This document shows positions 1-64,000 of a DNA stretch of 64,000 bases, one piece after another. The notes beneath the pieces were generated by a model that searched no databases, was not told the origin of the DNA, and was given only the letters and a program-made list of their open reading frames with translations. The DNA is taken from the NCBI GenBank assembly GCA_046484055.1, contig JAWOBY010000048.1, forward strand, positions 4,596-68,595. Reading direction: 5' to 3'. How positions within the stretch are numbered: position 1 is the stretch's first letter; each line of letters begins with the position of its first letter. The stretch comes from Candidatus Woesearchaeota archaeon. GTDB lineage: Archaea > Nanobdellota > Nanobdellia > Woesearchaeales > UBA12501. The position numbers and the translations under genes are program-made.

Positions 1-77
1 CACCACGGTTTTTGCCATGTTATTTATTTTCAATATAGCAAGATATATAAAGGTGCTCTGCATACCCCCTATTGAAG

Positions 78-458
78 ATGGCCAAAACAGGAAGGGGGAG
101 GCCTGTCAGATCGCAGATAAGGCAGAACATCATTGAGATTCTTTACTTCCTCGGCTCTGCATCAGGCTATGACATCTATAAGTTATACAAGGCAATATTC
201 CCTAAAGTCACGCTACGCTCCATCTATTACAATCTGAGGAAAGGTACTGATATCGGGGAGTTCAGGGTTGAGAAGACAGAAACAGTTAGGGGGGAGTACA
301 GCTGGGGGCCTGAGGCCGAGAAGACATACTACAAGCTGGGCCCTGAAGCTAACCCCCGGATCGACAGAAGGGTGAAGGAGTACATTGAAAGGCTCAAGAA
401 AGAACAAGAGCCCAAAGAGAAAGAAGACGCTGATAAGAAATCAGAAGCAGAACAATAA
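78..458 (+). CDS. PadR-like winged-helix transcriptional regulator with K/E-rich tail
   Basis: ORF 72-458 has an in-frame ATG at 78. A TATA-like atatataaagg lies about 25-30 nt upstream, suggesting a leaderless start. The segment IRQNIIEILYFLGSASGYDIYKLYK...RSIYYNLRKG looks like a PadR/wHTH helix-wing. Confidence 0.6.
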   Translation: MAKTGRGRPVRSQIRQNIIEILYFLGSASGYDIYKLYKAIFPKVTLRSIYYNLRKGTDIGEFRVEKTETVRGEYSWGPEAEKTYYKLGPEANPRIDRRVKEYIERLKKEQEPKEKEDADKKSEAEQ

Positions 459-526
459 ATTTTTTAAACACTACAGTTTTCATATACCCAGGCTTACATG
501 TTTTTGATAAAAAAAGAGGTGCATTG

Positions 527-1033
527 ATGGTTGACCAGAAGACCCTTGATTATGTTAAGAAGGCAGTGAAGAAAGGGTTCTCCCCTGACGATATCTCTAA
601 AGTTCTTGAGAAGCATGGCCACAGCAGGAGGGACATTGACGAAGCCTTATGGGTGGCCAGAAAAGAGGCCGGCGGTGAGAAGTCCGGCAAGGGAACAGGC
701 GGAAAGACGGGCACCTCAGTGAAGGAAAGCGGGAAAGCGGTCAAAAAAGTAAAGAAAGGGGATAAAAAAGGCAAGAAGCTTGAGAAGCCGGAGCATCCCG
801 GAAGTGCGCCCCCTCCCGAAATGCCTGAGCACATAAAGCCGAAGAAGGAAGGCCTGATAAAAGAGGTTGAGGAGAAGGCAGAGGAGAAGATTCATGAAGA
901 GATGTCCTCAGCGAAGAAGCACAAGCATTTCCTCTGGGTCATTCTTGAGATAATACTGGGAGTGATACTCTTCGCTGTCGTAGGGATACTGATGTATATG
1001 TACATGTGGCCCGCGCTGCTGAATGTGAGATAA
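527..1033 (+). CDS. hypothetical K/G/E-rich protein with C-terminal transmembrane anchor
   Basis: SD GAGGTG sits 7 nt before the ATG at 527. There is a long low-complexity Lys/Gly/Glu region, then a hydrophobic tail FLWVILEIILGVILFAVVGILMYMYMW. Confidence 0.55.
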   Translation: MVDQKTLDYVKKAVKKGFSPDDISKVLEKHGHSRRDIDEALWVARKEAGGEKSGKGTGGKTGTSVKESGKAVKKVKKGDKKGKKLEKPEHPGSAPPPEMPEHIKPKKEGLIKEVEEKAEEKIHEEMSSAKKHKHFLWVILEIILGVILFAVVGILMYMYMWPALLNVR

Positions 1034-1043
1034 GAGATCACAG

Positions 1044-1370
1044 TTAGTGGGTGGCTTCAACCTTTCTCTTCAATGCTTTCCTTGTTTCCTGGGCAAGCAG
1101 CGTATCATATACCTCTATCAGTTTTTTTACAGCAGCATTCTCAGTATTCAGTCTGAAAAGCTTTGCTTTCCCTATGTTCCTTGTGTGTTTCACTATCCCA
1201 ATCCTTACAAGGTTATCCCATATCCTGTGCAGTGTCGTCCAGCCGATGCCTGCGTTTTCCGCGATATCTGTCAGGCTGTAGTCAAGGCCTCTCCCCTCTA
1301 TGAGAAAGTCAAGCACCCTGATAACAGGGGAGTTGCCAAAGGCCTGCCTGAATATTGTTGTTTCTTGCAT
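1044..1370 (-). CDS. winged-helix (MarR/TrmB-like) transcriptional regulator
   Basis: 108-aa ORF. VIRVLDFLIEGRGLDYSLTDIAENAGIGWTTLHRIWDNLVRIGIVK is a typical archaeal wHTH. It is divergent from a promoter region carrying a perfect palindrome. Confidence 0.65.
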   Translation of the reverse strand: MQETTIFRQAFGNSPVIRVLDFLIEGRGLDYSLTDIAENAGIGWTTLHRIWDNLVRIGIVKHTRNIGKAKLFRLNTENAAVKKLIEVYDTLLAQETRKALKRKVEATH

Positions 1371-1408
1371 ACAGGCGGTTAAGCATGACTGATATTTAAA
1401 ACTTTCTA

Positions 1409-1432
1409 TTTTGGTATATTAATATACCAAAA
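1409..1432. promoter_or_regulatory. 24-bp perfect palindrome (candidate operator) in divergent promoter region
   Basis: TTTTGGTATATT|AATATACCAAAA was read directly. It lies between the wHTH gene (1044-1370, minus strand) and the ORF at 1473/1572 (plus strand). Confidence 0.6.
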
Positions 1433-1571
1433 TAATAGTTAGCATGGGTATCTGGAGAGTGTGCAATAGAGTATGCAAAATGCCGGAAACCTTCCGGGAA
1501 CGCCTCAGAAAGACTTATTAAGGCTTTTAATCTTCATATTTTCCGTGCAAAAAAGGGTGATCCAGGAAAAG

Positions 1572-1808
1572 ATGTTAAGAAAGCTTATGGCAATGAAGCC
1601 TCCAAAGTGGGGTGATTCTCACACCGAGGAAAAGAACCTGACAAAGGGCCTCCCTTCACACCTAGCCGGTTCAAAGACCACAAAAAAGGCAATAAAGGAA
1701 TTGTATCAACTAGGTTTTCTGCTCTCAAAGAAATCAACAGGGGAGACTCATGTTTCACTCAATCCAAGAATGATGAAAGAGATTTTTAGATTTTTGGGGC
1801 TTGAGTAA
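1572..1808 (+). CDS. small hypothetical protein (possible wHTH); start uncertain
   Basis: ORF 1473-1808. The internal ATG at 1572 is preceded by GGTGAT. The C-terminal segment KKAIKELYQLGFLLSKKSTGETHVSLNP is wing-like. I recognised no family. Confidence 0.35.
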   Translation: MLRKLMAMKPPKWGDSHTEEKNLTKGLPSHLAGSKTTKKAIKELYQLGFLLSKKSTGETHVSLNPRMMKEIFRFLGLE

Positions 1809-1891
1809 TATCACACCTGCATCCTAGCGGCGAGTTCCTGTTATCTTTCCTTTTTATGCTTCAATGTCTTGTGCTGTTGTTTTCAGTTTTC

Positions 1892-2839
1892 TCACTCCAG
1901 CATTCCTGCGAACCTTTCCGGAGATATCCTGCTTAGCATCCTGTATTGTTGCTGGGTGTTGGAGATGGCTTCTCTTATTTTTCTGATCTGGTCGGTGTGC
2001 TTTGCCTTCTGCATCTCATGCCATATCATCACGCTTATAAGCCTCACCTTGATGAAAGTGAGCATCGCTCTCTTCTCCTCGTCATTCAGTCTTATGATCT
2101 TCTGGTAATGCCTCATGAACAGCCTTATCCTGTCTCTCTTGATGCGCTTATAGCTCATGAACGTGTGCGCGAACAGGACCGCAAGGTCGTGGACAAGGAA
2201 GTCCCTGTGCACATCATCAAAGTCTATGAATGCCTTGAGCCTGTCCTTCTCAACGATAAAATTTATGTAGCCCAGATCGCCGTGTATTATGCTCTTCTTA
2301 AGCCTGCTGTACCTTATGCTTTTGAGCTCTCTCCTCAGCCCGCTGTATTCTCCTTCCACAAAACTGTTGCTGTGCTTTGAGCGCATGTGCGAAACTATCC
2401 TGTTGGCGGGCATCCAGTCCCCTCTGCCTTTGAATCTGAGCTTCCTGAGCTCCCTGTGCATCAGGCCTATATTCCTGGCCAGGCCCATAGTAAGGCCTTC
2501 AGTAAGCCTTTTAGTGTGCCTGCCTTTTATGAATGCATATAATGCGACAGGTTTGCCCTTTAGAGTAAGCAGATCCTTCCCGTTTCCGGAGAGCACGACT
2601 CTCGGAACCCTGATGCCTCTCTTGTGCAGGTATTCCTCAATCTTGAGCATGAATGCCGCGCATCTCATGTTTGAGTTTTCAAATACCTTCACTATGAACT
2701 CTCCCTCTGTTGTCCTGAGCGCGTAATTCGTGTTGCCCAGCGCGTAAGGTATGTGTTTGTGGGACCTGTAACTTCCTATGCTGTAGAGCTGGAGGAGTTC
2801 CCTGAAATCCTTTGCCGAGAATCTTGTCAGGATTGTCAT
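1892..2839 (-). CDS. phosphotransferase-family protein (aminoglycoside/homoserine/choline kinase-like fold)
   Basis: IIHGDLGYINFIV (HGD-x4-N catalytic loop) followed by FIDFDD, which is an APH-type kinase signature. Confidence 0.7.
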   Translation of the reverse strand: MTILTRFSAKDFRELLQLYSIGSYRSHKHIPYALGNTNYALRTTEGEFIVKVFENSNMRCAAFMLKIEEYLHKRGIRVPRVVLSGNGKDLLTLKGKPVALYAFIKGRHTKRLTEGLTMGLARNIGLMHRELRKLRFKGRGDWMPANRIVSHMRSKHSNSFVEGEYSGLRRELKSIRYSRLKKSIIHGDLGYINFIVEKDRLKAFIDFDDVHRDFLVHDLAVLFAHTFMSYKRIKRDRIRLFMRHYQKIIRLNDEEKRAMLTFIKVRLISVMIWHEMQKAKHTDQIRKIREAISNTQQQYRMLSRISPERFAGMLE

Positions 2840-3600
2840 CTATTTCCCCTCTGTCCTGTTCCCACTTTGTCTTTTCCCCCCTTGATCTTCTTCAGGAAAC
2901 CCATGAGCGCGTAGGCCTCTCTTCTTGTCATCATGCTCTTGCCTATCAGCCTTTTCCACAGTTTCTTCTGGGTGTCTCTTTTCTCTTCTGTGGCGAAGTC
3001 CATGCGCTCGAGCACATCATCAAGTATCCTTTCTATCTGTCTCTTCTCCTTCACGCCTATAGGAGCGATACCTTCTGTTATCTTTCCCTTTCCGCTTCCT
3101 GTTCTTGAGTGAATGATGTACATCACCACAGCCGCGGCATGGCTCAGGTTCATCGCGGGATACTTCCTTGTTGTGGGTATTGCTGTTGTGAAATCGCACC
3201 TGCTGAGATCATCATTCGTCAGGCCGTATGATTCATTGCCGAACAATACTGCAATCCTTAATCTTCCTTTGGTCTGTTTTATGCTTCCTATCCATCCGGC
3301 GAGCTCCTCGGGACTGAGGGGGCATCTCGGGAGGTTGTAGTCAGTCCCTAATTTTGAGATCGTGCCGATGACATAATCATGCCTTTCAGCTATACTGCTA
3401 AGACTCTCCACTTCAGCATTTTTGAGAATGTCCTTGGCGTGCGATGCCCGGTCCATGGACTCCTTTGAAAGGTGGTCGCATTCCGGATTTGAGAGTATCA
3501 GGCGGCTGAATCCGAAGTTCTTCATGACCCTTGCCACAGCGCCTATGTTGCCGGGGGTTACCGGCTTGACGAGTACTATCGATATCATGCGCGGAATCAC
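2836..3600 (-). CDS. SpoU-class RNA 2'-O-methyltransferase (TrmJ-like)
   Basis: VLVKPVTPGNIGAVARVMKNFGF ... LFGNESYGL ... IPT..KYPAMNLSHAAAVVMY are SPOUT motifs. The gene overlaps the downstream gene by 4 nt. Confidence 0.8.
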   Translation of the reverse strand: MIPRMISIVLVKPVTPGNIGAVARVMKNFGFSRLILSNPECDHLSKESMDRASHAKDILKNAEVESLSSIAERHDYVIGTISKLGTDYNLPRCPLSPEELAGWIGSIKQTKGRLRIAVLFGNESYGLTNDDLSRCDFTTAIPTTRKYPAMNLSHAAAVVMYIIHSRTGSGKGKITEGIAPIGVKEKRQIERILDDVLERMDFATEEKRDTQKKLWKRLIGKSMMTRREAYALMGFLKKIKGGKDKVGTGQRGNR

Positions 3601-3609
3601 ATGGCCTGC

Positions 3610-4770
3610 CTATATAAAATTTGCCAATTTCCTTATGGCCTTCATCTCATCCTTTTCCCCTATCCTGGCCTGCCGTATTGCATCCCTAAGCATGTCAGTG
3701 CTCCGGTCCATGAGCTCCCTGTCGACAGGGTAGGGCACTGAGTCCTTTCCTCCGTGAGCGAAGCTGAATTTTGCGGGATCCTTCCAGCTCGCCTTCTTCC
3801 CATGGACTATGTCTGATATGAGTGCCAGGCTTCTTATCGCCTTCGGGCCCATGCCTTTTACTGCGGAAAGCCCCTCATAATTCTTCGGCTGGAGCTCGTA
3901 CGCCCTCTCCAGAGTCCTCATGTTTATCTGGTGCATGTCCTTTATGTAATGGCTTCTCTGCATGCTGAATCTTTTTAACCCGCCATCACTGCTGAAATCA
4001 GCGAGTGTCTTCTGCTTCATGTCCCTGAAAAAGCGCCTGAACTCCCCGTCATTCACGACATCGACTGATATCCTGCGCGCATCCCCGCTCTCTCTTGATG
4101 TCATGTCAAGAGTTTCGTTTTCCTGCTTGTCCGCGCATATCGCGCTGTGCGGCTCTTCGACAAAACTCTTCACATTATTTGAGAGCCAGTGGTATCTTCT
4201 GGCATAACTGTTCTCATGGCCCAGGCCCTGCTGCACCACAGACCATTTTCCCTTCTCTGTCAGGAAGAAGCAGTGATGGTAGAGCTGGTAGGAATCCTGC
4301 ACCAGGCTGTTGTCCACCTTCGCTGCCATCCGTGAGGAATAGACAAGCTTTTCAGACTTTGCTGTCGTGATGCCGAAAGATTCTGATGCGGATTCTATCT
4401 GCCCTGGCGCTTTCCTTGATGCAGCTCCTTTCCCCCCTGCTATGAACATCCCCACATCTGCCTTGTTTATGCCTTCTTTCAATGCGCCGCATAAAGTTGT
4501 CGTAAGACCTGAGCTGTGCCAGTCAAAACCGATGACACAGCCGAGGCTCTGGAAGAAATAAGGGTCTGAGATGCGCCGGAGGAATTCGTCATGGCCGTAC
4601 TCATCTATTATCGCCTCTGTTATCGCGCCGCCCATCCTCACCATTCTCTTGAACAGCCAGGGAGGTGCGTTTCCTGTATGAAGGGGTAGATTTGTCATTC
4701 CGGTCCTTTGCATACAGGTTATGCTGTGTGCCTGCCTTATATATCTTTTTGCGGCATGTCCAGTGTCCAA
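3610..4770 (-). CDS. DUF763 family protein
   Basis: LPLHTGNAPPWLFKRMVRMGGAITEAIIDEYGHDEFLRRISDPYFFQSLGCVIGFDWHSSGLTTT matches my recollection of the conserved DUF763 N-terminus. The true start is probably an internal ATG (4713 or 4698). Confidence 0.65.
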   Translation of the reverse strand: MDTGHAAKRYIRQAHSITCMQRTGMTNLPLHTGNAPPWLFKRMVRMGGAITEAIIDEYGHDEFLRRISDPYFFQSLGCVIGFDWHSSGLTTTLCGALKEGINKADVGMFIAGGKGAASRKAPGQIESASESFGITTAKSEKLVYSSRMAAKVDNSLVQDSYQLYHHCFFLTEKGKWSVVQQGLGHENSYARRYHWLSNNVKSFVEEPHSAICADKQENETLDMTSRESGDARRISVDVVNDGEFRRFFRDMKQKTLADFSSDGGLKRFSMQRSHYIKDMHQINMRTLERAYELQPKNYEGLSAVKGMGPKAIRSLALISDIVHGKKASWKDPAKFSFAHGGKDSVPYPVDRELMDRSTDMLRDAIRQARIGEKDEMKAIRKLANFI

Positions 4771-4872
4771 TGGTATTGGCCATTCCTGTTGTGCTTTCCT
4801 GAAAGGGTTATTTTATGCCTTAATTCGTTGCATTATAGGTTTTCCCATACCAAAATCGAAACATTTAAATAG

Positions 4873-4896
4873 TATTATGAATATATATTCATAATA
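4873..4896. promoter_or_regulatory. 24-bp perfect palindrome flanked by 10-nt direct repeats, upstream of the DUF5320 cluster
   Basis: TATTATGAATAT|ATATTCATAATA spans 4873-4896. AAATAGTATT occurs at 4867-4876 and again at 4901-4910. The site is about 50 nt upstream of the ATG at 4946. Confidence 0.55.
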
Positions 4897-4945
4897 GGAA
4901 AAATAGTATTTGATTCAAACAACAACACTTTGGAGGTGGATGAAA

Positions 4946-5332
4946 ATGCCAGCAGGCGATAGAACAGGACCTATAGGGGCAGGACCAAGAACAGGAAGAG
5001 GGATGGGCTTTTGCAGCGGCTTTGACAGGCCGGGATCCATGAGCCCAGGACCCGGCAGAGGAGCAGGATTTGGCAGGGGCCCTGGACGCGGCTTCGGAGG
5101 AGGATTCGGACGCGGATGGAGGGGCTTTGGCCGCGGTTTCAGATGTGGATTCCGGCAGCCGGCCGAGCCTTATTATCCGGAGCCTGCCTATCAGGAGCCA
5201 GCCAAAGAGCAGGAGAAGCAGATGCTTGAGCAGGACGCAAAGGATATCGAGGAAGAGGAAAAGGCTTTGAAGCAGGAGAAGGAAGAGATAGACAAGAGGC
5301 TCAAAGAGCTTGAGAAGAACAAGGGTGAATGA
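4946..5332 (+). CDS. DUF5320 family protein (G/R/F-rich N-terminus, coiled-coil C-terminus)
   Basis: SD GGAGGTG lies upstream. The N-terminus MPAGDRTGPIGAGPRTGRGMGFCSG matches the DUF5320 signature MPRGDGTGP..G.GP.TGRG.G.C.G. The C-terminus is E/K-rich. Confidence 0.75.
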   Translation: MPAGDRTGPIGAGPRTGRGMGFCSGFDRPGSMSPGPGRGAGFGRGPGRGFGGGFGRGWRGFGRGFRCGFRQPAEPYYPEPAYQEPAKEQEKQMLEQDAKDIEEEEKALKQEKEEIDKRLKELEKNKGE

Positions 5333-5347
5333 ATCCGGTAAGGGTGG

Positions 5348-5788
5348 ATGAAGTTGGATGCGCAGAGGATCAAGGGGTCAGCGGCGAAGGCATTGAGGCA
5401 GCTGTATATGGCGCTCCCCATACTTTTGGGAGTCATACTGCTTATAAGTATGGCGAACGCGCTCATACCCAAATCAGCCTATGCAGCCCTCTTCGGGGAG
5501 AGCGAGCTGCTCAACTCTTTCATAGGCGCAGGTATCGGAAGCGTTTTGGCAGGCAATCCAGTCACCAGCTATGTGATAGGGGGCGAATTCCTTGATCAGG
5601 GGATAAGCCTGATGGCAGTGACAGCTTTCCTTATCGCATGGGTGACTGTGGGTATTGTACAGCTTCCGGCCGAATCAATGCTGCTAGGAAAAAGGTTCGC
5701 TATCACAAGGAACATAGCATCTTTCATACTCTCGATCGTCACTGCAGCGCTGGTTGTGATAGTGATAGGGCTGGGTGGTCTCTTATGA
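5348..5788 (+). CDS. permease, first half of a two-component membrane permease
   Basis: Four predicted hydrophobic helices. The stop overlaps the next start (ATGA at 5785-5788). Confidence 0.6.
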   Translation: MKLDAQRIKGSAAKALRQLYMALPILLGVILLISMANALIPKSAYAALFGESELLNSFIGAGIGSVLAGNPVTSYVIGGEFLDQGISLMAVTAFLIAWVTVGIVQLPAESMLLGKRFAITRNIASFILSIVTAALVVIVIGLGGLL

Positions 5789-6450
5789 TATTCTTGATGG
5801 CTTCAGGGAAAAAAGAAAGTAAGGCAGCAAAGAAAAGCCGTAAGAATGGCCATGGGCCCAAACACAAGGGGGCAGGAGAGGATAAAGGAATGGAAACAGG
5901 AAAAAAGGCATCTGGAAAAGCGGGCAGGAAAGGCGGATTCCGCAGGGGATGGTACTTCCTTGCAGCCTGCATTATCATCTACGCCGCTGTCGTGCTCATG
6001 AAGCCGGAGGCAGGGATGCGGGCACTGAGATTCTTCTCCGATATAATACTGAAGATTCTGCCGGTATTCATACTCATATTCGCCCTGCTCACTCTAATAA
6101 ACTATTTCGTTGAGCCAAAGAAGCTCCTCAAATACTTCGGCAAGGAAAGCGGCTTGAAGGGCTATCTCCTGTCACTCACCGCTGGGATCATATCCACAGG
6201 CCCGATATTCATGTGGTACCCCCTCCTTAACGAGATGCAGGGCCACGGAGTGAGCAACGGTTTCCTTGCGACATTCCTTTACGGCAGGTCGATAAAGCCC
6301 GCGCTGCTTCCATTATTGATATTCTATTTCGGGCTTGCATACACGATAATATTGTGCATGGCGCTGGCATTCGCAGCCATAATACAGGGGATAATCATAA
6401 AGTTCATTGATGAAAAAAATTATGGGTTAAATCGGAGGTGGCATACATGA
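5785..6450 (+). CDS. permease, second half of a two-component membrane permease (K/G-rich N-terminal tail)
   Basis: In-frame ATG at 5785 within ORF 5638-6450, coupled to the upstream stop. It is a multi-pass membrane protein (ILKILPVFILIFALLTLINYF ... GIISTGPIFMWYPLL). Confidence 0.65.
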   Translation: MIFLMASGKKESKAAKKSRKNGHGPKHKGAGEDKGMETGKKASGKAGRKGGFRRGWYFLAACIIIYAAVVLMKPEAGMRALRFFSDIILKILPVFILIFALLTLINYFVEPKKLLKYFGKESGLKGYLLSLTAGIISTGPIFMWYPLLNEMQGHGVSNGFLATFLYGRSIKPALLPLLIFYFGLAYTIILCMALAFAAIIQGIIIKFIDEKNYGLNRRWHT

Positions 6451-6767
6451 GGATTGCAGTAGCAGCGGACAGCGAGAGCGAGGAGTCAAGAGTCAGCGGT
6501 GTGGGAGGAAGAGCGCCTTACTACCTCATATTCGAGGACAAAAAGCTCGTCAAGGCAATGGAGAATCCCCACACGACAGGAGGAGGGGCAGGTGTCAGGA
6601 CCGCAGAGATGCTAAAGGGTGAAGGGGTGGCTCTGGTCATCAGCGGAGAGATAGGGCCCAACATGCAGGCTTCGCTTGACAAGGAAGGGATAAAGACAAG
6701 AAAGATTGAAAATGTTGAAGGGAAGACAGTAAAACAGGCGGTGGAAGAGGCAACAGGGGCTGATTGA
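6447..6767 (+). CDS. NifX/NifB-like dinitrogenase FeMo-cofactor biosynthesis domain protein
   Basis: SD GGAGGTG sits 6 nt before the ATG at 6447. MRIAVAA...VSGVGGRAPYYLIFED...GVALVISGEIGPNMQASLDKEGIK is the typical domain pattern. Confidence 0.8.
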   Translation: MRIAVAADSESEESRVSGVGGRAPYYLIFEDKKLVKAMENPHTTGGGAGVRTAEMLKGEGVALVISGEIGPNMQASLDKEGIKTRKIENVEGKTVKQAVEEATGAD

Positions 6768-6853
6768 ACAGCATTCCAACTGCCTTGCAGACCACAAGGA
6801 TGGATATCACAGGGATGAATACCGCATGGATTAATCATTGAGGAGGTAAATCA

Positions 6854-7351
6854 ATGCCGAGACCGCGCATGATGAGAAGAGTTGGATTCAGGCCTGATGT
6901 GACACACTTCAAGCCCGCAGGGGTGAGACTTGCAGCGCTGAGCGAGGTGACCCTGGCATTTGATGAGTTTGAGGCCGTAAGGCTCAAGGATCATGAGCAG
7001 ACAAGCCAGACAGATGCTGCGAAGAAGATGAATGTTTCACAGCCCACATTCCAGCGCATAATATCATCAGCAAGAAAAAAGATCGCGGAAGCGCTGGTCA
7101 ATGGGAAAGCGATAAGGATTGAAGGAGGCAATTTCAGGATGGTCACGCCCGAAAGAAGGAGAATGGCGCGAAGAGGCGGAAGCCCTGTCCTAGGCGCAGG
7201 CAGAGGAGCCGGAAGGAAAGGGGGTAATGCTCTCGGGCCTGAGGGGATATGCGTATGCCCTGAATGCGGCCATAAGGCAACCCATCAGAGGGGGACTCCC
7301 TGTTCCAGGCGGAAATGCCCTGCATGCGGCGGAACGATGACAAGAGGATGA
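6854..7351 (+). CDS. DUF134 (UPF0251) putative DNA-binding protein with C-terminal Cys4 zinc ribbon
   Basis: [33 protein letters not shown]...[37 protein letters not shown] is the DUF134 core. The C-terminal ribbon is CPECGHK...CPACGG. Confidence 0.8.
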
Positions 7352-7476
7352 TGAGAGGAATCTTGCTCCATCCATTAAAACTTGCCAAAGATTTGTAAAG
7401 ATTTGCATTAAATTTTGCAATGCCCATGCAAAAACTATAAAAATCAAGGCTTAAGATGTGGATTTGAGGCATTAAA

Positions 7477-7866
7477 ATGAGGGTGAAACTCACTGAAAAG
7501 CTTAATATTGACGCCAAGAGCGCTGTCATAATCATAATAGCGCTGGGCCTGATAGTGTATTTCGGCTTCTTCTACAACAATGATGGCAGCCAGGGAAGCC
7601 CGATCAATGAAGATGTTGTGCAGTGCATAGCCTCAAACTCAGAGATATACATATCCACAGGCTGCGTCGCATGCCAGGCCCAGGAGGAGATGTTCGGGAA
7701 TCATTTTGAGAGCCTTGACATAATCGATTGCGTCCAGCAGGGCGATAAGTGCAGCGAGGCCAACATCAGTGCGGTCCCCACATGGGTAATCAACGGCGAG
7801 AGATATAGGGGCGTCCAGCCGATAGAAAAATTAATAAACCTCACCGGATGTTCAGGAGAGAAATAA
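7477..7866 (+). CDS. membrane-anchored thioredoxin-fold protein (CxxC)
   Basis: N-terminal TM helix (AVIIIIALGLIVYFGFF). CVAC redox motif. Thioredoxin-like C-terminus (VPTWVINGERYRG). Confidence 0.6.
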   Translation: MRVKLTEKLNIDAKSAVIIIIALGLIVYFGFFYNNDGSQGSPINEDVVQCIASNSEIYISTGCVACQAQEEMFGNHFESLDIIDCVQQGDKCSEANISAVPTWVINGERYRGVQPIEKLINLTGCSGEK

Positions 7867-8007
7867 AATAAGTAAAGACGATTAAAGAAGGACAATAAAG
7901 TTAAAGAAAGACAATAAATGCATATATCAACCTTGTAAGATTGGCCGATTATAAGGATGGTCACAATATGAGGGTTATCATAAAGACAGCACCAAAAGAG
8001 GTATAAA

Positions 8008-8712
8008 ATGGTTTCAGAGCTGACCATCGGCAAGATAACAGCATTGGCGGCCGCAGACGCTGTCAATCCCTGCGCCATTGCTGTGCTGACTCTTGTTCTC
8101 ATAGCTGTCCTGACAGCGCAGCCCAAGAAAAGGAGCAGGGTGCTGCTCACAGGCCTGTCATTCACACTTTCAGTCTATATCCTTTATCTCCTGTATGGGC
8201 TTGTGTTCATACAGATATTCAAGACATTTGTTGAGGGGATCTCATCCATAAGGATTTACCTGTATAACATACTCGCCGCCCTTGCTATACTTCTCGGAGC
8301 GCTGAACATAAGGGATTTCATAAACTACAAGCCGGGCGGCGCCGGCACTGAGATGCCTTTGTTCATGAGGCCTAAGATGAAGAAGGTGGTTTCAAGGATA
8401 ACATCTCCCGGAGGAGCTTTTGTCCTGGGCGCTTTCGTCACTGTGTTCCTTCTTCCATGCACTGTTGGGCCTTACATAATCGCTTCGGGCATACTCTCAT
8501 ATCTTGGGTTCCTCAAGGTGCTTCCCTGGCTCTTCTATTACAACCTGATCTTTGTCCTGCCCATGATAGCCATAACAATAATCGTCTATATCGGCTACAC
8601 GACAGTGGAGAGGGTCAGCAGCTGGAAGGACAAGAACATAAGATACCTCCACCTCATAGCAGGAATCATACTCGTGCTGCTGGGTGTTGCCATGCTCGCA
8701 GGATGGCTCTGA
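8008..8712 (+). CDS. ccdA: CcdA/DsbD-family thiol:disulfide transmembrane electron transporter
   Basis: SD AGAGGT. AAADAVNPCAIAVLTLVL and FLLPCTVGPY are conserved Cys-containing TM motifs. About six TM helices. Confidence 0.75.
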   Translation: MVSELTIGKITALAAADAVNPCAIAVLTLVLIAVLTAQPKKRSRVLLTGLSFTLSVYILYLLYGLVFIQIFKTFVEGISSIRIYLYNILAALAILLGALNIRDFINYKPGGAGTEMPLFMRPKMKKVVSRITSPGGAFVLGAFVTVFLLPCTVGPYIIASGILSYLGFLKVLPWLFYYNLIFVLPMIAITIIVYIGYTTVERVSSWKDKNIRYLHLIAGIILVLLGVAMLAGWL

Positions 8713-8827
8713 TTCTTTTCTTGTTAGATTATTGTGTGATCAGAATATCCTACAACCAGAACACTGGGCGAGAACTTATATGCTTATTCATGCGGTTATG
8801 ATGGTTTGTGCGGTCATGATAGATCAA

Positions 8828-9505
8828 TCATGCTGTCTGGGCCCTGCCCTCTGCATGAGAATCCTGCCCCTGCACGCCCTCCTTCTTCATGAGAACCTTT
8901 TTTCTCTTGTTGGAATACCTGTGCGCTAGATGCAGCGGCTCGGGAAGCTTGTGGGGGTGGATTATGAACCTCTTGACAAGGTCTTCCGCGGTCCTTACGC
9001 TTATCCTGTGGCCGGGTGATACATAGAGGGGCTTTGCATAATCCCTTGTCTTGACCTCCGCAGCCCGTATCTCCTTGTCCACTTCCACTTTGCCTTCCAT
9101 AACTTTGCCCATCATCAGGTTTTTTGCGATGCCTATGGTTGGTACATCCAGGGCTATGCCCAGCTGGGATGCCATCCCTATCCTTCTCGGGTGCAGTATG
9201 CCGTTCGCATCAACCATGAGCACATCCGGCCTTGTCCTGAGCTTGCTGAACGCCTCTACCACAGCGGGCCCTTCCCTGTAGAACATGTAGCCTGGTATGT
9301 ATGGCATCCTGCATTCAGCCACTTCATGGGCCGAATCAACAATCTTCATGTTCCTGTCCATCACCACAACATATGATATTATCCTGTTGTCATCGGTATA
9401 TGCCTGATCGCAGCCCCCTATGTACTCGATATCCTCAAACATGTCATTTGTTATAACATTCTCCGCGAGTCTCTGCTGCTCTGACTTGAGCTTTAGCTTG
9501 TGCAT
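8828..9505 (-). CDS. nfi: endonuclease V
   Basis: YIGGCDQAY ... RMPYIPGYMFYREGPAVVEAF ... VLMVDANGILHPRRIGMASQLGIALDVPTIGIAK are canonical Nfi motifs. Confidence 0.85.
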   Translation of the reverse strand: MHKLKLKSEQQRLAENVITNDMFEDIEYIGGCDQAYTDDNRIISYVVVMDRNMKIVDSAHEVAECRMPYIPGYMFYREGPAVVEAFSKLRTRPDVLMVDANGILHPRRIGMASQLGIALDVPTIGIAKNLMMGKVMEGKVEVDKEIRAAEVKTRDYAKPLYVSPGHRISVRTAEDLVKRFIIHPHKLPEPLHLAHRYSNKRKKVLMKKEGVQGQDSHAEGRAQTA

Positions 9506-10545
9506 TCTTTGGCACCTCCTCCATTCTCCATCTCAGGGGAATATTCCACCACAATATTCCTATTCTTTGTATTCTTGGCTGCGTAAAGCGCCTTGTCCGC
9601 CCGGCGGTATATTGTATCATATATTTCTCTGGGCCTCATACCTTCAAAGTCTGAGGGATTGAATACTGTATATCCCATGCTTATGGTGATGCTTGTGCTG
9701 TCCTTGCCGGGGGTTTTTCCGTCCGGGGAAGTCATCAGTGAGTAGGTGTCCTTCTCATCAATCTTAGGGTATTCAGGCAGTCTTGTGTCCTCGACATTCT
9801 TCCTCATCCTCTCAACAACATCAAATGCACTTTCCTTTGGGACTCCGTAGAGAAGGAACATGAATTCCTCTCCCCCCATCCTTCCTCCCTGGTTCTCGTA
9901 ATCCCCTCCTCTCTCGCCTATATCCTCATCCCTCAATGAGCTGTTTAGAGATTCTGCCACTCTCTTGAGCGCTTCGTCGCCTGCGGGATAATGGCCATAA
10001 GTATTATTGTATTCCCCGAAATGGTCTATATCACCTATTGCTATAGTGAACTCTTCTCCTGTCCTGAGAGATCTCGCGATCTCCTGCTTTACCCTGTTCA
10101 TGAATGCTTCTCTCTTGTAGAGGCCTGTAAGCCCGTCAAAATTCACAAGATTGTCGACCTCATCTGCAAGCTCATCCCTATTGGTTTCAAGTCTCTTGTG
10201 TTCTTTCTGCATCTCGTTTATCATATTCTTGTAGGTATCTATCTTCTCCCTGATAAGGTTGGGGCTCTTGAGCGCTTCAGTGAAAGGGATTCTCTTGTCA
10301 AGGTCATATGACTGCGGTTTCCCCTCCTCCTTTCTCATCCCCAGCCTCTCGTAGTTCCTGTCAATCATGACCTCATACAATCCTATGGATTCTAGTAATG
10401 AGGTGATCTCTTCTCTCCGCTCAGAATAATAGTCGTAAAGGTCTGAAATCTGCTTAAGTGTCCTGAGATTCTCTTTTTCCCTGTCTGAAAGGCCGGCATT
10501 CGCGATCTCTTCCAGCTGGTTCTTCGGGTCTTCAGGCATTTCCAT
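9493..10545 (-). CDS. GGDEF-domain nucleotide cyclase (diguanylate cyclase-like) with N-terminal coiled coil
   Basis: DIDHFGEYNNTYGHYPAGDEALK ... GGRMGGEEFMFLLYG ... RADKALYAAKNTKNR. The maximal ORF reaches 10635 (GTG). The ATGs at 10545/10539 are preceded by AGGTGA, so I prefer them. The 3' end overlaps the nfi start by 13 nt. Confidence 0.8.
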   Translation of the reverse strand: MEMPEDPKNQLEEIANAGLSDREKENLRTLKQISDLYDYYSERREEITSLLESIGLYEVMIDRNYERLGMRKEEGKPQSYDLDKRIPFTEALKSPNLIREKIDTYKNMINEMQKEHKRLETNRDELADEVDNLVNFDGLTGLYKREAFMNRVKQEIARSLRTGEEFTIAIGDIDHFGEYNNTYGHYPAGDEALKRVAESLNSSLRDEDIGERGGDYENQGGRMGGEEFMFLLYGVPKESAFDVVERMRKNVEDTRLPEYPKIDEKDTYSLMTSPDGKTPGKDSTSITISMGYTVFNPSDFEGMRPREIYDTIYRRADKALYAAKNTKNRNIVVEYSPEMENGGGAKECTS

Positions 10546-10780
10546 TTTCACCTTTTTGGACTGTACTGTGGGTTTTTCATGCGGTCCTTTTCGCAGGCAT
10601 GTTGAACCCTGCACCCCATACAAACTTTTTACCACTGATTAAGAATAACTAATATATAAAGTTTTCTGTTTTTTACCACTTAATAGTTAATATTATTTGG
10701 TGCTGTTGGCAGTCACAACCCATAATTCTGATCCCCTCTTGTTGGTGATGCAGGCTGTCAGGATACAAAAGCCAGAATAA

Positions 10781-11180
10781 TAAAAATTTGACCATTATCT
10801 TGTCAAAACCTAGCGGTTTTTCCCCTTTGTGTTCAACTGAAATCATTTAAACAGTTGAACACAACGTATAAGCAAGCCCTAACCACACCTTAAAAGGTGA
10901 GGTATTAACGGATTTGTACTTTACATGGTCAAATTTTTAGTCTTGAAAATTTCTCCCCTAAGTCGAAATTTTCAATAAGCTTTATTTGGGGTAATGCCTT
11001 TATAATGCCTCCAGAGAAGGTCAGGAGCGTCTGCAGTGGGTTGTGCTGGAGGATTAGGAAGGCCCCCCGTGGAAAGGATTTGTTGGGGGTGGTTGAGAAA
11101 ACAGAACCAATCAGGGGGGCCTTTGAAAATGAATATTCTGCCATTGCAGGACATTCGGTCTTGCATGGCATTGTTTTTTT
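10781..11180 (+). ncRNA. candidate structured non-coding RNA (family unknown)
   Basis: The region has no convincing ORF.
- A 15-bp long-range helix (10781-10795 / 10925-10939) encloses hairpins at 10827-10864 (13 bp) and 10805-10820 (6 bp).
- An 11-bp hairpin sits at 10943-10975.
- A 7-bp helix pairs 11008-11014 with 11046-11052.
- A 10-bp GC helix pairs 11059-11068 with 11114-11123.
- A terminal hairpin at 11140-11169 is followed by T7.
- Two G-U pairs are valid only on the + strand. Confidence 0.35.
11140..11180 (+). terminator. hairpin plus T7 run (terminator-like)
   Basis: GCCATTGCAGGAC attcg GTCTTGCATGGC forms 12 bp with one bulged T and one G-U pair. It is followed by attgTTTTTTT. Further T runs lie downstream (11201-11208). 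Confidence 0.45.
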
Positions 11181-11250
11181 GGGTTTCTAAAGGTCCTGTT
11201 CTTTTTTTTGTGGCTTTTCTGTGCTGATTTTGCGCTTTTACGGCCTTTTC

Positions 11251-11658
11251 CTACGGTTTTGGCTGGCCGTGCACCTCGCGGCTCCACATCACCCCTATTT
11301 TTGTCAATGCCTTGTTGAAACTGTCTGATATGCGGTACTTCTTCTGGTATAGATCATAATCTATCAAACCCATGCCTTTCATCGGCGTCAGGATGCGATC
11401 GTAAAACTGCCTTTTGTTGTATGATATCCTTTCCCTCTTTTTCCCCATTCTGCCCATAGGCCCTTTCTCCTCTACTTCCACAAGAGTGCCGTCATGCAGT
11501 TTGTTGGCGAAGACAGACATCTCTGTCTTCCCCATCTCGCCGTTTCTGGCTTTCATCTCGTTTATGAGCATCTTTGCCACGAGGGCCTGTTGCTCTGTTG
11601 CAAATATGACCTCATACACATTATCAGGCAGGTTGAACCTGTCAAATAACATGACCAT
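11251..11658 (-). CDS. hypothetical protein (possible C-terminal wHTH)
   Basis: 135-aa ORF with coding-like composition. FYDRILTPMKGMGLIDYDLYQKKYRIS resembles a helix-wing. I recognised no family. Confidence 0.5.
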   Translation of the reverse strand: MVMLFDRFNLPDNVYEVIFATEQQALVAKMLINEMKARNGEMGKTEMSVFANKLHDGTLVEVEEKGPMGRMGKKRERISYNKRQFYDRILTPMKGMGLIDYDLYQKKYRISDSFNKALTKIGVMWSREVHGQPKP

Positions 11659-11994
11659 TTCAAACGTGTAAATATAAACTAGTATATAAATGTTACGCTT
11701 TTGAGTATTAGTATAGCTTTTTGTATACTGGATAATTCTCTACCGTATGGTCCTCATGCAAGGTAGTTTTGCCAATTTATTCACTACTTAAAAGAAATAA
11801 AAAAAAGAAAAATTTATAAAATCGGCTCCGCACCCACAAGACACCTCCCCTCCATATCACCCATCATGAACTGCATACAAAACCGCATCATGCCTGAATG
11901 CATACAAGGCCCCACATAAAATACGCTTAAAATGCCCCCACACCTTCTTCTGAAGGACGGACAGAAAATGAACAGAGAGTGAAACAAACAGAAA

Positions 11995-12738
11995 ATGAGA
12001 CACACAGGATTCAGCACAGGATGCCTGCACGGTTCAGGCATGAGCATGGAAGAGATTGTTGAGCTTTACTTATCCGCAGGAGCGGACGCTATAGAGCTCA
12101 GCTTCGCTACCCCTCAGGAGATGGAAGATTTCCAGCTCTCTGACAATCTTTCCGGAAAGATCAACAAGTTCGATTATGTGACAGTCCATGCCCCATGGAA
12201 AAGAAACTATCACTTCCACGACGAGGAGGCAAGGATGGTGGTTGATAAAATCGGAGAGATATCCGCGAAGGCAGACATAAGGGGGGTCGTGGTGCATCCG
12301 GATCCTTTGCCCCCTCTCAACATTCTGATGGAATCAGGCATTCCATTCCTCATAGAGAATATGGACCACATGAAGTATTTCGGGACAGAACCAAAACACT
12401 TCCGCCAGTTCAAGAGATATTACAATCTTGATTTTGTCTTTGACATCCAGCACGCGTACGAGCATGACCCGTCCATGAAACTCGCCGAAGAGCTTATGAT
12501 ATGTATAGGCCCCCGGCTGAAGCACATGCACGCCAGCGGGCAGGCGGGAGGTCTTAACCATTCGCTTATACACGCTGCAGAGAACAGGGACGCGATCACA
12601 GGCATACTTCAGAAAGCGGCAGGGTTGGGGATTGAAAAACCTGTAATAATTGAGGGGGTCATGTCCGGCAGTAGGGAAAATTTCTATAATTCAGCAAGGA
12701 AAGAGATGGAGCTTGTGAAGGAGTATTACAGAAAATAA
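11995..12738 (+). CDS. xylose isomerase-like TIM-barrel protein (sugar phosphate isomerase/epimerase or AP-endonuclease 2 fold)
   Basis: GFSTGCLHG ... GADAIELSF ... VTVHAPW ... VVVHPD ... IENM ... MHASG follows the pattern of this TIM-barrel family. Confidence 0.65.
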   Translation: MRHTGFSTGCLHGSGMSMEEIVELYLSAGADAIELSFATPQEMEDFQLSDNLSGKINKFDYVTVHAPWKRNYHFHDEEARMVVDKIGEISAKADIRGVVVHPDPLPPLNILMESGIPFLIENMDHMKYFGTEPKHFRQFKRYYNLDFVFDIQHAYEHDPSMKLAEELMICIGPRLKHMHASGQAGGLNHSLIHAAENRDAITGILQKAAGLGIEKPVIIEGVMSGSRENFYNSARKEMELVKEYYRK

Positions 12739-12767
12739 AACCTCTGCATGAATTATGCATTAAAATA

Positions 12768-14651
12768 TCATGCGAGCCTCCTCTGGGTGGGCTCGAAGAA
12801 CTCCTCTATCATCTCCCTGTAGTGCCTTGTCACGTTGATGTCCCACCCCTTCGGGAAGCACCTCTTGTAATTGGGCCAGATGTATCTCTGGTCCAGAAAG
12901 ACTACGACGCCGCGGTCATTCTCCGACCTTATGCACCTTCCCGCATTCTGCAGTGTCCTGTTGAACGCTGGGAAGATATAGCCGTAATCCCATCCCTTGG
13001 CGAACTTCCTGTCATAATAATTTATCAGCTCTTTTGTCTCAAGGTCCGGCTGCTGGAGGGGAAGGCCCGCCACCACCACGCACTTCAGAAGATCGCCGGG
13101 CAGGTCTATCCCCTCCCCAAATGAGCCGGTGGTGACTCCCAGCATGACTGCCCCTGTCTTCTGATAACTCTTGAATTTCTCCAGTATCTCTGACTTATCG
13201 CTCTTGCTGAGTTTCTGCTGCTCGAGCATGACTGTCTTCCTGCACAGAGGGTCAAAGAACCTGTACACCTGATCCCTCAGGGAATAGCTGGGGAAGAATA
13301 TCGCGCTGTTGCCCGGCACTTCATTGATGATCTCTGAGCATATCTCGGCTATCCTTTTGAACTGCGAATCATTCCTCATGGAATATTTTGTCGTGGTCTC
13401 GGGCACTATTATGCTGAGCTTGTTGTCATCCATGAACGGGCTCTCGTATGTCCTCTCAATTGTGCCTGCGGGGAATCCCAGCAGGTCGCGGTACATACGT
13501 GTGGGGTTGAGCGTCCCGCTCATTATTATTGTGGAGTAAGACTGCTCTATTATTTCTTTAGTGACTGTGGAAGGATCAAGGCACCGGTAGGACAGGGTCA
13601 GGACAGGCTGCCTTCCATAATTATGCACAGAGAATATCCTCGCGAATGACTCGTCCGCCCCTTTCCAGCTGTCCAGGAACTTGGCCACACCCGCTACCTG
13701 GGATTTCTGCTGCTGTTCCCTTATGTCATCGCCCGCGAAGTCGAGGTCTGCTGTGAGCTCCTCATAATCCTTTATCCTGTTGATCCTCTTCATGAAATCC
13801 TCCTTTGTTATCAGCCTTTCATTCCCGCTTGTGTCATTGGCGTATTCATTGAGTATGTCCTGTATGAGTGAGAGATGGTTCACCAGCTCATCATAACCGT
13901 ATTTCTTGGCCTCATTTATCGCCCTTCTCAGCGCCATGTTGGATATCCTCTCTGTGGCAAGATCCCTTGTCCTGACCGGCAGGTTATGGCCCTCATCGAT
14001 TATTATTATCGATTTTCCCAGCTCCTTGTTGGTCTTGGCCAGGAAGCTGTCCCTTATCATTGAATTGAATATGTAGAAGTAATCCGCAACAACAACCCTT
14101 GAATCCGCAGCCAGGGCTGTCGCCATCTCATAAGGGCAGAGCTTGTTATGCTTTGCGATCTCAACCAATCTTTCAGTATGGCAGCAGCCATTGCTCTTTA
14201 TCTCCTCCAGGATCTTTGCCGCTTCAGGTGTGAGCTTGCTGTTCTTCTTTGTACGTGTGAAGAACTCGCACTTGTTGTCCTCCCTCACAGACTTGCAGTA
14301 TTCCGCGAAATCCTTTGAGTAGAGGGCTTCCACTCCCGGCATGGAGCACATCCATCTCTTGCCGATTATGTCCGCCACATTGAAATTTATGCTGTGCTTC
14401 TTCCTTATCTCTTCAAGTGTCTGGACAGCGATCTGGTGCTGTGTATGCCTTGAGGTGAGGAAAAAGACAGTGAGATTCTCGTCTATCGCGTGCCTCAATG
14501 CCGGGCCGAGGGTTGCGGCAGTCTTGCCAAGTCCTGTTGGCGCGTGCGCTATGAGGTGCTTCCTGTTCCTTATGGCCTCATCCGCATCCTTCACCAGGTC
14601 CTCCTGTATCTCCCTCACCCTCTCATGCGGAAAAAGAAATTTTTTGTCCAT
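12768..14651 (-). CDS. xpd: XPD/Rad3-type FeS DNA helicase (DinG family)
   Basis: Walker A AHAPTGLGKT. DEGHNL box. Four-Cys cluster region (CSMPG...C..C...CPYE). C-terminal helicase motifs (GSFGEGIDLPG, QNAGRCIR). Confidence 0.85.
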   Translation of the reverse strand: MDKKFLFPHERVREIQEDLVKDADEAIRNRKHLIAHAPTGLGKTAATLGPALRHAIDENLTVFFLTSRHTQHQIAVQTLEEIRKKHSINFNVADIIGKRWMCSMPGVEALYSKDFAEYCKSVREDNKCEFFTRTKKNSKLTPEAAKILEEIKSNGCCHTERLVEIAKHNKLCPYEMATALAADSRVVVADYFYIFNSMIRDSFLAKTNKELGKSIIIIDEGHNLPVRTRDLATERISNMALRRAINEAKKYGYDELVNHLSLIQDILNEYANDTSGNERLITKEDFMKRINRIKDYEELTADLDFAGDDIREQQQKSQVAGVAKFLDSWKGADESFARIFSVHNYGRQPVLTLSYRCLDPSTVTKEIIEQSYSTIIMSGTLNPTRMYRDLLGFPAGTIERTYESPFMDDNKLSIIVPETTTKYSMRNDSQFKRIAEICSEIINEVPGNSAIFFPSYSLRDQVYRFFDPLCRKTVMLEQQKLSKSDKSEILEKFKSYQKTGAVMLGVTTGSFGEGIDLPGDLLKCVVVAGLPLQQPDLETKELINYYDRKFAKGWDYGYIFPAFNRTLQNAGRCIRSENDRGVVVFLDQRYIWPNYKRCFPKGWDINVTRHYREMIEEFFEPTQRRLA

Positions 14652-14969
14652 TATTCGTCAAAGCCCCCAATATAGATATACTGTTTATTATTATCTACTG
14701 TGTGTTATTAGTCTGTTATTATTGTTCGGGATTTTTTTGGTTTTTTCCGGCTTTTATATATTTTGTTATGCAGGACATGGTCTGCTGTGGCCATGAGGAA
14801 AACTCCTGTTTTATGCCGCTTTTATCCTGTTACTTATGCGAACATATCATGCATAACCGTGGAGGCTGAGCATGCATGATCTCATATTCTCTGCATCAAG
14901 CAAAAACTTTATAAATAAGTACTTTGAACTATACTTTATAATCTTTATAATGTGTTCAGGGGGTTGGAG

Positions 14970-15239
14970 ATGAAGACTAGTCCGATATTCGGTGTATTTT
15001 TCAGGGAAAAGCCGGCCATGATGCTGGTCAATCTTAGGAACGCGAAAGGGGAAGTATATGCTTCTAATCTCGCCAAGCAGATAGACTGCACTTATTCTCA
15101 TGTTGTCAAGATTCTTCAGCAGATGGAGAAAGCAGGCCTTGTGAATTTTGACAAGCAGGGCAGGCTCAAGATTCTCACGCTAACCAAGAAAGGAGGGGAG
15201 GTTGCGGACAGCATCGATAAGATAAGGAATCTTATTTGA
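14970..15239 (+). CDS. small winged-helix transcriptional regulator
   Basis: The ATG at 14970 follows GGAG. MLVNLRNAKGEVYASNLAKQIDCTYSHVVKILQQMEKAGLVNFDKQGR is a MarR/ArsR-like wHTH. Three CTTTATAA boxes lie upstream (14900-14950). Confidence 0.6.
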   Translation: MKTSPIFGVFFREKPAMMLVNLRNAKGEVYASNLAKQIDCTYSHVVKILQQMEKAGLVNFDKQGRLKILTLTKKGGEVADSIDKIRNLI

Positions 15240-15298
15240 AGGGCCCATCTGAAGTAGTTATAATAAAATAATAATAGATGATATGAGATGATAATAAA

Positions 15299-15742
15299 AT
15301 GATAACAGACATTTCTCAGGGCACGCAATTTGCTTCTGTCGTCGTGCTTGTGGCGGCATTAATATTCCAGATAATCATATTGATCCCATTGACCGCTTTC
15401 ACACTCTGGCTCAGCGGAAAGGTGCTTGGGGAGGGATTCACTTTCCTGCGCTCGCTTCTTCCTGCTGCAGTAGGCGCGGTCATAGGCTACGCGCTTTCAG
15501 TGCCGGGCATGCTGGTGGAAAATCCTGTTTTCACATTAGGGATGAGCCTGGCCTCATTTTTAGTGGGGGTGACGCTTCATCTTGTCCTCCCAAAGATATT
15601 CTTCGGGCTTGATTGGAAGAGGGGCCTCCTCACCGGCCTTTTATGGTTCGCATTCAACATGGCGGCAGGGATGCTTTTTGCCATAATTGTGATAGTCATT
15701 GCGGTAGTGATAGGGATATCATTAGGCATAGCAGCTATGTGA
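15299..15742 (+). CDS. hypothetical integral membrane protein
   Basis: 147-aa ORF with four hydrophobic segments. No recognised family. Confidence 0.5.
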   Translation: MITDISQGTQFASVVVLVAALIFQIIILIPLTAFTLWLSGKVLGEGFTFLRSLLPAAVGAVIGYALSVPGMLVENPVFTLGMSLASFLVGVTLHLVLPKIFFGLDWKRGLLTGLLWFAFNMAAGMLFAIIVIVIAVVIGISLGIAAM

Positions 15743-15826
15743 CCTCGCTTTGACTCAAATCAGCTCATCAAATCGGTTTGGCCCGGATTGAACGCATGCA
15801 GACACCCTTCCACCCGCTTCTTGCGC

Positions 15827-16102
15827 TTATCCCACAGCCCTTCTCACATCAATCACTTCAACAGAATTCACTCCTTCAATCTGGCCCACATCATTCTCCA
15901 GGCTTTCTGTGGATCCGAGATCCTCGTTCATCACGAACATCAGCTTCAGGGACTTCAGTCCGAAAGCGATGGGCTCCTGCTCTGACTTCCCTATCTCACC
16001 ACCGAACTCGTTTATTAGCTTTGATGCCTTCTCCTCAAGAGCCCCTAAATCAGTCTCAGGGCTTGTAGGCATTATCTTCATCGTGACTATTACCTGTGCC
16101 AT
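15827..16102 (-). CDS. ef1b: translation elongation factor aEF-1 beta
   Basis: MAQVIVTMKIMPTSPETDL ... PIAFGLKSLKLMFVMNED ... VEVIDVRR is typical aEF-1beta in length and sequence. Confidence 0.85.
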   Translation of the reverse strand: MAQVIVTMKIMPTSPETDLGALEEKASKLINEFGGEIGKSEQEPIAFGLKSLKLMFVMNEDLGSTESLENDVGQIEGVNSVEVIDVRRAVG

Positions 16103-16177
16103 ACCATGGGCCTCCTCTTGTTCTTTGGTTGTTATTGTTACTTGATTTTCTGTATTGATATTCTGCCCGGCTGAAGA

Positions 16178-16372
16178 TTAATTCGGACCTTCAAAACCGC
16201 ATCCGGGGCATCTGTACCTTGCTACCGTCTCCCTGCAATGGCCGCACCTTATTATCTCATGCTTTCCGCATTTCGGGCACATGAATCTGGTGTTGTTCTT
16301 CAGGTTCGTCACCCTTCTCTTGCATGAGTTGCACACTGCCTGTTCTGTTTGTTGTGTCTGGTTTTCTGTCAT
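16178..16372 (-). CDS. double zinc-ribbon small protein (DUF1610 / HVO_2753-like)
   Basis: CNSCKRR...CPKCGK...CGHCR...CPGCGF gives four CxxC pairs. It has the conserved position next to aEF-1beta. Confidence 0.75.
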   Translation of the reverse strand: MTENQTQQTEQAVCNSCKRRVTNLKNNTRFMCPKCGKHEIIRCGHCRETVARYRCPGCGFEGPN

Positions 16373-16491
16373 ACTATCCGTGGTTAATGGCTCATTTATA
16401 AATCTTTTTGTTCCTATCTTGGGATTACAACAAAAATATATAAATCAATCTATAATCTTAACTGCAGGATAGGAAAATTTGGGGGTATTAA

Positions 16492-18726
16492 ATGGCTGGA
16501 GCTGATACAGACAAGATAGAAGAGGTGTTAGGTCCGCCTCCATCACCAGAGGAAGAGGAGAAGAAGGGATTATTCTCAAGCCTTTTCGGAAAGAAAAAAG
16601 ACAAGGAGAAATCCGAGAAGTCCGGCGACGAGGCCGAAGGGATTGATAAAGGGCTGAGTGACAAGGGCCTTCCTGAAAAAGGTGAAAAAGGACTGCCCGA
16701 AAAGCCGGCCGGGAAGAAGAGCAGTAAAGAGGATGAAGAAAAGGCAAAAGCAGCTTCTAAAGGGGCTTCTGTGAAAGATGATAGCGGAGCACGCGGCGGA
16801 CTGCGCGGCGCATCCCGAAGGAAAGCTATGGATATCAAGGATGATGAAGGAGCAGATGAGGATATAATCAAAAAGACAGGTAAAGGGCGGGACAAGGACA
16901 GGTCCGCCCTCATGCCGAAAGCCCCTGAAAGCAAGGAAGAGGACAAAGGGAGTGATGATAAGGACAAAGGCAGTGATAATAAAAATGTAAAAGAGCTGAA
17001 GAAAAAGGAAGAGTTCCTCGCCAGGAAGAAAGAGGACCTGGACAGGTGGGAGAAAGAGCTGAAAGCGAAGGGGGCTGCCGCCGCCAAACAGGAGAAAGTG
17101 GAGAAGAGGATAAAAGATCTGCAGGAGAAATATGACCGGCTAAGCCACGACGTTTCCAGAAAGGAAGAGGAGCTCAATGACCTTGAGCAGCAGATAAAAT
17201 CAAAACAGAAAGATGCATCCGGAAAAGGGAATGCCCTGAAAGAGAAACAAAACATACTCCTTGACCTCTCTGATAAGATAACCCGGCGTAAGAAGGAGCT
17301 GGATGAGAAAGAGAAAGCCCTTGCTGAGAGGGAGAAATCAGCAGAAGAGGCCCACAAGGAAGCGGGCAGGAAAGAGGCGGACGTCAAGAAACTGGTCAAT
17401 GAAAGCAGGAAAGAGCTCTCATCACTGGAAAAAAGGAAGGATTCGCTCAACAAGGACATAGAACTCCTCAAGAAAGACAAGGAGAACCTTCAGTCCGAGC
17501 TTGAAAAGGCCCAAAACAAGCTGAAAGAGACGATCAACACGAACAAGAAAGAGAGAAAATACCTCAACAAGAAGCACGACGAGATACTCGGGAGGGAGGA
17601 GAAGGCGGCCAAAGAAGAGGAGAAGCTGAAGAAGCTCCAGGACCGCATAAAGATGAGGCAGGATGAGCTGGCTGAGAAGGAAAACGAGCTCAGTGAAAAA
17701 GAGAAGAACCTTCAGGACAAGGAGAAACAGCTTGATTCCAGAGAGAAATCACTCCGGAAAAAGGCAGAAAAGATAGAGAATGATATCACCGGCCTCATGA
17801 AACAGAAAGAGAAGATATCCGAAGATATAGAATCAAAGAAAGCATACATAAAGGATCTTGACAAGAAGTCAAAAATCCTTGAGGATAAGGAGAAAGAGGT
17901 CACCAAAAGCGTGAAGGACATTGAGAAAAGCAACCGGCTCCTGAAAGAGAGGGAGGATGAGGTCTTGAATCTCATTGATGAGATGGAGAAGACCAAGAAG
18001 AACCTTGAAAGCAAGGAGGATGATGTCAAGAAGAAAGTCGGGGAGCTAGAGAACAGGATGAAGGAGCTGAATGAGACTGAAGCTGAGCTTGAGAACAGGG
18101 AGAACAGCATAGGCAGGATCGAGAAGCAGCTCCAGAAGCAGAAGGCAGAGCTCAAGGAAAAACTGGACAGGATAAACAAGGCCAAGGAACTCCAGACCAG
18201 CATAGACTCACTGAAGAAATCCAAGCAGGAGATGGAAAACCAGATGCAGAAGAAGATCAGGGACCTGGAGAACAAGATAGAGAAAAAATCACAGAAACTG
18301 ATGAACATGGACGAGATAAAGAAGAAGCAGGAAGAGATGAAGGAAAAAGAGAAAGAACTCAACAAGAGATCCGAACTGATCAGCAGGAAAGAGAAGAGCG
18401 TCAAGGATATGCTGGAAAGGTCCGAACAGGATCTTAAGAAGGAGAAGTTCGGCGCTTATGTGGCGAGCGAGTTCATGGAGAGGCCCGCAAGGGAAGAGGT
18501 GGCAGAGGACATCGTTGAAAGCAAGGAAGAGAAGACGATGAGGATACTGTCCATGATACAGGAGGCCAGAGAGGCCCTGGAGATGGAGGACGCGCACAGG
18601 GCCAGGGACATATACCACAAGATAAAGCCGATGTATGACCAGCTCCCCAGCGTGGAGCACAAGAAAAAGGTATATTATGACATCATGGAGCTGAAGACTG
18701 ATATTGAGCTCAACTCTATTGAGTGA
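16492..18726 (+). CDS. 744-aa K/E-rich coiled-coil protein with a short non-repetitive C-terminal domain
   Basis: The long ORF is dominated by heptad-like E/K/L repeats (KELDEKEKALAEREK...). The last ~100 aa are non-repetitive (RILSMIQEAREALEMEDAHRARDIYHKIKPMYDQLP). Confidence 0.7.
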   Translation: MAGADTDKIEEVLGPPPSPEEEEKKGLFSSLFGKKKDKEKSEKSGDEAEGIDKGLSDKGLPEKGEKGLPEKPAGKKSSKEDEEKAKAASKGASVKDDSGARGGLRGASRRKAMDIKDDEGADEDIIKKTGKGRDKDRSALMPKAPESKEEDKGSDDKDKGSDNKNVKELKKKEEFLARKKEDLDRWEKELKAKGAAAAKQEKVEKRIKDLQEKYDRLSHDVSRKEEELNDLEQQIKSKQKDASGKGNALKEKQNILLDLSDKITRRKKELDEKEKALAEREKSAEEAHKEAGRKEADVKKLVNESRKELSSLEKRKDSLNKDIELLKKDKENLQSELEKAQNKLKETINTNKKERKYLNKKHDEILGREEKAAKEEEKLKKLQDRIKMRQDELAEKENELSEKEKNLQDKEKQLDSREKSLRKKAEKIENDITGLMKQKEKISEDIESKKAYIKDLDKKSKILEDKEKEVTKSVKDIEKSNRLLKEREDEVLNLIDEMEKTKKNLESKEDDVKKKVGELENRMKELNETEAELENRENSIGRIEKQLQKQKAELKEKLDRINKAKELQTSIDSLKKSKQEMENQMQKKIRDLENKIEKKSQKLMNMDEIKKKQEEMKEKEKELNKRSELISRKEKSVKDMLERSEQDLKKEKFGAYVASEFMERPAREEVAEDIVESKEEKTMRILSMIQEAREALEMEDAHRARDIYHKIKPMYDQLPSVEHKKKVYYDIMELKTDIELNSIE

Positions 18727-18792
18727 ATCTTTTTAATGGTTCTTATGACTATTATTGCAGGTTATTGTTGTAACTTATCCAGTTTAAGATAA

Positions 18793-19926
18793 TCACTGCT
18801 TCTTCCCCACAGACACAACCCTCTCATCCTCATCAATCTCAAACTTAACATCAAGGAACTGCTCCACAGTGTAGATATTCGTCCTGGTATGGTCGCTTAT
18901 CCTGCTCACCTTCATCCTTCCGCCCTGGCCGAACAATGCCATGTATGGTATGAGGTTGTCAGCAAGATGCTCATCAACAGGGGCTTCAAGGCTTATCTCG
19001 TCAAGAAGCTTTTCCGCGGCTTCACGCCCCACAAGTTCGGCCTTCTTGCCCCTCTCACCCAGAGCGTCAGCCCCGAGCCTTATGTGGTTTATCATGTCAA
19101 AATCCTTCTCTCTCGAGAATATGGCCCACAATGTTATCCCTGAACCCGGCGAAAGAGTGTCATAATACTGGTTCTGGATATCAACAGGATAACCAAGCTT
19201 TCTCAGCGTGGATTCAGCGGACATGCTCTGCCTCTCCGCGACCTTGCTGTCCTGGAGTCCTGATGACGCATTGCTGAGCCCTTTTATGTGTACGAGCTGG
19301 CCCTGCTCAACAAGCTCTATGCTGTTCGCCTGGCCCCTCTCGATGAAGCTGTACTTGGGTTTTATGTTTAGCTCCGCTCTGCCTCCCCCTTTTGGGTAAT
19401 AGCCCCTTTTCTCAACCCTCAGATCTATATCAGCATACCTGTTGAGCTGGGGCATGATTATCTCCCTCACATAGTCTATAGGCATGCTCCACTTCACATC
19501 GGTGCCCCCTGTGAGATGGATCCTTGTCCTCCCCCCAGCGAAAAGGCAGGGCGGCAGCAATGACTGCATGATCAGGGTCATGGAGCCGGCTGTCTCGACA
19601 TCAATGTTAATTGTCTTCGGCTTGACCTCTCCCGGAACAAATCTCAGCTTTTCAGAGCCGATATGAGCATCCTCCACCTTGCCGCTGCACAGCTCCTTCA
19701 CTGCTTCCACGCAGTAGAGGTGCTGGTGCTTGAGGCCGGGCTTGGGCCTGCCCTTCCTTATATCCCTGATCTCAAACGGCTTTTGTGTTATGGCGGACAA
19801 GGCGAGCGCAGTCCTGAGTATCTGTCCTCCTCCCTCAAGGTAATTCCCGTCAATACTTATGATTTCACTCGCATTGTTCTTGTCTGACGGGCCATTGTTC
19901 TTGTCTGGTGCGTTATCTGCCATCAT
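18793..19926 (-). CDS. rtcA: RNA 3'-terminal phosphate cyclase
   Basis: IDGNYLEGGGQILRTALALSAITQKPFEIRDIRKGRPKPGLKHQHL is the canonical RtcA N-terminus. Length is right for RtcA. Confidence 0.85.
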   Translation of the reverse strand: MMADNAPDKNNGPSDKNNASEIISIDGNYLEGGGQILRTALALSAITQKPFEIRDIRKGRPKPGLKHQHLYCVEAVKELCSGKVEDAHIGSEKLRFVPGEVKPKTINIDVETAGSMTLIMQSLLPPCLFAGGRTRIHLTGGTDVKWSMPIDYVREIIMPQLNRYADIDLRVEKRGYYPKGGGRAELNIKPKYSFIERGQANSIELVEQGQLVHIKGLSNASSGLQDSKVAERQSMSAESTLRKLGYPVDIQNQYYDTLSPGSGITLWAIFSREKDFDMINHIRLGADALGERGKKAELVGREAAEKLLDEISLEAPVDEHLADNLIPYMALFGQGGRMKVSRISDHTRTNIYTVEQFLDVKFEIDEDERVVSVGKKQ

Positions 19927-19975
19927 TTTCCATATGAACGATAGATTTATATATTTTACTCACAGCGTACAGGCC

Positions 19976-21058
19976 ATGAAAATTTCCCGGCTGTTAACCC
20001 GCAGGATAGTGATCCTTCTGGCATGCGCCATTATATTCTCAATGATGGCTCATATTTCAGCAGCCCAGACACTTGAAAACTATGAAGTGGATTTCCATAT
20101 CTCATATGGCAAGGTTGTGGTGCAGGAGGAGATGATATTTGACAACCCTGCAAGCGGGAACCTGATTCTTGAGCTTCCGGATGATGCTGAAGGCATCTCC
20201 CTCAAGGCAGATAACACCTCAAAGGATATGATGGAAGAGGATAACAGGATTGACCTGCTCCTGAACTCGACGGAAAGGGTCGAATTGAGTTATATAACAG
20301 AAGAACTTCTCGGTAATTCGGAATTCATAGTCAGTATGAGGATGCCTTATGATACCAAAAACTTCAGGGTGAGCCTGCTATTGCCTGAGAATGCGGTGCT
20401 ATCAAAACCTCTCCCTGAGAAATCAACAGCGCCCAGCCCTGCTTACCCCCTGCCGAATCAGGCCACCACAGACGGCAGGCGGATAAAGCTGATATGGCAG
20501 TTCTCAGACCTTGAGAAAGGCGAGGAGAACAGCTTTTTTGTAAGATATGAGGGGGAAAAGACTGCAGGACTTACTATGACAGGACTGCTGATCGCCGCCG
20601 CCCTTGCTGTGATCATCTCGTACCTCATAATCAGGAAGCGTAAAGTAACAGCAAAAGAGACAGCAGAAACAAGAAGGGAGGGCAGCTCAAAAAAGGGAAA
20701 AGACGGTGCGGATGATGGGGGAGGCAAGGAAGAGGACAAGGAAGAGGACAAAAAAGAGGACAAGAAAGAGAACAAGAAAGAGGAGGGGGATGAGATTCAT
20801 GATACAGGTGGTATCCCCCCTCAAAAGCCTGTGGAAACAGAAAAGGGCTCGTTTGAGGGCCACCTCAAGGAGGATGAGGAGCAGGTAGTCAATATACTGA
20901 AGCAGAGGGAAGGCCGTGTTGAGCAGGGAACTCTCCGTATAATCACCGGATTCTCCAAAGCAAAGCTTTCAGGCCTTCTTAAGGAGCTTGAAGACCGTAA
21001 AATAGTCCATAAGGAAAAAAGAGGAAAGAAAAACCTTGTTTTCCTGAAAAAGCAGTAG
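19976..21058 (+). CDS. single-pass membrane protein: extracellular domain + TM + acidic/K-rich linker + cytoplasmic wHTH
   Basis: The internal ATG at 19976 gives the signal-like N-terminus MKISRLLTRRIVILLACAIIFSMMAHISAAQ. The TM segment is GLLIAAALAVIISYLII. The C-terminus VVNILKQREGRVEQGTLRIITGFSKAKLSGLLKELEDRKIVHKEKRGKKNLVF is a wHTH. Confidence 0.6.
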   Translation: MKISRLLTRRIVILLACAIIFSMMAHISAAQTLENYEVDFHISYGKVVVQEEMIFDNPASGNLILELPDDAEGISLKADNTSKDMMEEDNRIDLLLNSTERVELSYITEELLGNSEFIVSMRMPYDTKNFRVSLLLPENAVLSKPLPEKSTAPSPAYPLPNQATTDGRRIKLIWQFSDLEKGEENSFFVRYEGEKTAGLTMTGLLIAAALAVIISYLIIRKRKVTAKETAETRREGSSKKGKDGADDGGGKEEDKEEDKKEDKKENKKEEGDEIHDTGGIPPQKPVETEKGSFEGHLKEDEEQVVNILKQREGRVEQGTLRIITGFSKAKLSGLLKELEDRKIVHKEKRGKKNLVFLKKQ

Positions 21059-21354
21059 ATGAACATAATTGAACTTTCTGAAACCTTTTTTCCCCTTCAA
21101 AATGCCCAAAAAGTGTATGTTCTGCAGATAAAAATTAAGTAGATTCCCGATACATTACAACATATGAGTAAAAAAAGGTCCGGGCCGTGCTGAAAAAGTA
21201 TCACCTCACAACCTTTTGGGTTACAACCCCTTGGACAACATGGCCCGGACTGCTCATTATTGCTGTTTGTGATCATGTGGTCAATTGCAGGACGGGGCCA
21301 GATGATAAGAACAATTGAGGATCAGAGGATAAGGATAAACCTTGGAGGGCAAGA

Positions 21355-21834
21355 ATGAATCAGGAAGCAAGGCAGGAGAAGGACAAGGAAATGTTTCAGG
21401 AGAAATACGCCCATTACTTTCTCAACAAGGTGGGGGTGTGTGAACATCAGCCGCTCGGCAAACTGAATGGCGAGCATAGCGCATATGTCGCGGGGATAGG
21501 ATTCCTCATATCATATCTGGACAAGGCAGAAGACATTTACAAGACATCCGGCTCCCACAGGGCTGTGCAGAAGATACTGGACAGGGTGTCACTGTACCAT
21601 CCTGATGTTGAGGAAGCCATGCCACGTCACGAAGGCGGTGTTAAGCTGAGGACAAAGAACGGGGATGAGGATATCTCAACACTGGCCAAAACGGCCATGA
21701 ATGATGTGCATAAGAGAATGGATGATATTGAGGAACTGCTGGCTTCAGGGGGCAAGATTAATAAAAAGAGAATCAATGGATACCCTGCAGGACAGGATGG
21801 AGGGCAGGAATCCCCAGGTGTGATATACAGTTAG
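21355..21834 (+). CDS. hypothetical protein
   Basis: 159-aa ORF with coding-like composition. No recognised motif. Confidence 0.45.
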   Translation: MNQEARQEKDKEMFQEKYAHYFLNKVGVCEHQPLGKLNGEHSAYVAGIGFLISYLDKAEDIYKTSGSHRAVQKILDRVSLYHPDVEEAMPRHEGGVKLRTKNGDEDISTLAKTAMNDVHKRMDDIEELLASGGKINKKRINGYPAGQDGGQESPGVIYS

Positions 21835-22030
21835 AAAGGGAAGATAAAGAGAGTGATAGGATGGTGACAGGGGAGTGATATCACTTGATGTGAAGGAACA
21901 GGCACTCAAAGAGATTGGGTTGATGAGGAGAACACACTATAATGGAATCTAAAAACTGCAACAGGAATGTAAAAATAAGAAACATAAAACGATACATGAA
22001 TATAAAACAAGAACACAAGGAGGTAAAAAA

Positions 22031-23212
22031 ATGAAACGACTGATGGCTGTATTCGTCGCTGCGCTTATGCTTTTAAGCGTATTTCCGGTGGCATTCGCGC
22101 AGGACGAGGGGAACAATGTGTCTGAAAACATGACAGACATGGATGAAGGCACAGAGACAGACGAGACCGCAGACCAGGAAGATGATACGGATGAAGAGGA
22201 TGAGTCTGATGAAGAGACAGAAGAGGAAACTGATGAAGATGAATTAGACGAGGACGATTCTGACGGAGAGACAGATGAAGAAGCGGAAGACGAATCAGAT
22301 GAAGAGCTTGAAGGTGAGGAAGATCTGGATGAGTCTGCAGAAGGAAACGAGACCTCAGAGGAGGATGAAGAGAAAGCAGAAGACGAAGCAGGAATCACCC
22401 CTGACAATGGATTCATGTGGGGGCTTGAGAGAGCCATGGAGAGGATAAGCCTCGCTCTTACGTTTGACAAGTCTGAGAAAGCAAAGAAAGGGCTTTCCCA
22501 TGCGAAGGAGAGGCTTGCTGAAGTACAGACCATGATCCAGGAGAATAAGTTTGAAGACGCCGAGAAGGCAAAGGAGCAGCACGGCAAAGCGCTCGGCAAG
22601 GTAAAGCAGGCGGTGGAAGGCATTGACGGCGAGTCAGAGCCCGAAGAACAGCTTGAGGATCAGGTCGAGATAGAGGGCGAGCTTGAGGACCAGGAGCAGG
22701 AGATGGAGAAAATAGGAGAGAGAGCCCGGAAAATGCTGAACCTCACTGAAGACCAGCAGCAGAGGATACAGAACATGGTAGAAGAGCTCAAGCAGGGGGT
22801 TTCAGAGACCAAGGCAAAAGCCAAGGCCAAGGGAAACAAGGTCAAGATAGCTGTCCAGGCCAAGACAGGAAAATCTGCTGAAGAGGTAGATGATCTTGTC
22901 GAGGATATGAAGGAAGCCAGGAAGGAAAGGATTCAACAGATGAAAGAGAAAGCCAAGGAAGCCAGGGAGAAGGCGAAAGAGATGAGGGAAGAGAGAAAGG
23001 AAGAAGCGAAAGGGATGGCCGAGGACAGAAAAAAAGCTCCCGGAAGGATGAGAGAATCCGCTGAAGAAGATGAGGCAGAGAACGAGACTCTGGAGGAGGA
23101 TGAGCCCTCTGAGGGGGATAACTCCTCAGAATCCGGCGAAACTGACGAGGATGGAGTGGATATCGGCGGCGCAGTAGGCATAGGGAAACCCAAGAGCAAA
23201 GCGGGTGAATGA
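22031..23212 (+). CDS. secreted acidic protein with DUF5667-like helical domain
   Basis: SD AAGGAGGT. Signal peptide MKRLMAVFVAALMLLSVFPVAFA. A ~100-aa D/E-rich stretch. PDNGFMWGLERAMERISLALTFDKSEKAKKGLSHAKERLAE resembles DUF5667. Confidence 0.6.
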   Translation: MKRLMAVFVAALMLLSVFPVAFAQDEGNNVSENMTDMDEGTETDETADQEDDTDEEDESDEETEEETDEDELDEDDSDGETDEEAEDESDEELEGEEDLDESAEGNETSEEDEEKAEDEAGITPDNGFMWGLERAMERISLALTFDKSEKAKKGLSHAKERLAEVQTMIQENKFEDAEKAKEQHGKALGKVKQAVEGIDGESEPEEQLEDQVEIEGELEDQEQEMEKIGERARKMLNLTEDQQQRIQNMVEELKQGVSETKAKAKAKGNKVKIAVQAKTGKSAEEVDDLVEDMKEARKERIQQMKEKAKEAREKAKEMREERKEEAKGMAEDRKKAPGRMRESAEEDEAENETLEEDEPSEGDNSSESGETDEDGVDIGGAVGIGKPKSKAGE

Positions 23213-23230
23213 GCACTTCAATAACTCTCT

Positions 23231-23246
23231 CTTTTTCTTTTTTTTA
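23231..23246 (+). terminator. oligo-T tract (archaeal terminator-like)
   Basis: cTTTTTcTTTTTTTTa lies about 20 nt after the stop at 23212. Confidence 0.45.
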
Positions 23247-23292
23247 TTTAATTATCCTCTTTGATTATGCTCTGTTACTGTTCTGCTATGGT

Positions 23293-23454
23293 TCAAAGTT
23301 TCCTGAATTTCCTGAGAAGTCTTGTTATTATGAATCCTGATTCTTTCCTGAACTCGGCATCCGATTTCACAAGCTCGTCCTCGCTCATCAGCTTTTTGTC
23401 CTCCTCTTTAAGCTTGCTGTAATCAGGCTTTTCCCTCTTATTGAACGGCCACAT
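23293..23454 (-). CDS. possible small protein (53 aa)
   Basis: ATG at 23454 is preceded by GGAGGGAG 5 nt upstream. It translates to MWPFNKREKPDYSKLKEEDKKLMSEDELVKSDAEFRKESGFIITRLLRKFRKL. It is below the ORF-track cutoff and is on the same strand as, and downstream of, NMD3. Confidence 0.3.
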   Translation of the reverse strand: MWPFNKREKPDYSKLKEEDKKLMSEDELVKSDAEFRKESGFIITRLLRKFRKL

Positions 23455-23559
23455 ATACACTCCCTCCGCTCTCCCTTCCGGATCAGGATGTGCCCTGCTT
23501 ATTTAAATGTTTTTCCGGTAAATGTTTTTCCGGCTGAGGCAGCGATACTGGGTGCAGGT

Positions 23560-24528
23560 TCAGATGATGTAAGCTCCATCATCGGCTATCACTGCTTCCA
23601 CCTCATCATCCGCTTTCAGATCCTTCAATGTCTTTCTGGAGTTCAGCACTCTGATGTCCTGATATGTCTCGGGATGAAGGACTTCCATATGAGGGTACAT
23701 CTTGACGATTCTTGTCTTTATCCTGTCCAGCACATTATAATCCTGTTTCCTGTAATCAAAGCTTGTCTTCTTGCCTGTCCTGAGATCATGGCCTGTTGCT
23801 GATTTCCTCCCTATCTCTGTTATCCTGATCATCTTGCTGCCTGTGCTGACCGCATCGCCGACCTTGAAATCCAGCATCTCAAAGAGGACGTTTATCCTGT
23901 GTATCTCCCTGCTGGTCTGCCTGTCCCTTGAGTAAAGCTCCGGATTGATCTTAAGCGCTCCTCCGAATCTGTCCTGAAGCCTCTTTCCGAGGTTCTGGAG
24001 GTGTTTCTGGGATGTGAGGTAGAAATCGATACCGTTCTCCCTCTTTATTTCATTGGTTATATGCACTCCCTTATCATTCTGCTTCCTGACTTCATTCCTT
24101 ATGAAATCTACAGCCTCCTGCGAAGGATTCCTCAGCTGCAGTACCCCCTCAAAATATTCCGTGCCTTTCTTTCCGCACTTGGGGCAGAGAGTCATCTCTA
24201 TCCTTGCGGGGAGATAATACCTCTCATTTGGGGAGAATTCAACCTCCACCTCAAAATCATAGGAAAGGCCCGGCTTCCATTCCATCTCAGGAAGAAAAGG
24301 CCGGACCTTCACGCTGGCTCTGCTCTTGAGCGACTTCTCCACGACCTTCCTCACAGCATCATCCAGACTGCTGAATCTGGTCCACTTGTTCCTGAACAGG
24401 CAGGACCTGCAGTTTATGCATGCCTTCAATTTTATGTCTTTGAACTGCACAAAAGCCTCCTTGAGGGCGCATTCGCTGCACAGGACACCCTTTATCCCTT
24501 TCTTTCCGCATTTCGGACAGAAGCTCAT
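23560..24528 (-). CDS. NMD3-family protein (archaeal ribosome-associated NMD3 homologue)
   Basis: N-terminal Cys clusters FCPKCG...CSEC...CINC and a second CPKCG. The ATG at 24528 is preferred because an AATAATATAAAGG TATA-like box lies about 27 nt upstream. The maximal ORF reaches 24570. Confidence 0.7.
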   Translation of the reverse strand: MSFCPKCGKKGIKGVLCSECALKEAFVQFKDIKLKACINCRSCLFRNKWTRFSSLDDAVRKVVEKSLKSRASVKVRPFLPEMEWKPGLSYDFEVEVEFSPNERYYLPARIEMTLCPKCGKKGTEYFEGVLQLRNPSQEAVDFIRNEVRKQNDKGVHITNEIKRENGIDFYLTSQKHLQNLGKRLQDRFGGALKINPELYSRDRQTSREIHRINVLFEMLDFKVGDAVSTGSKMIRITEIGRKSATGHDLRTGKKTSFDYRKQDYNVLDRIKTRIVKMYPHMEVLHPETYQDIRVLNSRKTLKDLKADDEVEAVIADDGAYII

Positions 24529-24659
24529 GCGCCTGTTATGGGTGCAGGCCTTTATATTATTTTTGTACAATAACCCTCATTCTGGTCACGACCGCATCCG
24601 AAAATCATTGAGCAGAGACCACCAAAACCTTTATAATATACCCGCTTACTGCAATCCTG

Positions 24660-25358
24660 ATGAAAAGAAAGAGAGCAGGAAACGCCCGCAGAGGACCTGA
24701 GAAGGCGGGAAACAACGGCTCAACAGGCAGTCTCCCAAAAAGACTCAGGAGGATCTGGGGCAGGTTCTGGCACTTCTTCTGGGAAGAAGACACACTGCTT
24801 AGCTGGATTGTCAACATAATTGTTGCTTTTATACTCATAAAGTGGATAGTATACCCCGGTCTGGGGCTGGTACTCCAGACAGATTATCCTGTCGTGGCGG
24901 TCATATCGAACAGCATGGAGCATGATAACGGCTTCGGGGAATGGTGGAGCACTCAGGGGGAATGGTATGAAGAGAGAGGGATATCAGAGGAGGATTTCAC
25001 GGACTATATCTTCAGCAACGGCTTCAACAGGGGGGATATAATGATACTGCAGGGTGCTGAGGAGGATGAGATCAAGGTAGGTGATGTGATAGTATACAAG
25101 AGCTACATAAGGGAAGAGCCCATAATCCACCGTGTCGTCAGGGTGAACAAGACTGCGGGAGGCAGTCATTTTTACGTCACAAAAGGCGACCATAACGACA
25201 GGCCCTACCCTTTTGAGATAAGGATAAATCCTGATGATGTCTTAGGTAAAGCGCTGTTCAGGATACCCTACATGGGGTGGATAAAGATAACTTTCGTATG
25301 CGCTGTGGAGAACATCATTGGCCACGGCAATTTCATAACCTGTATGGGGGGTGCATAG
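24660..25358 (+). CDS. signal peptidase I (archaeal/ER Sec11 type, S26B)
   Basis: A TM anchor followed by VISNSMEH (catalytic Ser), GDIMILQG, GDVIVYK, IIHRVV and TKGDHN. Confidence 0.8.
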   Translation: MKRKRAGNARRGPEKAGNNGSTGSLPKRLRRIWGRFWHFFWEEDTLLSWIVNIIVAFILIKWIVYPGLGLVLQTDYPVVAVISNSMEHDNGFGEWWSTQGEWYEERGISEEDFTDYIFSNGFNRGDIMILQGAEEDEIKVGDVIVYKSYIREEPIIHRVVRVNKTAGGSHFYVTKGDHNDRPYPFEIRINPDDVLGKALFRIPYMGWIKITFVCAVENIIGHGNFITCMGGA

Positions 25359-25674
25359 AATGTTTTGTCCGAAATGCGGCGGAATACTGATGCCGAAGAA
25401 AGAAGACAACAAGAAAGTTCTCGCCTGTTCCTGCGGCTACAAGAGCAAGGACATATCCCAGGCGAAGCTCAAGGAGAACATGAGCAGGGACAAGGAAGTG
25501 GAAGTGGTGGAGAAAGAGGATGTTGAATCGATGCCTGTAGTGAACATCGAATGCCCCAAATGCCATAACACAAAGGCATACTTCTGGATGACCCAGACAA
25601 GGGCCAGCGACGAGCCCGAAACCAAGTTCTACCGCTGCACGAAGTGCAGGCATACCTGGAGGGATTACGGATAA
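25351..25674 (+). CDS. tfs: transcription factor S (TFS / RpoM-like)
   Basis: N-terminal zinc ribbon CPKCGG...CSCG. C-terminal CPKC...YFWMTQTRASDEPETKFYRCTKCRHTW carries the acidic loop. Confidence 0.9.
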   Translation: MHRMFCPKCGGILMPKKEDNKKVLACSCGYKSKDISQAKLKENMSRDKEVEVVEKEDVESMPVVNIECPKCHNTKAYFWMTQTRASDEPETKFYRCTKCRHTWRDYG

Positions 25675-25979
25675 ACAGCCAGTCAGGACAGGAAGAATCC
25701 GGCCGAAAAGAGGCCGGCCGGAAAGAAAGCGGCGAGGGAAACGATAAGATACCGCAGGAGAAGAGTTTCAGGATAATAGTGAGGCCGAACGCGCCCGTCA
25801 CAGAGGTAAAGGCAGTGGATGAGGCGAGGAACGCGCTGAGGGTTGATGTTGCCGCGCCTCCTGACAAGGACAAGGCAAACAATGAGGTGATCAAATTCTT
25901 CTCAAAGCTCCTCAAGAAGAAGGTCGGGATAATCCACGGAAAGAAGTCAAGGGAGAAGGTTCTTAGTGTGAAGGGATAG
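25644..25979 (+). CDS. DUF167 (YggU-like) protein
   Basis: FRIIVRPNAPVTEVKAV...LRVDVAAPPDKDKANNEVIKFFSKLLKKKVGIIHGKKSREKVLSV matches the DUF167 core. The only canonical start overlaps tfs by 31 nt, so the start is uncertain. Confidence 0.7.
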   Translation: MQAYLEGLRINSQSGQEESGRKEAGRKESGEGNDKIPQEKSFRIIVRPNAPVTEVKAVDEARNALRVDVAAPPDKDKANNEVIKFFSKLLKKKVGIIHGKKSREKVLSVKG

Positions 25980-26024
25980 GGTTCTCTGATAAAACTCCCT
26001 GCTTCAGCAGATTTTCAGGAATAA

Positions 26025-27629
26025 TTATCCCTCTTGATCCCCTCTCAATGCCCCCACATAATCCGAGACACGCCTGAAACCTCTCTTTCTGGCGAGCTTC
26101 CTCATTACCTTGTGAGAGTTCGATCCGTACTGCGCGGCCCTCTTCTTCCTCATGGCCGTCTCCCTGTCCAGGCCTTCTCTCAGAGCGGCTTCCCTTAGTA
26201 TCATTTTCGTCTGGCCATGGCTTATCTTGTATCTTCCGGGAATCTTTAATGCGTATTTTACAAGATCTCTGTCAAGGAAAGGGAGCCTCAGTTCAAGGTT
26301 ATTATGCATGGCGACAGTATCATCCCTGTATGTGTCCCTCTCATGCATCTTCAAAAGGCCTTTCAGGCATTCCTCATTCACACTGTCAGTTCCGTTTTTC
26401 TCCCCCTTATCCTTCCCGCTCTTTTCCCCTCCTCTTTTTCCGCTTTTCTTTTCAGCTGCCATAGCATGCCTCTCATAACCGCCGAATATCTCCTCCGATC
26501 CGAGGCCTGAGAATATGGCCCTGCAGCCGTCTTTTTTCGCCTCCCTGCAGGCCAGATAGAACGGCAGGGCCACGCCGATCTTCATGACATCATCATCCTC
26601 AATGATGTCCATCACTCTCTTTAGATGCTTCTCAATATCTCTTTCTTTTATCTTTACTATCCTGAGTTTGAGTCCGAGCAGTTTTGCGGCTCTCTTTGCA
26701 TAACGCAGGTCCTCCGCTTCTTTCATCCCTCCGCTGCCGAAAGCTGCAGTGTAGCAGGTAAAGCTTCTGCCAGCACCGCGCATACCCTCTGCATATGCTT
26801 TTTCTGATTGCCTTTTCAGCAGCAGCGCAAGAAATCCTGAATCCACCCCTCCTGAGAAAAGAAGCCCGAACTTTTTTTCAGGCAGGCGTTTCATTACAGC
26901 TTCTGAAGCGAGTTCTGCAGTTTTTGTTTCTATGCGCTTCCTTGATGACCTCAAAACGGGCCTTGCGCTGAAGAATGCTCTTCTCCTGAAACTTATCTTC
27001 CCTTTGCTGACGTCATAAGTGAGCATTTTTCTCGGGTCCAGCTCTTTTATGTCCGTGAATCCCATCCTCTTCAGGGCCTTGCCTTCTGATGCGAACGCGA
27101 AAACACTCACTTGTCCTTTATTGCCTGATTCATCGTCAGTCTTATCATTAGTTTTATAATCAGTGAGATATGAACACCATAATGGCTTCACACCTATGAT
27201 ATCCCTTGCAAGGACAAGCTTTCCTCTGGTCATGTAAGCGAAGGCATACACTCCGTCAAGCAGCTCAAGGGTTTTATTGATGCGGCCGGCGCCGCTCTTC
27301 TGCAGGAGCCTGAACAGAGCTTCTGAGTCATTCCTTGCCTTCAGGCTGTGCTTCCTGTCAAGCTCTTTCCAGTTGTATATCTCGCAGTTGGATGTGAAAA
27401 TGGAGGGGCTGCTTCTATTGTCCTCCCCTTCCTTGTCATCTCTCCTGAGAGGCTGCCTGACATCGCCGTCCATGGAATGCAGGCAATGGCCCAATGCATA
27501 ATCATTGCCCTGTATGCTGCCTGTTTCATAAGAAGAGCCGTCCATCCCGCGATGCTCTATCTCTTTCATCCCTCTCCTTACCAAATGGAGGGCTTCCCCG
27601 CTTCCCGCAACGCCTATGATCCCGCACAT
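26025..27629 (-). CDS. asnB: asparagine synthase (glutamine-hydrolysing)-like amidotransferase
   Basis: MCGIIGV is the N-terminal nucleophile Cys. The PP-loop is LLFSGGVDSG. There is a K/G/E-rich insertion (EKKSGKRGGEKSGKDKGEKNG). Confidence 0.8.
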   Translation of the reverse strand: MCGIIGVAGSGEALHLVRRGMKEIEHRGMDGSSYETGSIQGNDYALGHCLHSMDGDVRQPLRRDDKEGEDNRSSPSIFTSNCEIYNWKELDRKHSLKARNDSEALFRLLQKSGAGRINKTLELLDGVYAFAYMTRGKLVLARDIIGVKPLWCSYLTDYKTNDKTDDESGNKGQVSVFAFASEGKALKRMGFTDIKELDPRKMLTYDVSKGKISFRRRAFFSARPVLRSSRKRIETKTAELASEAVMKRLPEKKFGLLFSGGVDSGFLALLLKRQSEKAYAEGMRGAGRSFTCYTAAFGSGGMKEAEDLRYAKRAAKLLGLKLRIVKIKERDIEKHLKRVMDIIEDDDVMKIGVALPFYLACREAKKDGCRAIFSGLGSEEIFGGYERHAMAAEKKSGKRGGEKSGKDKGEKNGTDSVNEECLKGLLKMHERDTYRDDTVAMHNNLELRLPFLDRDLVKYALKIPGRYKISHGQTKMILREAALREGLDRETAMRKKRAAQYGSNSHKVMRKLARKRGFRRVSDYVGALRGDQEG

Positions 27630-27769
27630 GATAATGATTCCCGAACAATCCTTTAAAAACCTTTTGAAGCGCCCGATGATTTATTATTCGTCAGCAATCC
27701 GTCAGCGTATGGCGCAGAACCATATGAAAAACTATATAAATCAACCAGCCTTCGGCTTCCAAGGGGGCA

Positions 27770-28471
27770 ATGGCAGAAATGGAAAAACAAAAAGGAAAAC
27801 TCATAGTCATAGAAGGTACTGACGGGAGCGGCAAGGCCACCCAGTCAGCACTGCTCGCCGAGAGGCTGAAGAAAGAAGGGTATGGGGTGGAGATGATAGA
27901 CTTCCCCCAGTACGGAAAGCCGTCCGCAAAACTGGTTGAGGATTATCTCAACGGCAAGCTCGGCGAGCTGGACAAGATCAGCCCTTATGAGGCAGCCAAA
28001 TTCTATGCTCTCGACCGCAAGGAGGCGGCGCCCAGGATAAGAGAATGGCTCAGTGAAGGCAAGATAGTCATAGCAAACAGGTATCAGCAGTCCAACAAGG
28101 GCCACCAGGCCGGCAGGATAAAATCAAATAAGGAGAGAAAGGAGTTCATGGAATGGATAGACAGCCTTGAATATACAGAGTTCGGGATACCCAGGCCTGA
28201 TAGAGTAATATTCCTTCATGTGCCCCCTCATGTATCCGAAGAGCTCATCACTGGCAGGGGCAACAAGAAGGACATTCATGAATCAGACATCCAGCACATG
28301 AGGGACACCGAGAGGGCATACATGGAGATAGCCCGGGATGAGGGGTGGGCAGTCATAGAATGCGCAGAGGATGACAGGAAGGCTGATAGCAGAATAATGC
28401 CTAAGGAGAAGATACACGAGATGGTATGGGAGGAAGTGGTAAGACTTCTAAAGGATTCGGGAGAAAATTGA
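27770..28471 (+). CDS. tmk: thymidylate kinase
   Basis: IVIEGTDGSGKATQ P-loop. DRY-like NRYQQSN. Length and lid region are consistent with Tmk. Confidence 0.85.
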   Translation: MAEMEKQKGKLIVIEGTDGSGKATQSALLAERLKKEGYGVEMIDFPQYGKPSAKLVEDYLNGKLGELDKISPYEAAKFYALDRKEAAPRIREWLSEGKIVIANRYQQSNKGHQAGRIKSNKERKEFMEWIDSLEYTEFGIPRPDRVIFLHVPPHVSEELITGRGNKKDIHESDIQHMRDTERAYMEIARDEGWAVIECAEDDRKADSRIMPKEKIHEMVWEEVVRLLKDSGEN

Positions 28472-28480
28472 TGATCCAGA

Positions 28481-29956
28481 ATGGCAGGGAAAGAAAAACA
28501 AGGGGAACAGGAAAAGCCAGGCGATGAAGAGCGGGGGAAGCAATGGCCTGTGTGTTTTTCTGAGCAGATGATAATCGGCAGCAGGGAAAGCAATGTGAGC
28601 ATAATAACACTATGGACGCAGAAAGAGCCAATAGCAGAAAAACTGGACAGGGAGAGCTATGCGACGATAGGCCAGCTATACTCCAAGGCGGGAATCAATG
28701 CAGTGCTGCGCAATGTTCTTGCGAACCCATCCATAAGATATATCATTGTCTGCGGCGCTGACAAGTCCGGAAGCGGTGAAGCGCTGTTGAGTCTTGCAAT
28801 GAACGGAATTGATGATAACCACAATATCTCAGGTGTTGAGAACGCGCACATAGAGAAAGAGATTCCCGCAGAAGCGGTGGAGGAATTCCGACGTAATGTT
28901 GAGGTCATTGACATGAGGGGGGTAACTGATCCTGCAGGGATCAGTCGCAGGATAAACAGCCTTGAGAGCAGAGGGCCATTTGCAGAGCCCAAGTTCTTTC
29001 CTGCGGCGAAGCCTGACCTTCCTGAAAGATACCCCACAGACCCCTCAGTCTTCAAGGTGCGCGCCGGCACGATAGGCATCGCATGGCTGACCGTCCTGAG
29101 CAAGATAATGAAGTTCGGCCATAACAAGAGGAGCCATCACAGCTCAGGCCAGAAGGAGCTCCTGAATATTGTGGCAGTGATAACAGGAGAGGATCCCGAA
29201 AACATAGCATGGTATGAATTCTTCAACTTCACAAGGAAAGAGCTGGAGGAGTATTACCCTCAGGTTCTGACTTCCAGGAGCATAAAAGGCATAAATTACA
29301 CGTACGGCCAGCGCCTGATGGATTACAACGGCATTGACCAGATAAAGAGCGTGATAGAAAAGCTGAAGAAAGAGCCTTTCACCAGGAGAGCGATAGCAGT
29401 CACATGGGAGGCTGACAAGGATGTGTATAACAAGAACGCGCCCTGCCTCGACCTTGTCAATTTCATAGTGCAGGACAACAAGCTTTTCATGAACGCATAT
29501 TTCAGGAGCCATGACATGTACAGGGGGTGGCCGCAGAACTGCTTCGCCCTGAGAAAGCTCCAGAAGCACGTTTCGGATGAGACAGGCATCCCTATGGGTG
29601 ACATGACAATATTCAGCGCTTCAGCGCACATATATGAAGAGAACATCAATGAGGTCCAGGAGATCATTGACATGTATTATGAAGGGCCTGAGCATGAATG
29701 GGACCCAAGAGGGAATATGGTGATAGGCATTGACAGGGAGAACATGGAGATTGTCATATCCCATCAAAGCCATGACGGCCGGAAACTCGAAGAATTAAGG
29801 GGCAGCAGTGTGAAGGAGCTGGCGGGAAAGCTTGAGAAGCACCATACGATATCCCAGACAGCGCATGCGCTTGATATAGGATCGGAACTCCAAAAAGCGT
29901 ATATTGCGATGAGAAACGGCCTTGAATACGTGCAGGATAACGATATCAAGATTTGA
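28481..29956 (+). CDS. thyA: thymidylate synthase (ThyA family) fused to an N-terminal MtrA-like domain
   Basis: C-terminal half: RRAIAVTWE, NAPCLDLVNFIVQDNKL (catalytic Cys), FRSHDMYRGWPQN, SAHIYEEN. N-terminal half: AVLRNVLANPSIRYIIVCGADKSGSGEAL resembles the methyltransferase subunit A-like fold. Confidence 0.75.
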   Translation: MAGKEKQGEQEKPGDEERGKQWPVCFSEQMIIGSRESNVSIITLWTQKEPIAEKLDRESYATIGQLYSKAGINAVLRNVLANPSIRYIIVCGADKSGSGEALLSLAMNGIDDNHNISGVENAHIEKEIPAEAVEEFRRNVEVIDMRGVTDPAGISRRINSLESRGPFAEPKFFPAAKPDLPERYPTDPSVFKVRAGTIGIAWLTVLSKIMKFGHNKRSHHSSGQKELLNIVAVITGEDPENIAWYEFFNFTRKELEEYYPQVLTSRSIKGINYTYGQRLMDYNGIDQIKSVIEKLKKEPFTRRAIAVTWEADKDVYNKNAPCLDLVNFIVQDNKLFMNAYFRSHDMYRGWPQNCFALRKLQKHVSDETGIPMGDMTIFSASAHIYEENINEVQEIIDMYYEGPEHEWDPRGNMVIGIDRENMEIVISHQSHDGRKLEELRGSSVKELAGKLEKHHTISQTAHALDIGSELQKAYIAMRNGLEYVQDNDIKI

Positions 29957-30022
29957 CGATTAACCAATCATGATCTTAAATCAATCACACTTAAGACTCG
30001 GCCCATATGGCTGCAGGGCAGG

Positions 30023-30130
30023 TCATTCCTCCTCCCCGCTCCTGTCCTCGTCTTCCTCCTCCTCTTCATCAGAATTGAAGAACTTGTCCAGTTTCCTGCA
30101 CTCCCTCTGCGCGTTGTAACTAACTGCCAT
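30023..30130 (-). CDS. possible 35-aa acidic micro-protein
   Basis: ATG at 30130 is preceded by AGAGGTGAT with 4-nt spacing. It translates to MAVSYNAQRECRKLDKFFNSDEEEEEDEDRSGEEE. Confidence 0.25.
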   Translation of the reverse strand: MAVSYNAQRECRKLDKFFNSDEEEEEDEDRSGEEE

Positions 30131-30243
30131 TCATATCACCTCTTTACAGGCCTTAATGCATTGCCCTTTTTATTGTTTTTGCCGAGGGGGATGATGGTTC
30201 CAACATAACACGCTTTCAGCGCTTTTGGGCCGCGAATTCTGAT

Positions 30244-30666
30244 TCATTTCCCCGTGCTGCCGAAGCCGTTGTGAGCCCTATCAGTGTCATCCAGAGAGTC
30301 CGATTCCTCAATTATAGGGGATGCCACGGGCTGTATCGCCATCTGAGCTATCCTCATCCCTTCCTCAATCCTGAAGTCCTCTTTGCCGAGGTTTATCATG
30401 ACCACTTTTATCTCGCCCCTGTAGCCTGAATCAACCACTCCTGCCATAGTATGGACAGATTCCTTGGCCGCGATGCCGCTCCTGTCCCATACAAAACCTG
30501 CATGGCCCTCAGGTATCGCCATGCTTATCCCTGTGCTTATGACTTTCTTTTCCATTGGCTTGAGGACAGCGCACTCACAAGAGACCAGATCTACGGCCGC
30601 ATCGCCTTGTTTGGAGTATGCGGGAAGAACTGCTTTGTCATTGAGCCGCTTGACTTTTAATTTCAT
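30244..30666 (-). CDS. dut: dUTP diphosphatase (trimeric dUTPase)
   Basis: AVDLVS, GVVDSGYRGEI, RIAQM and the C-terminal GFGSTGK are the five dUTPase motifs. Confidence 0.9.
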   Translation of the reverse strand: MKLKVKRLNDKAVLPAYSKQGDAAVDLVSCECAVLKPMEKKVISTGISMAIPEGHAGFVWDRSGIAAKESVHTMAGVVDSGYRGEIKVVMINLGKEDFRIEEGMRIAQMAIQPVASPIIEESDSLDDTDRAHNGFGSTGK

Positions 30667-30784
30667 ATTATCAGAAGGGTGTGGGAATTTGTTTTTAAAT
30701 TAGATTGAGATAAATAATATATGCTTGAGATGCTATTATAGGGTAAGATATCAGATATGGCGCGCAGAAGCCCGCATCCATTCA

Positions 30785-31312
30785 TCATTCCTTCTGTTGG
30801 CTGCTTGGGAACTGTATGAGGGACACAAGGTGGTCCTCCACTATATCACCTGTCCCTGCATCGACTTTTATGTTGAGGGTCTTGAATGTCTTTGTGACAT
30901 ATGTTATATTGTATATCTGGCCGTAAGGGCTGAGCTTCTGAAGTATCACTATGACCTTGATAGGGATCTCGGCAGGGTACTTCTCCTTCTGGAGCTTGTC
31001 TGCTGTGGACAGCGCATCACCCACTTCTATATCCACGCTTTCCAGGTCAAGCCTATTGACTTCCATATCAGGCCTTTTGAAGACCTCCTCTTCAGACCTG
31101 ATATCCACTTTCCTCTCGTCCTTCCCTGAGATATCAAAGGTCGTGGCCTTCTCATTCTCCTTGTTGTAATATCCTACCTGGAGCTTGTCCTCTTCATCCC
31201 CTGTCATGAAGAGTATGTATGAAAGGAAATTATCTTTGTTCTCACTCTTGCCCTTCCACTCCCTGAACTTATCATTCTTTTGCAGGGCCTCCACTTCTCT
31301 CTTCAGTTCCAT
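30785..31312 (-). CDS. hypothetical protein with PepSY-like repeats
   Basis: 175-aa ORF. The C-terminal YNITYVTKTFKTLNIKVDAGTGDIVE resembles a PepSY beta-hairpin motif. Confidence 0.45.
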   Translation of the reverse strand: MELKREVEALQKNDKFREWKGKSENKDNFLSYILFMTGDEEDKLQVGYYNKENEKATTFDISGKDERKVDIRSEEEVFKRPDMEVNRLDLESVDIEVGDALSTADKLQKEKYPAEIPIKVIVILQKLSPYGQIYNITYVTKTFKTLNIKVDAGTGDIVEDHLVSLIQFPSSQQKE

Positions 31313-31369
31313 GCATATGAGGTTTATCTGTTCATTTAAAACTTTTTTGCTGTGTTTTTTCAGAACATT

Positions 31370-31939
31370 TCAGAACAGCCAGACTATCATCCCGCTCATG
31401 AGCAGCATGCTGCCGAGATCAGCCACTGAGGTTGTAAGGGGGATGAGGAAATTGTCGGGATTCTTGTCCTTTTTGAATATGTAGACCCCTGCGGTCGCTG
31501 AAAGCCAGAAGATGAAGACAGCCAGGATGGCGGTTATCATGACTGTCACGACCAAAAGCTTGGCCACAAATACCAGTGTCAGGTCGAACCCTTTCAGCAC
31601 TGAAGCTATGCTGGCCAGCGCGCTTATGTATACCGCGCTTATGAACGAGATTATGGAGAACAATATGAACAGGTTTCCTGCCTTGTGGGACTTGAATATG
31701 TTGCTCCCTTTCAGCTCGCCCATGTAAAGCATGGTTGAGATCCTTGAGGATATGACTGTACCGAAACCGCCCACCATGTTGTTCATTGCAGGCACCAGTA
31801 TAAGGAAGGGTATCAGGACAACAAGCTTCTCGTTTATACTCTCCAGACCGACTCCACCTATGGAGCTTATGACAGAGGTCACTATCAGCAGTTTCCCGCT
31901 CTCATTCATTATCTTCCAGAATGCTTTCATATCCATCAT
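31370..31939 (-). CDS. MgtE-like divalent cation transporter membrane domain protein
   Basis: Five TM segments. PAMNNMVGGFGTVISSRIST and TSVADLGSMLL resemble the MgtE C-terminal domain. It overlaps the upstream paralogue by 4 nt. Confidence 0.7.
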   Translation of the reverse strand: MMDMKAFWKIMNESGKLLIVTSVISSIGGVGLESINEKLVVLIPFLILVPAMNNMVGGFGTVISSRISTMLYMGELKGSNIFKSHKAGNLFILFSIISFISAVYISALASIASVLKGFDLTLVFVAKLLVVTVMITAILAVFIFWLSATAGVYIFKKDKNPDNFLIPLTTSVADLGSMLLMSGMIVWLF

Positions 31940-32481
31940 GCTATCACCATCACAGCAATGAATAATGAGAGCATGCTTATCAGGTCGCCTGTGGTCGTAA
32001 CGTAAGGCCCCATCATGTTATCAGGGTCATAACCTTTCCTGAAAAGCAGGAAGCCCATGGATACTGTTGAGGGTATCATCACTATGTTTGATATGATCCC
32101 CCCAGCCAGCGCTATCGCCACTATCCTGAAGTATATGACATCAAAATAGATGTATGTTGCAAGCAGGGATACAAGGCCGAGAACAAGGCTTATGAGCAGA
32201 ACGAGCGAGAATGCCGCAAGGACGTTCTGCATGAGGAATGCGGAGCCGGAGCCTCTTATCCTCGGCTTTATGTGCCCCATATGCAGGGCAGAGCTCAATC
32301 TTGAGGAGAGCGATCCCGATATGCTGCCTCTCATCTCCAGGAAGCCGGGGATGAGTATGAGGAGGCCGGGTATGACAAGAAGATCCTCCTTGAGATATGC
32401 AAGAAGAACTCCCGCGAGTATCCCTCCTGTTATGGACAGCAGCTGTCCTGCGGATATCTCCCTGAAGTCAGAGTGAGCCAT
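31936..32481 (-). CDS. MgtE-like divalent cation transporter membrane domain protein (paralogue)
   Basis: PGFLEMRGSISGSLSSRLSS and TTTGDLISMLSL are paralogous to 31370-31939. Confidence 0.7.
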   Translation of the reverse strand: MAHSDFREISAGQLLSITGGILAGVLLAYLKEDLLVIPGLLILIPGFLEMRGSISGSLSSRLSSALHMGHIKPRIRGSGSAFLMQNVLAAFSLVLLISLVLGLVSLLATYIYFDVIYFRIVAIALAGGIISNIVMIPSTVSMGFLLFRKGYDPDNMMGPYVTTTGDLISMLSLFIAVMVIA

Positions 32482-32512
32482 CGGTCAACCTCTTAAATTG
32501 CAGGCCCATCTA

Positions 32513-33070
32513 TCAATCCTTTCGGCCTTTCTTTTCCTGGGCGCGTTTCTTGAACGTCCTGTCTCCATTGTAGGTCCCTACAGCGATAACCTCATCACCG
32601 GGCATCATCTTTGTGTCCTTATCGATGTTGAATATCCATGAATCCTTCCTCTTTATGCCTATGATGGTGGCGCCGGTGTCTGTCCTTATTGCGTTCTCTC
32701 CTATGGTCTTTTTGGCGTAGGGGGATCCTGCGGAGATCTTGGCTGTTATGACCTTCTCGTTGCTTTCCCTGAATATGTCCTTTATTATGTCCGGCCTTTT
32801 CCCTTCTGAAAGTTCCGCGATGTGGAGGGAAGCGTTGGCCATGTCTTTTATTGAGTCGAGGAGGTCCACTATGAACATCCTCTCGTCCTCCGGCTCTTTC
32901 ACCCTGAAGAGCATCTTCAGGGTGCTTTCCTCAAGCATGGATACTTCCTTGTGCATCTCTTTCACCTTGTCCGCTATCTCCCTGTCCCTGAGAAATACAG
33001 CAGAGTAAGCGAGATCCTGCATCAGTTCTGTAAGGTCTTTCATCCTCAGAAGATTCTCTTTTATGTTCAT
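32513..33070 (-). CDS. PhoU-like helical domain + TrkA-C (RCK_C) regulatory protein
   Basis: The N-terminus has PhoU/DUF47-like helices. The C-terminus is KKTIGENAIRTDTGATIIGIKRKD...MMPGDEVIAVGT (TrkA-C). It is the first gene of the MgtE-like operon. Confidence 0.65.
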   Translation of the reverse strand: MNIKENLLRMKDLTELMQDLAYSAVFLRDREIADKVKEMHKEVSMLEESTLKMLFRVKEPEDERMFIVDLLDSIKDMANASLHIAELSEGKRPDIIKDIFRESNEKVITAKISAGSPYAKKTIGENAIRTDTGATIIGIKRKDSWIFNIDKDTKMMPGDEVIAVGTYNGDRTFKKRAQEKKGRKD

Positions 33071-33189
33071 TGGATCACCTCATACCTCATCTTGCGTTTT
33101 ACAGCAATTTAATGATGCTGCCTGTATTTTAATGATATTGCATGTATTCTGGAGGGAGGATTAATAAAGGTTTTGATGATAGGGGTATC

Positions 33190-33927
33190 TTATGGAGGGC
33201 TCTTCAGAAACTCGACCATGCTTTGAATGCTCTTGTCCCTTCTGAGGATGAGATTGGGATGCCTGCCGTACCTGTTCTCTATCGCATTGAATATCCTGTT
33301 CTCTATCATTGCAGCCCTCAGGGAGTCGTAGCTGCTCATGTGCCTCCTGTTCTCGTCGGGTCCGTACACTATCAATCTTGTACCCTTTCCTTCGCACTCG
33401 GCGAGCATTGGTTCGATCACATCAGGGAGTGACTTTTCTATTGCTCCCTTCGAAAGCAGTTTCTGCACCCTCTCCTCTTCAGGCAGCTCGATGAACCACC
33501 TGCTTGGCTGGTAAAGTTTCATCGCGCCTATAGCTGCGTAATTGAAATGATCTAATGCTGTCCTGAGCTCATCAAACTCTGTTGATACGTGGTAATCAAT
33601 CCCAGAATTGTACAATGTGCTGTAGAGCCTGAGGAACTTCCTTGCCTTCATCGGATCCTGGAACAGGGCAGGGAATACGCTGTATAGTGCATCAGGCGGC
33701 ATGCCGAGGTACTGGTCTTCCCTTCTGCCTAGAAGCATGGATACCTTTCCGGGTGTGTTGTCCCCTCCATTGCCCCTCGGCTTCCCTCTCATCTGCTCAA
33801 GGACCTTCATGCAGTGTTCCATCATGACACGGCTGTCTGCTTCATGACTGTTATTGTCAATGCCATCATCAGCGTTATCATCAGCATGGAGTTCGGGGCA
33901 GACAGTCAGTAGGCTGTCAGGTTCCAT
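33190..33927 (-). CDS. hypothetical protein
   Basis: 245-aa ORF with an acidic N-terminus. No recognised family. The start is uncertain (alternative MMEHCMK). Confidence 0.4.
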   Translation of the reverse strand: MEPDSLLTVCPELHADDNADDGIDNNSHEADSRVMMEHCMKVLEQMRGKPRGNGGDNTPGKVSMLLGRREDQYLGMPPDALYSVFPALFQDPMKARKFLRLYSTLYNSGIDYHVSTEFDELRTALDHFNYAAIGAMKLYQPSRWFIELPEEERVQKLLSKGAIEKSLPDVIEPMLAECEGKGTRLIVYGPDENRRHMSSYDSLRAAMIENRIFNAIENRYGRHPNLILRRDKSIQSMVEFLKSPP

Positions 33928-34125
33928 ACATGATACAGGGGTTTCAGGATATTTAAATGTTTGGGGTTATGCTGATGTTCCAGGCCACCCATGTTCAGCC
34001 CCAGCTTCGGCCCATCGATTGCGGAATCGTTCCATAACCTTTTTATACATGGAAACCAATAATATAGGTGTAAACGTTATGTCAGGGATAAACAGTCAGG
34101 GGATAAACAGTAAACAGGATGATGT

Positions 34126-35397
34126 TTGATGGGAATGATAGCGGACCTGCACGTCCACAGCAGATTTTCAAGGGGGACCAGCAATAGCCTCAACATAGAC
34201 AATCTTGAGAAATATGCCCTCATCAAGGGTGTTGATCTTCTCGGCACAGGGGATTTTACGCATCCCGAGTGGATTAAAGAGCTGAAGCAGAAGCTTGAAG
34301 AGGACGGCACAGGCATATTGAGGACAAAGAATGGATATCCTTTCATGCTCCAGACAGAGATATCCTTAATCTACTCCCAGGGCGGCGCTGGCAGGAAGGT
34401 CCATATGGTTGTCCTTGCGAAGGATTTTGGTATAGTGGACCAGATAACCTCCGCCCTGAAAAAGCGCGGCAGGGTGGATTATGATGGCAGGCCCATATTC
34501 GGGATTCCATGCCCTGAATTCGTCGAGATGATGAAGGGTATTGACAGAAGCATAGAGCTGATACCTGCGCATGTGTGGACTCCATGGTTCAGCCTTTTCG
34601 GCTCCCGCTCAGGATTCAATTCTGTGAAGGAATGCTTCCAGGACCAGACAAAACATATCCATGCGCTGGAGACCGGGCTCAGCTCTGACCCTGAGATGAA
34701 CTGGCGCCTCAGCCAGCTTGATCCTTATGCCCTTGTTTCTTTCTCTGACCTGCACAGCTACTGGCCGTGGCGCATAGGCAGGGAGGCCACTGTATTCGAC
34801 ACAAAACCCTCATATGACAGTATCATGAAAGCGATAAGGACAAAAAAGGGTTTGAAGGAGACGATAGAGGTCGATCCCGGTTATGGCAAGTATCATTACA
34901 CCGGCCACAGGAACTGCAATGTCTGCCTTGACCCCAAAAAATCATTGGATAGTGAGGGTATCTGCCCGAAGTGCGGGGGGAAGCTCACAGTAGGTGTTCT
35001 GGAGAGGGTTGAGGAACTTGCGGACAGGCCTCCCGGCTACAGGCCGAAGGATGCGAAGCCTTTCAGGAAGCTGATCCCCCTCTCAGAGATAATCGCCCAT
35101 ATTCTTGGGAAATCCATAGCGACACAGGCGGTCTGGAAGGAGTACAATAACCTGATAAACAATCTAGGCTCAGAATTGAGCGTCCTGCTTGAGGCAGGGA
35201 AGGATGAATTAATGAGATTCACCGGCCAGAGGATAGCTGACGCGGTGATGAAGAACAGGGAAGGGAAGATCAGGATAAAGCCGGGTTATGACGGCGAATA
35301 TGGTGCGCCTCTGTTCAATGAGGGGCGGCATAAGCCTTTCTCTGGACCTGTAAAAGGATTTAAGGGACAGAAACAGACATCATTGGGAGAGTTCTGA
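34126..35397 (+). CDS. endoQ: endonuclease Q (PHP-domain, zinc-ribbon; TIGR00375-like)
   Basis: IADLHVHSRFSRG ... LLGTGDFTHPEW ... IPAHVWTPWFSLFG ... LETGLSSD ... SFSDLHS ... CPKCGGKLTVGVLERVEELAD ... GYDGEYG closely parallels the Pyrococcus EndoQ architecture as I recall it. Confidence 0.75.
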   Translation: MMGMIADLHVHSRFSRGTSNSLNIDNLEKYALIKGVDLLGTGDFTHPEWIKELKQKLEEDGTGILRTKNGYPFMLQTEISLIYSQGGAGRKVHMVVLAKDFGIVDQITSALKKRGRVDYDGRPIFGIPCPEFVEMMKGIDRSIELIPAHVWTPWFSLFGSRSGFNSVKECFQDQTKHIHALETGLSSDPEMNWRLSQLDPYALVSFSDLHSYWPWRIGREATVFDTKPSYDSIMKAIRTKKGLKETIEVDPGYGKYHYTGHRNCNVCLDPKKSLDSEGICPKCGGKLTVGVLERVEELADRPPGYRPKDAKPFRKLIPLSEIIAHILGKSIATQAVWKEYNNLINNLGSELSVLLEAGKDELMRFTGQRIADAVMKNREGKIRIKPGYDGEYGAPLFNEGRHKPFSGPVKGFKGQKQTSLGEF

Positions 35398-35481
35398 TAT
35401 AATATCCTGATACTGCTCTCTTATGCCCATTTCTGATATCATGATGATATATGCTGTTGTGATAAACTGCCCCCTCCCGGC

Positions 35482-35508
35482 CCTCCAGAGAGCTGGAGGA
35501 AAGTTTTT
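35482..35508 (+). terminator. hairpin plus T5 (terminator-like) downstream of endoQ
   Basis: CCTCCAG agag CTGGAGG (7 bp) followed by aaagTTTTT. Confidence 0.45.
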
Positions 35509-35984
35509 CTTATGTCCTTCGGCTTTTTATTGTATCCTCTGGCCATATCAACAATAATATAATAATAGAAAAAACAGAATGCCCCCTCCACCTTTTGCAA
35601 GGGGCACTGAGAGAACTTTACTTCTTTTTCTTTGTGGCCTTTTTCTTGGTTGTCTTCTTCTTTGTTGTTTTCTTAGCTTTCTTCATTGCCAAGTTTTTCA
35701 CCTCTGTTTTCAAAAAATATTTTTAATTGCCTTTAATGTATTTTTTCTTTATAAATATTTCGATTTTTTGTCATGCAATGCTCTTGTTGGTTTTTTTCAG
35801 CCGCTTTTGTCATTCGCAGTCAGGGCCATGTTGTAATCCTCTGATGAAAAATGATGAGAGGGTTTAGAGGACACAATCCATAACATCACTCGCCGCATCA
35901 CCCCCCGTCTCAGCAGCAGGTACTCAAAAATGAGTAACAAATCTTAAATAAAAAGATTGGATATCATCGGCAGAGGGGGAAACA

Positions 35985-36452
35985 ATGAGGAAGATAGGGA
36001 TCGCAGACACCATGTTCGCGCGCCATGACATGGCCAAAACAGCGGAAAGGGCGGTTTTTGACAGCGAAGAGAACATAAGGACAGAGCGCTATACCGTGCC
36101 GGGCGTGAAGGATCTCCCTTTGGCGTGCAAGAGGCTCATCGAAGAGTACGGCTGCGATATCGTGATGGCCTTAGGAATGCCGGGACCTGAACCCATAGAC
36201 AAGACCTGCAGCCATGAGGCATCACAGGGGCTCATACAGGTCCAGCTTATGACCAACAACCACATAATTGAGGTGTTCGTGCATCTTGATGAAGGTAAGG
36301 ATGACAAGGCCCTCTCCAGGATTGCAGAGGACAGGGTAAGGAAGCACACCTTCAATGCAATAGCGATGATGAAAGGAAGGGACAGTCTGGCACGATATGC
36401 CGGGAAAGGGTTGAGGCAGGGGCATGAAGACGCGGGCCCTCTCAAGCCATAA
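35985..36452 (+). CDS. ribC: riboflavin synthase, archaeal type
   Basis: MRKIGIADTMFARHDMAKTAERA ... YTVPGVKDLPLACKRLIEEYGCDIVMALGMPG is the MJ1184-type riboflavin synthase pattern. Confidence 0.85.
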   Translation: MRKIGIADTMFARHDMAKTAERAVFDSEENIRTERYTVPGVKDLPLACKRLIEEYGCDIVMALGMPGPEPIDKTCSHEASQGLIQVQLMTNNHIIEVFVHLDEGKDDKALSRIAEDRVRKHTFNAIAMMKGRDSLARYAGKGLRQGHEDAGPLKP

Positions 36453-36507
36453 AATCAATGATTGATAAATCAAGAATCAGGAAATGGAGGGGTGATGGAG
36501 GGAAAAA

Positions 36508-36915
36508 ATGAACGAGAGAATAGGGATAATTGTTTCGGATTTCAATGCGGATATAACCCACCTGATGGTCAAGATAGCGGAAGAGCACGTCAAGTTCATG
36601 GGAGCGAAGAATGTCCGCACTGTGAGAGTTCCGGGAGCATTTGACATGCCGCTCGCGATAAAGAGGCTGCTGGAGACCAATGTTATCGACGGCGTTGTTA
36701 CGCTCGGAGCCGTGATTGAAGGTGACACTGATCATGACAATATAGTTGCGCAGAATTCTGCCAGGAAGATGGCGGACCTGGCGGTGCAGTATGACAAGCC
36801 GGTCTCGCTAGGGGTTACAGGCCCTAAGATAACGCACGCGGGAGCGGTGGAGAGGATCGAGGAGTACGCGAAGAGATCCGTGGAATCCTGCCTGAAGATG
36901 ATCAGAAATTCCTGA
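36508..36915 (+). CDS. ribH: 6,7-dimethyl-8-ribityllumazine synthase
   Basis: RIGIIVSDFNADIT ... VPGAFDMPLAIKRLLET..IDGVVTLGAVIEGDTDH are lumazine synthase motifs. Confidence 0.85.
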   Translation: MNERIGIIVSDFNADITHLMVKIAEEHVKFMGAKNVRTVRVPGAFDMPLAIKRLLETNVIDGVVTLGAVIEGDTDHDNIVAQNSARKMADLAVQYDKPVSLGVTGPKITHAGAVERIEEYAKRSVESCLKMIRNS

Positions 36916-36947
36916 ATGGGTGCAGAAACTTCTGGGAATGAAACAGG

Positions 36948-38099
36948 ATGGTAAAGAGGATGAAGAGCATGAAAAAAGAGGCCGGGAAGCGTAAACAAAA
37001 GCATGATCAGAAGGACTGCAGGCAGGACCATCATTTCATGGGCCTTGCTCTTGAACTCGCAGCAAAAGGCAAAGGCAGGACATCACCCAATCCCTCTGTG
37101 GGTGCTGTCATAGTAAGGGACGGAGAGGTGGTAGGCAAGGGCTACCACAAGAAAGCCGGCAAAGCCCATGCCGAAATAAGCGCGATAAGATCTGTCAAGG
37201 ACAAAAGGCTTCTGAAAGGATCCACATTATACATAACCATGGAGCCCTGCAGCCATTACGGCAGGACAGGGCCCTGCACTGATGCTGCAATAAAAGCCGG
37301 CATCTCAAGAGTGGTCGCGGCGATGATAGACCCCAATCCTATATCAAATGGAAGGGGATTCCAGCTGCTCAGGAATGCTGGGATTAAAGTCAGGTCAGGG
37401 GTGAGGGAGGATGAAGCGAGAAGGCTGAATGAGGCATACATCAGTTTCATAACCACAAAAAAACCTTTTGTTCTGCTCAAGGCCGCCATGAGCATGGACG
37501 GCAAGATAGCCACAAGGACAGGCAGCTCTAAATGGATAAGCTCAAAGGAGAGCAGAAGATATGCCCATAAGCTGAGGAATGATGCTGATGCTGTGATGGT
37601 GGGAATAAACACAGCGCTCCATGACAATCCCAGGCTCACATGCAGGATAAGAGGGGGCAAGGACCCGCTCAGACTGATACTCGACAGCAGGCTCAGGATA
37701 CCCCTTGACTCCAACATACTCTCCGACGGCAACGCGATGATGGCCACCACAAACCAGTGCGACAAGGAAAAGAAAAAGAAGCTTGAGGAGATGGGCATAG
37801 GAGTGATTGTGGTGAACAAGAGGGGGAAGGTGAGGCTGAAGAAGCTCATGAAAGAGCTCAGCGTAAGGGGGATAATCAATGTGATGATCGAAGGGGGTTC
37901 GGAAGTGGCTGCCTCGGCTGTGAAAGAGGGCATAGTGGATAAAGTTGTGTATTTTGTCGCTCCGAAGATAATAGGGGGCAGCAGGGCAAAGACCCCCATA
38001 GGGGGAAGGGGTGCTGGCGCGATGGAGGAGGTTCTCACCCTGAGGGATGTAGAGCTGAGGAAAACAGGTTGTGATGTGATAATTGAGGGATACCTATGA
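36948..38099 (+). CDS. ribD: bifunctional pyrimidine deaminase / uracil reductase
   Basis: HFMGLALELAAKGKGRTSPNPSVGAVIV, HAEI and TMEPCSHYGRTGPC form the deaminase zinc site. The C-terminus is a reductase domain. The N-terminal K-rich extension makes the start uncertain. Confidence 0.85.
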   Translation: MVKRMKSMKKEAGKRKQKHDQKDCRQDHHFMGLALELAAKGKGRTSPNPSVGAVIVRDGEVVGKGYHKKAGKAHAEISAIRSVKDKRLLKGSTLYITMEPCSHYGRTGPCTDAAIKAGISRVVAAMIDPNPISNGRGFQLLRNAGIKVRSGVREDEARRLNEAYISFITTKKPFVLLKAAMSMDGKIATRTGSSKWISSKESRRYAHKLRNDADAVMVGINTALHDNPRLTCRIRGGKDPLRLILDSRLRIPLDSNILSDGNAMMATTNQCDKEKKKKLEEMGIGVIVVNKRGKVRLKKLMKELSVRGIINVMIEGGSEVAASAVKEGIVDKVVYFVAPKIIGGSRAKTPIGGRGAGAMEEVLTLRDVELRKTGCDVIIEGYL

Positions 38100-38686
38100 A
38101 GGGACTGCCTGTCAATATAGAGAGAGGAGAAGGAGTGAGATTCCCTTCAGAGCACGGCGAATTCACCCTCATCCCCTACATTGAGAGGCTCAGCGAAAGA
38201 TGCCACCTCGCGCTTGTCATGGGACAGCAGGTAGACAATGCTTTAGTCAGGATACACTCTGAATGCCTGACAGGAGATACGCTATGCTCTTCAAGGTGCG
38301 ACTGCGGCAGCCAGTTGAGAAAGGCAATGGAGATGGTAGGCAAGGAGGGTTCAGGAGTCATAATATATCTGAGGCAGGAGGGAAGGGGCATCGGACTGTG
38401 GAACAAGCTCAAGGCATACGCGCTGCAGGACCGCGGTTTGGATACTGTGGAGGCCAACCACCAGCTGGGCTTCAGGGATGATGAGAGAAGTTATGAGATA
38501 GCAGTTCATATACTGAAGGACCTCGGCCTGAAAAGGATAAGGTTATTGACGAACAATCCTGACAAGATAAAGGGCCTTAACGGAAGCATTGAGGTTGCTG
38601 AGAGGATACCCCTTACAGTAAGGCCGAACAGGCACAATGAGGCCTATCTCAGGGCAAAGAAAGAGAGGATGGGGCATGAGGTTTAG
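38096..38686 (+). CDS. ribA: GTP cyclohydrolase II
   Basis: VRIHSECLTGDTLCSSRCDCGSQL, YLRQEGRGIGLWNKLKAY and DTVEAN are present. The start overlaps the ribD stop (ATGA). Confidence 0.85.
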   Translation: MKGLPVNIERGEGVRFPSEHGEFTLIPYIERLSERCHLALVMGQQVDNALVRIHSECLTGDTLCSSRCDCGSQLRKAMEMVGKEGSGVIIYLRQEGRGIGLWNKLKAYALQDRGLDTVEANHQLGFRDDERSYEIAVHILKDLGLKRIRLLTNNPDKIKGLNGSIEVAERIPLTVRPNRHNEAYLRAKKERMGHEV

Positions 38687-38721
38687 GAATATTTAAAAAC
38701 GATAATGCTGTTCTTCTGATT

Positions 38722-39135
38722 ATGGGAATCACTCCAAAAGTAATAGCTGTTTTCGGCACCTTCGACACAATCCACAAGGGCCATCTTCATTTCTTCAGGC
38801 AGGCCAGGGATGCAGCAGGTCAGGATTCAAGACTGGTTGTTGTCATCGCCCGCGATTCCAATGTTGAGAAAGAGAAAGGAAAGGCCCCAAAACACAATGA
38901 AAAGGAAAGACTGGCCAAGGTGAAAGAGCTTGACATTGTTGATGACGCAGTTCTGGGCTCTCAGGTTATTGACTTCAGCATAATAGATGAGATAAGGCCT
39001 GACATCATAGCGCTGGGGTATGATCAGAAGAAGCCCGAGGGATTTGATGCTCATATAAAAGACAAGGATGTAGAGGTTGTAAGGCTGAAGCCTCACATGC
39101 CTGAGGAGTTCAAGAGTTCTAAGATGAAAAAGTAG
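38722..39135 (+). CDS. ribL: cytidylyltransferase-fold nucleotidyltransferase, probably archaeal FAD synthetase
   Basis: VFGTFDTIHKGHLHFF (the GxFDxxHxGH motif). About 137 aa. It is the last gene of the riboflavin operon. Confidence 0.65.
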   Translation: MGITPKVIAVFGTFDTIHKGHLHFFRQARDAAGQDSRLVVVIARDSNVEKEKGKAPKHNEKERLAKVKELDIVDDAVLGSQVIDFSIIDEIRPDIIALGYDQKKPEGFDAHIKDKDVEVVRLKPHMPEEFKSSKMKK

Positions 39136-39150
39136 GTATATTATTTCCAC

Positions 39151-39239
39151 AAAGCCGAAAACTGAAACATTTATGTAGCGAAAATCAGGGATTTTCTGGG
39201 TTTGTTAGACAAGCTAACAAACTTTCAGATGAAGGCTTT
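39151..39239. other. structured module M1
   Basis: The outer helix pairs AAAGCC 39151-56 with GGCTTT 39234-39, and CTGAAA 39162-67 with TTTCAG 39223-28. It encloses hairpin GAAAATC-agg-GATTTTC (39180-96) and hairpin TTTGTTAG-acaag-CTAACAAA (39201-21). Confidence 0.5.
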
Positions 39240-39249
39240 TGGAAAGCTT

Positions 39250-39427
39250 AAAAATCCGCTGTCAATACAATCGCCGTCAAACTGAAACAACAGAAAATAT
39301 TTCATATTTTCTTAGTTCCAAAACCTTCGGTTTTGAAACCTCATAAAAATGCAAAGCATTTTTAGGACGCCAAAAATCTATGATTTTTGAGCGTTTAGGT
39401 TTCAGTCAGGCGATTGTGCGGATTTTT
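39250..39427. other. structured module M2
   Basis: The composite outer helix has three segments:
- 10 bp: 39250-59 / 39418-27.
- 9 bp: 39267-75 / 39409-17.
- 8 bp: 39281-88 / 39399-406.
It encloses four perfect hairpins with 3-nt loops:
- 39292-312 (9 bp).
- 39319-35 (7 bp).
- 39345-63 (8 bp).
- 39371-89 (8 bp). Confidence 0.55.
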
Positions 39428-39449
39428 TTGATTTTATCTCTCTTATTCA

Positions 39450-39571
39450 GGCAGCAACAACAATGGATTCATACACGGTCAAAGCCTTCGGCTTTGCCCT
39501 ATTCGTAAAGGAAAAAACCACACTGCGTATGGTTTTTTCCTCTACACTCAGTATTCATCCTTGTTGCTGCC
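39450..39571. other. structured module M3
   Basis: The outer helix is 11 bp (39450-60 / 39561-71), then 4+4 bp (39465-74 / 39551-60). It encloses CAAAGCC-ttc-GGCTTTG (39480-96) and an 11-bp hairpin GGAAAAAACCA / TGGTTTTTTCC (39510-40). Confidence 0.5.
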
Positions 39572-39576
39572 AACGG

Positions 39577-39730
39577 GGCGGTGATGATGGCGCTGGCGAG
39601 GCGGGGGATGGTTGCCGAGCGTAGTGAGCGCAACTAAGGAAATCTCTGATTTCCTGTTCCCCCCTACGGGGTGGCGAGTAGGGCTCCGAACATAGTGAGG
39701 AGACCGTCAGCCGCCATAATCATCACCGCC
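39577..39730. other. structured GC-rich module M4
   Basis: The outer helix is 12 bp (39577-88 / 39719-30), then 4 bp (39589-92 / 39712-15), then 5 bp including one G-U (39593-97 / 39706-10). Inside are hairpin AGGAAATC-tct-GATTTCCT (39637-55) and two paralogous hairpins (39611-34 and 39682-705) with 11-nt loops GAGCGTAGTGA and GAACATAGTGA. Confidence 0.5.
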
Positions 39731-39800
39731 AAAAACATTAAGAAATAATTACAGACCAATGTTGTTGCTGCCTGCAAAAGACTATTAGAGAACTACTTAT

Positions 39801-41648
39801 TCAATAAAGTTCATTCACCATCTCAATATACATGGCATTTGACCACGCCTGCATGAGGCATCCCTTGCTCTGCATCTCACTGCTGGAGCTTATCTCAGCA
39901 TGATGGCCTACCGCCCCTCCGAAAAGTATCTCTTGAGTGCTGGCCCTTAGTATCCTGTCTATCTCTTCCCTGAACTTCCTCTTGTTGAGCCTGTGCATGC
40001 ATATCGCTGCGAGGTTGTTGAGCCAGTACCATGAATCACCGCGATGATAACTCCGGTCATTCTCTCCAGTGTGCGCACCGAAAAAGAGCGGATTCTCCTT
40101 GTCTATTGTTGATATTCCCCCCCACTCATTCCAGAGCTTCGGAAGGACTGTCCTGAAGCATTTTATCCACTGCTGTTTCGTCAGCAGTTCGGGATAGACA
40201 TAGTATGCGATGAACACATTTGGCCTTATTGTATCGTCATTCGCTCCGTCCTTGAGGTATTTTCCGTTCCAGAATGTCTCCCTGACTTTCTTCATGAGGT
40301 CATTCTCGAGATGCACTGCCATGTTATGGCCTATATCATCATTGAGTGTCCTGCAAAGGAGTTTCATGAGCCGGTACATGCAGAGCCTCAGTGCCTGTAT
40401 CTCGATCCTTATCCCCTCCCTGTCATCATCCTTGTAGGCGGTGTCCATCCAGGTCTCCAGCCTGCCGTTCACCGCGAAATCCTGCGCGGTGTGGTTGTTC
40501 CTCAGCTCATAGACCGTGTCCTCCACTTTCTTCTTCATGAACTCCAGATCCTCCTCAGAGAGGTATTCTGTTATCAGCTCTTTCCTGTAGAGCTCCTCAA
40601 AGAAGTCGTAGCATCGCTTCATCAGCCAGCCTATGGCATCAGCAGAGTCGAGATCAGAGCCTGGATATCTGTTGGGTATCCTTCCGTCATCCCTTATCTG
40701 TCTCAGCTGCCTGAAAAGTATCTCTTTCACTAAGTCATATTTCTCCTGGATCATCAGCGCTTTCAGGCTCACAGCCTCATCCCTTGTCCAGTACTGGAAG
40801 AACCACCACAGGCCTGCGTAGATCCCTTTCTTGTCCCTTATGGTGCTGACCAGATGGTCCAGTGATGAGCAGGCGGCCCTGTATGCCATGGTCGCCTTCG
40901 GGTCGTCGAACCCCCTGTTGAACTTCACATATGCCTGCTGCTTCTCCTTGACCTTCTTCAGGTCCTTTATCAGCTTATCGTTCTCTTTTATCGCTTTCTG
41001 CTTGTTCTTTGAGAATGATATGACCATGCGCCTGGCCCTTATCACTATTGCATTGTACACATGCCTCTCCCATGGCCAGGAGCCTCGTTCCTTGTCAAAA
41101 GGATATTGTACAGGAGAGAACTCATCTTTCTTACTGCACTCCTTGCCGTTGTCTATGACCACATAGACTATGTATTCCTTCTTCCCGTGGCTCTGGTCCT
41201 CCTGCTTGTCTGTCTTCTTGGTGAACTCAACTATTATCTTTCCTTTCTCGTTGTAGATCCTGTAATACCTGCCGAACTGCCTGCTGTCATACGCCTTCCT
41301 GACATCAAGGTCTATCTGTATATCAGCCTCCCTGCTCAGCTGATAGCCGATGGAGTTATGCATCAGCGGCATGAAAAGCGTTTCTTTCAGGCCGTCATCG
41401 CGCTCCCTCTCGATACAATAGAACCTGTTGATCATTCTCTTAACATCCCCTGAACTGAGAGGTGTTATGTTCTCCACCACCTTGAACATCTCGAAGTTGT
41501 CATTGAAGAATGCGCCCTGGTATCTTGAGGCAGGGAAATCGCTCAGGGAGAAGTAGCCGCCTATCTTGTTGGTCAGGATGAAGCTGGGGTTATGAGCCTT
41601 TCCTTCCACTTTTGACTTATCAATCTCATGGATAACATCAGTCATCAA
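39801..41648 (-). CDS. glycogen debranching enzyme (amylo-alpha-1,6-glucosidase, archaeal GDE type)
   Basis: GIYAGLWWFFQYWTRDEAVSLKAL. The C-terminal (alpha/alpha)6-barrel-like region has SYHRGDSWYWLNN and the CLMQAWS motif. Confidence 0.8.
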   Translation of the reverse strand: MMTDVIHEIDKSKVEGKAHNPSFILTNKIGGYFSLSDFPASRYQGAFFNDNFEMFKVVENITPLSSGDVKRMINRFYCIERERDDGLKETLFMPLMHNSIGYQLSREADIQIDLDVRKAYDSRQFGRYYRIYNEKGKIIVEFTKKTDKQEDQSHGKKEYIVYVVIDNGKECSKKDEFSPVQYPFDKERGSWPWERHVYNAIVIRARRMVISFSKNKQKAIKENDKLIKDLKKVKEKQQAYVKFNRGFDDPKATMAYRAACSSLDHLVSTIRDKKGIYAGLWWFFQYWTRDEAVSLKALMIQEKYDLVKEILFRQLRQIRDDGRIPNRYPGSDLDSADAIGWLMKRCYDFFEELYRKELITEYLSEEDLEFMKKKVEDTVYELRNNHTAQDFAVNGRLETWMDTAYKDDDREGIRIEIQALRLCMYRLMKLLCRTLNDDIGHNMAVHLENDLMKKVRETFWNGKYLKDGANDDTIRPNVFIAYYVYPELLTKQQWIKCFRTVLPKLWNEWGGISTIDKENPLFFGAHTGENDRSYHRGDSWYWLNNLAAICMHRLNKRKFREEIDRILRASTQEILFGGAVGHHAEISSSSEMQSKGCLMQAWSNAMYIEMVNELY

Positions 41649-41745
41649 GATACCCCCTTTTTTCCGGAAAAATCCGCATCAGCATACAAAGATGAGTCAT
41701 AAAATAAAAATGCTTATTTATATAGTTTGCGATTCAGGGGGCAGG

Positions 41746-42726
41746 TCACTTTCCCATGCTTCCTTCCCTGTAGAATTTTGCCGCTTCTTCAGGAGGCATA
41801 GTGTTTATTATGGTGCCGTTGAACTCGAAGCCCGCCCATGTTGATAGCCTCGGAAGCACCTCTATGTGGAAATGGAGATCCTCTCCTGCGGGCGATTCAT
41901 GGAGGACGTAATTGAAAGGCGCGTTGAGCTTCCTTAACCTGGACAGCACTCTCTTCATCATGCCCGCAAGGTCATTGAGTTTCGTTTCCCTCATCGATGT
42001 GATGCTCTTTATGTGCTGTTTAGGCAGGACCCATACCTCAAAAGGGAATCTCGGGGCGTAGGGTGCTATGGCTATGAAGCTGCGGTTCTCGAAACAGAGC
42101 CTTTCAGAGTCCTTCTCTATGTTGATCATGCAGCAGTAAGGGCAGACTCCCATCCTCTCCTTGTACGTCCGTGAGGCCTCTGCTTCATCCTCCACCACTG
42201 AGGGGATGTTGTTGTATGCTATCACCTGCGAGTGCGAGTGCACAAGGGATGTTCCCGCCTCTTTCCCCGAGTTCTTGAACACCTGCACATACCTTATCCC
42301 TTCAGACTTATGGAGCTCTTTTATCCTTAAAGAGTACACCTTCAATACCTCTGCAAGATCTTTAGGCGGAAGGTCCCATAGTTGTTTCCTGTGGTCGGGT
42401 GTCTCAACTATGACCTCATGCCTGCCGTAATTTGAGGAGGATGTGAAGAACTCATTCTCGGTATGCATCTCAGGGCTGCCTTCCTCGCTCACAGCAGCGA
42501 ACTTGTTGGGGAAGACCCGTATCTTCCAGTCCTTTTTCCCCCTCTTTTTCCCTTTCGGCACCCTCATTATCTCAGGGGGAGTCTCATCCTCATTGCCGGG
42601 GCAGAAAAAGCATTTCTTCACGGGCTGTTTTGTGTTCTCCTGCCTGAACTCGTGGGGCCTTTTGCCTCTTTCAGTGGCTATTATCACCCACCTGTCCAGT
42701 ATATAATCCTTCCTCATCTCCCCCAT
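41746..42726 (-). CDS. galT: galactose-1-phosphate uridylyltransferase-like HIT-family nucleotidyltransferase (GalT / ADP-glucose phosphorylase type)
   Basis: Zinc motif CFFCPGNE. Active-site SLVHSHSQVIAY (HxHxQ). Duplicated HIT-like halves. Confidence 0.8.
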   Translation of the reverse strand: MGEMRKDYILDRWVIIATERGKRPHEFRQENTKQPVKKCFFCPGNEDETPPEIMRVPKGKKRGKKDWKIRVFPNKFAAVSEEGSPEMHTENEFFTSSSNYGRHEVIVETPDHRKQLWDLPPKDLAEVLKVYSLRIKELHKSEGIRYVQVFKNSGKEAGTSLVHSHSQVIAYNNIPSVVEDEAEASRTYKERMGVCPYCCMINIEKDSERLCFENRSFIAIAPYAPRFPFEVWVLPKQHIKSITSMRETKLNDLAGMMKRVLSRLRKLNAPFNYVLHESPAGEDLHFHIEVLPRLSTWAGFEFNGTIINTMPPEEAAKFYREGSMGK

Positions 42727-42792
42727 ATGATCAATCCCTCCTCACTCTGCTGCCGGACCGGCATCCGATCTGCTGAAGTTATACTGCCTTCC

Positions 42793-44634
42793 TCATCTCC
42801 CCCAGACCGACTTGACAGAAAGGTCATGCGCCTTGTAATAATTGCTTATGAGGTCCTTCCAGTCTGCAAGGTTGGACGCTTCCTTGGCATGTATCTTCTG
42901 GTTGACCCTGCCTTTCTCATCAAGTTGCGTGTAGTTGTGCAGTATCTTTGTGAAATTCCTGATAATCTCTTCATAGGATTTGTGGAACCTCTTGAGTATG
43001 TAGACTCCGTTGTTCACGACCCCTTTCTGCATCAGGAACCTTCCGAACCCTCCCAGATCGGTTGTCAGTGAAGGGACGCCGAGCGCGGCGGATTCCAGAG
43101 GGGTGTAGCCCCAAGGCTCATAATAGCTCGGGAAGACTCCCAGATGGCATCCTGTTATCGCGTCGTAATAAGGGAGGTCTATGAGCCCGTCCACACCCGT
43201 GAGATATACAGGATAATGTATCACCTTGACCTTGTCATCCTCCTTGTTGTCCAGGCCTGTTTCCTCCAGCGTCCTCATTATGGCATCGTTCCCCTCATCA
43301 GGAAGGTTGTGGGTGACCATGAGGGGGTTGCCCTTCTTCATGAAATTCAGCCTTATCTTCTTGGCCTCAAGCAGGAAATCCTTGCTGAACAGTTTCTCCT
43401 GATGGAATCTCTTGAGGTCGTCCAGGGCCTCTGATTCGCAGGTCATGATGTTGTTGATCATCTTTTCCTTGATATCATCGATGTTCTCCTCAACGAAATC
43501 CTTTATCTGGTAATAATTGTTCTTGTTCAGGCTCAGTTCTGTCTTCGCTCCGTGGACCTCCCTCGGTATCCAGAAGAAAGCGACTATAGTCTTCCTGCTC
43601 TTCTCTTTCTTCATGATCTCATTGAGCTTTGCGAGGGCCTGGATGAATATATCTATCCCCTTGTTCTTGAATTCGTACCTGCCGACTATGAAGAACAGAA
43701 GGGTCTCGTTCAGGTCGAACCTGTAATGGGGGAAAAAGTAGTATGATATGAACTCCCTTATTATCTCCCTGTTCCTCCTGTGTTTTATCGCGCAGTCCTC
43801 ATATGTGGGGAACTTGGAGATGCCCAGGCCGTTGAGCAGAAGTACGTCAGGTTTCCTGCCCAGGATTTTCTCCGCTTCGATGCCTGTTATCTCGCTTACT
43901 GTGGTGAATGCATCAGCGTTCAGTGCGCACGCCTTCTCTGTGAGGTGTTTTGCCTCCACCCCCAGCTTGTAGGCCTCTTGCTGGGGGTCCATCTTTTCTA
44001 TCATCCCGTAAAGCGGCTTGCCGCTGCCCGCTATGCTCCTTCCCAGCATTGTCGCGTGCGTCGTGAACACATTGCCTGTCTTTATGCCCTTCTCCTTCCT
44101 CATCTTTTTGAGATGGAGCAGCATGAATCCTGTCATCCATTCATGCGCGTGGGCGACCACCTTCTTCTTGTTGTCCTTGTTGTTCCTGGAGCAGAACTCT
44201 TCCACCAGCTTTCCTGCTGCTGTGGACCATATCATCGGCTCTTCAAAGTCCCATCCTGCATTAATGCTGTCAATCTTATAATCATCCCAGTAATCGCTTT
44301 TGAGCTCGTCCTTTTTTGCAGCGAAACCGCTGAATTCAATCAGTATAACATTGGGCTCCCCTTTTATCTGCCATATCCCATAGTGGCATTTTATGCCTTC
44401 CTTGGCCAGGGCAGAGAACACTTTCCTGAATTCTGCAGGGGGTTTCTTCTCCATGAACACCTCCCTCGCTTTCTCCTCAATATAAGGGCCTATAAGGAAA
44501 TAGTTGGAGTACTTCTCTTTCAGAAGGGCGGCCTTTGACGTTATCACAGTGTAGATGCCCCCTACCTTGTTGCAGACCTCCCATGAGGCTTCGAAGAGAT
44601 AGTCAGCCTTTGTTTGCTTTGGTTTGCCGGCCAT
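42793..44634 (-). CDS. glycogen synthase, GT3 (eukaryote-type) family
   Basis: YLFEASWEVCNKVGGIYTVITSKAALLKEKYSNYFLIGPY is near-identical in pattern to the animal/fungal glycogen synthase N-terminus (FE.AWEVANKVGGIYTV). At 613 aa the length fits GT3. Confidence 0.8.
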   Translation of the reverse strand: MAGKPKQTKADYLFEASWEVCNKVGGIYTVITSKAALLKEKYSNYFLIGPYIEEKAREVFMEKKPPAEFRKVFSALAKEGIKCHYGIWQIKGEPNVILIEFSGFAAKKDELKSDYWDDYKIDSINAGWDFEEPMIWSTAAGKLVEEFCSRNNKDNKKKVVAHAHEWMTGFMLLHLKKMRKEKGIKTGNVFTTHATMLGRSIAGSGKPLYGMIEKMDPQQEAYKLGVEAKHLTEKACALNADAFTTVSEITGIEAEKILGRKPDVLLLNGLGISKFPTYEDCAIKHRRNREIIREFISYYFFPHYRFDLNETLLFFIVGRYEFKNKGIDIFIQALAKLNEIMKKEKSRKTIVAFFWIPREVHGAKTELSLNKNNYYQIKDFVEENIDDIKEKMINNIMTCESEALDDLKRFHQEKLFSKDFLLEAKKIRLNFMKKGNPLMVTHNLPDEGNDAIMRTLEETGLDNKEDDKVKVIHYPVYLTGVDGLIDLPYYDAITGCHLGVFPSYYEPWGYTPLESAALGVPSLTTDLGGFGRFLMQKGVVNNGVYILKRFHKSYEEIIRNFTKILHNYTQLDEKGRVNQKIHAKEASNLADWKDLISNYYKAHDLSVKSVWGR

Positions 44635-44883
44635 ACTCCTCTGGATTAATCCTCTGCTTTAAATATTTTTGACATTACTATCCGATACTCATTCCTCTCT
44701 GCACCCTGTACGGGGGTTTCCTATTCCTCCTGCCAGATGTTATACTCTTTCTCCATGTTCTATACTCTTTGTTTATCCTTTCTGCCGCAGGATCACTCAA
44801 ACAGCATCTGTCGGATTCTTATCCTTCCTCCTTGCCTCGCCCTCTCATATTTATAACCGCATCATTATAAACACATCATATAT

Positions 44884-44971
44884 TTAAAATAGAATTACCA
44901 TAAAATTAAAATGGCCATATAGAAACATTAAAATAATACCTACTTATGTTTAAAATAATTACATGGTGGGC
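44884..44971. repeat. four TTAAAAT boxes phased exactly 22 bp apart
   Basis: TTAAAAT starts at 44884, 44906, 44928 and 44950, read directly. Each unit also carries a (T)ACC(A)T-like element downstream. Confidence 0.55.
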
Positions 44972-45000
44972 CTATAATCTGGGCCAATTAGCCGCAATGT

Positions 45001-45043
45001 ATCCAGATCATATATCCAGATCATTCATCAAAGTAAATCCAGA
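45001..45043. repeat. three direct ATCCAGA repeats (first two as ATCCAGATCAT)
   Basis: ATCCAGATCAT occurs at 45001-11 and 45014-24. ATCCAGA occurs at 45037-43. Confidence 0.5.
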
Positions 45044-45313
45044 ACAAATTTAAGCCCTACCATATGGCTAAAATAAACCTAACATAATTATGTTATGGGC
45101 TTATAGTAATATTTTTGTAGTATTATAGTATTATCAAAATAGACACACCATAAGGCCAAAAATAAAAAAATTTATAAATGAATGTAGTTTTTTGTATATT
45201 GGTCTATGATTATGTCAACAAGGGAATTGGCATTGTACGCATAAGCCGGCCACAGCTATTAACCTCTGAAATATTGGGGCATAGAAGATATTGAGGCACA
45301 AAAAAGGATAAGC

Positions 45314-45595
45314 ATGAGTCCGAACAAGAGGAGATTCAGAGACATAAGGAATATTATCCTTGATAATCTTTCTACAGGACAGAAGACAATAAACCAGATA
45401 GCTTCTGAAACAGACATAAACTGGAAGACCGTGGACAACCATATCACCTACCTGATAGGGAAAGGGCTGGCAAGGGAGGTGTTCAGCAGCAAGTACGTAA
45501 GGATAATCGAGATAACAGAAAGGGGCTCCGAACGCCTCCACAAAGGGGAGACAGGCTCAATGTTCGAGAAGAAAGGCGAGGTGAGGATAGGGTGA
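45314..45595 (+). CDS. winged-helix transcriptional regulator heading the plus-strand glucan operon
   Basis: IRNIILDNLSTGQKTINQIASETDINWKTVDNHITYLIGKGLAREV is an ArsR/TrmB-like wHTH. The stop overlaps the next start (GTGA). Confidence 0.6.
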   Translation: MSPNKRRFRDIRNIILDNLSTGQKTINQIASETDINWKTVDNHITYLIGKGLAREVFSSKYVRIIEITERGSERLHKGETGSMFEKKGEVRIG

Positions 45596-46833
45596 GGGTG
45601 CTGATGTTCGGATGGGAATTCCCTCCTTACAACTCAGGGGGGCTGGGCACCGCATGCGAAGGGCTGGTCAAAGGCCTCTCAGAGAATGACACCCAAGTGA
45701 TATTCGTCGCGCCCAAGACACCTGAAAGCCCGAAGGGAGGGAACAGCAACGTTAAGCTCATATCGGCGATGGGCAGCATAAAGATCAGGCAGATAGATTC
45801 TATCGTTACACCTTACATGGGGGCTAATGAGTATTCCAGGGAGATCGATTCCCTTCCTCCTGAGAAGATGGACCTGTACGGCAGGGACCTCCACCATGCG
45901 GTATATCTGTTCTCAAAGAGAGGAGGTATAATAGCGAAGAATGAGCTGGGCAACTATGACATAATCCACTGCCATGACTGGCTGACATACAGGGCGGGGA
46001 TAGAGGCGAAGCGCATAAGCGGAAAACCGCTGGTTGTCCATGTGCATGCCACAGAATTCGACAGGACAGGAGGCAACGGCGTCAATGATTATGTGTACAG
46101 GCTTGAGAAGGAGGGCATGGCGAATGCGGACAGGGTGATAGCGGTGAGCAATTACACCAAGAACCTGGTTGTCCAGAATTACGGCATAGACCCCCGCAAG
46201 ATAGATGTGGTGCACAACGCAGTAGAGTTCAATGATTACAGATTCAAAGACGCAAGGATAATCGACGGGATGAAGACAGTACTCTTTCTGGGAAGGCTGA
46301 CGCTCCAGAAAGGGCCTGATTATTTTATCTACACCGCAAAGAGGGTGCTGGATGTGTTCCCTGATGTGAGGTTCATAATGGCCGGAAGCGGTGACATGAG
46401 CCCTTTTGTGGTGCAGAAGGCCGCGGACATGGGCATAGCTGATAAGGTCCTTTTCACCGGATTCCTCAAGGGGGCTGATGTGGACAGGGCTTTCCAGATG
46501 GCTGACCTGTATGTGATGCCCTCTGTCAGCGAGCCTTTCGGAATAACACCCCTCGAGTCGCTGAGGAACAATGTGCCTGTCATAGTGTCAAATCAGAGCG
46601 GCATATCAGAAGTGCTCAGGAACGCGCTCAAGGTCGATTTTTGGGACATCGACGAGACAGCCAACAAGATAATATCCGTCCTGAGGTACAGCGAGCTGCA
46701 CGATGAATTGAGGGATAACGGGAGCGAAGAGATAAAAAGATTCAACTGGGGGCATCCCGCCAGGAAATGCATAAGAGTCTATAACTCCCTCGCAGGCAAA
46801 GCAGGGCCCCTCCCGAAAACACTGGCTTCATGA
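45592..46833 (+). CDS. GT4/GT5-type glycosyltransferase (archaeal glycogen synthase-like)
   Basis: MRVLMFGWEFPPYNSGGLGTACEGL resembles the archaeal GlgA N-terminus. The C-terminal SVSEPFGITPLESL is a GT-B motif. Confidence 0.75.
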   Translation: MRVLMFGWEFPPYNSGGLGTACEGLVKGLSENDTQVIFVAPKTPESPKGGNSNVKLISAMGSIKIRQIDSIVTPYMGANEYSREIDSLPPEKMDLYGRDLHHAVYLFSKRGGIIAKNELGNYDIIHCHDWLTYRAGIEAKRISGKPLVVHVHATEFDRTGGNGVNDYVYRLEKEGMANADRVIAVSNYTKNLVVQNYGIDPRKIDVVHNAVEFNDYRFKDARIIDGMKTVLFLGRLTLQKGPDYFIYTAKRVLDVFPDVRFIMAGSGDMSPFVVQKAADMGIADKVLFTGFLKGADVDRAFQMADLYVMPSVSEPFGITPLESLRNNVPVIVSNQSGISEVLRNALKVDFWDIDETANKIISVLRYSELHDELRDNGSEEIKRFNWGHPARKCIRVYNSLAGKAGPLPKTLAS

Positions 46834-46901
46834 TTGAGGTGAATATATCAGGTTTTGAAGAAAATGACTGAAAAGGATAACAAAAAACGGGGTGGAGAAT
46901 A

Positions 46902-48152
46902 ATGGTGAGCGTCTGTTTCTATTTCCAGGTGCATCAGCCTTACAGGCTCAGGAACTATTCGGTCTTTGATATAGGGAGGGACATGGAGAAGAAGAACAGC
47001 TATTTCGATAACAAGAAAAACATAGAAGTGATGCACAAGATAGGGAAAAAATGCTATCTTCCGATGAACCAGCTCCTCCTTGACGCCATAGAACAGCATA
47101 AGGGCGATGAGAAGGAGTTCAAGGTCTCATTCTCGCTGACAGGCACCGCGATGGAGCAGTTCGAGCAGTATTATCCTGATGTCCTGCAGAGCTTCAGGGA
47201 TCTGGCGAAGACCAAAAGGGTGGAGTTCCTTTCCGAAACATACCACCACAGCCTCTCATTCCTCCACTCAAAAGATGAGTTCAGGGAGCAGGTGGACATG
47301 CACAGGAAGCACATAAAGAAGACATTCGGATTCAGGCCCTCGATCTTCAGGAACACAGAGCTGATATACAACAATGAGATGGCAAGGTTCGTGGAGGGCA
47401 TGGGGTACAAGGGCATGCTCGCCGAAGGGTGGGACAACTGCCTCGGCTGGAGGAGCCCGAACTTCATCTACAGGCCTGCCGGATGCAGCAGCATGAAGCT
47501 GCTCCTCAAGAACTACAGGCTCAGCGATGACATAGCATTCAGGTTCTCCAACAAGGGATGGAATGAATGGCCGCTTACAGTGGAGAAATACATGGACTGG
47601 ATAAATTCGGTAAATGGCAACGGGACAAACATAAACCTCTTCATGGACTATGAGACCTTCGGGGAGCACCAATGGAAGGACACAGGGATATTCGATTTCA
47701 TGAGAAAACTGCCTGAAGCAGTGCTCAATCACAATGACAATGACTTCAGGCTCCCTTCAGAGATTATCAGGAAGCACAAGCCGGTGGGGGAGCTGGACGT
47801 GCCTTTCACCCTCTCATGGGCTGATGTCGAGAGGGACCTGTCCGCGTGGCTCGGCAACAGCATGCAGCAATCCGCCATACAGAAGCTTTACCAGCTGGAG
47901 AGGGACATCAAGAGACTGGGTGACAAAGAGCTCCTTGACGCGTGGAGGAAGATGCAGACCAGCGACCACTTCTATTACATGTGCACTAAATACTTCTCGG
48001 ATGGTGATGTCCATAAATATTTTAATCCTTACGATAACCCTTATGACGGTTTTATAACCTTCATGAACATAATCAACGATCTCATACTCAGGATGAAAAA
48101 GAAGGACGGGAGCCTCTACCTCAATGAGAAAAAGCCATTGCTCAGTGTTTGA
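46902..48152 (+). CDS. glycoside hydrolase family 57 protein (alpha-amylase / glucanotransferase / branching type)
   Basis: SD GGTGGAG. VCFYFQVHQPYRLRNY and ETFGEHQW are GH57 signatures. Confidence 0.8.
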   Translation: MVSVCFYFQVHQPYRLRNYSVFDIGRDMEKKNSYFDNKKNIEVMHKIGKKCYLPMNQLLLDAIEQHKGDEKEFKVSFSLTGTAMEQFEQYYPDVLQSFRDLAKTKRVEFLSETYHHSLSFLHSKDEFREQVDMHRKHIKKTFGFRPSIFRNTELIYNNEMARFVEGMGYKGMLAEGWDNCLGWRSPNFIYRPAGCSSMKLLLKNYRLSDDIAFRFSNKGWNEWPLTVEKYMDWINSVNGNGTNINLFMDYETFGEHQWKDTGIFDFMRKLPEAVLNHNDNDFRLPSEIIRKHKPVGELDVPFTLSWADVERDLSAWLGNSMQQSAIQKLYQLERDIKRLGDKELLDAWRKMQTSDHFYYMCTKYFSDGDVHKYFNPYDNPYDGFITFMNIINDLILRMKKKDGSLYLNEKKPLLSV

Positions 48153-48243
48153 GAGGGGATGATTGAGGAGGGATGATAAAGGCCATTCATCAACAAAATA
48201 TATAAAGCAGGCCGTCATTGGCATACAAAAGAGGGGTGTTAGA

Positions 48244-48711
48244 TTGCCGAAAAAGAGAGCGAAAGCTAAAACCGCTTCAAAAAAAGGGGCGAAAAAAGGA
48301 AGGGCCGCAGGCAGAACAATGGCGGCAGGTAAAAGGCTTAAGGCCGGCAAGGGGGCAGGGAGTAAGACGGCCAAAAAAGCCGGAGCCGGAAGCTCTGCCA
48401 GAGAGCCGTCCACAAGGGCCCCTGCAAAAAAGAAGCTTTTCTACTGGGAGAACACTGTGCCTGAGCAGTTCTCATTCCATGCGCATGACGGAAGGACATT
48501 AAGGACACTCAAGGATCTTGCTGAAGCCCTTGACGACATGAGCGACGGGACATTCGCCCATCACGCGAACAGGGAAAAGAACGATTTCAGCAGCTGGATA
48601 AAGGATATAATGAACTATCATGATCTTGCCCATAATATGCTCGGGAAAAACAGGCCTGAAACAAAGAGAGCGATAATCGCGTACCTGAAAAAGCAGTCAG
48701 GCAGGAAATGA
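48244..48711 (+). CDS. K/A/G-rich protein with conserved unknown domain (paralogue 1)
   Basis: A TTG at 48244 is preceded by GAGGGGTG, with a TATATAAAG box further upstream. The domain is FSFHAHDGRTLRTLKDLAEALDDMSDGTFAHHANREKNDFSSWIKD. The maximal ORF starts at 48163. Confidence 0.55.
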   Translation: MPKKRAKAKTASKKGAKKGRAAGRTMAAGKRLKAGKGAGSKTAKKAGAGSSAREPSTRAPAKKKLFYWENTVPEQFSFHAHDGRTLRTLKDLAEALDDMSDGTFAHHANREKNDFSSWIKDIMNYHDLAHNMLGKNRPETKRAIIAYLKKQSGRK

Positions 48712-48772
48712 ACTGGATTCCCGGCTGTATAGAAACAGTCATATCAAGTTTGCAAAAAAAAGAGGTGTGAAA

Positions 48773-49177
48773 ATGGTAATGCCGGAAAAAGCAGAAGCCC
48801 TGCTGGAGGACACGAAGGGAGGGGATGATTTCAAGCTGCACATGGGATCTGACATAAAGAACCTGAAGCAGCTTGCAGAAGCCCTTGACATAATGGCAGA
48901 GGACACCTTCAGGCACCACGTCAGCGGGAAGAAGAACGACTTCGCCTCATGGATAAGGCACTCCATCGGCGACGAGGAACTCGCCAGGAGCATAGAGAAG
49001 CTGAAAAGCAGGAAGAAGATCGCGGAAAAGGTCAGGAGGAGGGTCAGCTTCCTCGAGAGGAAGAGAGGCCAGAAAGTGTCATGCCACAAGGACTTCCTGA
49101 CATGCGGCGTGACTGATTTTGCGCTCGGAGTGGTTGTGGGCTTCATAATCGGGATGATAATAGCAGTGGTGATATGA
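48773..49177 (+). CDS. unknown-domain protein (paralogue 2) with C-terminal TM anchor
   Basis: SD AGAGGTG. The domain is FKLHMGSDIKNLKQLAEALDIMAEDTFRHHVSGKKNDFASWIRH. The C-terminal TM segment is FALGVVVGFIIGMIIAVVI. Confidence 0.55.
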   Translation: MVMPEKAEALLEDTKGGDDFKLHMGSDIKNLKQLAEALDIMAEDTFRHHVSGKKNDFASWIRHSIGDEELARSIEKLKSRKKIAEKVRRRVSFLERKRGQKVSCHKDFLTCGVTDFALGVVVGFIIGMIIAVVI

Positions 49178-49181
49178 GGCG

Positions 49182-49766
49182 ATGATGCAATCCACAGGTA
49201 TCAGCAGGGAAATGATGGGAAAATCAGCAGTATTTGCGGTGTCACTGCTCGTACTGGCATGCATCACCGCATGCACGAGCACGGAGGTGGTAGATCTCAA
49301 TATGACATCCAACAACACAGTCAATACTACGAAGTTCACACCTTCTAACACGTCGTCTGACAGGACAGGGGAGGGCACCAACCGCACAGGTGAAAAAAGC
49401 ATTCCTGTGGCGGATGACAGGGAAATAATAGAGGGCCTATGCACAGAGAAAGTGCTTCTGGCCATCCGCGGCTGCAGGTGGAGCAGTGATTCTGATAACC
49501 TCGAGATAAGCATAAAGAACAACGGATTCAGGAATGTGACCATGGCCTTCTATTTTTACGCCGATGGCCGGCAGGTAGGCAGCATGTTCAGCGAGAACAT
49601 CTTCACCCCCAAGGAGGAAAAGACATACAATCTCCCCATGAAAGACCTGCAGGAGCAGTACGGGAGCATAAAGAAGATACACGCGACACCCATACTTGAT
49701 GAGGGGGGGAAGATCACATCATGCTCCAACAAGAAGCTTCCGATTCTTGTTCAGGGATGCAGTTGA
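49182..49766 (+). CDS. putative secreted protein or lipoprotein
   Basis: Signal-like AVFAVSLLVLACITACTS with Cys after the hydrophobic core. The C-terminus is beta-rich. No recognised family. Confidence 0.5.
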   Translation: MMQSTGISREMMGKSAVFAVSLLVLACITACTSTEVVDLNMTSNNTVNTTKFTPSNTSSDRTGEGTNRTGEKSIPVADDREIIEGLCTEKVLLAIRGCRWSSDSDNLEISIKNNGFRNVTMAFYFYADGRQVGSMFSENIFTPKEEKTYNLPMKDLQEQYGSIKKIHATPILDEGGKITSCSNKKLPILVQGCS

Positions 49767-49834
49767 AAAAGCTTATGCCATTAGGGTGCAGGGCGAGGGC
49801 ATCTAATGGGAAAGCATCAGGATAAAGGGATACA

Positions 49835-50272
49835 TTGGGCAGGCCATTTATACTCGCGGACATCATGGATTTCAGTTCTGATGAGGGGGATGATTCTTCA
49901 GATGACCCTCTCAAGAACTTGATGCATCGCAGGAGATACGGGCTGGGGGATGAGGCTGAGCGCAACTTCCTGGCATACAATCCTTCAGGGTATGGCGGAA
50001 ACGGCAGTTACATAATGAGAGATTTTATGGGGCAGTTAAGCGAATGCAGCAGCGGGCAGATAGAGGGTTTCATTGAGCTTATGTTCCCCGGCCATGGCGA
50101 TGGCTGCGCTGACGGGAAGGGATTTGAGGATGATCTTGAGGGAATGATGAAGTTAAGGTCCATGGATGGGGTTGTCTTCTACAGCCCGCTGCTGAGGGAC
50201 GGGAACCGCAGGGCCCCTCTGGATGAGGATGATATGAGGTTTCTTGAGGATAATTATATCCGCGAGGTCTGA
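49835..50272 (+). CDS. hypothetical acidic protein
   Basis: 145-aa ORF. No recognised motif. Start uncertain. Confidence 0.4.
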   Translation: MGRPFILADIMDFSSDEGDDSSDDPLKNLMHRRRYGLGDEAERNFLAYNPSGYGGNGSYIMRDFMGQLSECSSGQIEGFIELMFPGHGDGCADGKGFEDDLEGMMKLRSMDGVVFYSPLLRDGNRRAPLDEDDMRFLEDNYIREV

Positions 50273-50342
50273 TATGAAACTATCTCAATGATAGGTGAAT
50301 CGGAACGCTCATACAAAGAAACATTTTAGGATTCTGCCGGGC

Positions 50343-51701
50343 TTATTTGATTCCCTGCATGCCTCCCATCCCCTGCATCTTCTTCATCATCTTATCCATG
50401 CCTTTCTCGCCTTTCATCATCTTCATCATCTTCTTGCCTGACTTGTACTGCTTCAGAAGCTCCCTAACATCAGAGGTGTTGAGGCCCGAGCCTTTGGCGA
50501 TGCGGTCAATCCTGCTGCCTGATATCTTGTCAGGCTCCTCCAGCTCCTCCTTTGTCATGGAATCCATTGCGAACTTCCATCTCTTCATCTTGTCCTCCTG
50601 CACATTGAGCATGTCCTGCGGGATGTTCATCTTGCCCATGCCTGGCACCATGTCCATGATTTTCGAAAGCGGCCCCATCTTCTTCATGGCCTGCATCTGC
50701 TCGTAAAGGTCGATGAGATTGAACTCTCCCTTGAGGAATTTCTTCCCCATATCTGCCGCTTCTTCCTCGCTCACGGCTTCCTTCGCCTTCTCGAGCAGGG
50801 CCTCGAGGTCCCCCATTCCCAGAAGCCGGCCCACAAAATTCTTTGGCCTGAACTCCTCGATGTCATCAGGTTTCTCCCCTGTGCCGATGAACTTGACCTT
50901 CGCGCCTGTGACTGCACAGGCAGCCAGCGCTCCGCCTCCTTTTGCAGTGCCGTCCAGTTTTGTTATGATGACTCCTGTGACTCCGCAGGCCTCATGGAAT
51001 TTCTCTGCCTGTGTCTGCGCTGCCTGCCCCACATCAGCGCCTATGACGAGCAGTCTCTCCTCGGGGTTCACCCTCTTGTTGAGGCTGTTCAGCTCCTCTA
51101 TCAGGTCGTCAGACAGGGCATCCCTTCCTGCAGTGTCTATCAGCACGATATCGAACTTTGAAAGCTCATGCTCATGCTTCTCATATATCTTTTCGGGGTC
51201 CTTCTCTTTCTTGTCAACGAAACAAGGCACATTCACGTCCTTTGAGACCTGCGCGAGCTGGTCAGGCGCTGCGGGCCTGTGCACATCAAGACCGAGCGTG
51301 GCTACCTTGTACCCCCTCTTGGAGTAGAACCTTGCCAGCTTACCTATCGTGGTAGTCTTTCCGTTGCCGAATAGCCCTACCATCATTATCCTGAATGGCT
51401 TTTTCTTTGAGTCAACCTCAATCTTTTCCTGCTCGCCTCCCAGGAAGCTGGAGAGCTCCTCATATACTATCTTCACCAGCCATTCCTTCTTGCTTATGGC
51501 TCCGGGAGCCTCCTCATTCATGAAGCGGTCCTTTATGCCCTTGGTAAGCTCAAATACCAGCTTGACATTCACATCGGCCTGCAGGAGGGCCTTCTGGATG
51601 TCCTTTACGAGCTCGTTCACCAGCTTTTCATCTACAAAGACCGATTTGGCCACCCTCTGGAGGGTGCCTTTCAATGTTGATCCCAGCTTTTCTAGCACCA
51701 T
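50343..51701 (-). CDS. srp54: signal recognition particle protein SRP54
   Basis: N domain, then a G domain with GLFGNGKTTT, DTAGR and TKLDG, then a Met-rich M domain (MKKMGPLSKIMDMVPGMGKM). Confidence 0.9.
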   Translation of the reverse strand: MVLEKLGSTLKGTLQRVAKSVFVDEKLVNELVKDIQKALLQADVNVKLVFELTKGIKDRFMNEEAPGAISKKEWLVKIVYEELSSFLGGEQEKIEVDSKKKPFRIMMVGLFGNGKTTTIGKLARFYSKRGYKVATLGLDVHRPAAPDQLAQVSKDVNVPCFVDKKEKDPEKIYEKHEHELSKFDIVLIDTAGRDALSDDLIEELNSLNKRVNPEERLLVIGADVGQAAQTQAEKFHEACGVTGVIITKLDGTAKGGGALAACAVTGAKVKFIGTGEKPDDIEEFRPKNFVGRLLGMGDLEALLEKAKEAVSEEEAADMGKKFLKGEFNLIDLYEQMQAMKKMGPLSKIMDMVPGMGKMNIPQDMLNVQEDKMKRWKFAMDSMTKEELEEPDKISGSRIDRIAKGSGLNTSDVRELLKQYKSGKKMMKMMKGEKGMDKMMKKMQGMGGMQGIK

Positions 51702-51875
51702 TCTGTCCCTATGTGGAGGGGTTTATAAGGGGATTTTAAGGCCCTATTCCTCCAACAGAGGTATTCAGAAGGAGTATTTATAAATGTTGCTTCCACTCCA
51801 GCAAAAGAAAGCTTTTTATAATAGTTATATCTAAATCCCTTCAATTAACAGATTTGATTATTTGGGGGAATAATA

Positions 51876-52166
51876 ATGACCAAGAGGATAGGCGGACCGA
51901 GAAGGGGCACAAGAAGCACCCTGAAGAAGAACATCAGGAACAGGGGCAAGTTCAGCATCAGGAGCTACCTGCAGGAATTTCATGCTGGTGACAGGGTGGT
52001 CCTGGCTGCAGAGCCCGCTGTACATGAAGGGCTGTATCACAGGAGGCACCATGGAAGGATGGGCACAGTGCAGAACAAGAAGGGATCATGCTATGAGGTC
52101 ATGGTGAAGGATCTCAACAAGCAGAAGACTCTCATAGTCCATCCGGTCCATCTCAAGAAACTCTGA
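51876..52166 (+). CDS. rpl21e: 50S ribosomal protein L21e
   Basis: GPRRGTRSTLKK...FHAGDRVVLAAEPAVHEGLYHRRHHGRMGTV is the L21e pattern. 96 aa. Confidence 0.9.
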   Translation: MTKRIGGPRRGTRSTLKKNIRNRGKFSIRSYLQEFHAGDRVVLAAEPAVHEGLYHRRHHGRMGTVQNKKGSCYEVMVKDLNKQKTLIVHPVHLKKL

Positions 52167-52182
52167 TTCCGGAGGTAAGAAA

Positions 52183-52527
52183 ATGAAAGTGATTTCTGAA
52201 ACACCTATAACAATGGCAGAGCTGAAGGAAGACCTCTCCAAGATAAAGGAGAGGGACGGAGAGGTCAATTTCCGGGCAAACAAGACAGATGAGTACATCA
52301 ATATGTTCTCTACACTGGACATGAAAAAGGCCGAGGAGCTAAAATCCAAGATACAGGCTCTGGAGGTCCCCAGGCTGAAGGATGAGCACATACTGAAGAT
52401 AGTGGATATTCTTCCCGGCTCAGCTGATGAGGTCAAGTCAGTGCTCCAGGGATTCACTATTACCATCAATCAGGATAACCTGAAAAAGATAGCTGATGCT
52501 GTCAGCGAATACAAAAACAATAAATGA
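52183..52527 (+). CDS. rpoF: DNA-directed RNA polymerase subunit F (Rpo4)
   Basis: ITMAELKEDLSKIKERDGEVNFRANKTDEYINMF ... ILKIVDILPGSADEVKSVL. It has the conserved position after L21e. Confidence 0.8.
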   Translation: MKVISETPITMAELKEDLSKIKERDGEVNFRANKTDEYINMFSTLDMKKAEELKSKIQALEVPRLKDEHILKIVDILPGSADEVKSVLQGFTITINQDNLKKIADAVSEYKNNK

Positions 52528-52547
52528 ATGGGTAAAATGGGGTCCTT

Positions 52548-53111
52548 ATGGCAGACGAAAAGGTTAAAGAGGAGTATGCAGTCGTGCTTGACTTCCTTCA
52601 GCATGGATATCCTTTTGACAAGAGGCCGTCCCATAAGAAGACACCCATAGTCCAGGCAGTGGGCAAGAACCATTTCACGCTTCTTGAGCTCGTCCCGAAA
52701 CAGGGAGTGTTCCTCCAGCCTTATGAGGAGGTCTACATAGGAGAGGACAAAAGGGATAAGGTCCATCACATCTCAGGCAAGCTTGAGATAAACAAGCTTA
52801 CAGCGACAGCGAACTCAGAGCTTGAGCATGTGATACATGAGATGATCACGAAGAACGAGAAAAGATTCGTGGATTTCTTCAACAATGCATCGCCCATAAC
52901 CATAAGGATGCACCAGATAGAGCTCCTGCCGGGCTTCGGGAAGAAGCACATGGTGGAGATACTTGAGGAGCGGAAAGAGAAGCCATTCGAGAGCTTTGAG
53001 GACCTCAAGAAGAGGGTCAAGCTGCTTCCGGACCCCAAGAAGGCGGTTGTGAAAAGGATACTCCAGGAGATAAAAGGCCAGGAGAAGCACAAGCTGTTTG
53101 TCGGGAGATGA
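52548..53111 (+). CDS. DUF655 family putative RNA-binding protein
   Basis: EEYAVVLDFLQHGYP ... VQAVGKNHFTLLELVPK and a C-terminal HhH-like region. It follows the conserved L21e-RpoF-DUF655 gene order. Confidence 0.8.
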   Translation: MADEKVKEEYAVVLDFLQHGYPFDKRPSHKKTPIVQAVGKNHFTLLELVPKQGVFLQPYEEVYIGEDKRDKVHHISGKLEINKLTATANSELEHVIHEMITKNEKRFVDFFNNASPITIRMHQIELLPGFGKKHMVEILEERKEKPFESFEDLKKRVKLLPDPKKAVVKRILQEIKGQEKHKLFVGR

Positions 53112-53168
53112 GCAGGGTTCTTATTAGGCAAGCTCACTTATCAGAAATAATTATTGGTGACCGGAGGT

Positions 53169-54485
53169 TCATCCCCTTATTATCCCATACCCTATGAGCC
53201 TGAACCTGTTGGATATCCTTCTTGATATGGCCACCTTGGACCCTTCCTCAGCGCAGACCGCGAGCTTGAGGCTGCAGGTGCATGAGTTCTTGCCCAGATC
53301 CGTCACCGTTCCCACTGTGGCTGCGGAGTTCACATTGAGCATGAGCAGCTCTCCTTTCTTTACGGGCTCGACATCAAGGTCATGCCTGGCTCCGACGACC
53401 CTCTCCAGGAGCTTTGTCTCGAGCTTTATGCTCTCCCATACAGGGGGCAGCTCCCCTTTGTGGCCTGCCACAGAACCCACCAACGCGTCGGATTTCACTG
53501 TGGCTGGATCAAGTGTGGTGAGGACGCCTATCGAACCGCCTGCAAGGGCCTCCTTGACATCGCCCCCTCCTGTCTTTATGGCTGTGATCCGTGTGTTGAT
53601 GGGGTGGTAAGTGACCTTATTCTCCTTCTCCAGCCTCCTGCCGGGTTTCAACTCGATCTCGTCGCCTACAGAAAGCTTCCCTCTCACTATGGCGCCGCCT
53701 ATCACCCCTCCTGTCATAGTGGTGGGGTCTGAGCCCGGCTTGTTTATATCAAAACTTCTGGCTATGAGCATCAGAGGGCTCTTGCTCTCATCCCTCTTCG
53801 GAGTGGGTATGTATTTCTCTATAGCTTCGATGAGCACGTCAATGTTCACTCCGTGCTGGGCGGATATTGGTATTACGGGCGCATCCTTGTATGCTGTTCC
53901 TGAGAGGAAATCCTTTATCTCCTTGTGGTTCTTCATGGCCTCTTCCCTGCTCACCAGGTCTATCTTGTTCTGGATCACGATGACATTCCTGACACCCATT
54001 ATCTCGAGCGCCATGAGGTGCTCTCTTGTCTGGGGCTGAGGGCATGATTCGTTCGCAGCCACCATCAGCAATGCTCCGTCTATTATGGTGGCTCCTGAGA
54101 GCATTGTCGCCATGAGGCTCTCGTGGCCCGGCGCGTCTATGAAGCTTACCTTTCTTGCAAGCTCGGTCGGAGCGCCGCAATTGGCGCACTTTGTTTCCGC
54201 TGTATAAGGGCTGCCGTCCTTGCACTTGGTGCATTTCCTGAAATCAGCATCAGCATAACCCAGCCTTATTGTGATCCCCCTCTTCATCTCCTCGCTGTGA
54301 GTGTCAGTCCATTTCCCGCTGAACCTCTCGGTGAGGGTGGTCTTTCCGTGATCCACATGGCCTATGAGGCCTATATTGACCTCCGGCTGGCCGCTGTCCC
54401 CTGCTTTTGCGGCCTTTTTACTGCCTGCCGGCTTATCCTTTTTCTTTCCGGCCTCATTTCCATCAGATTTCTTTGGCATGGGCAT
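53169..54485 (-). CDS. eif2g: translation initiation factor aIF2 gamma subunit
   Basis: NIGLIGHVDHGKTTL, DAPGHE, QNKIDL and the zinc knuckle CTKC...CANC. The ATG at 54485 is preferred because a TTTATAAA box within the longer ORF lies about 20-25 nt upstream (leaderless). There is a K-rich N-terminal tail. Confidence 0.9.
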   Translation of the reverse strand: MPMPKKSDGNEAGKKKDKPAGSKKAAKAGDSGQPEVNIGLIGHVDHGKTTLTERFSGKWTDTHSEEMKRGITIRLGYADADFRKCTKCKDGSPYTAETKCANCGAPTELARKVSFIDAPGHESLMATMLSGATIIDGALLMVAANESCPQPQTREHLMALEIMGVRNVIVIQNKIDLVSREEAMKNHKEIKDFLSGTAYKDAPVIPISAQHGVNIDVLIEAIEKYIPTPKRDESKSPLMLIARSFDINKPGSDPTTMTGGVIGGAIVRGKLSVGDEIELKPGRRLEKENKVTYHPINTRITAIKTGGGDVKEALAGGSIGVLTTLDPATVKSDALVGSVAGHKGELPPVWESIKLETKLLERVVGARHDLDVEPVKKGELLMLNVNSAATVGTVTDLGKNSCTCSLKLAVCAEEGSKVAISRRISNRFRLIGYGIIRG

Positions 54486-54631
54486 TACGGAAGGTGTGTC
54501 ATTTATAAATTTATTCGTCTGTGCTTCCCGGCCCGTCAATATTCATGCAGTTTCAGGCCCTGTGATAGAAAAACTATTTAAATGCCTGTTCTGAACAGTT
54601 TTTAAACATCTGAAAGAGAGGTAGTCCCATA

Positions 54632-56107
54632 ATGGATGATGATCTGAAGAATAGGGTGGGCATGGGTGTAGAGGAACTGATCCTTATCCTGCTTGTCATC
54701 GCTTCTGTCGCTGAATTCCTCGGTGTGCTGCCTGCTGATTTTGATTATATGAAGAAGATCCTCTCATGGGCAGCCCTCGGATACCTCCTGTACAAGGCGA
54801 ATCTCACAGAGGTATTCTTCGGATACAAGGACAAGATGATAGATCTGGGGCTCATAATAGCTTATTTCATGCTGGTCATGAAAAATCTCATATCCTACTC
54901 AAGGTTCGCTATGGGGGAGCTCTCGGAAGCAGGGAGTTCATTCCTCATACCCTTATACTCGTTCATAATCGAGAATGCATCCTCCTTTGAGATGGTTACT
55001 TTCTGCATAGGCGGAGGCATCATCCTCCTGCTCGCGGCGCTCAACATCTTCCTTAATGTAGAGATAAAGGAACCAAGCGTGATGGCAATACTGTTCAGGG
55101 AAGGGCCATCACCTTCAGCAGGCGGCAGGATACTCAGGGCGCTGGCATCTTTTGCGATATACTCCTCTTTCTTCGTGGTGGTGTTCAACCTGCTCATGGA
55201 ATGGCTTGGCTGGGCTGTGGATTCCACCATAATAGTGGTGGCGATATTTGTCTATCTTTTCCTCTTCATGAAACACTACCGGAAGTTCGACACCCAGTCC
55301 TTCCTCTTCAGGGTGGGGGATGTGTGTGAGGACCTTTATGCAAGATTCATCGACCTCTTCCATTCGAGGAGAACACTCATGATGGGTGTCAGCGGGCTTC
55401 TTGTGCTCCACCTCCTGACTGACATAGGCAATTTCATAATACCTTACATGATAGGGAAGGAGATAAATTATTTCTCCACACTGGGGGCCGGCCATAATGT
55501 GATACCCTACCTGCTTTCCATAGATATGGGCATAGCAGGCAGCGCAGCATACAAGCTGGCAGTGCTTCTTGTCTATGCGCTCAACATTGCAGCAATAATA
55601 CTCCTGCTCGCAGGGCCCGCTTTCATATGGTACGAGATGTACATGGAGAAGAGAGTGAGGATTCCGGCGCCTGTATACGGCCTCTTTTTCGCCTCTTTCT
55701 TCACATTCCTTGTTTCGCCCCTTTTCAGGCTGCAGAGGATAGGGATTGAGGGGGTTTACGGGGTTGATATCATGACCAGGACCATAAGCGTTTCAAACTC
55801 AATGATGGTGATGGCAAGCGCCCTTGTCATTGGGGTGACGATCTGGATACTGGGCTATAACCACATAATCCGGACCATGATGAGGTATATCACCCTTTTT
55901 GCAGTGGAGATATTCTTCGCTTTCTACATCTACCTTTTCTTCACGGACCTTGCGGGGTTCTACATGGATAAGATCTCCTCTGTAGAGGGATATTTCATAT
56001 TGTTCTATCTCTTCGTGTTCCTTGCCATAACATCCCTCTTCTATGTAGGGGGCATAGCCCATTTCATATACAGCACCATAAGGAGCGTGACCAAAAACTT
56101 TATATAG
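54632..56107 (+). CDS. hypothetical polytopic membrane protein
   Basis: 491-aa ORF with about 11-12 hydrophobic segments. No recognised family. Confidence 0.55.
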   Translation: MDDDLKNRVGMGVEELILILLVIASVAEFLGVLPADFDYMKKILSWAALGYLLYKANLTEVFFGYKDKMIDLGLIIAYFMLVMKNLISYSRFAMGELSEAGSSFLIPLYSFIIENASSFEMVTFCIGGGIILLLAALNIFLNVEIKEPSVMAILFREGPSPSAGGRILRALASFAIYSSFFVVVFNLLMEWLGWAVDSTIIVVAIFVYLFLFMKHYRKFDTQSFLFRVGDVCEDLYARFIDLFHSRRTLMMGVSGLLVLHLLTDIGNFIIPYMIGKEINYFSTLGAGHNVIPYLLSIDMGIAGSAAYKLAVLLVYALNIAAIILLLAGPAFIWYEMYMEKRVRIPAPVYGLFFASFFTFLVSPLFRLQRIGIEGVYGVDIMTRTISVSNSMMVMASALVIGVTIWILGYNHIIRTMMRYITLFAVEIFFAFYIYLFFTDLAGFYMDKISSVEGYFILFYLFVFLAITSLFYVGGIAHFIYSTIRSVTKNFI

Positions 56108-56145
56108 GCTTAAAGCTATTTCAGCTTCAAAAAGAAGGTGATAGA

Positions 56146-56478
56146 TTGTTCAAATTCGTCTGGGACAAGTTCAGTAAGACCACCCTGTTTGAGAAGATGC
56201 TTCTCTTTGTGGGTCTTGCGATCAGCATCCTTGGTTTCTATCTCATAAACAATATGTACCTGCAGGAGGCAAGAGTCACATGGTCGCTCATACAGGCCGC
56301 TTTCCTCTACCTGCTGCTAATCTTCATCGTCATACTCACTGACAGCAATGAGAGCATAAAGGAAGAGCTGAAGATTGTCATAAAGGAGCAGTCAGAGGAG
56401 ACGAAATACCTGAGGGAAGTCGCCAATGACCAGCTTGAGGAGATAAAACTGCTCAGGAAGCAGATGAAAAAGAAATGA
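56146..56478 (+). CDS. small membrane protein with C-terminal charged helix
   Basis: Two TM segments, then EELKIVIKEQSEETKYLREVANDQLEEIKLLRKQMKKK. Confidence 0.45.
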   Translation: MFKFVWDKFSKTTLFEKMLLFVGLAISILGFYLINNMYLQEARVTWSLIQAAFLYLLLIFIVILTDSNESIKEELKIVIKEQSEETKYLREVANDQLEEIKLLRKQMKKK

Positions 56479-56479
56479 A

Positions 56480-56947
56480 TCATTTTGTGACTGGCAACCC
56501 CTCCCCGCTCATGAATCCCTCTTTCTTTATCTCATCCACTATGTAGTAAATGTCCTTGGATTCTATGTCAAACTTCTCGTCCATCCTCTCCATAAACTCC
56601 TCGAGCTCCTTTATATGCATAAATATGCCCTCCACAAGGAAGTCGAAGTTGTTGTTTATCTTGTACACTGAATTGACACTCTCCTGCTTCGAGAGGAAGG
56701 ACTTCAGCTCATCCCTCTGCTCCTTCTTCACCTTCAGCATGAGGTTGGCCCTTGTGGTATAGCCGAGCCTGCTGAAGTCTATGATGGCTGCGTGCTTCTT
56801 TATCAGGCCGTTCTCATGCAGCTTTATCCTGTCAAACAGTGTGGAGACAGGAATGCCGGTCTCACGGCTCATTGTGGTGAGATTCTTCCTGGCGTTGCTC
56901 CTCAACTGGGTTATTATGACCATATCCCGGTCTTTCATGGCGTACAC
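56480..56947 (-). CDS. Lrp/AsnC-family transcriptional regulator
   Basis: DMVIITQLRSNARKNLTTMSRETGIPVSTLFDRIKLHENGLIKK is the HTH. The C-terminus has the RAM-like fold pattern. Confidence 0.8.
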   Translation of the reverse strand: MYAMKDRDMVIITQLRSNARKNLTTMSRETGIPVSTLFDRIKLHENGLIKKHAAIIDFSRLGYTTRANLMLKVKKEQRDELKSFLSKQESVNSVYKINNNFDFLVEGIFMHIKELEEFMERMDEKFDIESKDIYYIVDEIKKEGFMSGEGLPVTK

Positions 56948-57008
56948 CTCTTTGTGGTTTTTTTTGGTTTTTTGGGATGTTTTTTGCGTGATGGTATTGT
57001 GGTAAGGG

Positions 57009-57836
57009 TCATATATTATGGGTGTAGCCCATTGTCTTTCCTTCTTCTTCCCTGTGGTAGTCTGTTCCGCAGGTCTTTATCAATCCATACCTGTCTGCGA
57101 GATCATCAAAGTATTTTGTCTGCTCTTCAGTGTGTTTTGTGGAGCGCACCTCTATGCCTTTTAGCCCTGCTTTCATGAGATCGCCCACAAACGAATCTAT
57201 GTCACATTTTTTCATTAGCTTTCCCGGATGTGCAAGCACTGCCACCCCTCCATAAGAGTTTATGAGTGAGACCGCCTCTTCAGGTTTCATCACCCATTCA
57301 TCTGAATAAGGGATGTCATACTCTTTTGTTTCAGTAAGTTTTACCCCTTCCTTATGGCTTGTGATATAACCTTTTTCCATGAGAACCTTTATTGCGTGAT
57401 TCTTTGATGTGAAAACTCCTCTCCTAAAACTTTCGGATTCCTCTATGCTGACATCATACCCTTTTTGGTTCAATATCTCTATCTGCTGGTATGTCCTTTC
57501 TGTCCTCCCTTCCTGGGTCTTTTTGAGGTCATCCTCTATCCCTTCTATATCCTCAAGCGATTTTACGGGGAAACAACCAAGTATATGCACGCTGCTGCCG
57601 TTCCTGGCTGATATCTCAACTCCAGGGACGAGGGTGATACCTAATTTTTCGCTCTCCTGCAATGCCTCTTCAAGCCCTGAAATTGTGTCATGATCTGTTA
57701 TTGCAAGGGTCTCTACGCCCTGCTCATATGCCTTTCTCACGACTTCAGCCGGCGAATAATCACCATCAGACATGTATGTGTGCACATGCAGGTCGATTTT
57801 GCTTTCCATAATCTTTTTTTCTTTGTTTTGGGCCAT
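57009..57836 (-). CDS. PHP-domain metal-dependent phosphoesterase
   Basis: IDLHVHTYMSDGDYSP, LAITDHD, HILG, LAHPG and GTDYH. The ATG at 57836 is preferred over the maximal ORF start at 57938. Confidence 0.75.
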   Translation of the reverse strand: MAQNKEKKIMESKIDLHVHTYMSDGDYSPAEVVRKAYEQGVETLAITDHDTISGLEEALQESEKLGITLVPGVEISARNGSSVHILGCFPVKSLEDIEGIEDDLKKTQEGRTERTYQQIEILNQKGYDVSIEESESFRRGVFTSKNHAIKVLMEKGYITSHKEGVKLTETKEYDIPYSDEWVMKPEEAVSLINSYGGVAVLAHPGKLMKKCDIDSFVGDLMKAGLKGIEVRSTKHTEEQTKYFDDLADRYGLIKTCGTDYHREEEGKTMGYTHNI

Positions 57837-57965
57837 TATAATCACTTCCGCTGTTTTCGGAATAAATACTATAATGTCGAAAGATTTATATATAACTTTC
57901 TTATATTTAATATATAACAGAATATAATTATATAACAAGGCAATTTTAATATAAAAGGTGGATCA

Positions 57966-58874
57966 ATGAGGAGAAAACTCGTGAAACAGGGCAGGAATGC
58001 TTTGACTGTTACTCTGCCTACAGCATGGCTTGAGAAGAATAATCTCATGTCTGGCAGCGAAGTTTTTCTGGAGGAGAGAGATCATGGGCTTTTGGTATCA
58101 GGCAGAGAATCCGCTGGCGGTAACAAAAAAGATGTTAGCATAAAAGGAATGGACCCCATGATAAAAAGGATACTTGGAGCAATATACAAAGCAGGCTATG
58201 ATGAAGTGGATGTGACCTTCGATACAGCTAAAGAGCTTGAAACGGCGCAGGAAGTCATCAGAGAGGAGTTCATAGGTTTCGAGGTAACACAGCATGGCAA
58301 GCATACCCTTAACGTGAAGAAGGTCTCTTCTATTGATATAGAAGAATTCAATACCATGATAAGAAGGATGTTCCTCATAATCAAGTCAATGGCTGATGAC
58401 AGCTTAGATGCAATCAATAATGATGATCCAGATTTTATGAGGATGATTATACTCCGCGACAAGGATGTAAATAAAATAGCCGATTTCTGCAGGAGAGCGC
58501 TAAATACCTCGGGCCACCTTATAGAAGGCAGAACACCTCCATTGTACTTTATATCAGAGCAGCTTGAGAAGATAGGGGATAATTACCGTGACTTATGCAA
58601 GTTTATGATAAAAAAGAGGATAAAACCATCTAAAGAGGTCATGGGCTTTTTTTCAGAAGTGAACAGTTTCTTTGAGATGTTTTACGAGCTCTATTTCAAT
58701 TTCAGCCTTAAGAAGATGGCTGAGTTCGGAAAGAGAAGATATGAGCTAGTCGATGAATCAGAGAAGATGATTGGCTTCGCATCAAAAAATGAGTTGATGT
58801 TCCTTTTCTATATGAAAGAGGTAATCGAGAACACCTTCGACATGAATGGTCCTCTCATGGCTGCTAAACTATAA
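57966..58874 (+). CDS. AbrB/SpoVT-domain + PhoU-like regulator (archaeal phosphate-uptake-regulator type)
   Basis: N-terminal KLVKQGRNALTVTLPTAWLEKNNLMSGSEVFLEE is the AbrB swapped-hairpin. The C-terminus has two PhoU-like helical repeats. Confidence 0.75.
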   Translation: MRRKLVKQGRNALTVTLPTAWLEKNNLMSGSEVFLEERDHGLLVSGRESAGGNKKDVSIKGMDPMIKRILGAIYKAGYDEVDVTFDTAKELETAQEVIREEFIGFEVTQHGKHTLNVKKVSSIDIEEFNTMIRRMFLIIKSMADDSLDAINNDDPDFMRMIILRDKDVNKIADFCRRALNTSGHLIEGRTPPLYFISEQLEKIGDNYRDLCKFMIKKRIKPSKEVMGFFSEVNSFFEMFYELYFNFSLKKMAEFGKRRYELVDESEKMIGFASKNELMFLFYMKEVIENTFDMNGPLMAAKL

Positions 58875-61064
58875 CATTCTACCGATAGACGAGAGGGGGG
58901 TGACCATCTCTTCTATATCTTTTCCGCCTTCAGGTCCGATATACTTCTCATAGAGACTCATATCTTCCAGGATGCTCATTGTCCACCCAATAGCCTTATC
59001 AACATGGAATCTTCTGGCTTTCTCAGCCCACTCAGCTGTCTCTCCTCTTTCTTTTGAAACAGTTAAATCCCTGCTTCTGTATCCTGCCATCTCCATATGC
59101 CTCTGGACAGCACCAAATGGTAGGAAAGGATTTAACAAACTGTAATCATCTCCCCAATATAACTCTTTTATCTCCTCCTTCTGCTCTTCATCAAGGTATT
59201 CACTGCTGAACTCACAAAGATTAACAAAAAAATAGAAAGGAGGCATCATCTCATCATTCTCAAAGTCAATCTTTCTCACTCTGCGGTCTTTCATAAAATT
59301 CATGAGATTGCTGTCTGTGTATGCTTTTTTTGGGAGCGGTGTGATTGTGCGTCCGATAACATCCATCCCTCTCTCAACAGACATTCTCTCTCCATCGCTT
59401 ATCAGGGTTCCGCTCCTTTGGATGAACTCAAGCGATTGACTGGATTTGTCTTTAAAGTAATTTCCAGGGAAGTTTATACAGTCTTCAAGTCTTATACTTC
59501 CATCCCTGTAAGAATCCATCATCCTGTCCTCTATATCCCTGAGGAGCACAACTGCGCTTTTCAACTCCTCAAAAAACCCATCTTCTCCTTCATGAATCAT
59601 CTGGTGGAGGTTTTTTCCCTCTATATATCTTAAGAATATATGATAATGGCCGTCTGAAGTCAGGTCACAAAGGAAATCAGAAATCCTGTCGCCAAAATAA
59701 GGCTTCAATGCTCTTATCTGCTCTTTTTCTACTCTGAGCCTCTTCTCCTGCATGTTCCTCTTTATGGCCACCAGGTTCTGTATGTACTTGTCAAACTTAT
59801 GCAATAACAACTCATTCCGGAATTCACCTGCGATACTGAAATCCTCTACTGATTTTCCCTCCAGAAGAATGGCCCCGCCCTCCGTGTATTTCTTTTCAGC
59901 CTCTTCGTCCCTTCCAGTATGTTCCAGCATCTCACCATGAAGGAAGAATGGTTTTGGGTCATCTTCACAACGCTCCTCAGCATCTTCCATGGCCTGGAAA
60001 GCCATATGCCTGCTTGGAAGGCGCCAGTGCAGTGCTGCAAGACTATAATAATTTGATTGGTCAATAGGATTCTTCCTGATTTCTTTCTTAATCTTTTTAT
60101 ATTCCATGATATGGGGGTTTACTATAAACCTTAATCTATCAAGAAATTTTTTTATCTGTGTTTCATCTCCTTTGATATTGATTCCTTTTGAATAAGCCCT
60201 CAGAACCCAATCCATCTTTTCATTTTTTGCGTAAATATCTCCCAAATCAAAAGCCAAATCTCGCTTAGGATTTATTTTTAATTTATTCTCCAAGATATCT
60301 TCTGCTCTTTTGTAATCTTTTTTCCAGTAAAGATAACTCACTTTTATCTTTTCCCTTGATTCTTCTTTGTATTTGGGGTTTAAGAATAAGTCTGCAAACT
60401 TAACTGAAAAAAGAGTCGCAATATAAATTCCTGCCGTCCCTAATATCATTATTGGAAGGTAGTTTTTGGTATTGTACTCCAGTGTTGCCTCTACTTTTTT
60501 TGTTAATTCGATATAAAAATCAACTCCCATATCTTCAATAGCTTTTTCCTTAAAACCATCATCAAAATGAAGAAGTTTAAAAGGTTTATAATAGTCTTCA
60601 TAAAACTCTTTAATAAGATTAGTGTACAAGAATTTGGATGTGATTAACAATGAAGTTGATTTTGGATGTTTTAGTAACCAGAGCAAAGGGTTTTTTGTTT
60701 TTTTGTAAACATTTGAACTGGGTTCAGTTTCTTCTAGTTTCTCGCCATTTTCTTCAATCAACTTGTCAACACTTCTATGATTCTTATCTTCAGCTTTGTA
60801 AAGGAAGCGATGCATAATATTGTCTAAAACTCTGTAGGATACAAAACCAAGAGCGATTGAGTTAAGGAGATTTAGATAAAACGGGCTTTCAAAAACTTTA
60901 TCACTCCAATCATTAATGAATGTTGCATTCTTAAAAAATATTTCATAACTTATTAATGTGGTCCCAGCGCCTAGTATCTTTGGAATCGTTTCCCTTATCC
61001 TATCCTCTAAATCTTTCTCCTTTGCCTTCTCTTTCACTTTTCCTAACAGTCTGCGTACCCCCAT
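58869..61064 (-). CDS. large membrane-associated protein: N-terminal TM/helical region, TPR-like middle, C-terminal atypical kinase-like domain
   Basis: 731-aa ORF. The hinge-like segment is HYHIFLRYIEGKNLHQMI. The catalytic-loop-like segment is YTDSNLMNFM (D-x4-N), followed by KIDFE. The 5' half of the gene (about 60100-61060) is visibly more AT-rich. Confidence 0.55.
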   Translation of the reverse strand: MGVRRLLGKVKEKAKEKDLEDRIRETIPKILGAGTTLISYEIFFKNATFINDWSDKVFESPFYLNLLNSIALGFVSYRVLDNIMHRFLYKAEDKNHRSVDKLIEENGEKLEETEPSSNVYKKTKNPLLWLLKHPKSTSLLITSKFLYTNLIKEFYEDYYKPFKLLHFDDGFKEKAIEDMGVDFYIELTKKVEATLEYNTKNYLPIMILGTAGIYIATLFSVKFADLFLNPKYKEESREKIKVSYLYWKKDYKRAEDILENKLKINPKRDLAFDLGDIYAKNEKMDWVLRAYSKGINIKGDETQIKKFLDRLRFIVNPHIMEYKKIKKEIRKNPIDQSNYYSLAALHWRLPSRHMAFQAMEDAEERCEDDPKPFFLHGEMLEHTGRDEEAEKKYTEGGAILLEGKSVEDFSIAGEFRNELLLHKFDKYIQNLVAIKRNMQEKRLRVEKEQIRALKPYFGDRISDFLCDLTSDGHYHIFLRYIEGKNLHQMIHEGEDGFFEELKSAVVLLRDIEDRMMDSYRDGSIRLEDCINFPGNYFKDKSSQSLEFIQRSGTLISDGERMSVERGMDVIGRTITPLPKKAYTDSNLMNFMKDRRVRKIDFENDEMMPPFYFFVNLCEFSSEYLDEEQKEEIKELYWGDDYSLLNPFLPFGAVQRHMEMAGYRSRDLTVSKERGETAEWAEKARRFHVDKAIGWTMSILEDMSLYEKYIGPEGGKDIEEMVTPLSSIGRML

Positions 61065-61152
61065 AACAGCTACGGACCATACAACATCCTTATAAACCTT
61101 TTCCAGAAAAAGCGATTATTGTGATCCTTTCGTCACCATACCCTTACAAAAA

Positions 61153-62613
61153 CTAACTCACTTTCTCCTCAATTGCCCTCTTGGCCAGGACTTCCTTGGC
61201 CGCTTCGATGAAGGCCTCTTCGTTCTCGTTCGGTATCACGGCCCCTGCGGCGAACTGGTGGCCTCCGAATTCCCCTCCCGCCCTTGCTGTTATCTCCTTC
61301 ACGATCTCTCTCAGGTCTATGTCCTTTATCGCATTCCTCTGGTTGGCTATCCTGAGGGATACTTTTGTGGTGCCGTCAAGCGCGTTCGCGAGGGCCATGA
61401 CCAGCGTGCCTTCCTCCAGGCTGTTCCCTCTTGTGAGTATGGATGCGGTCGTACCGATGATGGTTGAGGGTATGTTCTCTCCCGCGTTTATTATTATGTA
61501 GCCGTCGCCTTTCATAATCTTTTCGCTGTTGTCCCTGTACCAGTTCATGGCCTTGACTATCGCTTTCTTGTACTCATCAAGCGTCCTCATGGCCCTCTGC
61601 CGCGATTTTTTGTCGCACAGGCAGGCGCCGATGCCTACTGAGGCCTTGTTGAGCCTTCCGCAAGCGTTGAGCAGTGTGGAGAATTCCTTGGCATCCCTGA
61701 AGGGTGTCCCTCTCTCGCCATTCAGCAGGGTGTAGGTGAATCCCAGGACATCCTCCGGCTTTTCCTCACCGTTGCGCTTCATTATTACTGAGGCCACGAG
61801 TCTCTTCATCTCATCCCTTGTCAAATCCCCCAATTTCTTCCAGTCATTGCCTTTCCGCGGGTTGATCCCTATCTCCTGCAGGAACTGGAGCGCCCTGCTC
61901 TCGTTCCCGCTGACTCCCGGTATGTATGGGTCATTGCTGTATTCGAGGACCTTATGCACCGGCCTGGTCTGGGAGCCGAATACCCTCAGGCCTTCCTTGA
62001 CCTCTATCTGGCCGTTGTCTATCGCTTCCTGCAGTATCTCATCATTGAGCTTTCTGAATCCTAATTCCTCCTGAACATCGCCTATGGCGCCCAGAATTCC
62101 GAGATATGCGTTCTCTTTATTTGATTCATTGAGGGCTTTCGCGAACAGGTATACAACTCCCGCGCCGGCTATCTCTTTCCCTCCGTCAATGCCGGACAGG
62201 GCGGGATTCACGAACATGATATTGTCCTTCTCCCTGACCGCCTCTGCTTTCTCCTTGCTCACGTCGTGGTGGTCCAGTATCAGGATTTTCCTGTCACTCA
62301 GCTTTTCAGCGACCTCGTCCGCATATTCTGAGGCCAGATCAGTGAAGATAAAGTATTCATAATCCTCTTTCGCGAGGCTTGATACCAGGTTGCTGTTGAG
62401 CTGCGGGACTATTGATATGGAATATGTGGTGTTCTCCCTGTTCAGAGCATTTATTATTATGGAAGCAGCAGCTATCCCGTCCGCGTCAAGATGGCTTATT
62501 ATCCTCACAGGCCTGCCGTCACACTCTTTTTTGAACTTTCCTGCCGCGGCGGCGACTGATTGTTTGAACCCTTCATAATCCAAAGATATCACCTGGATGC
62601 CGGGGGGAGGCAT
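61153..62613 (-). CDS. recJ: RecJ-like DHH/DHHA1 phosphoesterase (archaeal RecJ/GAN, Cdc45-like)
   Basis: ISHLDADGIAAASI, FTDLAS, ILDHH, and the C-terminal GGHQFAAG (DHHA1). It has the conserved archaeal adjacency to the S15 gene. Confidence 0.8.
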   Translation of the reverse strand: MPPPGIQVISLDYEGFKQSVAAAAGKFKKECDGRPVRIISHLDADGIAAASIIINALNRENTTYSISIVPQLNSNLVSSLAKEDYEYFIFTDLASEYADEVAEKLSDRKILILDHHDVSKEKAEAVREKDNIMFVNPALSGIDGGKEIAGAGVVYLFAKALNESNKENAYLGILGAIGDVQEELGFRKLNDEILQEAIDNGQIEVKEGLRVFGSQTRPVHKVLEYSNDPYIPGVSGNESRALQFLQEIGINPRKGNDWKKLGDLTRDEMKRLVASVIMKRNGEEKPEDVLGFTYTLLNGERGTPFRDAKEFSTLLNACGRLNKASVGIGACLCDKKSRQRAMRTLDEYKKAIVKAMNWYRDNSEKIMKGDGYIIINAGENIPSTIIGTTASILTRGNSLEEGTLVMALANALDGTTKVSLRIANQRNAIKDIDLREIVKEITARAGGEFGGHQFAAGAVIPNENEEAFIEAAKEVLAKRAIEEKVS

Positions 62614-62701
62614 ATTTTTATTATTTGTGGTTTTCCAGACTATGTTTGCTGAAGATAATCAAGAGCTTATCATAATGAATAAAAAAGGAAGGAATGTGGA
62701 A

Positions 62702-63160
62702 TCATTCCACATAGAATTTTATTGATTCCGCGTCGAATTTCCAGTCCGCAGGCAGTACCTTGGCTTTCTTGTAATACTCCGCCATCCTCTTGATCTTTGA
62801 CTGGGTGAGCTGCAGTCCCCTCAGGGCTGTCTTGTCCTGCTTGTTCTCCTCAAGATGCTTCCTTATGTTCACGCTTTTCTTTATGAGGTTCAGGAGGTCC
62901 TCAGGAAGCTCCTTGGCAAGACCTTTCTCCTTGGTTATATCGCTTATCTTCTTCTTGGTCACGGACTTGACATCGGGTATTCCGTAACTGTCCCTCAGGA
63001 AAAGGCCTATCTCTGAAGGCTGCATGCCTTCCTTGGCCAGCTTCGCTATCAGCATCTCGACTTCTTTCGGCTTGTACCTTATCCATGTGGATTCCCTGTT
63101 GACCGGCTTGTTGGATCCGCTCTTGCCTTTGTCCCTTGAATACATCCTTGACATTCTCAA
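62702..63160 (-). CDS. rps15: 30S ribosomal protein S15 (uS15, S13e type)
   Basis: MYSRDKGKSGSNKP ... YKPKEVEMLIAKLAKEGMQPSEIGLFLRDSYGIPDVK ... ALRGLQLTQSKIKRMAEYYK. The start may be one of three nearby ATGs. Confidence 0.9.
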   Translation of the reverse strand: MRMSRMYSRDKGKSGSNKPVNRESTWIRYKPKEVEMLIAKLAKEGMQPSEIGLFLRDSYGIPDVKSVTKKKISDITKEKGLAKELPEDLLNLIKKSVNIRKHLEENKQDKTALRGLQLTQSKIKRMAEYYKKAKVLPADWKFDAESIKFYVE

Positions 63161-63407
63161 AACCTCCTGATATCAATATATTTCCGTTTCATTTCAATCT
63201 TTTTTATGGCTGTATGGTGCCCTCATCCAATCACAGGCCATCATAGGGAAAGTCTGCCAAAACACCTTGAGCCATAGGAAACAGAACGCTGAGCATTCCA
63301 TCTCCAGCATAAGCGAGCCCTTCAGGACCTGCTTATCCATTGATATCTGCTGTATGTGCTGATTCGGACCCCATTTATAAATCTTTCGCTGGTGAATCTT
63401 TCCTTGT

Positions 63408-63887
63408 TCATTCGCCTGCAATACTCTCAAGATCCTGCCCCTTGTGAATGCCCATCCTCCTCTTGGCCATGATGAATACGTCCGCGGCATCGTAGAGGAG
63501 TTCCTCTGCATGTTTGTTCTCAATCCCATCAGTGTAGCAGTGTATCTTTGAACCCTTCTCCTCCAGTATGGCTTTGCCGTCCATGTACACTATCTCGGGT
63601 ATGCTGTCCCTGTCCTTATCAACGATGCGGTATGTGGAGGGGCCGTCATGGAGCCTCACAATCTCCCTTATTCCGCCTTCATGAGGCTCTTTCCTGTAAT
63701 CGATCTCCCTTCCGTCGGGCATCCTCCCTGAAGCATGCGTCCTGCCTTTCATCTCTTTCACAACAGCCTTCTGCCTGCGCGTGTCCTCCTGCGTGTCTGC
63801 GCATCCTGCAAGATGGTTTGCATACGAGGTAATGCAGCATAATCCAGCGGCCAGGACCAATATCTTCAGGTTGGGGTGTCTTGCCAT
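63408..63887 (-). CDS. hypothetical protein with lipoprotein-like signal
   Basis: The internal ATG at 63887 gives MARHPNLKILVLAAGLCCITSYANHLAGC. No recognised family. The maximal ORF reaches 63932. Confidence 0.4.
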   Translation of the reverse strand: MARHPNLKILVLAAGLCCITSYANHLAGCADTQEDTRRQKAVVKEMKGRTHASGRMPDGREIDYRKEPHEGGIREIVRLHDGPSTYRIVDKDRDSIPEIVYMDGKAILEEKGSKIHCYTDGIENKHAEELLYDAADVFIMAKRRMGIHKGQDLESIAGE

Positions 63888-64000
63888 ACCCTCTGCACCT
63901 GAAGTCCTCATATAAATATTTGATGCATACAAGGGGTCTGTCCCAAATCTCGCTTTTCCTGAGGAAAAGCTCGGGTCAGCGGCCGGCTCGCGCCTGCTTC

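Follow-up and report, generated by a model that had tools for sequence, protein, structure and literature searches.

Rickettsia palindromic elements (RPEs) are short, hairpin-forming selfish repeats that spread in small genomes, and the insertion sequences IS1397 and ISKpn1 target REP hairpins. Repetitive extragenic palindromes of the REP, BIME and REPIN types occur in bacteria together with a single-copy RAYT transposase (PMC3116915, PMC6006769), and ISPpu9 inserts into REPs (PMC8450116). Palindrome-associated transposable elements (PATEs) are gene-less derivatives of IS200/IS605 found in Haloquadratum walsbyi (PMC3119063). In a survey from 2018, the Y1 proteins seen in Archaea were all of the classical IS200 type, and both the RAYT classes and the association with REPs were confined to Bacteria (PMC6006769). 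In our literature search, no report of repeats of this kind came up for DPANN archaea or Woesearchaeota. Here we describe a highly structured intergenic module, M2, in a member of the Woesearchaeota, which is probably a selfish repeat acting at the DNA level, that is a PATE- or REPIN-like non-autonomous element carrying nested insertions, and not a dedicated RNA gene.

M2 lies at positions 39250-39427 of the window, a 64,000-nt stretch of a Candidatus Woesearchaeota archaeon genome (GCA_046484055.1 JAWOBY010000048.1:4596-68595). It occupies part of a 665-nt spacer between a FAD-synthetase-like gene (ribL, 38722-39135, + strand) and a convergent GDE_C glucosidase gene (39801-41648, - strand). 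The riboflavin/FAD cluster directly upstream (36948-39135), comprising a RibD fusion, GTP cyclohydrolase II and an archaeal-type FAD synthetase, is a notable biosynthetic capacity for a DPANN genome. A sequence-only reading of the window had drawn M2 as a composite outer helix closing a junction of four hairpins, and on checking against the sequence of 38400-40300 all helices, bulges, hairpins and the T7 run were found where it had placed them. The outer helix consists of three segments, in which AAAAATCCGC (39250-59) pairs with GCGGATTTTT (39418-27), ACAATCGCC (39267-75) with GGCGATTGT (39409-17) and ACTGAAAC (39281-88) with GTTTCAGT (39399-406). Two bulges interrupt its 5′ strand, TGTCAAT (39260-66) and GTCAA (39276-80), and it encloses four perfect hairpins with 3-nt loops (39292-312, 39319-335, 39345-363 and 39371-389). 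All of the stems listed are Watson-Crick pairs, and the module terminates with an oligo-T run as had been noted (T7, 39423-29).

The minimum free energy structure predicted by RNAfold for 39240-39440 is exactly the drawn architecture, with a folding energy of -69.6 kcal/mol and a z-score of -8.28 relative to 200 dinucleotide shuffles (-35.5 +/- 4.1 kcal/mol), none of which folded as well (0/200). The structure of M2 is far beyond chance because the sequence is assembled from palindromic repeat modules. The minus strand folds slightly better than the plus strand (-71.7 kcal/mol, z -9.51), and the plus strand reaches a z-score of -10.06 with DNA parameters; as both strands and the single-stranded DNA fold equally well, no one RNA strand is marked as special. 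The entire 665-nt spacer is hyper-structured on both strands. At gathering thresholds no Rfam 15 family matched anywhere in the window, and a search of 39000-39900 at E values up to 10 returned only chance-level matches (E of at least 1.2). An identity as tRNA or tmRNA was rejected, an ARAGORN scan of the window having detected none.

Comparison of the orthologous site in related genomes places the spacer among lineage-specific sequences. The convergent ribL/GDE pair of the relative G001 is separated by 13 nt, versus 665 nt here, and in G009 the spacer measures 325 nt and is of unrelated sequence. Judged from this comparison, the M2 spacer is not ancestral at the ribL/GDE locus. Presence of the element at the orthologous locus and strand-specific structure would be expected of an ncRNA gene, and neither was found. 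G001 (CAYNHV01 contigs, L110/L112) belongs to the same family grouping as the window genome and carries the A element described below; the title of its public record, 'uncultured Methanosarcinales archaeon', is probably a mislabel by the submitter.

The interpretation of M2 as a purpose-built multi-helix RNA junction was not supported. The composite helix is an independent shell of ~80 nt that exists without the four hairpins, and the hairpins themselves form two separable cassettes of 51-53 nt which are found in other shells whose stems differ, in other element types and in either orientation. The missing spacer at the orthologous site of one relative, the equal foldability of the two strands and the lack of any Rfam match likewise stand against this interpretation.

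M2 is part of a repeat unit of ~292 nt, the A element (39141..39432, + strand), with constant ends and varying flanks. Its left end is TTATTTCCAC (39141) and its right end ...GCGGATTTTTTTGAT (39432), also given as ...TTTTTTTGAT. Elsewhere in the genome the left end adjoins five different left flanks (contigs C55, C65, C34, C59 and C1) and the right end five different right flanks (C55, C19, C34, C84 and C56), and A elements with identical ends are also present in the relatives G011 and G001. The constant left and right ends next to differing flanks indicate that M2 travels together with M1, the 5′ module of the unit (39147..39243, + strand), a bulged hairpin of the form CAAAGCC-GAAAA-CTGAAAC ... 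TTTCAG-ATGAA-GGCTTTG. M1 had been suggested to repeat the plan of M2, and it does so with an outer CAAAGCC/GGCTTTG helix, an inner CTGAAA/TTTCAG helix and two hairpins. The architecture is common to the two, which are modules of one ~292-nt unit and are each built on a CTGAAAC/GTTTCAG apical hairpin. The cargo of M1 is a 48-nt double hairpin at its apex (39175-39222, + strand), and the empty form, CTGAAAC-ATTTAT-GTTTCAG, occurs in G011 (L045, L046).

We searched M1, M2 and the neighbouring module M3 separately by blastn within the genome and then read the copies. The whole spacer used as a query gave 34 matches in the 1.44-Mb, 88-contig assembly. Full copies of M2 with 98.9-99.3 % identity were identified on C65/C19 and on C34; those on C65 and C19 probably derive from a single locus divided by contig ends, while in the C34 copy M2 and the first 29 nt of M1 are joined at a word common to both, AAACTGAAAC. 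Partial modules were present at more than 20 further places, many of them at contig ends, which indicates that the repeats break the assembly. Near-identical cargo-bearing copies lie in different flanks, showing that the composite went on being copied after nesting. A paralogous B element, starting with TTATTTGAAAA and ending in GGCGAGTTTTTGTTAT (right end also given as ...GTTTTTGTTAT), follows the same bipartite plan and has at least 10 copies.

All M2-type copies examined in the genome are intergenic and often lie 6-90 nt from the end of a gene. Based on crude ORF-based gene calls, 11 of the 14 elements lying between co-directional genes are antisense to those genes, an orientation bias that is suggestive only. 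By inspection, neither A nor B elements have terminal inverted repeats or a direct repeat common to their left and right flanks. A MITE with terminal inverted repeats and TA duplication was rejected, the ends not being inverted copies of each other, as was an IS110 bridge RNA or other recombinase-linked RNA, given that no recombinase is adjacent and the repeat is dispersed. No constant target tetranucleotide could be made out from the flanks and no exact empty site was recovered, the orthologous site of G001 included; TTAT begins all copies and may belong to either the target or the element. The C34 hybrid and deletions on C2 and C4 were clearly made by recombination between similar hairpins. 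The genomes compared are fragmented metagenome assemblies, so that assembly may affect copy numbers, which remain uncertain at contig ends, and some junctions such as that of the C34 hybrid. An assembly artefact was rejected for the copy described here, which has unique genes on either side in the middle part of a contig of 71 kb and whose modules recur in independent assemblies.

Empty and filled states of the shell allow the history of M2 to be read. The shell has the layout A5 - stem 1 - TGTCAA(T) - stem 2 - GTCAAA - stem 3 - CTTTAG - stem 3′ - TCA - stem 2′ - stem 1′ - T5-7 - GAT. In shell A, the one underlying M2, the 5′ arm (39250..39288, + strand) comprises A5, stem 1 (TCCGC), the bulge TGTCAAT, stem 2 ACAATCGCC, the bulge GTCAA(A) and CTGAAAC. 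The loop and 3′ arm (39340..39432, + strand) start with a loop divided into C (39340) and TTTAG (39394-98), followed by GTTTCAG(T), CA, GGCGATTGT, GCGGATTTTT, the T7 run (39423-29) and a terminal GAT. Shell A is empty at two places in the same genome (C84:27129-27208 and C56:24111-24190), where the apex reads CTGAAAC-CTTTAG-GTTTCAG, and at three in G011 (Candidatus Woesearchaeota archaeon Bin_534). Three copies in G001 (L048-L050) hold the cassette H12 only, and the M2 copy here holds both H12 and a second cassette, H34, and thus all four hairpins. Pairs of empty and filled shells were also found for shell B (apex stem CTCCGCC) and for C-type shells, and the position of the insert is constant in all three, between the apical 5′ arm and the (C)TTTAG loop.

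Cassette H12 (39289..39339, + strand) is 51 nt in length, has the structure AAC-AG-hairpin 1-TAGTTC-hairpin 2-AAAC and lies at the boundary of 5′ arm and loop in the shell apex. It recurs in C-type shells of the same genome (C4:12406, C35:24830 and C16:11767), is missing from the empty shells and in G011 is also found within another element type, at GGCAGC^AACAAC (L053-L055). Cassette H34 (39341..39393, + strand; 53 nt) consists of hairpins 3 and 4, ends in GAGCG and lies between H12 and TTTAG. We identified 31 nhmmer matches to H34 at E < 1 in the genome, in at least four contexts, one of which is the linker of the A element, where it lies in reverse orientation. Copies of H34 with 77-90 % identity are present in other families of the order and include compensatory variants, for example ACGC..GCGT to ACCC..GGGT. 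Both cassettes are without a CTTTAG loop. Double hairpins resembling H34 appear within or beside protein-coding sequence at two loci of other genomes (L020, G025:C5 ~27550-27596; L019, G028:C31).

The rest of the spacer, outside M2, is taken up by M3 (39441..39781, strand unassigned), a neighbouring element of nested palindromes, with further palindromes inside inverted arms of 26 nt. Its outer arms begin GGCAGCAACAACAATGG..., and units related to it form tandem arrays in G011 with H12-like cassettes inserted at the GGCAGC^AACAAC site mentioned above. Matches of 96-100 % identity to a 27-28 nt piece of M3 (39632-39659) were present on contigs C25, C43 (twice) and C71 of the same genome.

Thirteen shells of families A-D from three genomes align to one structure, with compensatory changes at 16 of its 22 pairs. 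Shells B, C and D are paralogous to shell A, keeping the bulges and the loop and differing in their stems. A covariance model built from the 13 aligned shells identified shells in 15 of the family's 17 genomes and, in a sample of 301 genomes across the order, in 72. Examples fetched from these searches have A5, TGTCAA, G-N-A-A/T-A, CTTTAG and T5-(G/A)T(T/G)AT as constant parts around stems that are wholly different. Three genomes (G064, G074 and G255) each carry at least 13 equal-scoring copies, a signature of recent amplification and not of a conserved RNA gene. The window itself contains a second element of this kind, a C-type shell (10777..10939, - strand) scoring 47.3 bits (E = 2e-7) with the covariance model R1; it has A5...T5-ATTAT ends, the apex CCTCACC-TTTTAA-GGTGTGG and an insertion of ~78 nt on its 3′ side.

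Conservation of the unpaired motifs while the stems covary across the order, together with the extreme stability of the fold, its place just behind a gene, its termination in T7 and the antisense orientation of 11 of 14 elements, could also be accounted for if the shell family were a functional structured ncRNA or 3′-UTR element whose bulges (TGTCAAT, GTCAAA) and CTTTAG loop are read by a host protein. We regard this as highly improbable. The element is not kept at the orthologous locus, occurs as numerous identical copies in many genomes, and its modules are found in both orientations and in nested states. The two strands fold equally well through stems which, as listed, are all Watson-Crick, Rfam has no match, and the same hairpin makes up the ends of a transposase gene.

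This gene is the only Y1 (PF01797) gene of the genome (C25:9062-9493). Its product of 143 aa passes the NCBIfam IS200/IS605 model NF033573 (89.5 bits, cut-off 55) and fails the RAYT model NF047646 (51 bits, cut-off 80). No TnpB domain was found in the genome, and a TnpB/guide-RNA scaffold was rejected as the identity of M2 on this ground. The stop codon of the Y1 gene overlaps a hairpin, GGAAACTGAAAC-CTTTAG-GTTTCAG, that is identical over 23/23 nt to the uninterrupted apex of shell A (string AAACTGAAACCTTTAGGTTTCAG). Across the order, 58 of the 301 genomes have homologues of Y1, usually one each. Most of 30 loci compared order-wide have the same kinds of ends. At the right end of the insertion sequence, a variable 7-bp stem and its complement enclose the loop, which is CTTTAG or close to it, and are followed by AGGAGGTCAT; conservation ends 10 nt past the hairpin, the geometry also of the IS608 right end. 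The hairpin at the left end is bulged, has two tiers and resembles a shell (GCAAGG-ATACT-stem-(C)TTTAG-stem′-AGAGGAATTGCCTTGC).

The IS200-type element of the genome (C25:8900-9520, L021/L059) also has a ribosome binding site, GGAGG, in the hairpin loop TTCGCTGC-GCGGAGG-CAGCGAA just before the ATG, and a conserved TTAGCGTGAGCT box upstream; both features recur at ~25 homologous loci order-wide. In the protein, the HUH motif reads DHLH and the tyrosine motif YIRNQEHH, unlike the signature reported for the archaeal subclass 1.1 (PMC6006769).

Shell apices match the right-end hairpin of the insertion sequence present in the same genome, at 20/20 positions in the window genome and in G001, 19/20 in G281 and 17/20 in G145. 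Rare loop variants are common to the insertion sequence hairpin and the shell, TTTCAA/TTTTAA in G281 and CTTCAG in G262, and when six genomes, a small and partly related sample, were permuted in all 720 ways, the within-genome pairing of hairpin and apex scored highest. Shells and the Y1 subfamily overlap in 19 of the 301 genomes versus 13.9 expected (odds ratio ~1.75), a weak association that led us to reject strict dependence of the shells on Y1. The gene is present once each in the window genome, G001 and G017 and missing from many shell-bearing genomes; G036, which is 99 % complete, has 13 shells and no detectable Y1 gene, and none was detected in G011, which carries near-identical A elements. 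The right end lies ~27-30 nt from the foot of the apex in shells, versus 10 nt in the insertion sequence.

The abundance of shells in genomes without a Y1 gene, G011 with its near-identical A elements among them, speaks for a second explanation, in which the repeats are mobile or amplified through something other than the resident IS200-type Y1. Another enzyme, recombination or gene conversion between palindromes, or template switching at hairpins could be responsible, and the likeness to the insertion sequence ends would then reflect sequence exchange or the borrowing of host hairpins by the insertion sequence. The C34 hybrid and the C2/C4 deletions, which plainly arose from recombination between similar hairpins, fit this explanation, as do H12 and H34 in having no CTTTAG hairpin. 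Nevertheless we think it unlikely, because right-end hairpins and shell apices of the same genome match significantly, down to the rare loops in G281 and G262, and because the ends are asymmetric and show neither inverted repeats nor target duplications, like those of IS200/IS605 derivatives.

Under the preferred reading, in which M2 is a non-autonomous repeat of the PATE or REPIN kind, the sequence likeness suggests that M1+M2 may be mobilised by the resident Y1 transposase. The unit of ~292 nt consists of two modules, each one long bulged hairpin or shell, with M2 as the 3′ module. The shell apex, a 7-bp stem with a CTTTAG loop and a preceding bulge of the G-N-A-A/T-A type, has the form of the subterminal hairpins of an IS200-type insertion sequence resident in Woesearchaeales. 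Two generations of double-hairpin mini-elements of ~52 nt, first H12 and then H34, appear to have inserted into this apex exactly between 5′ arm and loop, converting a simple hairpin into the five-way junction as drawn. The apical stem could still close since the cargo hairpins fold on themselves. The hairpins would extrude on single-stranded DNA, for example the lagging-strand template, where the Y1 HUH transposase would bind the CTTTAG-loop hairpin, cut at ends of the T-N-A-T type and move the unit by peel-and-paste in the manner of IS608, PATEs or REPINs. Catalysis by the resident Y1, the single-stranded pathway and the target are all parts of this model that we infer.

More tentatively, the shells might represent a Woesearchaeales counterpart of the REPIN-RAYT system. 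Long-lived shells of ~80 nt would be served in trans by mostly single-copy IS200-type Y1 proteins whose end hairpins covary with them, the apex would act as a specific landing pad for a second class of mini-elements of ~52 nt that stack within each other, multi-way junctions like M2 growing by repeated insertion at the loop edge, and the products may serve the host for termination in both directions. This last use can also be put forward as an explanation in itself, namely that, between convergent genes, the element has been recruited to stop transcription in both directions and to stabilise 3′ ends, a role which would be secondary to, and compatible with, a mobile origin. Oligo-T is a termination signal for the archaeal RNA polymerase, and in bacteria REPs stabilise the mRNA that lies upstream of them. 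The shell is bordered by A5 and T7 runs such that each strand reads a hairpin followed by oligo-U, and the copies examined are all intergenic and often close to a gene end (6-90 nt). However, relatives manage with a spacer of 13 nt, transcription would already stop within the structure at the internal T5 runs (39359-63 and 39383-87), and we consider such co-option quite unlikely. If M2 is a mobile repeat, effects at the RNA level, such as termination by hairpin and T-run or protection of the ribL 3′ end, would be a by-product.

Very low folding z-scores in the intergenic DNA of DPANN archaea can reflect stacked palindromic mobile modules and not RNA genes, which matters for the discovery of ncRNAs in these genomes. 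It appears that ultra-small genomes of archaea put up with, and perhaps make use of, a considerable number of hairpin repeats, which also fragment metagenome assemblies. The IS200-type Y1 transposase and the CTTTAG-loop hairpin provide a candidate mobiliser and recognition motif that are testable, and site-specific insertion at the 5′ edge of the hairpin loop in several shells offers a small, defined substrate for structure-directed DNA integration.

Set against known systems, the elements resemble RPEs and other small palindromic repeats in being short, hairpin-forming and selfish and in residing in small genomes; they differ from RPEs in that the M2-type copies examined in the genome are all intergenic and in having unrelated sequences. 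As with the REP-targeting insertion sequences IS1397/ISKpn1 and ISPpu9, nesting arises from a mobile element at a fixed site within a palindromic repeat, although the guests here are gene-less double hairpins of 51-53 nt, not complete insertion sequences, and they stack, H34 behind H12. A-type elements share with PATEs and the IS200/IS605 group (IS608, ISDra2) a short, gene-less and multi-copy nature, asymmetric ends that by inspection have no terminal inverted repeats or target duplications, and hairpins matching those found at the ends of a resident Y1 (HUH) gene. In contrast to that group, their hairpins are extended to three-tier shells of ~80 nt whose bulges are conserved, their build is bipartite and modular with the transposase-type hairpin itself interrupted by nested mini-elements, there is no TnpB/guide-RNA partner, and the host is a DPANN archaeon. 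Similarities to the REP/REPIN-RAYT systems include extragenic palindromes in tens of copies, mosaics of several hairpin types, one Y1 gene per genome whose flanking hairpin matches the dispersed repeats, and covarying stems with long persistence across a lineage. The protein here, however, scores as IS200 TnpA and not as RAYT, many repeat-bearing genomes are without the Y1 gene, and no 5′ GTAG/CGTC tag is present, conservation being seen in the CTTTAG loop and in two bulges, G-N-A-A/T-A and TGTCAA. New here are the nesting history of M2, followed across three genomes, and the matching of shell apices to the end hairpins of a specific IS200-type family.

Follow-up and report, generated by a model that had tools for sequence, protein, structure and literature searches.

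Why should a short word appear three times within a few hundred nucleotides of an archaeal spacer, placed in such a way that the first copy can pair with either of the other two? This is the question raised by the intergenic spacer 39136-39800 of the window (the whole stretch of DNA analyzed here, 64 kb), a region of 665 nt free of ORFs. We have found the 11-mer GGCAGCAACAA as three exact matches inside 325 nt and nowhere else in the window. Direct reading of the sequence places the 5' arm word CAGGCAGCAACAACA at 39448-39462, its inner 3' complement TTGTTGCTGCC (11 nt) at 39561-39571 and a distal complement, TGTTGTTGCTGCCTG (15 nt, perfect), at 39760-39774. If one mismatch is allowed, the outer pairing extends to 39448-39466 with 39756-39774, i.e., 18 bp over 19 positions. 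The 5' strand of this longer pairing, CAGGCAGCAACAACAATGG (39448-39466), is common to both pairings. A repeat search of the locus recovered the outer pair as arms of 26 nt with 88% complementarity and the inner pair as arms of 19 nt with 84%. Both approaches agree with an earlier note on this DNA, made from the sequence alone, that had described the three copies with an inner pairing of 11 bp and a perfect outer pairing of 15 bp. The two 3' copies of the arm word form in addition a direct repeat of 11 nt, 39561-39571 being identical to 39762-39772.

The same note had considered the arrangement very unlikely by chance. By our own arithmetic, about 0.03 exact matches of an 11-mer are expected per 128 kb, counting both strands, so that three copies in 325 nt are far beyond chance, as had been claimed. 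Over the whole 1.44-Mb assembly the 15-mer is found at this locus, plus one match with one mismatch elsewhere that, judged by its context, is due to chance. In the source genome the arm word is thus restricted to a single locus, and the evidence that it belongs to a multi-copy family comes from relatives. Two readings had been proposed for the three copies, an RNA that toggles between a short-range and a long-range helix, or a MITE-like element bounded by terminal inverted repeats at 39448-39774.

The spacer is located between two convergent genes. Its left neighbor is a cytidylyltransferase/FAD-synthetase-like gene on the + strand and its right neighbor an amylo-1,6-glucosidase (GDE_C) gene on the - strand, both with their 3' ends facing the spacer. 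The predicted folding is much stronger than that of shuffled sequence on both strands, with z values of -9.4 for the + strand and -16 for the - strand. Rfam, at the gathering score, gave no match in the whole 64-kb window, and at E <= 10 the matches within the locus were weak and judged to be due to chance. A search for tRNA and tmRNA found nothing.

We think it likely that the three copies of the word are the arms (closing-stem or terminal-inverted-repeat motifs) of modular hairpin-forming repeats that populate the intergenic spacers of Woesearchaeales. BLAST comparison of the spacer with the source genome plus 40 relatives gave matches in 24 genomes (a distribution also given, for the same search, as 24 of 41 relatives), with different segments of the spacer matching at different places. 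The upstream part of the spacer (39141-39436) contains the modules M1/M2, other hairpin-repeat families for which BLAST against the source genome itself found up to about 20 partial copies. Downstream of them, M3 would be a complete element, M4 an element of a second family located directly 3', and 39756-39774 an extra 3' arm. About 6.7% of the source genome is sequence repeated elsewhere in the genome, a figure that includes diverged paralogous genes. High-copy IS elements were also considered for this genome and rejected, the long repeats being diverged paralogous housekeeping genes.

The M3 family: fold, strand and distribution

M3 (39448-39573, about 125 nt) is a complete member of a structured interspersed repeat, recognized over its full length by the covariance model R1 with 145 bits; the strand on which its fold appears to be selected is the minus strand. 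The consensus fold starts with a closing helix of 11 bp (P1), formed by 39450-39460 and the inner 3' arm at 39561-39571. It continues inwards as two helices of 4 bp, GGAT (39465-39468) with ATCC (39557-39560) and ATAC (39471-39474) with GTAT (39552-39555). A three-way junction follows, bearing the hairpins P2 (39477-39498) and P3 (39505-39545). P2 is a covarying stem with a loop that changes in length among copies, and P3 a long A/T-rich stem that also covaries (for example GGA/TCC to TGT/ACA).

An alignment of 19 M3 copies showed compensatory changes in 21 of the 44 pairs. We have repeated the analysis on 44 independent copies from metagenomes, unused in building the model, and here 33 of the 44 pairs had changed on both sides, with 93.4% of the cells paired. 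None of 500 shuffles reached the pairing values observed in these metagenome copies, and when the partners were slid by 1-3 columns, as a control, pairing went down to 40-50%. The sequence of the stems is unconstrained provided that pairing is kept. In the closing stem, the five pairs at the outer end vary freely across lineages (GGCAG, AAAAA, CCCAC, TTCCA and others), the outermost arm bases being the most variable part and not the most conserved. The inner part of the same stem, CAACAACA/TGTTG, and the junction strands (UGAGU, GAAUA and GU on the minus strand, with 5, 5 and 2 nt) are near-invariant. Perfect terminal stems of 9-19 bp were found in 50 of 53 M3 copies. Covariation had been proposed in the earlier note as a way to tell the two helices apart, and the answer favors the inner one: this helix, which shows compensatory change in 10 of its 11 pairs among the 44 metagenome copies, closes the M3 repeats and is conserved and covarying within the family.

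The deviations from perfect pairing are distributed unequally between strands. With the copies oriented as the + strand of the window, A.C mismatches are more numerous than G.U pairs, 38:6 in the genome copies and 46:20 in the metagenome copies, and A.C mismatches in the + strand become G.U wobbles on the complementary strand. The antisense RNA was predicted to be the more stable one in all 78 M3 copies (mean of -60.5 vs. -49.9 kcal/mol), a result that is not independent of the wobble counts because the strand rich in G and U always folds better in silico. Neighboring ORFs share the orientation of this antisense strand in 34 of 52 cases. From these sequence patterns we infer that the M3 fold would be selected on one strand, as RNA or ssDNA, and that this strand is probably the minus strand of the window.

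The invariant junction strands, the covarying hairpins and the wobble asymmetry point to selection acting on a folded single strand, and this would also suit a family of functional RNAs in place of selfish DNA.

Three copies of M3 are present in the source genome, the one described here and those at C35:12519-12649 and C71:49603-49738. The search for further copies of the word that the earlier note had suggested had a different outcome in the source genome, with the single locus mentioned above, and in its relatives: the arm word GGCARCAACAAYA gave 70 matches in G011 and 30 in G016, with 0 for a control word. These are genomes of a sister genus; the BLAST matches there cover 39450-39571, and dozens of full M3 copies could be recovered. 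At the level of the order, R1 identified full-length M3 in 27 of 301 Woesearchaeales genomes. These belong to 25 genera, and the copies scored in each carrier genome range from 1 to at least 11. An exact pattern scanned against 185,579 species genomes recovered 35 M3 copies, in three MAGs deposited as Candidatus Woesearchaeota and Nanoarchaeota; a further 18 matches were single ones in unrelated bacteria and are taken as chance. The identity of these carriers places the source organism among the DPANN archaea, in the order Woesearchaeales. A more specific pattern retrieved 44 metagenome stretches, in which 50 matches to the model corresponded to 44 distinct M3 copies. A specific pattern had 0 matches among the viral contigs of IMG/VR, and the two that a looser pattern gave there were not accepted by the covariance model; carriage by viruses was rejected.

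All of the 35 M3 copies examined are intergenic, located between ORFs. We have also considered whether the element could be a coding mini-gene, given the ORF at 39463-39624 and the ORFs that run through other copies. The length of the P2 loop differs by 2, 6 and 8 nt among M3 copies, and because these shifts are not all multiples of three the mini-gene was rejected and M3 is non-coding.

M4, shared arms and the distal copy

Directly 3' of M3 is found M4 (39577-39730), a second GC-rich family of structured repeats, with copies in G009, G011, G014, G016, G024 and metagenomes; the segment 39587-39720 gave BLAST matches in G009, G011 and G024. The core is conserved, and the closing stem covaries from one genome to another: it reads GGCGGTGATGAT/ATCATCACCGCC in the present copy and in G014, GCACGCCACCATGG... 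in G009 and GCCAGCCATGG... in G024, and in G011 and G016 it is GGCAACAACAATGG/CCATTATTGTTGTTGCC, the same word as in the M3 arms. Comparison of M4 copies with and without the block delimits a sub-module of 48 nt made of two hairpins (39611-39658, GTTGC...GCAAC TAAG GAAATC...GATTTCC TGTT), which is missing from many M4 copies. Direct reading of four loci of G011 and G016 (L065, L037, L029 and L068) located the sub-module within an arm, flanked by a direct repeat of TGTTGTTGC. The word shared by M4 and M3 and these placements of the sub-module indicate that several module families make use of the same arms and that modules can be placed one inside another. M4 is located directly 3' of M3, in the same sense, in 10 of 83 distinct M3 copies, including copies from other families of the order. 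Here it is followed by the AT-rich spacer AAAAACATTAAGAAATAATTACAGA (39731-39755, read directly), and a similar 'xACATTAA' spacer could be read 3' of M4 in relatives (L062, L064, L066 and L067).

The distal arm CCAATGTTGTTGCTGCCTG (39756-39774), detected both by reading the sequence and by the repeat search, pairs with the 5' arm over 15 perfect bp and at 18 of 19 positions overall. It matches the inverted 5' arms of the G011 and G016 M3 copies at 17 of 17 positions, and the 3' end plus flank of the copy at G016:C225 at 19 of 20. An extra arm of the own word within 350 nt was found for 9 of 54 M3 copies (17%), the number of arms per cluster varying from 1 to 5 among loci, and analogous trailing arms are present at L062, L065, L066, L067 and L183. 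Among the ten M3-M4 dimers, two have a clear trailing arm after M4 (this locus and L183) and two a decayed one (a paralogue on the metagenome contig Ga0247727_10000167, and G016:C212). In L183, which belongs to a distant lineage and is located on the same Ga0247727_10000167, the arms of M3 are TGGAAAACAACAA; M4 comes next, followed by TGTTGTTTTC, a trailing arm that covaries with the 5' arm of this M3. At G016:C253 (L062), M3 and M4 are followed by an AT-rich spacer, with ATTGTTGTTGCC at the position of the trailing arm. M3, M4 and an arm, in this order, are found again in distant lineages.

We conclude that the distal copy at 39756-39774 belongs to the modular system as an additional 3' arm. 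Most simply, it would have originated by duplication or recombination at the arms as M4 came to be beside M3. Installation of the M4 block, or its entry by recombination, may have duplicated the 3' arm of M3 itself, and the direct repeat of 11 nt mentioned above would then be explained. Alternatively, the extra arm could be the stump of another arm-bounded element. In G011 there are also tandem solo arms with a period of 56 nt, and we considered a CRISPR-like array, which was rejected since the 'spacers' are homologous between loci.

The coexistence of two possible partners for the 5' arm has a clear thermodynamic outcome. When 39441-39781 is folded without constraints, the outer helix forms on either strand, and a fold made to keep the inner helix is less stable by 8.6 kcal/mol (+ strand) or 8.7 kcal/mol (- strand); at equilibrium the probability of the outer helix is 0.997 and that of the inner helix about 0.

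These figures bear on two other ways of understanding the locus. One is that 39448-39774 (327 nt) is a single composite MITE, with inverted arms of 15-19 bp and M3 plus M4 as cargo, inherited or moved as a unit. Agreement with this comes from the outer helix as thermodynamic winner, from the repetition of the order arm, M3, M4, arm at G016:C253, from the G011 composites bounded by arms that carry other cargo (L065-L068), and from Ga0247727_10000167, with its covarying trailing arm and the decayed paralogue on the same contig. Indeed, the covariation at L183 could mean that the composite and its outer helix are an inherited unit. We consider it an unlikely description nevertheless, because two clear and two decayed trailing arms are few for ten dimers, the extra arm is missing at 45 of the 54 M3 copies, the source genome has no second copy of the 327-nt unit and target-site duplication was not seen. 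The match at L183, taken alone, would by our own estimate be expected by chance about 0.04 times in the set of copies searched. Far less credible is an RNA switch, in which the 5' arm would toggle between the short-range and the long-range closing helix to regulate something. The two mutually exclusive partners do exist, and transcription of the + strand would form the inner helix first, which the more stable outer helix could later displace. But the gap of 8.6-8.7 kcal/mol leaves the inner helix with a probability of about 0, so that the comparison of alternative energies suggested in the earlier note reveals no bistability. The three-arm layout is missing in most family members, with the outer partner beside just 9 of 54 M3 copies and 1 to 5 arms per cluster, and the entire spacer is lacking at the orthologous site of G001. 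Besides, there is no downstream gene to control, since the locus is between two convergent 3' ends. Covariation of the outer helix, looked for as a feature of the family, was seen in one lineage only (L183). When a single arm word is used throughout a lineage, any cluster of modules offers alternative pairings, and we regard these as a by-product of the modular repeats and not as a regulated toggle.

Spacer growth, mobility and comparison with known systems

The spacers that carry these repeats are expanded. The gap between the cytidylyltransferase and the GDE_C genes is of about 20-35 nt in G001, about 324 nt in G009 and 665 nt here, and the G001 and G009 spacers between the same convergent pair have no similarity to this one. 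Similarly, three M3-bearing spacers of G011 have 560-600 nt vs. 75-160 nt for the orthologues in G014, G001 and G015. Overall, at sites that lack the repeats the orthologous spacer is shorter by a factor of 4-30, in comparisons in which the sequences outside genes are too diverged to align; for this reason no precise empty site was found among the orthologous spacers. No strain-level alleles could be matched by an exact 22-mer scan of metagenomes and an exact protein look-up. M3 copies are often located at contig ends, and fragments and solo arms are frequent.

We have found no target-site duplication in the flanks of about 50 M3 copies, and none is seen at the flanks of 39448-39774 (ttatt and caaaa), as had been noticed before. 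The search for an autonomous partner took in three families, Y1_Tnp, TnpB and DDE_Tnp_1, none of which tracks M3. Among 29 genomes with M3, 15 have Y1_Tnp genes, as do 7 of 30 that lack M3, and neither Y1_Tnp nor RAYT was found in the genomes with the highest copy numbers (G011, G016, G175, G020, G147 and G163). TnpB was found in 4 of 59 genomes. A TnpB omega-RNA or an IS200/IS605 end were rejected on these figures, TnpB being so rare and Y1_Tnp not tracking M3. DDE_Tnp_1 genes are common, and those inspected, at five of the six fetched loci, are not flanked by the arms. An IS4/IS5-type autonomous partner was also discarded, the DDE genes near M3 in G091 and G147 not being bounded by arms. The MITE-like reading of the earlier note therefore has to be divided. 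The word does serve as terminal inverted repeat in a family that is multi-copy, non-coding and intergenic, but the unit is the M3 of about 125 nt and not the stretch of 327 nt, and no target-site duplication, matching autonomous element or precise empty site was found.

With these data we propose that elements of the M3 and M4 type may be selfish and non-autonomous, that they would spread without target-site duplication and that their folded form would be single-stranded (RNA or ssDNA) and complementary to the + strand of the window. Much of what has been described could also be expected if M3, and likewise M4, were functional structured RNAs produced from the minus strand (with a protein-binding or catalytic junction, or as a UTR element), the copies being genes or cis-elements. 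The junction is invariant and the stems covary across the entire order, the wobble asymmetry favors one strand, the antisense is more stable in 78 of 78 copies (-60.5 vs. -49.9 kcal/mol), the neighbor genes are co-oriented in 34 of 52 cases, and there is neither a target-site duplication nor a transposase. A role of this kind appears improbable given the patchy presence of the family (27 of 301 genomes) and a copy number that goes from 1 to dozens between sister genera, with 3 copies here and at least 35 in three sister-genus MAGs. The frequent copies at contig ends, fragments and solo arms, together with the expansion of the element-holding spacers relative to their orthologues, also argue against it, and the support from antisense stability is not independent of the wobble counts. 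More speculative still, and to our judgment less probable than a functional RNA, is that M3, perhaps with M4, represents a new structured nucleic acid class of Woesearchaeales, a small ribozyme or a platform for a protein of the host or of a mobile element. The arm word would then be a docking helix for nesting or copying without a classical transposase, and the outer helix a real higher-order assembly, which would explain its covariation in a distant lineage. The reading of modular hairpin-forming repeats is the one that we maintain in what follows.

The genomes of DPANN archaea are very small, and yet about 6.7% of this one is repeated (diverged paralogues included) and the spacer studied is built entirely of short structured repeat modules. 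A census of prokaryotic MITEs placed one Woesearchaeal genome among those with the highest MITE densities in archaea (PMC11602168). The M3 family is now defined in its ends, fold, invariant junction, folding strand and distribution along the order, and this definition, together with the shared arm word, explains the puzzling signals of 'alternative helix' and 'hyper-structured spacer' in these genomes. The R1 covariance model can be used to mask or annotate such elements. The question posed by these elements is what recognizes or copies a repeat without target-site duplication and without a matching transposase.

Our full-text search of the literature retrieved no description of the M3 family. 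These elements work like REP/BIME or MITE, but without the target-site duplication, without the autonomous partner of a MITE and without the cognate RAYT of a REPIN. The REP/BIME and REPIN elements of Proteobacteria (with the Y1 HUH transposase RAYT) are, like M3, short extragenic palindromes that form multi-module intergenic mosaics, with compensatory evolution of the stems, no target-site duplication and a copy number that varies among relatives. They are hairpins or doublets of 20-40 nt, whereas M3 is a three-way junction of 125 nt. A REPIN has its RAYT, in contrast with the highest-copy M3 genomes, where Y1_Tnp/RAYT is lacking, and M3 has an archaeal host, of the DPANN group.

Prokaryotic MITEs, such as the Correia/CREE elements of Neisseria, ERIC or SM1-SM4 of Sulfolobus, resemble M3 in size (100-150 bp) and in being non-coding and intergenic, with terminal inverted repeats and many copies. 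As in the repeats described here, their same termini are found on different internal sequences. Unlike them, M3 has no target-site duplication, its outermost arm bases are the most variable, its internal hairpins covary and the three transposase families examined (Y1_Tnp, TnpB and DDE_Tnp_1) gave no autonomous element bounded by these ends.

The hammerhead-type small ribozymes share with M3 the topology only, a three-way junction in which the strands at the junction are conserved and the helices covary freely, and small ribozymes are often associated with interspersed repeats, another likeness to M3. Identity with the hammerhead or another known ribozyme was rejected, as the junction of M3 is UGAGU, GAAUA, GU vs. 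CUGANGA, GAA, H and Rfam was empty at E <= 10 apart from the chance matches mentioned above.

The BOX elements of Streptococcus pneumoniae are modular boxA-boxB-boxC repeats. Like the repeats described here, they use a small vocabulary of units with strong predicted structure and are found in transcribed intergenic regions beside genes. Their sequences and folds are unrelated to those of Woesearchaeales, in which the modules have closing stems of their own and nest in other modules or in arms. M3 is a new family of the REP/BIME/MITE kind.

Possible flanking signals around the repeat modules

A TATA-box-like motif, (C)TATAA(A/C)TTATA(C/T), adjoins the closing-stem word, or arm, at the 5' flank of about a dozen M3 copies of the sister-genus genome G011, loci L034, L075, L026 and L074 among them. 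Read on the apparently folding strand, this motif lies just downstream of M3 and faces the next gene, that gene being co-directional in 21 of 30 cases.

On the minus strand of the window, which is also the strand of the GDE_C gene, the distal arm is directly followed by TCTGTAATTATTTCTTAATGTTTTTG (39731-39755). This stretch is rich in T, ends in T5 and is located approximately 45-70 nt beyond the GDE_C stop codon, a sequence context suggesting that GDE_C transcripts may stop ahead of M4 and M3. In the M1/M2 half of the spacer, a run of seven T (39422-39428) was found after the closing helix of M2, and it resembles an oligo-T terminator of the archaeal type that would serve the plus strand gene.

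Nested and neighboring repeats, and an IS200-type element

A sub-module of two hairpins (39611-39658 in the window) is nested within M4, and many M4 copies are without it. In both sister-genus genomes, G011 and G016, the same sub-module was found inserted in arms, with a 9-nt direct repeat, TGTTGTTGC, on its flanks.

The M1/M2 half of the spacer (39141-39436) is made up of other hairpin-repeat families, of which the genome under study has as many as roughly 20 partial copies. Several of these copies are located at the ends of contigs C1, C59 and C17, and therefore the M1/M2 repeats are probably the cause of breaks in the assembly. Three further segments of the window (10772-10979, 56622-56896 and 63911-64000) are also repeated elsewhere in the genome, the last one, at the window end, with up to 18 other copies.

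Outside the window, the genome under study (G000) has a single IS200-type Y1 transposase gene with GC-rich subterminal hairpins (G000:C25:9062-9490) and, on another contig, a miniature derivative of approximately 177 nt (G000:C46:26866-27042) that consists of the left and right IS ends joined, with 97% and 93% identity to them. The right end of the IS carries CTGAAACC...GGTTTCAG, the 8-mer stem word being identical to that of the M2 closing helix.

Tandem arrays beside an M3 copy and of solo M3 ends

Also outside the window, the M3 copy at G000:C35:12519-12649 and a GGCTAAATCC mini-hairpin are directly followed by a tandem array of about five (C/G)CAGTGAGACACAAC(C/T) units, which lies some 100 nt downstream of this copy. 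In G011, solo inverted M3 5' ends of about 33 nt are arranged in tandem with a period of 56 nt at L066 (G011:C62, ~3126-3251) and L028 (G011:C45, ~1005-1185). The likeness to a CRISPR array is superficial, since the 23-24 nt between the solo ends are homologous from locus to locus.

What the first reader, a model, noticed from the sequence alone, without database searches (positions are those of the whole stretch)
39577..39730. GC-rich module M4 contains two paralogous hairpins with a conserved 11-nt loop and covarying stems
M4 is closed by GGCGGTGATGAT (39577-88) pairing with ATCATCACCGCC (39719-30), plus 4 bp and then 5 bp more. This includes a G-U pair (39596:39707) that works only on the + strand.

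Two internal hairpins look like duplicates:
- 39611-34: GTTGCC [GAGCGTAGTGA] G(C)GCAAC.
- 39682-705: GGCTCC [GAACATAGTGA] GGAG(A)CC.

The loops keep GA-C-TAGTGA. The stems are completely different in sequence yet both remain complementary. Each hairpin is preceded by GGCGAG (39595-600 and 39673-78).

Conservation of a loop together with wholesale compensatory change in the stem is the classic signature of a selected RNA or protein-binding hairpin.

The module is markedly more GC-rich than M1-M2, in the way that structured RNAs stand out in AT-rich intergenic DNA.
Basis: seen in the sequence. Interest (0 to 1): 0.65.

Follow-up and report, generated by a model that had tools for sequence, protein, structure and literature searches.

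The report
Widespread self-capped hairpins in archaeal spacer
The two look-alike hairpins are real, but their shared "loop" is a self-folding, extra-stable cap found on intergenic repeat hairpins across bacteria, archaea and viral contigs, and the hairpin-rich spacer holding them is a lineage-specific insertion, not a conserved RNA gene.

Summary
M4 (39577-39730) folds as described, better on the + strand (-75.7 vs -63.8 kcal/mol; five G.U pairs vs none). It carries two hairpins with the 11-nt sequence GARCRTAGTGA.

The interpretation needs revising. The 11 nt are not an open loop. They form a cap: two tandem G.A pairs on a 2-bp mini-helix closed by a 3-nt loop. Scans found the same cap on hairpins with unrelated stems in diverse Bacteria, Halobacteria, a DPANN relative and viral contigs. 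These are mostly intergenic and often multi-copy or tandem. In 197 instances the two inner cap positions are Watson-Crick in 95%.

No K-turn geometry, Rfam family, paper, own promoter or M4 ortholog was found. Relatives keep the same convergent gene pair with a 12-nt spacer instead of 665 bp, so the block is an insertion. One relative (L002) has a ~310-nt RNA-gene-like element that shares short blocks with M4, but on the opposite strand and without the cap at the matching hairpin.

Best reading (about 0.5): a REP/BIME-like, strand-asymmetric palindromic insertion built from a generic ultra-stable hairpin module. Main rival (about 0.2): a fragment or member of an undescribed Woesearchaeal structured RNA family.

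The parts
39136..39800 (.). Whole 665-bp hairpin-rich spacer between the convergent ribL-like gene (38722-39135, +) and the GDE_C gene (39801-41648, -). It is a lineage-specific insertion.
   Evidence: Fold z = -9.4 (+) and -16 (-). Of about 24 distinct perfect hairpins (stem >=7 bp, loop 3-5 nt) in the 64 kb, 8 lie here. Relative L307 has the same gene pair 12 nt apart. The rib operons of L073, L075, L076 and L077 have no spacer. No other copy exists in the window.
39577..39588 (+). P1, 5' arm of the perfect 12-bp closing inverted repeat GGCGGTGATGAT.
   Evidence: (I9).
39719..39730 (+). P1, 3' arm ATCATCACCGCC.
39589..39598 (+). P2, 5' strand. It pairs with 39705-39715, with C39711 bulged and G39596.U39707 as a wobble pair.
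   Evidence: Pair list. The complement of this helix strand matches L002 1541-1559.
39705..39715 (+). P2, 3' strand. Its complement TGGCGGCTGACGG matches L002 1315-1327 at 12 of 13 positions.
39594..39600 (+). TGGCGAG, first copy of the short direct repeat ahead of hairpin 1 (TGGCGAGGCGGG).
   Evidence: D8.
39603..39662 (+). P3 helix (39603-09 / 39656-62, with two G.U pairs). It encloses hairpin 1 and the AGGAAATC-TCT-GATTTCCT hairpin (39637-55).
39611..39634 (+). GA-capped hairpin 1: stem GUUGCC / G(C)GCAAC and cap GAGCGTAGTGA (39617-27). The cap reads as G.A, A.G, G.U, C-G, then loop GUA.
   Evidence: Model R1, built from non-window instances, scores it 15.8 bits, E = 0.01, the second-best hit in the window.
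39663..39682 (+). Hairpin CCUAC-GGGGUGGCGA-GUAGG. Its complement matches L002 1347-1364 (CTACCGGCCACCCCGGAG) at 15 of 18 positions.
39672..39678 (+). TGGCGAG, second copy of the direct repeat ahead of hairpin 2 (TGGCGAGTAGGG).
   Evidence: D8.
39682..39705 (+). GA-capped hairpin 2: stem GGCUCC / GGAG(A)CC and cap GAACATAGTGA (39688-98). The cap reads as G.A, A.G, A-U, C-G, then loop AUA.
   Evidence: Model R1 scores it 20.9 bits, E = 1.2e-4, the best hit in the window. The same GAACATAGTGA cap occurs 17 times in the loci fetched, a count that includes M4's own hairpin 2.
39450..39466 (+). GGCAGCAACAACAATGG, left copy of a 17-26-nt arm. It can pair with 39553-71 (closing M3) or with 39756-81 (closing M3 plus M4).
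   Evidence: (I1, I5).
39756..39772 (-). GGCAGCAACAACATTGG on the - strand, right copy of the arm. It matches L002 1301-1317 at 16 of 17 positions.
39731..39735 (-). T5 on the - strand immediately upstream of M4(-). With T7 (39423-29, +) and T6 (39533-38, +) it flanks M4 with archaeal-type oligo-T stop signals on both sides.
   Evidence: Sequence read. That oligo-T runs stop archaeal RNA polymerase is from general knowledge and was not tested here.

Best explanation
**What it is.** M4 is the GC-rich right-hand module of a 665-bp block of nested palindromes. The block was inserted, in this lineage only, between two convergent housekeeping genes.

**The hairpins.** The two "paralogous" hairpins are local copies of a generic hairpin module. 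Its top 11 nt fold on themselves:
- two tandem G.A pairs;
- stacked on a 2-bp mini-helix;
- closed by a GNA-type three-base loop.

Both strands of the G.A step read pyrimidine-GA-purine. From general knowledge, that is the context in which tandem G.A pairs are sheared and stable.

**Why it looks like a conserved loop.** I infer that most changes in the cap would weaken this compact fold, while any complementary stem will do underneath. That gives a "conserved loop plus covarying stem" pattern without needing a sequence-specific protein.

**How it acts.**
- The cap forms on one strand only (+ here), the same strand that carries M4's five wobble pairs. The element therefore acts as a single strand, either RNA or transiently unwound DNA.
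- I infer that the block is a REP/BIME/REPIN-like selfish or structural element, tolerated in spacers at the 3' ends of genes.
- Its likely effect is that of a very stable structural block: a barrier to read-through and to 3'-to-5' decay if transcribed, or a hairpin extruded from single-stranded DNA.
- It is not a dedicated, conserved RNA gene.

**Shown versus inferred.**
- Shown: the fold, the cap structure, the wide distribution and the insertion.
- Inferred: the REP-like nature and the physiological effect.
For: **Cap structure and spread**
- A scan of GTDB genomes with only the two loops specified gave 43 loci, against about 8 expected (my estimate for uniform composition). They come from many bacterial phyla and Halobacteria, plus 2 viral loci.
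- Flanks not required by the pattern are complementary. 76 of 129 loops have 4 or more paired flanking bases, and 79 of 129 have CC...GG closings.
- Copies are multi-copy or tandem in several genomes.
- Viral scans with the inner positions left free gave 197 distinct instances, 95% Watson-Crick at the inner pair. The middle base of the 3-nt loop is A > C > T > G.
- The cap was found on 50 different 5-bp stems.
- d(GCGNAGC) mini-hairpins are exceptionally stable, and much more so as DNA than as RNA (PMC13037366).

**REP-like habits**
- 37 of 45 clusters are intergenic. The commonest setting is between convergent genes (13), as here, and only 3 lie in divergent spacers.
- There is no shared neighbouring gene and no Rfam family.
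- Few copies are followed by T runs: 26 of 311.

**Insertion**
- L307/L308 have GDE and ribL convergent with a 12-nt spacer.
- L073, L075, L076 and L077 have no spacer after ribL.
- Hairpin density in the block is about 30 times the window average.

**Alternating structural strands, as in BIMEs**
- M3 prefers the - strand (5 G.U pairs, -64.5 vs -52.8 kcal/mol). M4 prefers the + strand.

**No sign of an RNA gene**
- No CAAAAA + TATA-type promoter of this genome lies upstream of M4 on either strand.
- Oligo-T runs flank M4 on both sides.
Against: - Only one locus exists in 64 kb, whereas REP-type elements are normally multi-copy. The rest of the genome was not available.
- No HUH/RAYT, TnpA/TnpB or integrase family was hit by the 58 window ORFs scanned against Pfam.
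- Five G.U pairs are more typical of selection on RNA than on DNA.
- The related L002 element looks like a real RNA gene, with a promoter-like TATA, a GC-rich body and a T6 run.
- The physiological effect was not tested in any way.
Confidence: 0.5

Rival explanations
1. M4, alone or as the 328-nt domain 39448-39775, is a member or rearranged copy of an undescribed family of structured non-coding RNAs of Woesearchaeota-like DPANN archaea. The ~310-nt element of L002 would be an intact gene of that family. In this reading the GA-capped hairpins are stabilising or protein-docking modules of the RNA.
For: - L002 1258-1572 is GC-rich and structured (z = -5.4).
- A TTTTTAAG box like this genome's promoters lies 25-30 nt upstream, and the element ends in T6.
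- It carries a perfect GA-capped hairpin, scored 29 bits with E = 1e-7.
- It shares colinear blocks with the window: 16 of 17, 12 of 13 and 15 of 18 positions, plus GCCTCGC...GCCA. The 17-mer alone scores 29 against a shuffle mean of 18.3 +/- 3.0.
- A hairpin sits at the same place between the blocks in both elements.
- M4 has 5 G.U pairs on one strand only.
Against: - The shared blocks lie on the window's - strand, while the cap and the wobble pairs favour +. The two lines of evidence therefore disagree on strand.
- The cap is not conserved at the matching hairpin.
- No promoter lies upstream of M4, and the 5' 43 nt of the L002 element have no counterpart in the window.
- The spacer is absent from the same locus in relatives.
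- Only two sequences are available, so covariation in P1-P3 cannot be tested.
Confidence: 0.22
2. The functional strand is the complement. There the 11 nt form an open pyrimidine-rich loop (TCACTACGCTC / TCACTATGTTC) on a stem, as at the nick sites of HUH (rolling-circle Rep, relaxase or Y1 transposase) enzymes. The hairpins would be cleavage or recognition sites of such an enzyme acting on single-stranded DNA, and that enzyme would spread them.
For: - The hairpins are strand-asymmetric, multi-copy, often tandem and intergenic, and occur in Bacteria, Archaea and viral contigs.
- Classical REPs are bound and cut as single-stranded hairpins by RAYT enzymes (PMC4690160; PMC2817692 abstract).
- From memory only, and not tested: the pMV158-type nick sequence TACTACG shares ACTACG with the complement of hairpin 1.
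- One hit family lies next to a group II intron (L037).
Against: - The inner pair covaries, and purine/pyrimidine polarity is kept (x1 purine in 165 instances vs 23). This argues that the GA strand fold is what is selected.
- The middle loop base is free (A > C > T > G), so the GTAG / ACTACG word is not conserved in the family.
- No HUH gene was found near the hits, and none of the 58 window ORFs scanned hit an HUH family.
Confidence: 0.1
3. The hairpins are K-loop or K-turn sites for L7Ae (or sites for Alba) within an archaeal RNP RNA.
For: - Tandem G.A pairs are present.
- GUGAUGA (39581-87) resembles a C box.
- The organism is an archaeon.
Against: - The G.A pairs abut the Watson-Crick stem on both strands. 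The 3-nt bulge that defines a K-turn or K-loop is missing (sequence).
- No D box (CUGA) lies near the 3' end. The ACA at 39736-38 lies 5 nt 3' of the stem, and no guide pocket is evident.
- The same cap is abundant in Bacteria, which lack L7Ae-guided RNPs.
- There is no Rfam hit.
Confidence: 0.03
4. The block is a chromosomal replication origin or another duplex-DNA protein-binding region. The repeated arms (three copies of GGCAGCAACAACA, and AAACTGAAACA in two direct copies plus one partial inverted copy) would be initiator-binding sites.
For: - The spacer is long, and M1-M2 are AT-rich (GC 0.32-0.34).
- Repeated arms occur in both orientations.
- Mini-hairpins occur at priming sites of phage and plasmid origins (PMC13037366).
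Against: - The block lies between convergent genes.
- None of the 58 window ORFs scanned hit an Orc1/Cdc6 family.
- The block is absent from the same locus in relatives.
- The strand-specific wobble pairs and caps point to single-strand folding.
Confidence: 0.03

Closest known systems
REP / BIME / REPIN elements of bacteria (repetitive extragenic palindromes)
   Same: - Short, GC-rich, imperfect palindromes in intergenic DNA, mostly at the 3' ends of genes and between convergent genes.
- Often clustered, with alternating orientation.
- They act as single-stranded hairpins.
- Reported in both Bacteria and Archaea (PMC12306157, PMC2817692, PMC4690160).
   Different: - Classical REPs carry a GTAG/GTGG head 5' of the palindrome and are linked to RAYT genes (Table I). 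Here the constant part is the cap at the top of the hairpin, and GTAG appears only when the free loop base happens to be T.
- No RAYT was found among the ORFs scanned.
- Only one locus was seen in 64 kb.
DNA mini-hairpins d(GCGNAGC) (Hirao and colleagues)
   Same: The centre of the cap (R-C-GNA-G-Y) has this form: two pairs plus a three-base loop closed by a sheared G.A pair. The motif is known for extreme stability and nuclease resistance, and occurs at phage G4, RSF1010 ssiA and N4 promoter hairpins (PMC13037366).
   Different: - Here the mini-hairpin sits on two tandem G.A pairs and a variable stem, and is dispersed as a repeat.
- M4 hairpin 2 has ATA instead of GNA, and hairpin 1 has a G.T/U pair. 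Both are weaker variants.
- Stability of the full 11-nt cap was not measured.
K-turn / K-loop motifs bound by L7Ae
   Same: Tandem sheared G.A pairs next to a Watson-Crick stem in an archaeal sequence.
   Different: There is no 3-nt bulge, so no kink is expected. The motif is also common in Bacteria.
MITEs and nested palindromic insertions in prokaryotic spacers
   Same: - A perfect 12-bp terminal inverted repeat.
- An insertion relative to sister genomes.
- An 11-bp direct repeat TTGTTGCTGCC at 39561-71 and 39762-72 on either side of M4 (D6).
   Different: - The direct repeats are not adjacent to the inverted repeat, and they are part of longer arms.
- No second copy and no parent transposase were found.

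Membership tests
GA-capped intergenic hairpin repeats (unnamed class defined here) | 11-nt cap GA-x1-C-(G/A)NA-G-y1-GA, with x1:y1 able to pair. | tested here: met
   Hairpin 1 is GAGCGTAGTGA (x1:y1 = G.U). Hairpin 2 is GAACATAGTGA (A-U, with an ATA loop variant seen 17 times in the set, which includes M4's own copy).
GA-capped intergenic hairpin repeats | A Watson-Crick stem of 4 or more bp directly flanking the cap, usually closed by C-G. | tested here: met
   Both hairpins have CC...G(G) closings and 6-bp stems with one bulged base.
GA-capped intergenic hairpin repeats | Scores as a member with a covariance model built without the window's sequences. | tested here: met
   Model R1 gives 20.9 bits (E = 1.2e-4) and 15.8 bits (E = 0.01). 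These are the top two hits in the window and both are on +. Caveat: the training set was retrieved with loop patterns derived from M4, so the loop match is partly circular.
GA-capped intergenic hairpin repeats | Intergenic, mostly at 3' ends of genes or between convergent genes. | tested here: met
   M4 lies between convergent genes. This is also the commonest setting among the 45 clusters.
GA-capped intergenic hairpin repeats | Several dispersed or tandem copies per genome. | tested here: inconclusive
   Only the two copies inside M4 exist in the 64 kb. The rest of the genome was not available.
Classical REP / RAYT system | Conserved GTAG or GTGG tetranucleotide 5' of the palindrome. | tested here: not met
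   No GTRG head lies ahead of either stem. In the wider class the base that would make GTAG inside the cap is free (A 108, C 41, T 33, G 15).
Classical REP / RAYT system | A RAYT (Y1 HUH transposase) gene in the genome. | tested here: inconclusive
   No such family was hit by the 58 window ORFs scanned. The whole genome was not available.
K-turn / K-loop (L7Ae site) | A 3-nt bulge between the canonical stem and the tandem G.A pairs on the 5' strand. | tested here: not met
   GA follows the stem directly on both strands.
Box C/D sRNA | A C box RUGAUGA near the 5' end and a D box CUGA near the 3' end, brought together by a terminal stem. | tested here: not met
   GUGAUGA is present at 39581-87, but no CUGA lies near 39705-30 on +. 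There is no Rfam hit.
Any Rfam 15 family (including SRP RNA, RNase P RNA, FMN riboswitch, H/ACA and C/D sRNAs) | A match to a curated covariance model. | tested here: not met
   No match at gathering score in the window. Nothing overlaps the M4 hairpins at E <= 10. None was found at bacterial hit sites or in L002.
MITE | Terminal inverted repeats, flanking target-site duplication and multiple copies. | tested here: inconclusive
   A 12-bp perfect inverted repeat is present. No duplication abuts it. No second copy exists in the window, in relatives' loci or in the phage and plasmid collections.
Hairpin-plus-oligo-T terminator | A T run directly 3' of the hairpin. | tested here: not met
   No T run follows either M4 hairpin. 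Only 26 of 311 family instances have 4 or more T within 14 nt.

The most novel reading that the evidence does not exclude
Two linked possibilities remain open.
- The GA-capped hairpin (tandem G.A pairs + 2-bp helix + GNA loop) could define a so-far unnamed, pan-prokaryotic class of repeat or mobile hairpin. Its cap would be the nucleation or recognition element of an unknown single-strand process.
- M4 together with the L002 element could belong to a new family of structured RNAs, or RNA-derived mobile elements, in Woesearchaeota-like archaea.
Probability: 0.2. Interest if true: 0.7.

Novelty: new variant of a known kind. Interest (0 to 1): 0.4.

Why it matters
- **For genome scans.** A conserved loop with covarying stems is usually read as a protein- or ligand-binding RNA. 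This case shows the same signature arising from the physics of a self-closing cap, which matters when triaging similar candidates.
- **For repeat biology.** The same 11-nt cap sits on unrelated stems in Bacteria, Halobacteria, DPANN archaea and viral contigs. I found no Rfam family and no paper for it. If it is truly undescribed, it gives a simple, searchable definition of a very widespread class of intergenic repeat. It also raises the question of what spreads or selects it.
- **For this genome.** The block marks a recent insertion at a conserved gene junction.

Tried and rejected
**Known RNA and coding classes**
- Rfam at gathering score and at E <= 10 on the window, on bacterial hit loci and on relatives gave nothing relevant.
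- No tRNA or tmRNA was found.
- I read the sequence for K-turn, C/D box, H/ACA, SRP RNA helix 8, RNase P conserved regions and the FMN riboswitch (M4 lies next to a rib operon). None fits.
- The bacterial hits are not CRISPR arrays. They are tandem repeats without unique spacers.

**Search for M4 orthologs**
- The JGI metagenome scan with TGGCGAG...loop...TGGCGAG returned only an unrelated coding gene and other chance matches.
- Synteny walks from GDE and ribL homologs showed that the spacer is absent.
- Two look-ups with window ORFs failed, probably because the start codons differ.
- Viral scans for the 17-mer returned 53 matches that were not examined further; I take them for chance or coding matches. 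The block-pair pattern gave 0.

**Other collections and literature**
- BLAST of the block, and of consensus hairpins, against phages and plasmids gave no match.
- Literature searches by sequence word gave nothing relevant.

**Ideas dropped**
- A shared neighbouring gene at the hits: none.
- An orientation bias relative to flanking genes: none clear.
- A terminator role: few T runs.

Full report
**Context**

The window is a chromosomal stretch of a DPANN archaeon of the Woesearchaeota/Nanoarchaeota type. The nearest homologs of two flanking proteins carry those names. The genes are housekeeping ones: riboflavin and glycogen metabolism, SRP54, eIF2-gamma, NMD3, an XPD-like helicase and endonuclease V. 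None of the 58 ORFs scanned hit a transposase, integrase, Rep or Orc1/Cdc6 family.

M4 lies in a 665-bp spacer (39136-39800). The spacer sits between the 3' ends of a ribL-like gene (+) and a GDE_C gene (-).

**Checking the observation**

- RNAfold reproduces the closing helix: 12 bp, an AUA bulge, 4 bp, a bulged C, then 6 bp including G39596.U39707.
- It also finds a multi-branch junction with four hairpins.
- The fold is better than shuffles (z = -4.5 on +, -3.1 on -).
- It is clearly better on the + strand: -75.7 kcal/mol with 58 pairs and 5 G.U, against -63.8 kcal/mol with 50 pairs and no G.U.

Two corrections are needed.
- Three of the six stem pairs are the same in the two hairpins, and three differ on both sides.
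- RNAfold pairs positions 3-4 of each 11-nt "loop" with positions 8-9.

**What the "loop" is**

Read as a structure, GA-RC-NNN-GY-GA has three parts:
- two tandem G.A pairs;
- a 2-bp mini-helix;
- a three-base loop (GTA in hairpin 1, ATA in hairpin 2).

The centre is the d(GCGNAGC) mini-hairpin type, known for extreme stability and more stable as DNA than as RNA (PMC13037366). Both G.A steps sit in a pyrimidine-GA-purine context. From general knowledge, that context favours sheared tandem G.A pairs. The complement (TCACTAYGYTC) cannot form such a cap, so the structure is strand-specific.

**The same cap elsewhere**

A scan of one genome per GTDB species specified only the two loops and their spacing.
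- It returned 43 loci, against roughly 8 expected by my estimate for uniform composition.
- The sources include Legionella, delta-proteobacterial and Myxococcaceae MAGs, Bacteroidota, Chloroflexia, Firmicutes, Acidobacteriota and four Halobacteria loci. Two viral loci were also found.
- Features not imposed by the pattern appear. The bases flanking the loop are complementary (4 or more pairs in 76 of 129 loops; CC...GG closings in 79 of 129).
- The stems are unrelated between genomes.
- Copies are often multiple or tandem within a genome.

Two further viral-contig scans fixed a stem and left the inner cap positions free.
- They gave 197 distinct instances.
- The inner pair is G:C 78, A:T 87, C:G 22, T:A 1 and non-Watson-Crick 9.
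- The middle loop base is A > C > T > G.
- This covariation shows that the mini-helix is real. The purine-first polarity (165 vs 23) fits the G.A context rule.

I collected 50 different 5-bp stems carrying the cap. Pair counts on that set are 100% by construction and add nothing.

A covariance model built from them ranks M4 hairpin 2 and hairpin 1 first and second in the window (20.9 and 15.8 bits). The training set descends from M4-derived patterns, so this shows consistency rather than independence.

**Habits of the class**
- Clusters are mostly intergenic (37 of 45).
- The commonest setting is between convergent genes (13). Clusters are rare in divergent spacers (3). There is no clear orientation bias.
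- There is no shared neighbouring gene.
- Few copies are followed by T runs (26 of 311).
- There is no Rfam family.
- Sequence-word searches of the paper library found nothing.

The nearest described kind is the REP/BIME family. Classical REPs, however, have a GTAG/GTGG head outside the palindrome and a RAYT partner (PMC4690160). In this class the base that would make GTAG is free.

**M4 as a unit**
- No part of the spacer recurs in the window.
- The window's contig is absent from all three collections scanned: the loop pattern used on GTDB representatives and viral contigs, and the TGGCGAG pattern used on JGI metagenomes, both match M4 itself, yet neither returned a self-hit.
- Relatives with 69-82% identical RibL keep the rib operon, but the next gene overlaps the ribL end.
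- A relative with 60% identical GDE (L307/L308) has the same glycogen-gene, GDE, ribL arrangement as the window, with 12 nt between the convergent genes.

The 665-bp block is therefore an insertion in this lineage. It holds 8 of the roughly 24 perfect hairpins of the whole window.

Another relative (L074) also has at least 466 nt of repeat-rich non-coding DNA after ribL. Its sequence is unrelated.

**A related element**

Contig L002 (GDE 73% identical) has a 497-nt spacer between NMD3 and GDE. Inside it is a ~310-nt GC-rich structured element (z = -5.4).
- It carries a perfect GA-capped hairpin, GAACCATC-GAACGAAGTGA-GATGGTTC.
- A TTTTTAAG box resembling this genome's promoters lies 25-30 nt upstream.
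- It ends in a T6 run.
- It has no Rfam match.

The element shares colinear blocks with the window's minus strand:
- the 17-mer arm, 16 of 17;
- TGGCGGC(A/T)GACGG, 12 of 13;
- then a hairpin;
- then CTACCGGCCACCCCGGAG, 15 of 18;
- and the partner strand of P2.

At the hairpin position L002 has a plain TTT loop, where the window has the complement of GA-capped hairpin 2. The cap is thus not conserved at the matching position. The strand implied by the shared blocks is also opposite to the strand implied by the cap and the wobble pairs. I could not resolve this conflict with only two sequences.

**Expression signals**

Promoters of this genome have a CAAAAA-type element followed by TATATAA or TTTAAA. 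None lies upstream of M4 on either strand. M4 is flanked by T7 and T6 runs on the + side and a T5 run on the - side. From general knowledge, such runs should stop archaeal RNA polymerase coming from either gene. This is inference, not measurement.

**Module polarity**

M3 folds better on the - strand (5 G.U pairs, -64.5 vs -52.8 kcal/mol) and M4 on the + strand. GNA three-base loops sit on - in M2/M3 (CC-GAA-GG twice, C-GCA-G once) and on + in M4. The 17-26-nt arms at 39441-66 and 39756-81 are inverted. Together this resembles the alternating orientation of REPs in BIMEs, or an inverted doublet.

**Verdict**
It is wrong on the nature of the loop, and a dedicated L7Ae-type RNA is not supported.
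- The most likely reading is a REP/BIME-like, strand-asymmetric palindromic insertion built from a generic, physically ultra-stable hairpin module.
- A fragment or member of an undescribed Woesearchaeal structured RNA family remains a serious rival.
- The wide spread of the cap, with no name that I could find, is the most interesting by-product.

Noticed in passing
L002 1258-1572 (+) (ENA ERZ4903055, contig k141_614769): A ~310-nt GC-rich structured element lies between NMD3 and GDE in a relative. It has a promoter-like TTTTTAAG box upstream, a T6 run at its end and a perfect GA-capped hairpin. No Rfam match appears even at E <= 10. It is probably an undescribed archaeal RNA gene.
   Followed up: partly
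window 11000-11180 (+): A TATA-like TTTATAAT is followed by a ~170-nt three-hairpin GC-rich fold that ends in T7 (z = -2.6). There is no Rfam hit. It is a candidate small RNA gene.
   Followed up: partly
window 39144-39572 (modules M1-M3): These modules hold perfect AT-rich palindromes with 3-nt centres (TTC three times, AAA, TAT, TGC, AGG). On the - strand several become C-GAA-G or C-GCA-G mini-hairpins. M3 folds better on - while M4 folds better on +.
   Followed up: partly
window 39561-39571 and 39762-39772: An 11-bp direct repeat TTGTTGCTGCC lies on either side of M4. It is part of three copies of a 17-26-nt arm, which allows two alternative long-range pairings for 39450-66.
   Followed up: partly
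L074 649-1114: A relative with 81% identical RibL also has at least 466 nt of non-coding, internally repeated hairpin DNA directly after ribL. It is unrelated in sequence apart from GGCGAGG words. This suggests the junction is a hot spot for such insertions.
   Followed up: partly
L311 12-30: GGGGAAAC-GTA-GTTTCCCC lies upstream of GDE in another relative. It has the same ACGTAGT mini-hairpin top as the cap, but A-T pairs where the cap has G.A pairs.
   Followed up: no
L004 7518-7690; L024 5519-6361; L027 6560-6694; L044 2067-2185: In some bacterial and viral contigs the GA-capped hairpins form head-to-tail arrays with periods of 31-36 nt and no unique spacers.
   Followed up: no
L037 5666-5743 and 5907-6523: In a Myxococcaceae MAG a pair of GA-capped hairpins lies about 165 nt upstream of a group II intron (Rfam RF02001 and RF00029).
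   Followed up: no
window 1-64000: No tRNA gene and no Rfam family at gathering score were found in 64 kb of an archaeal chromosome.
   Followed up: no
window 9493-10545 (-): A GGDEF (diguanylate cyclase) domain protein is encoded in a DPANN archaeal contig.
   Followed up: no
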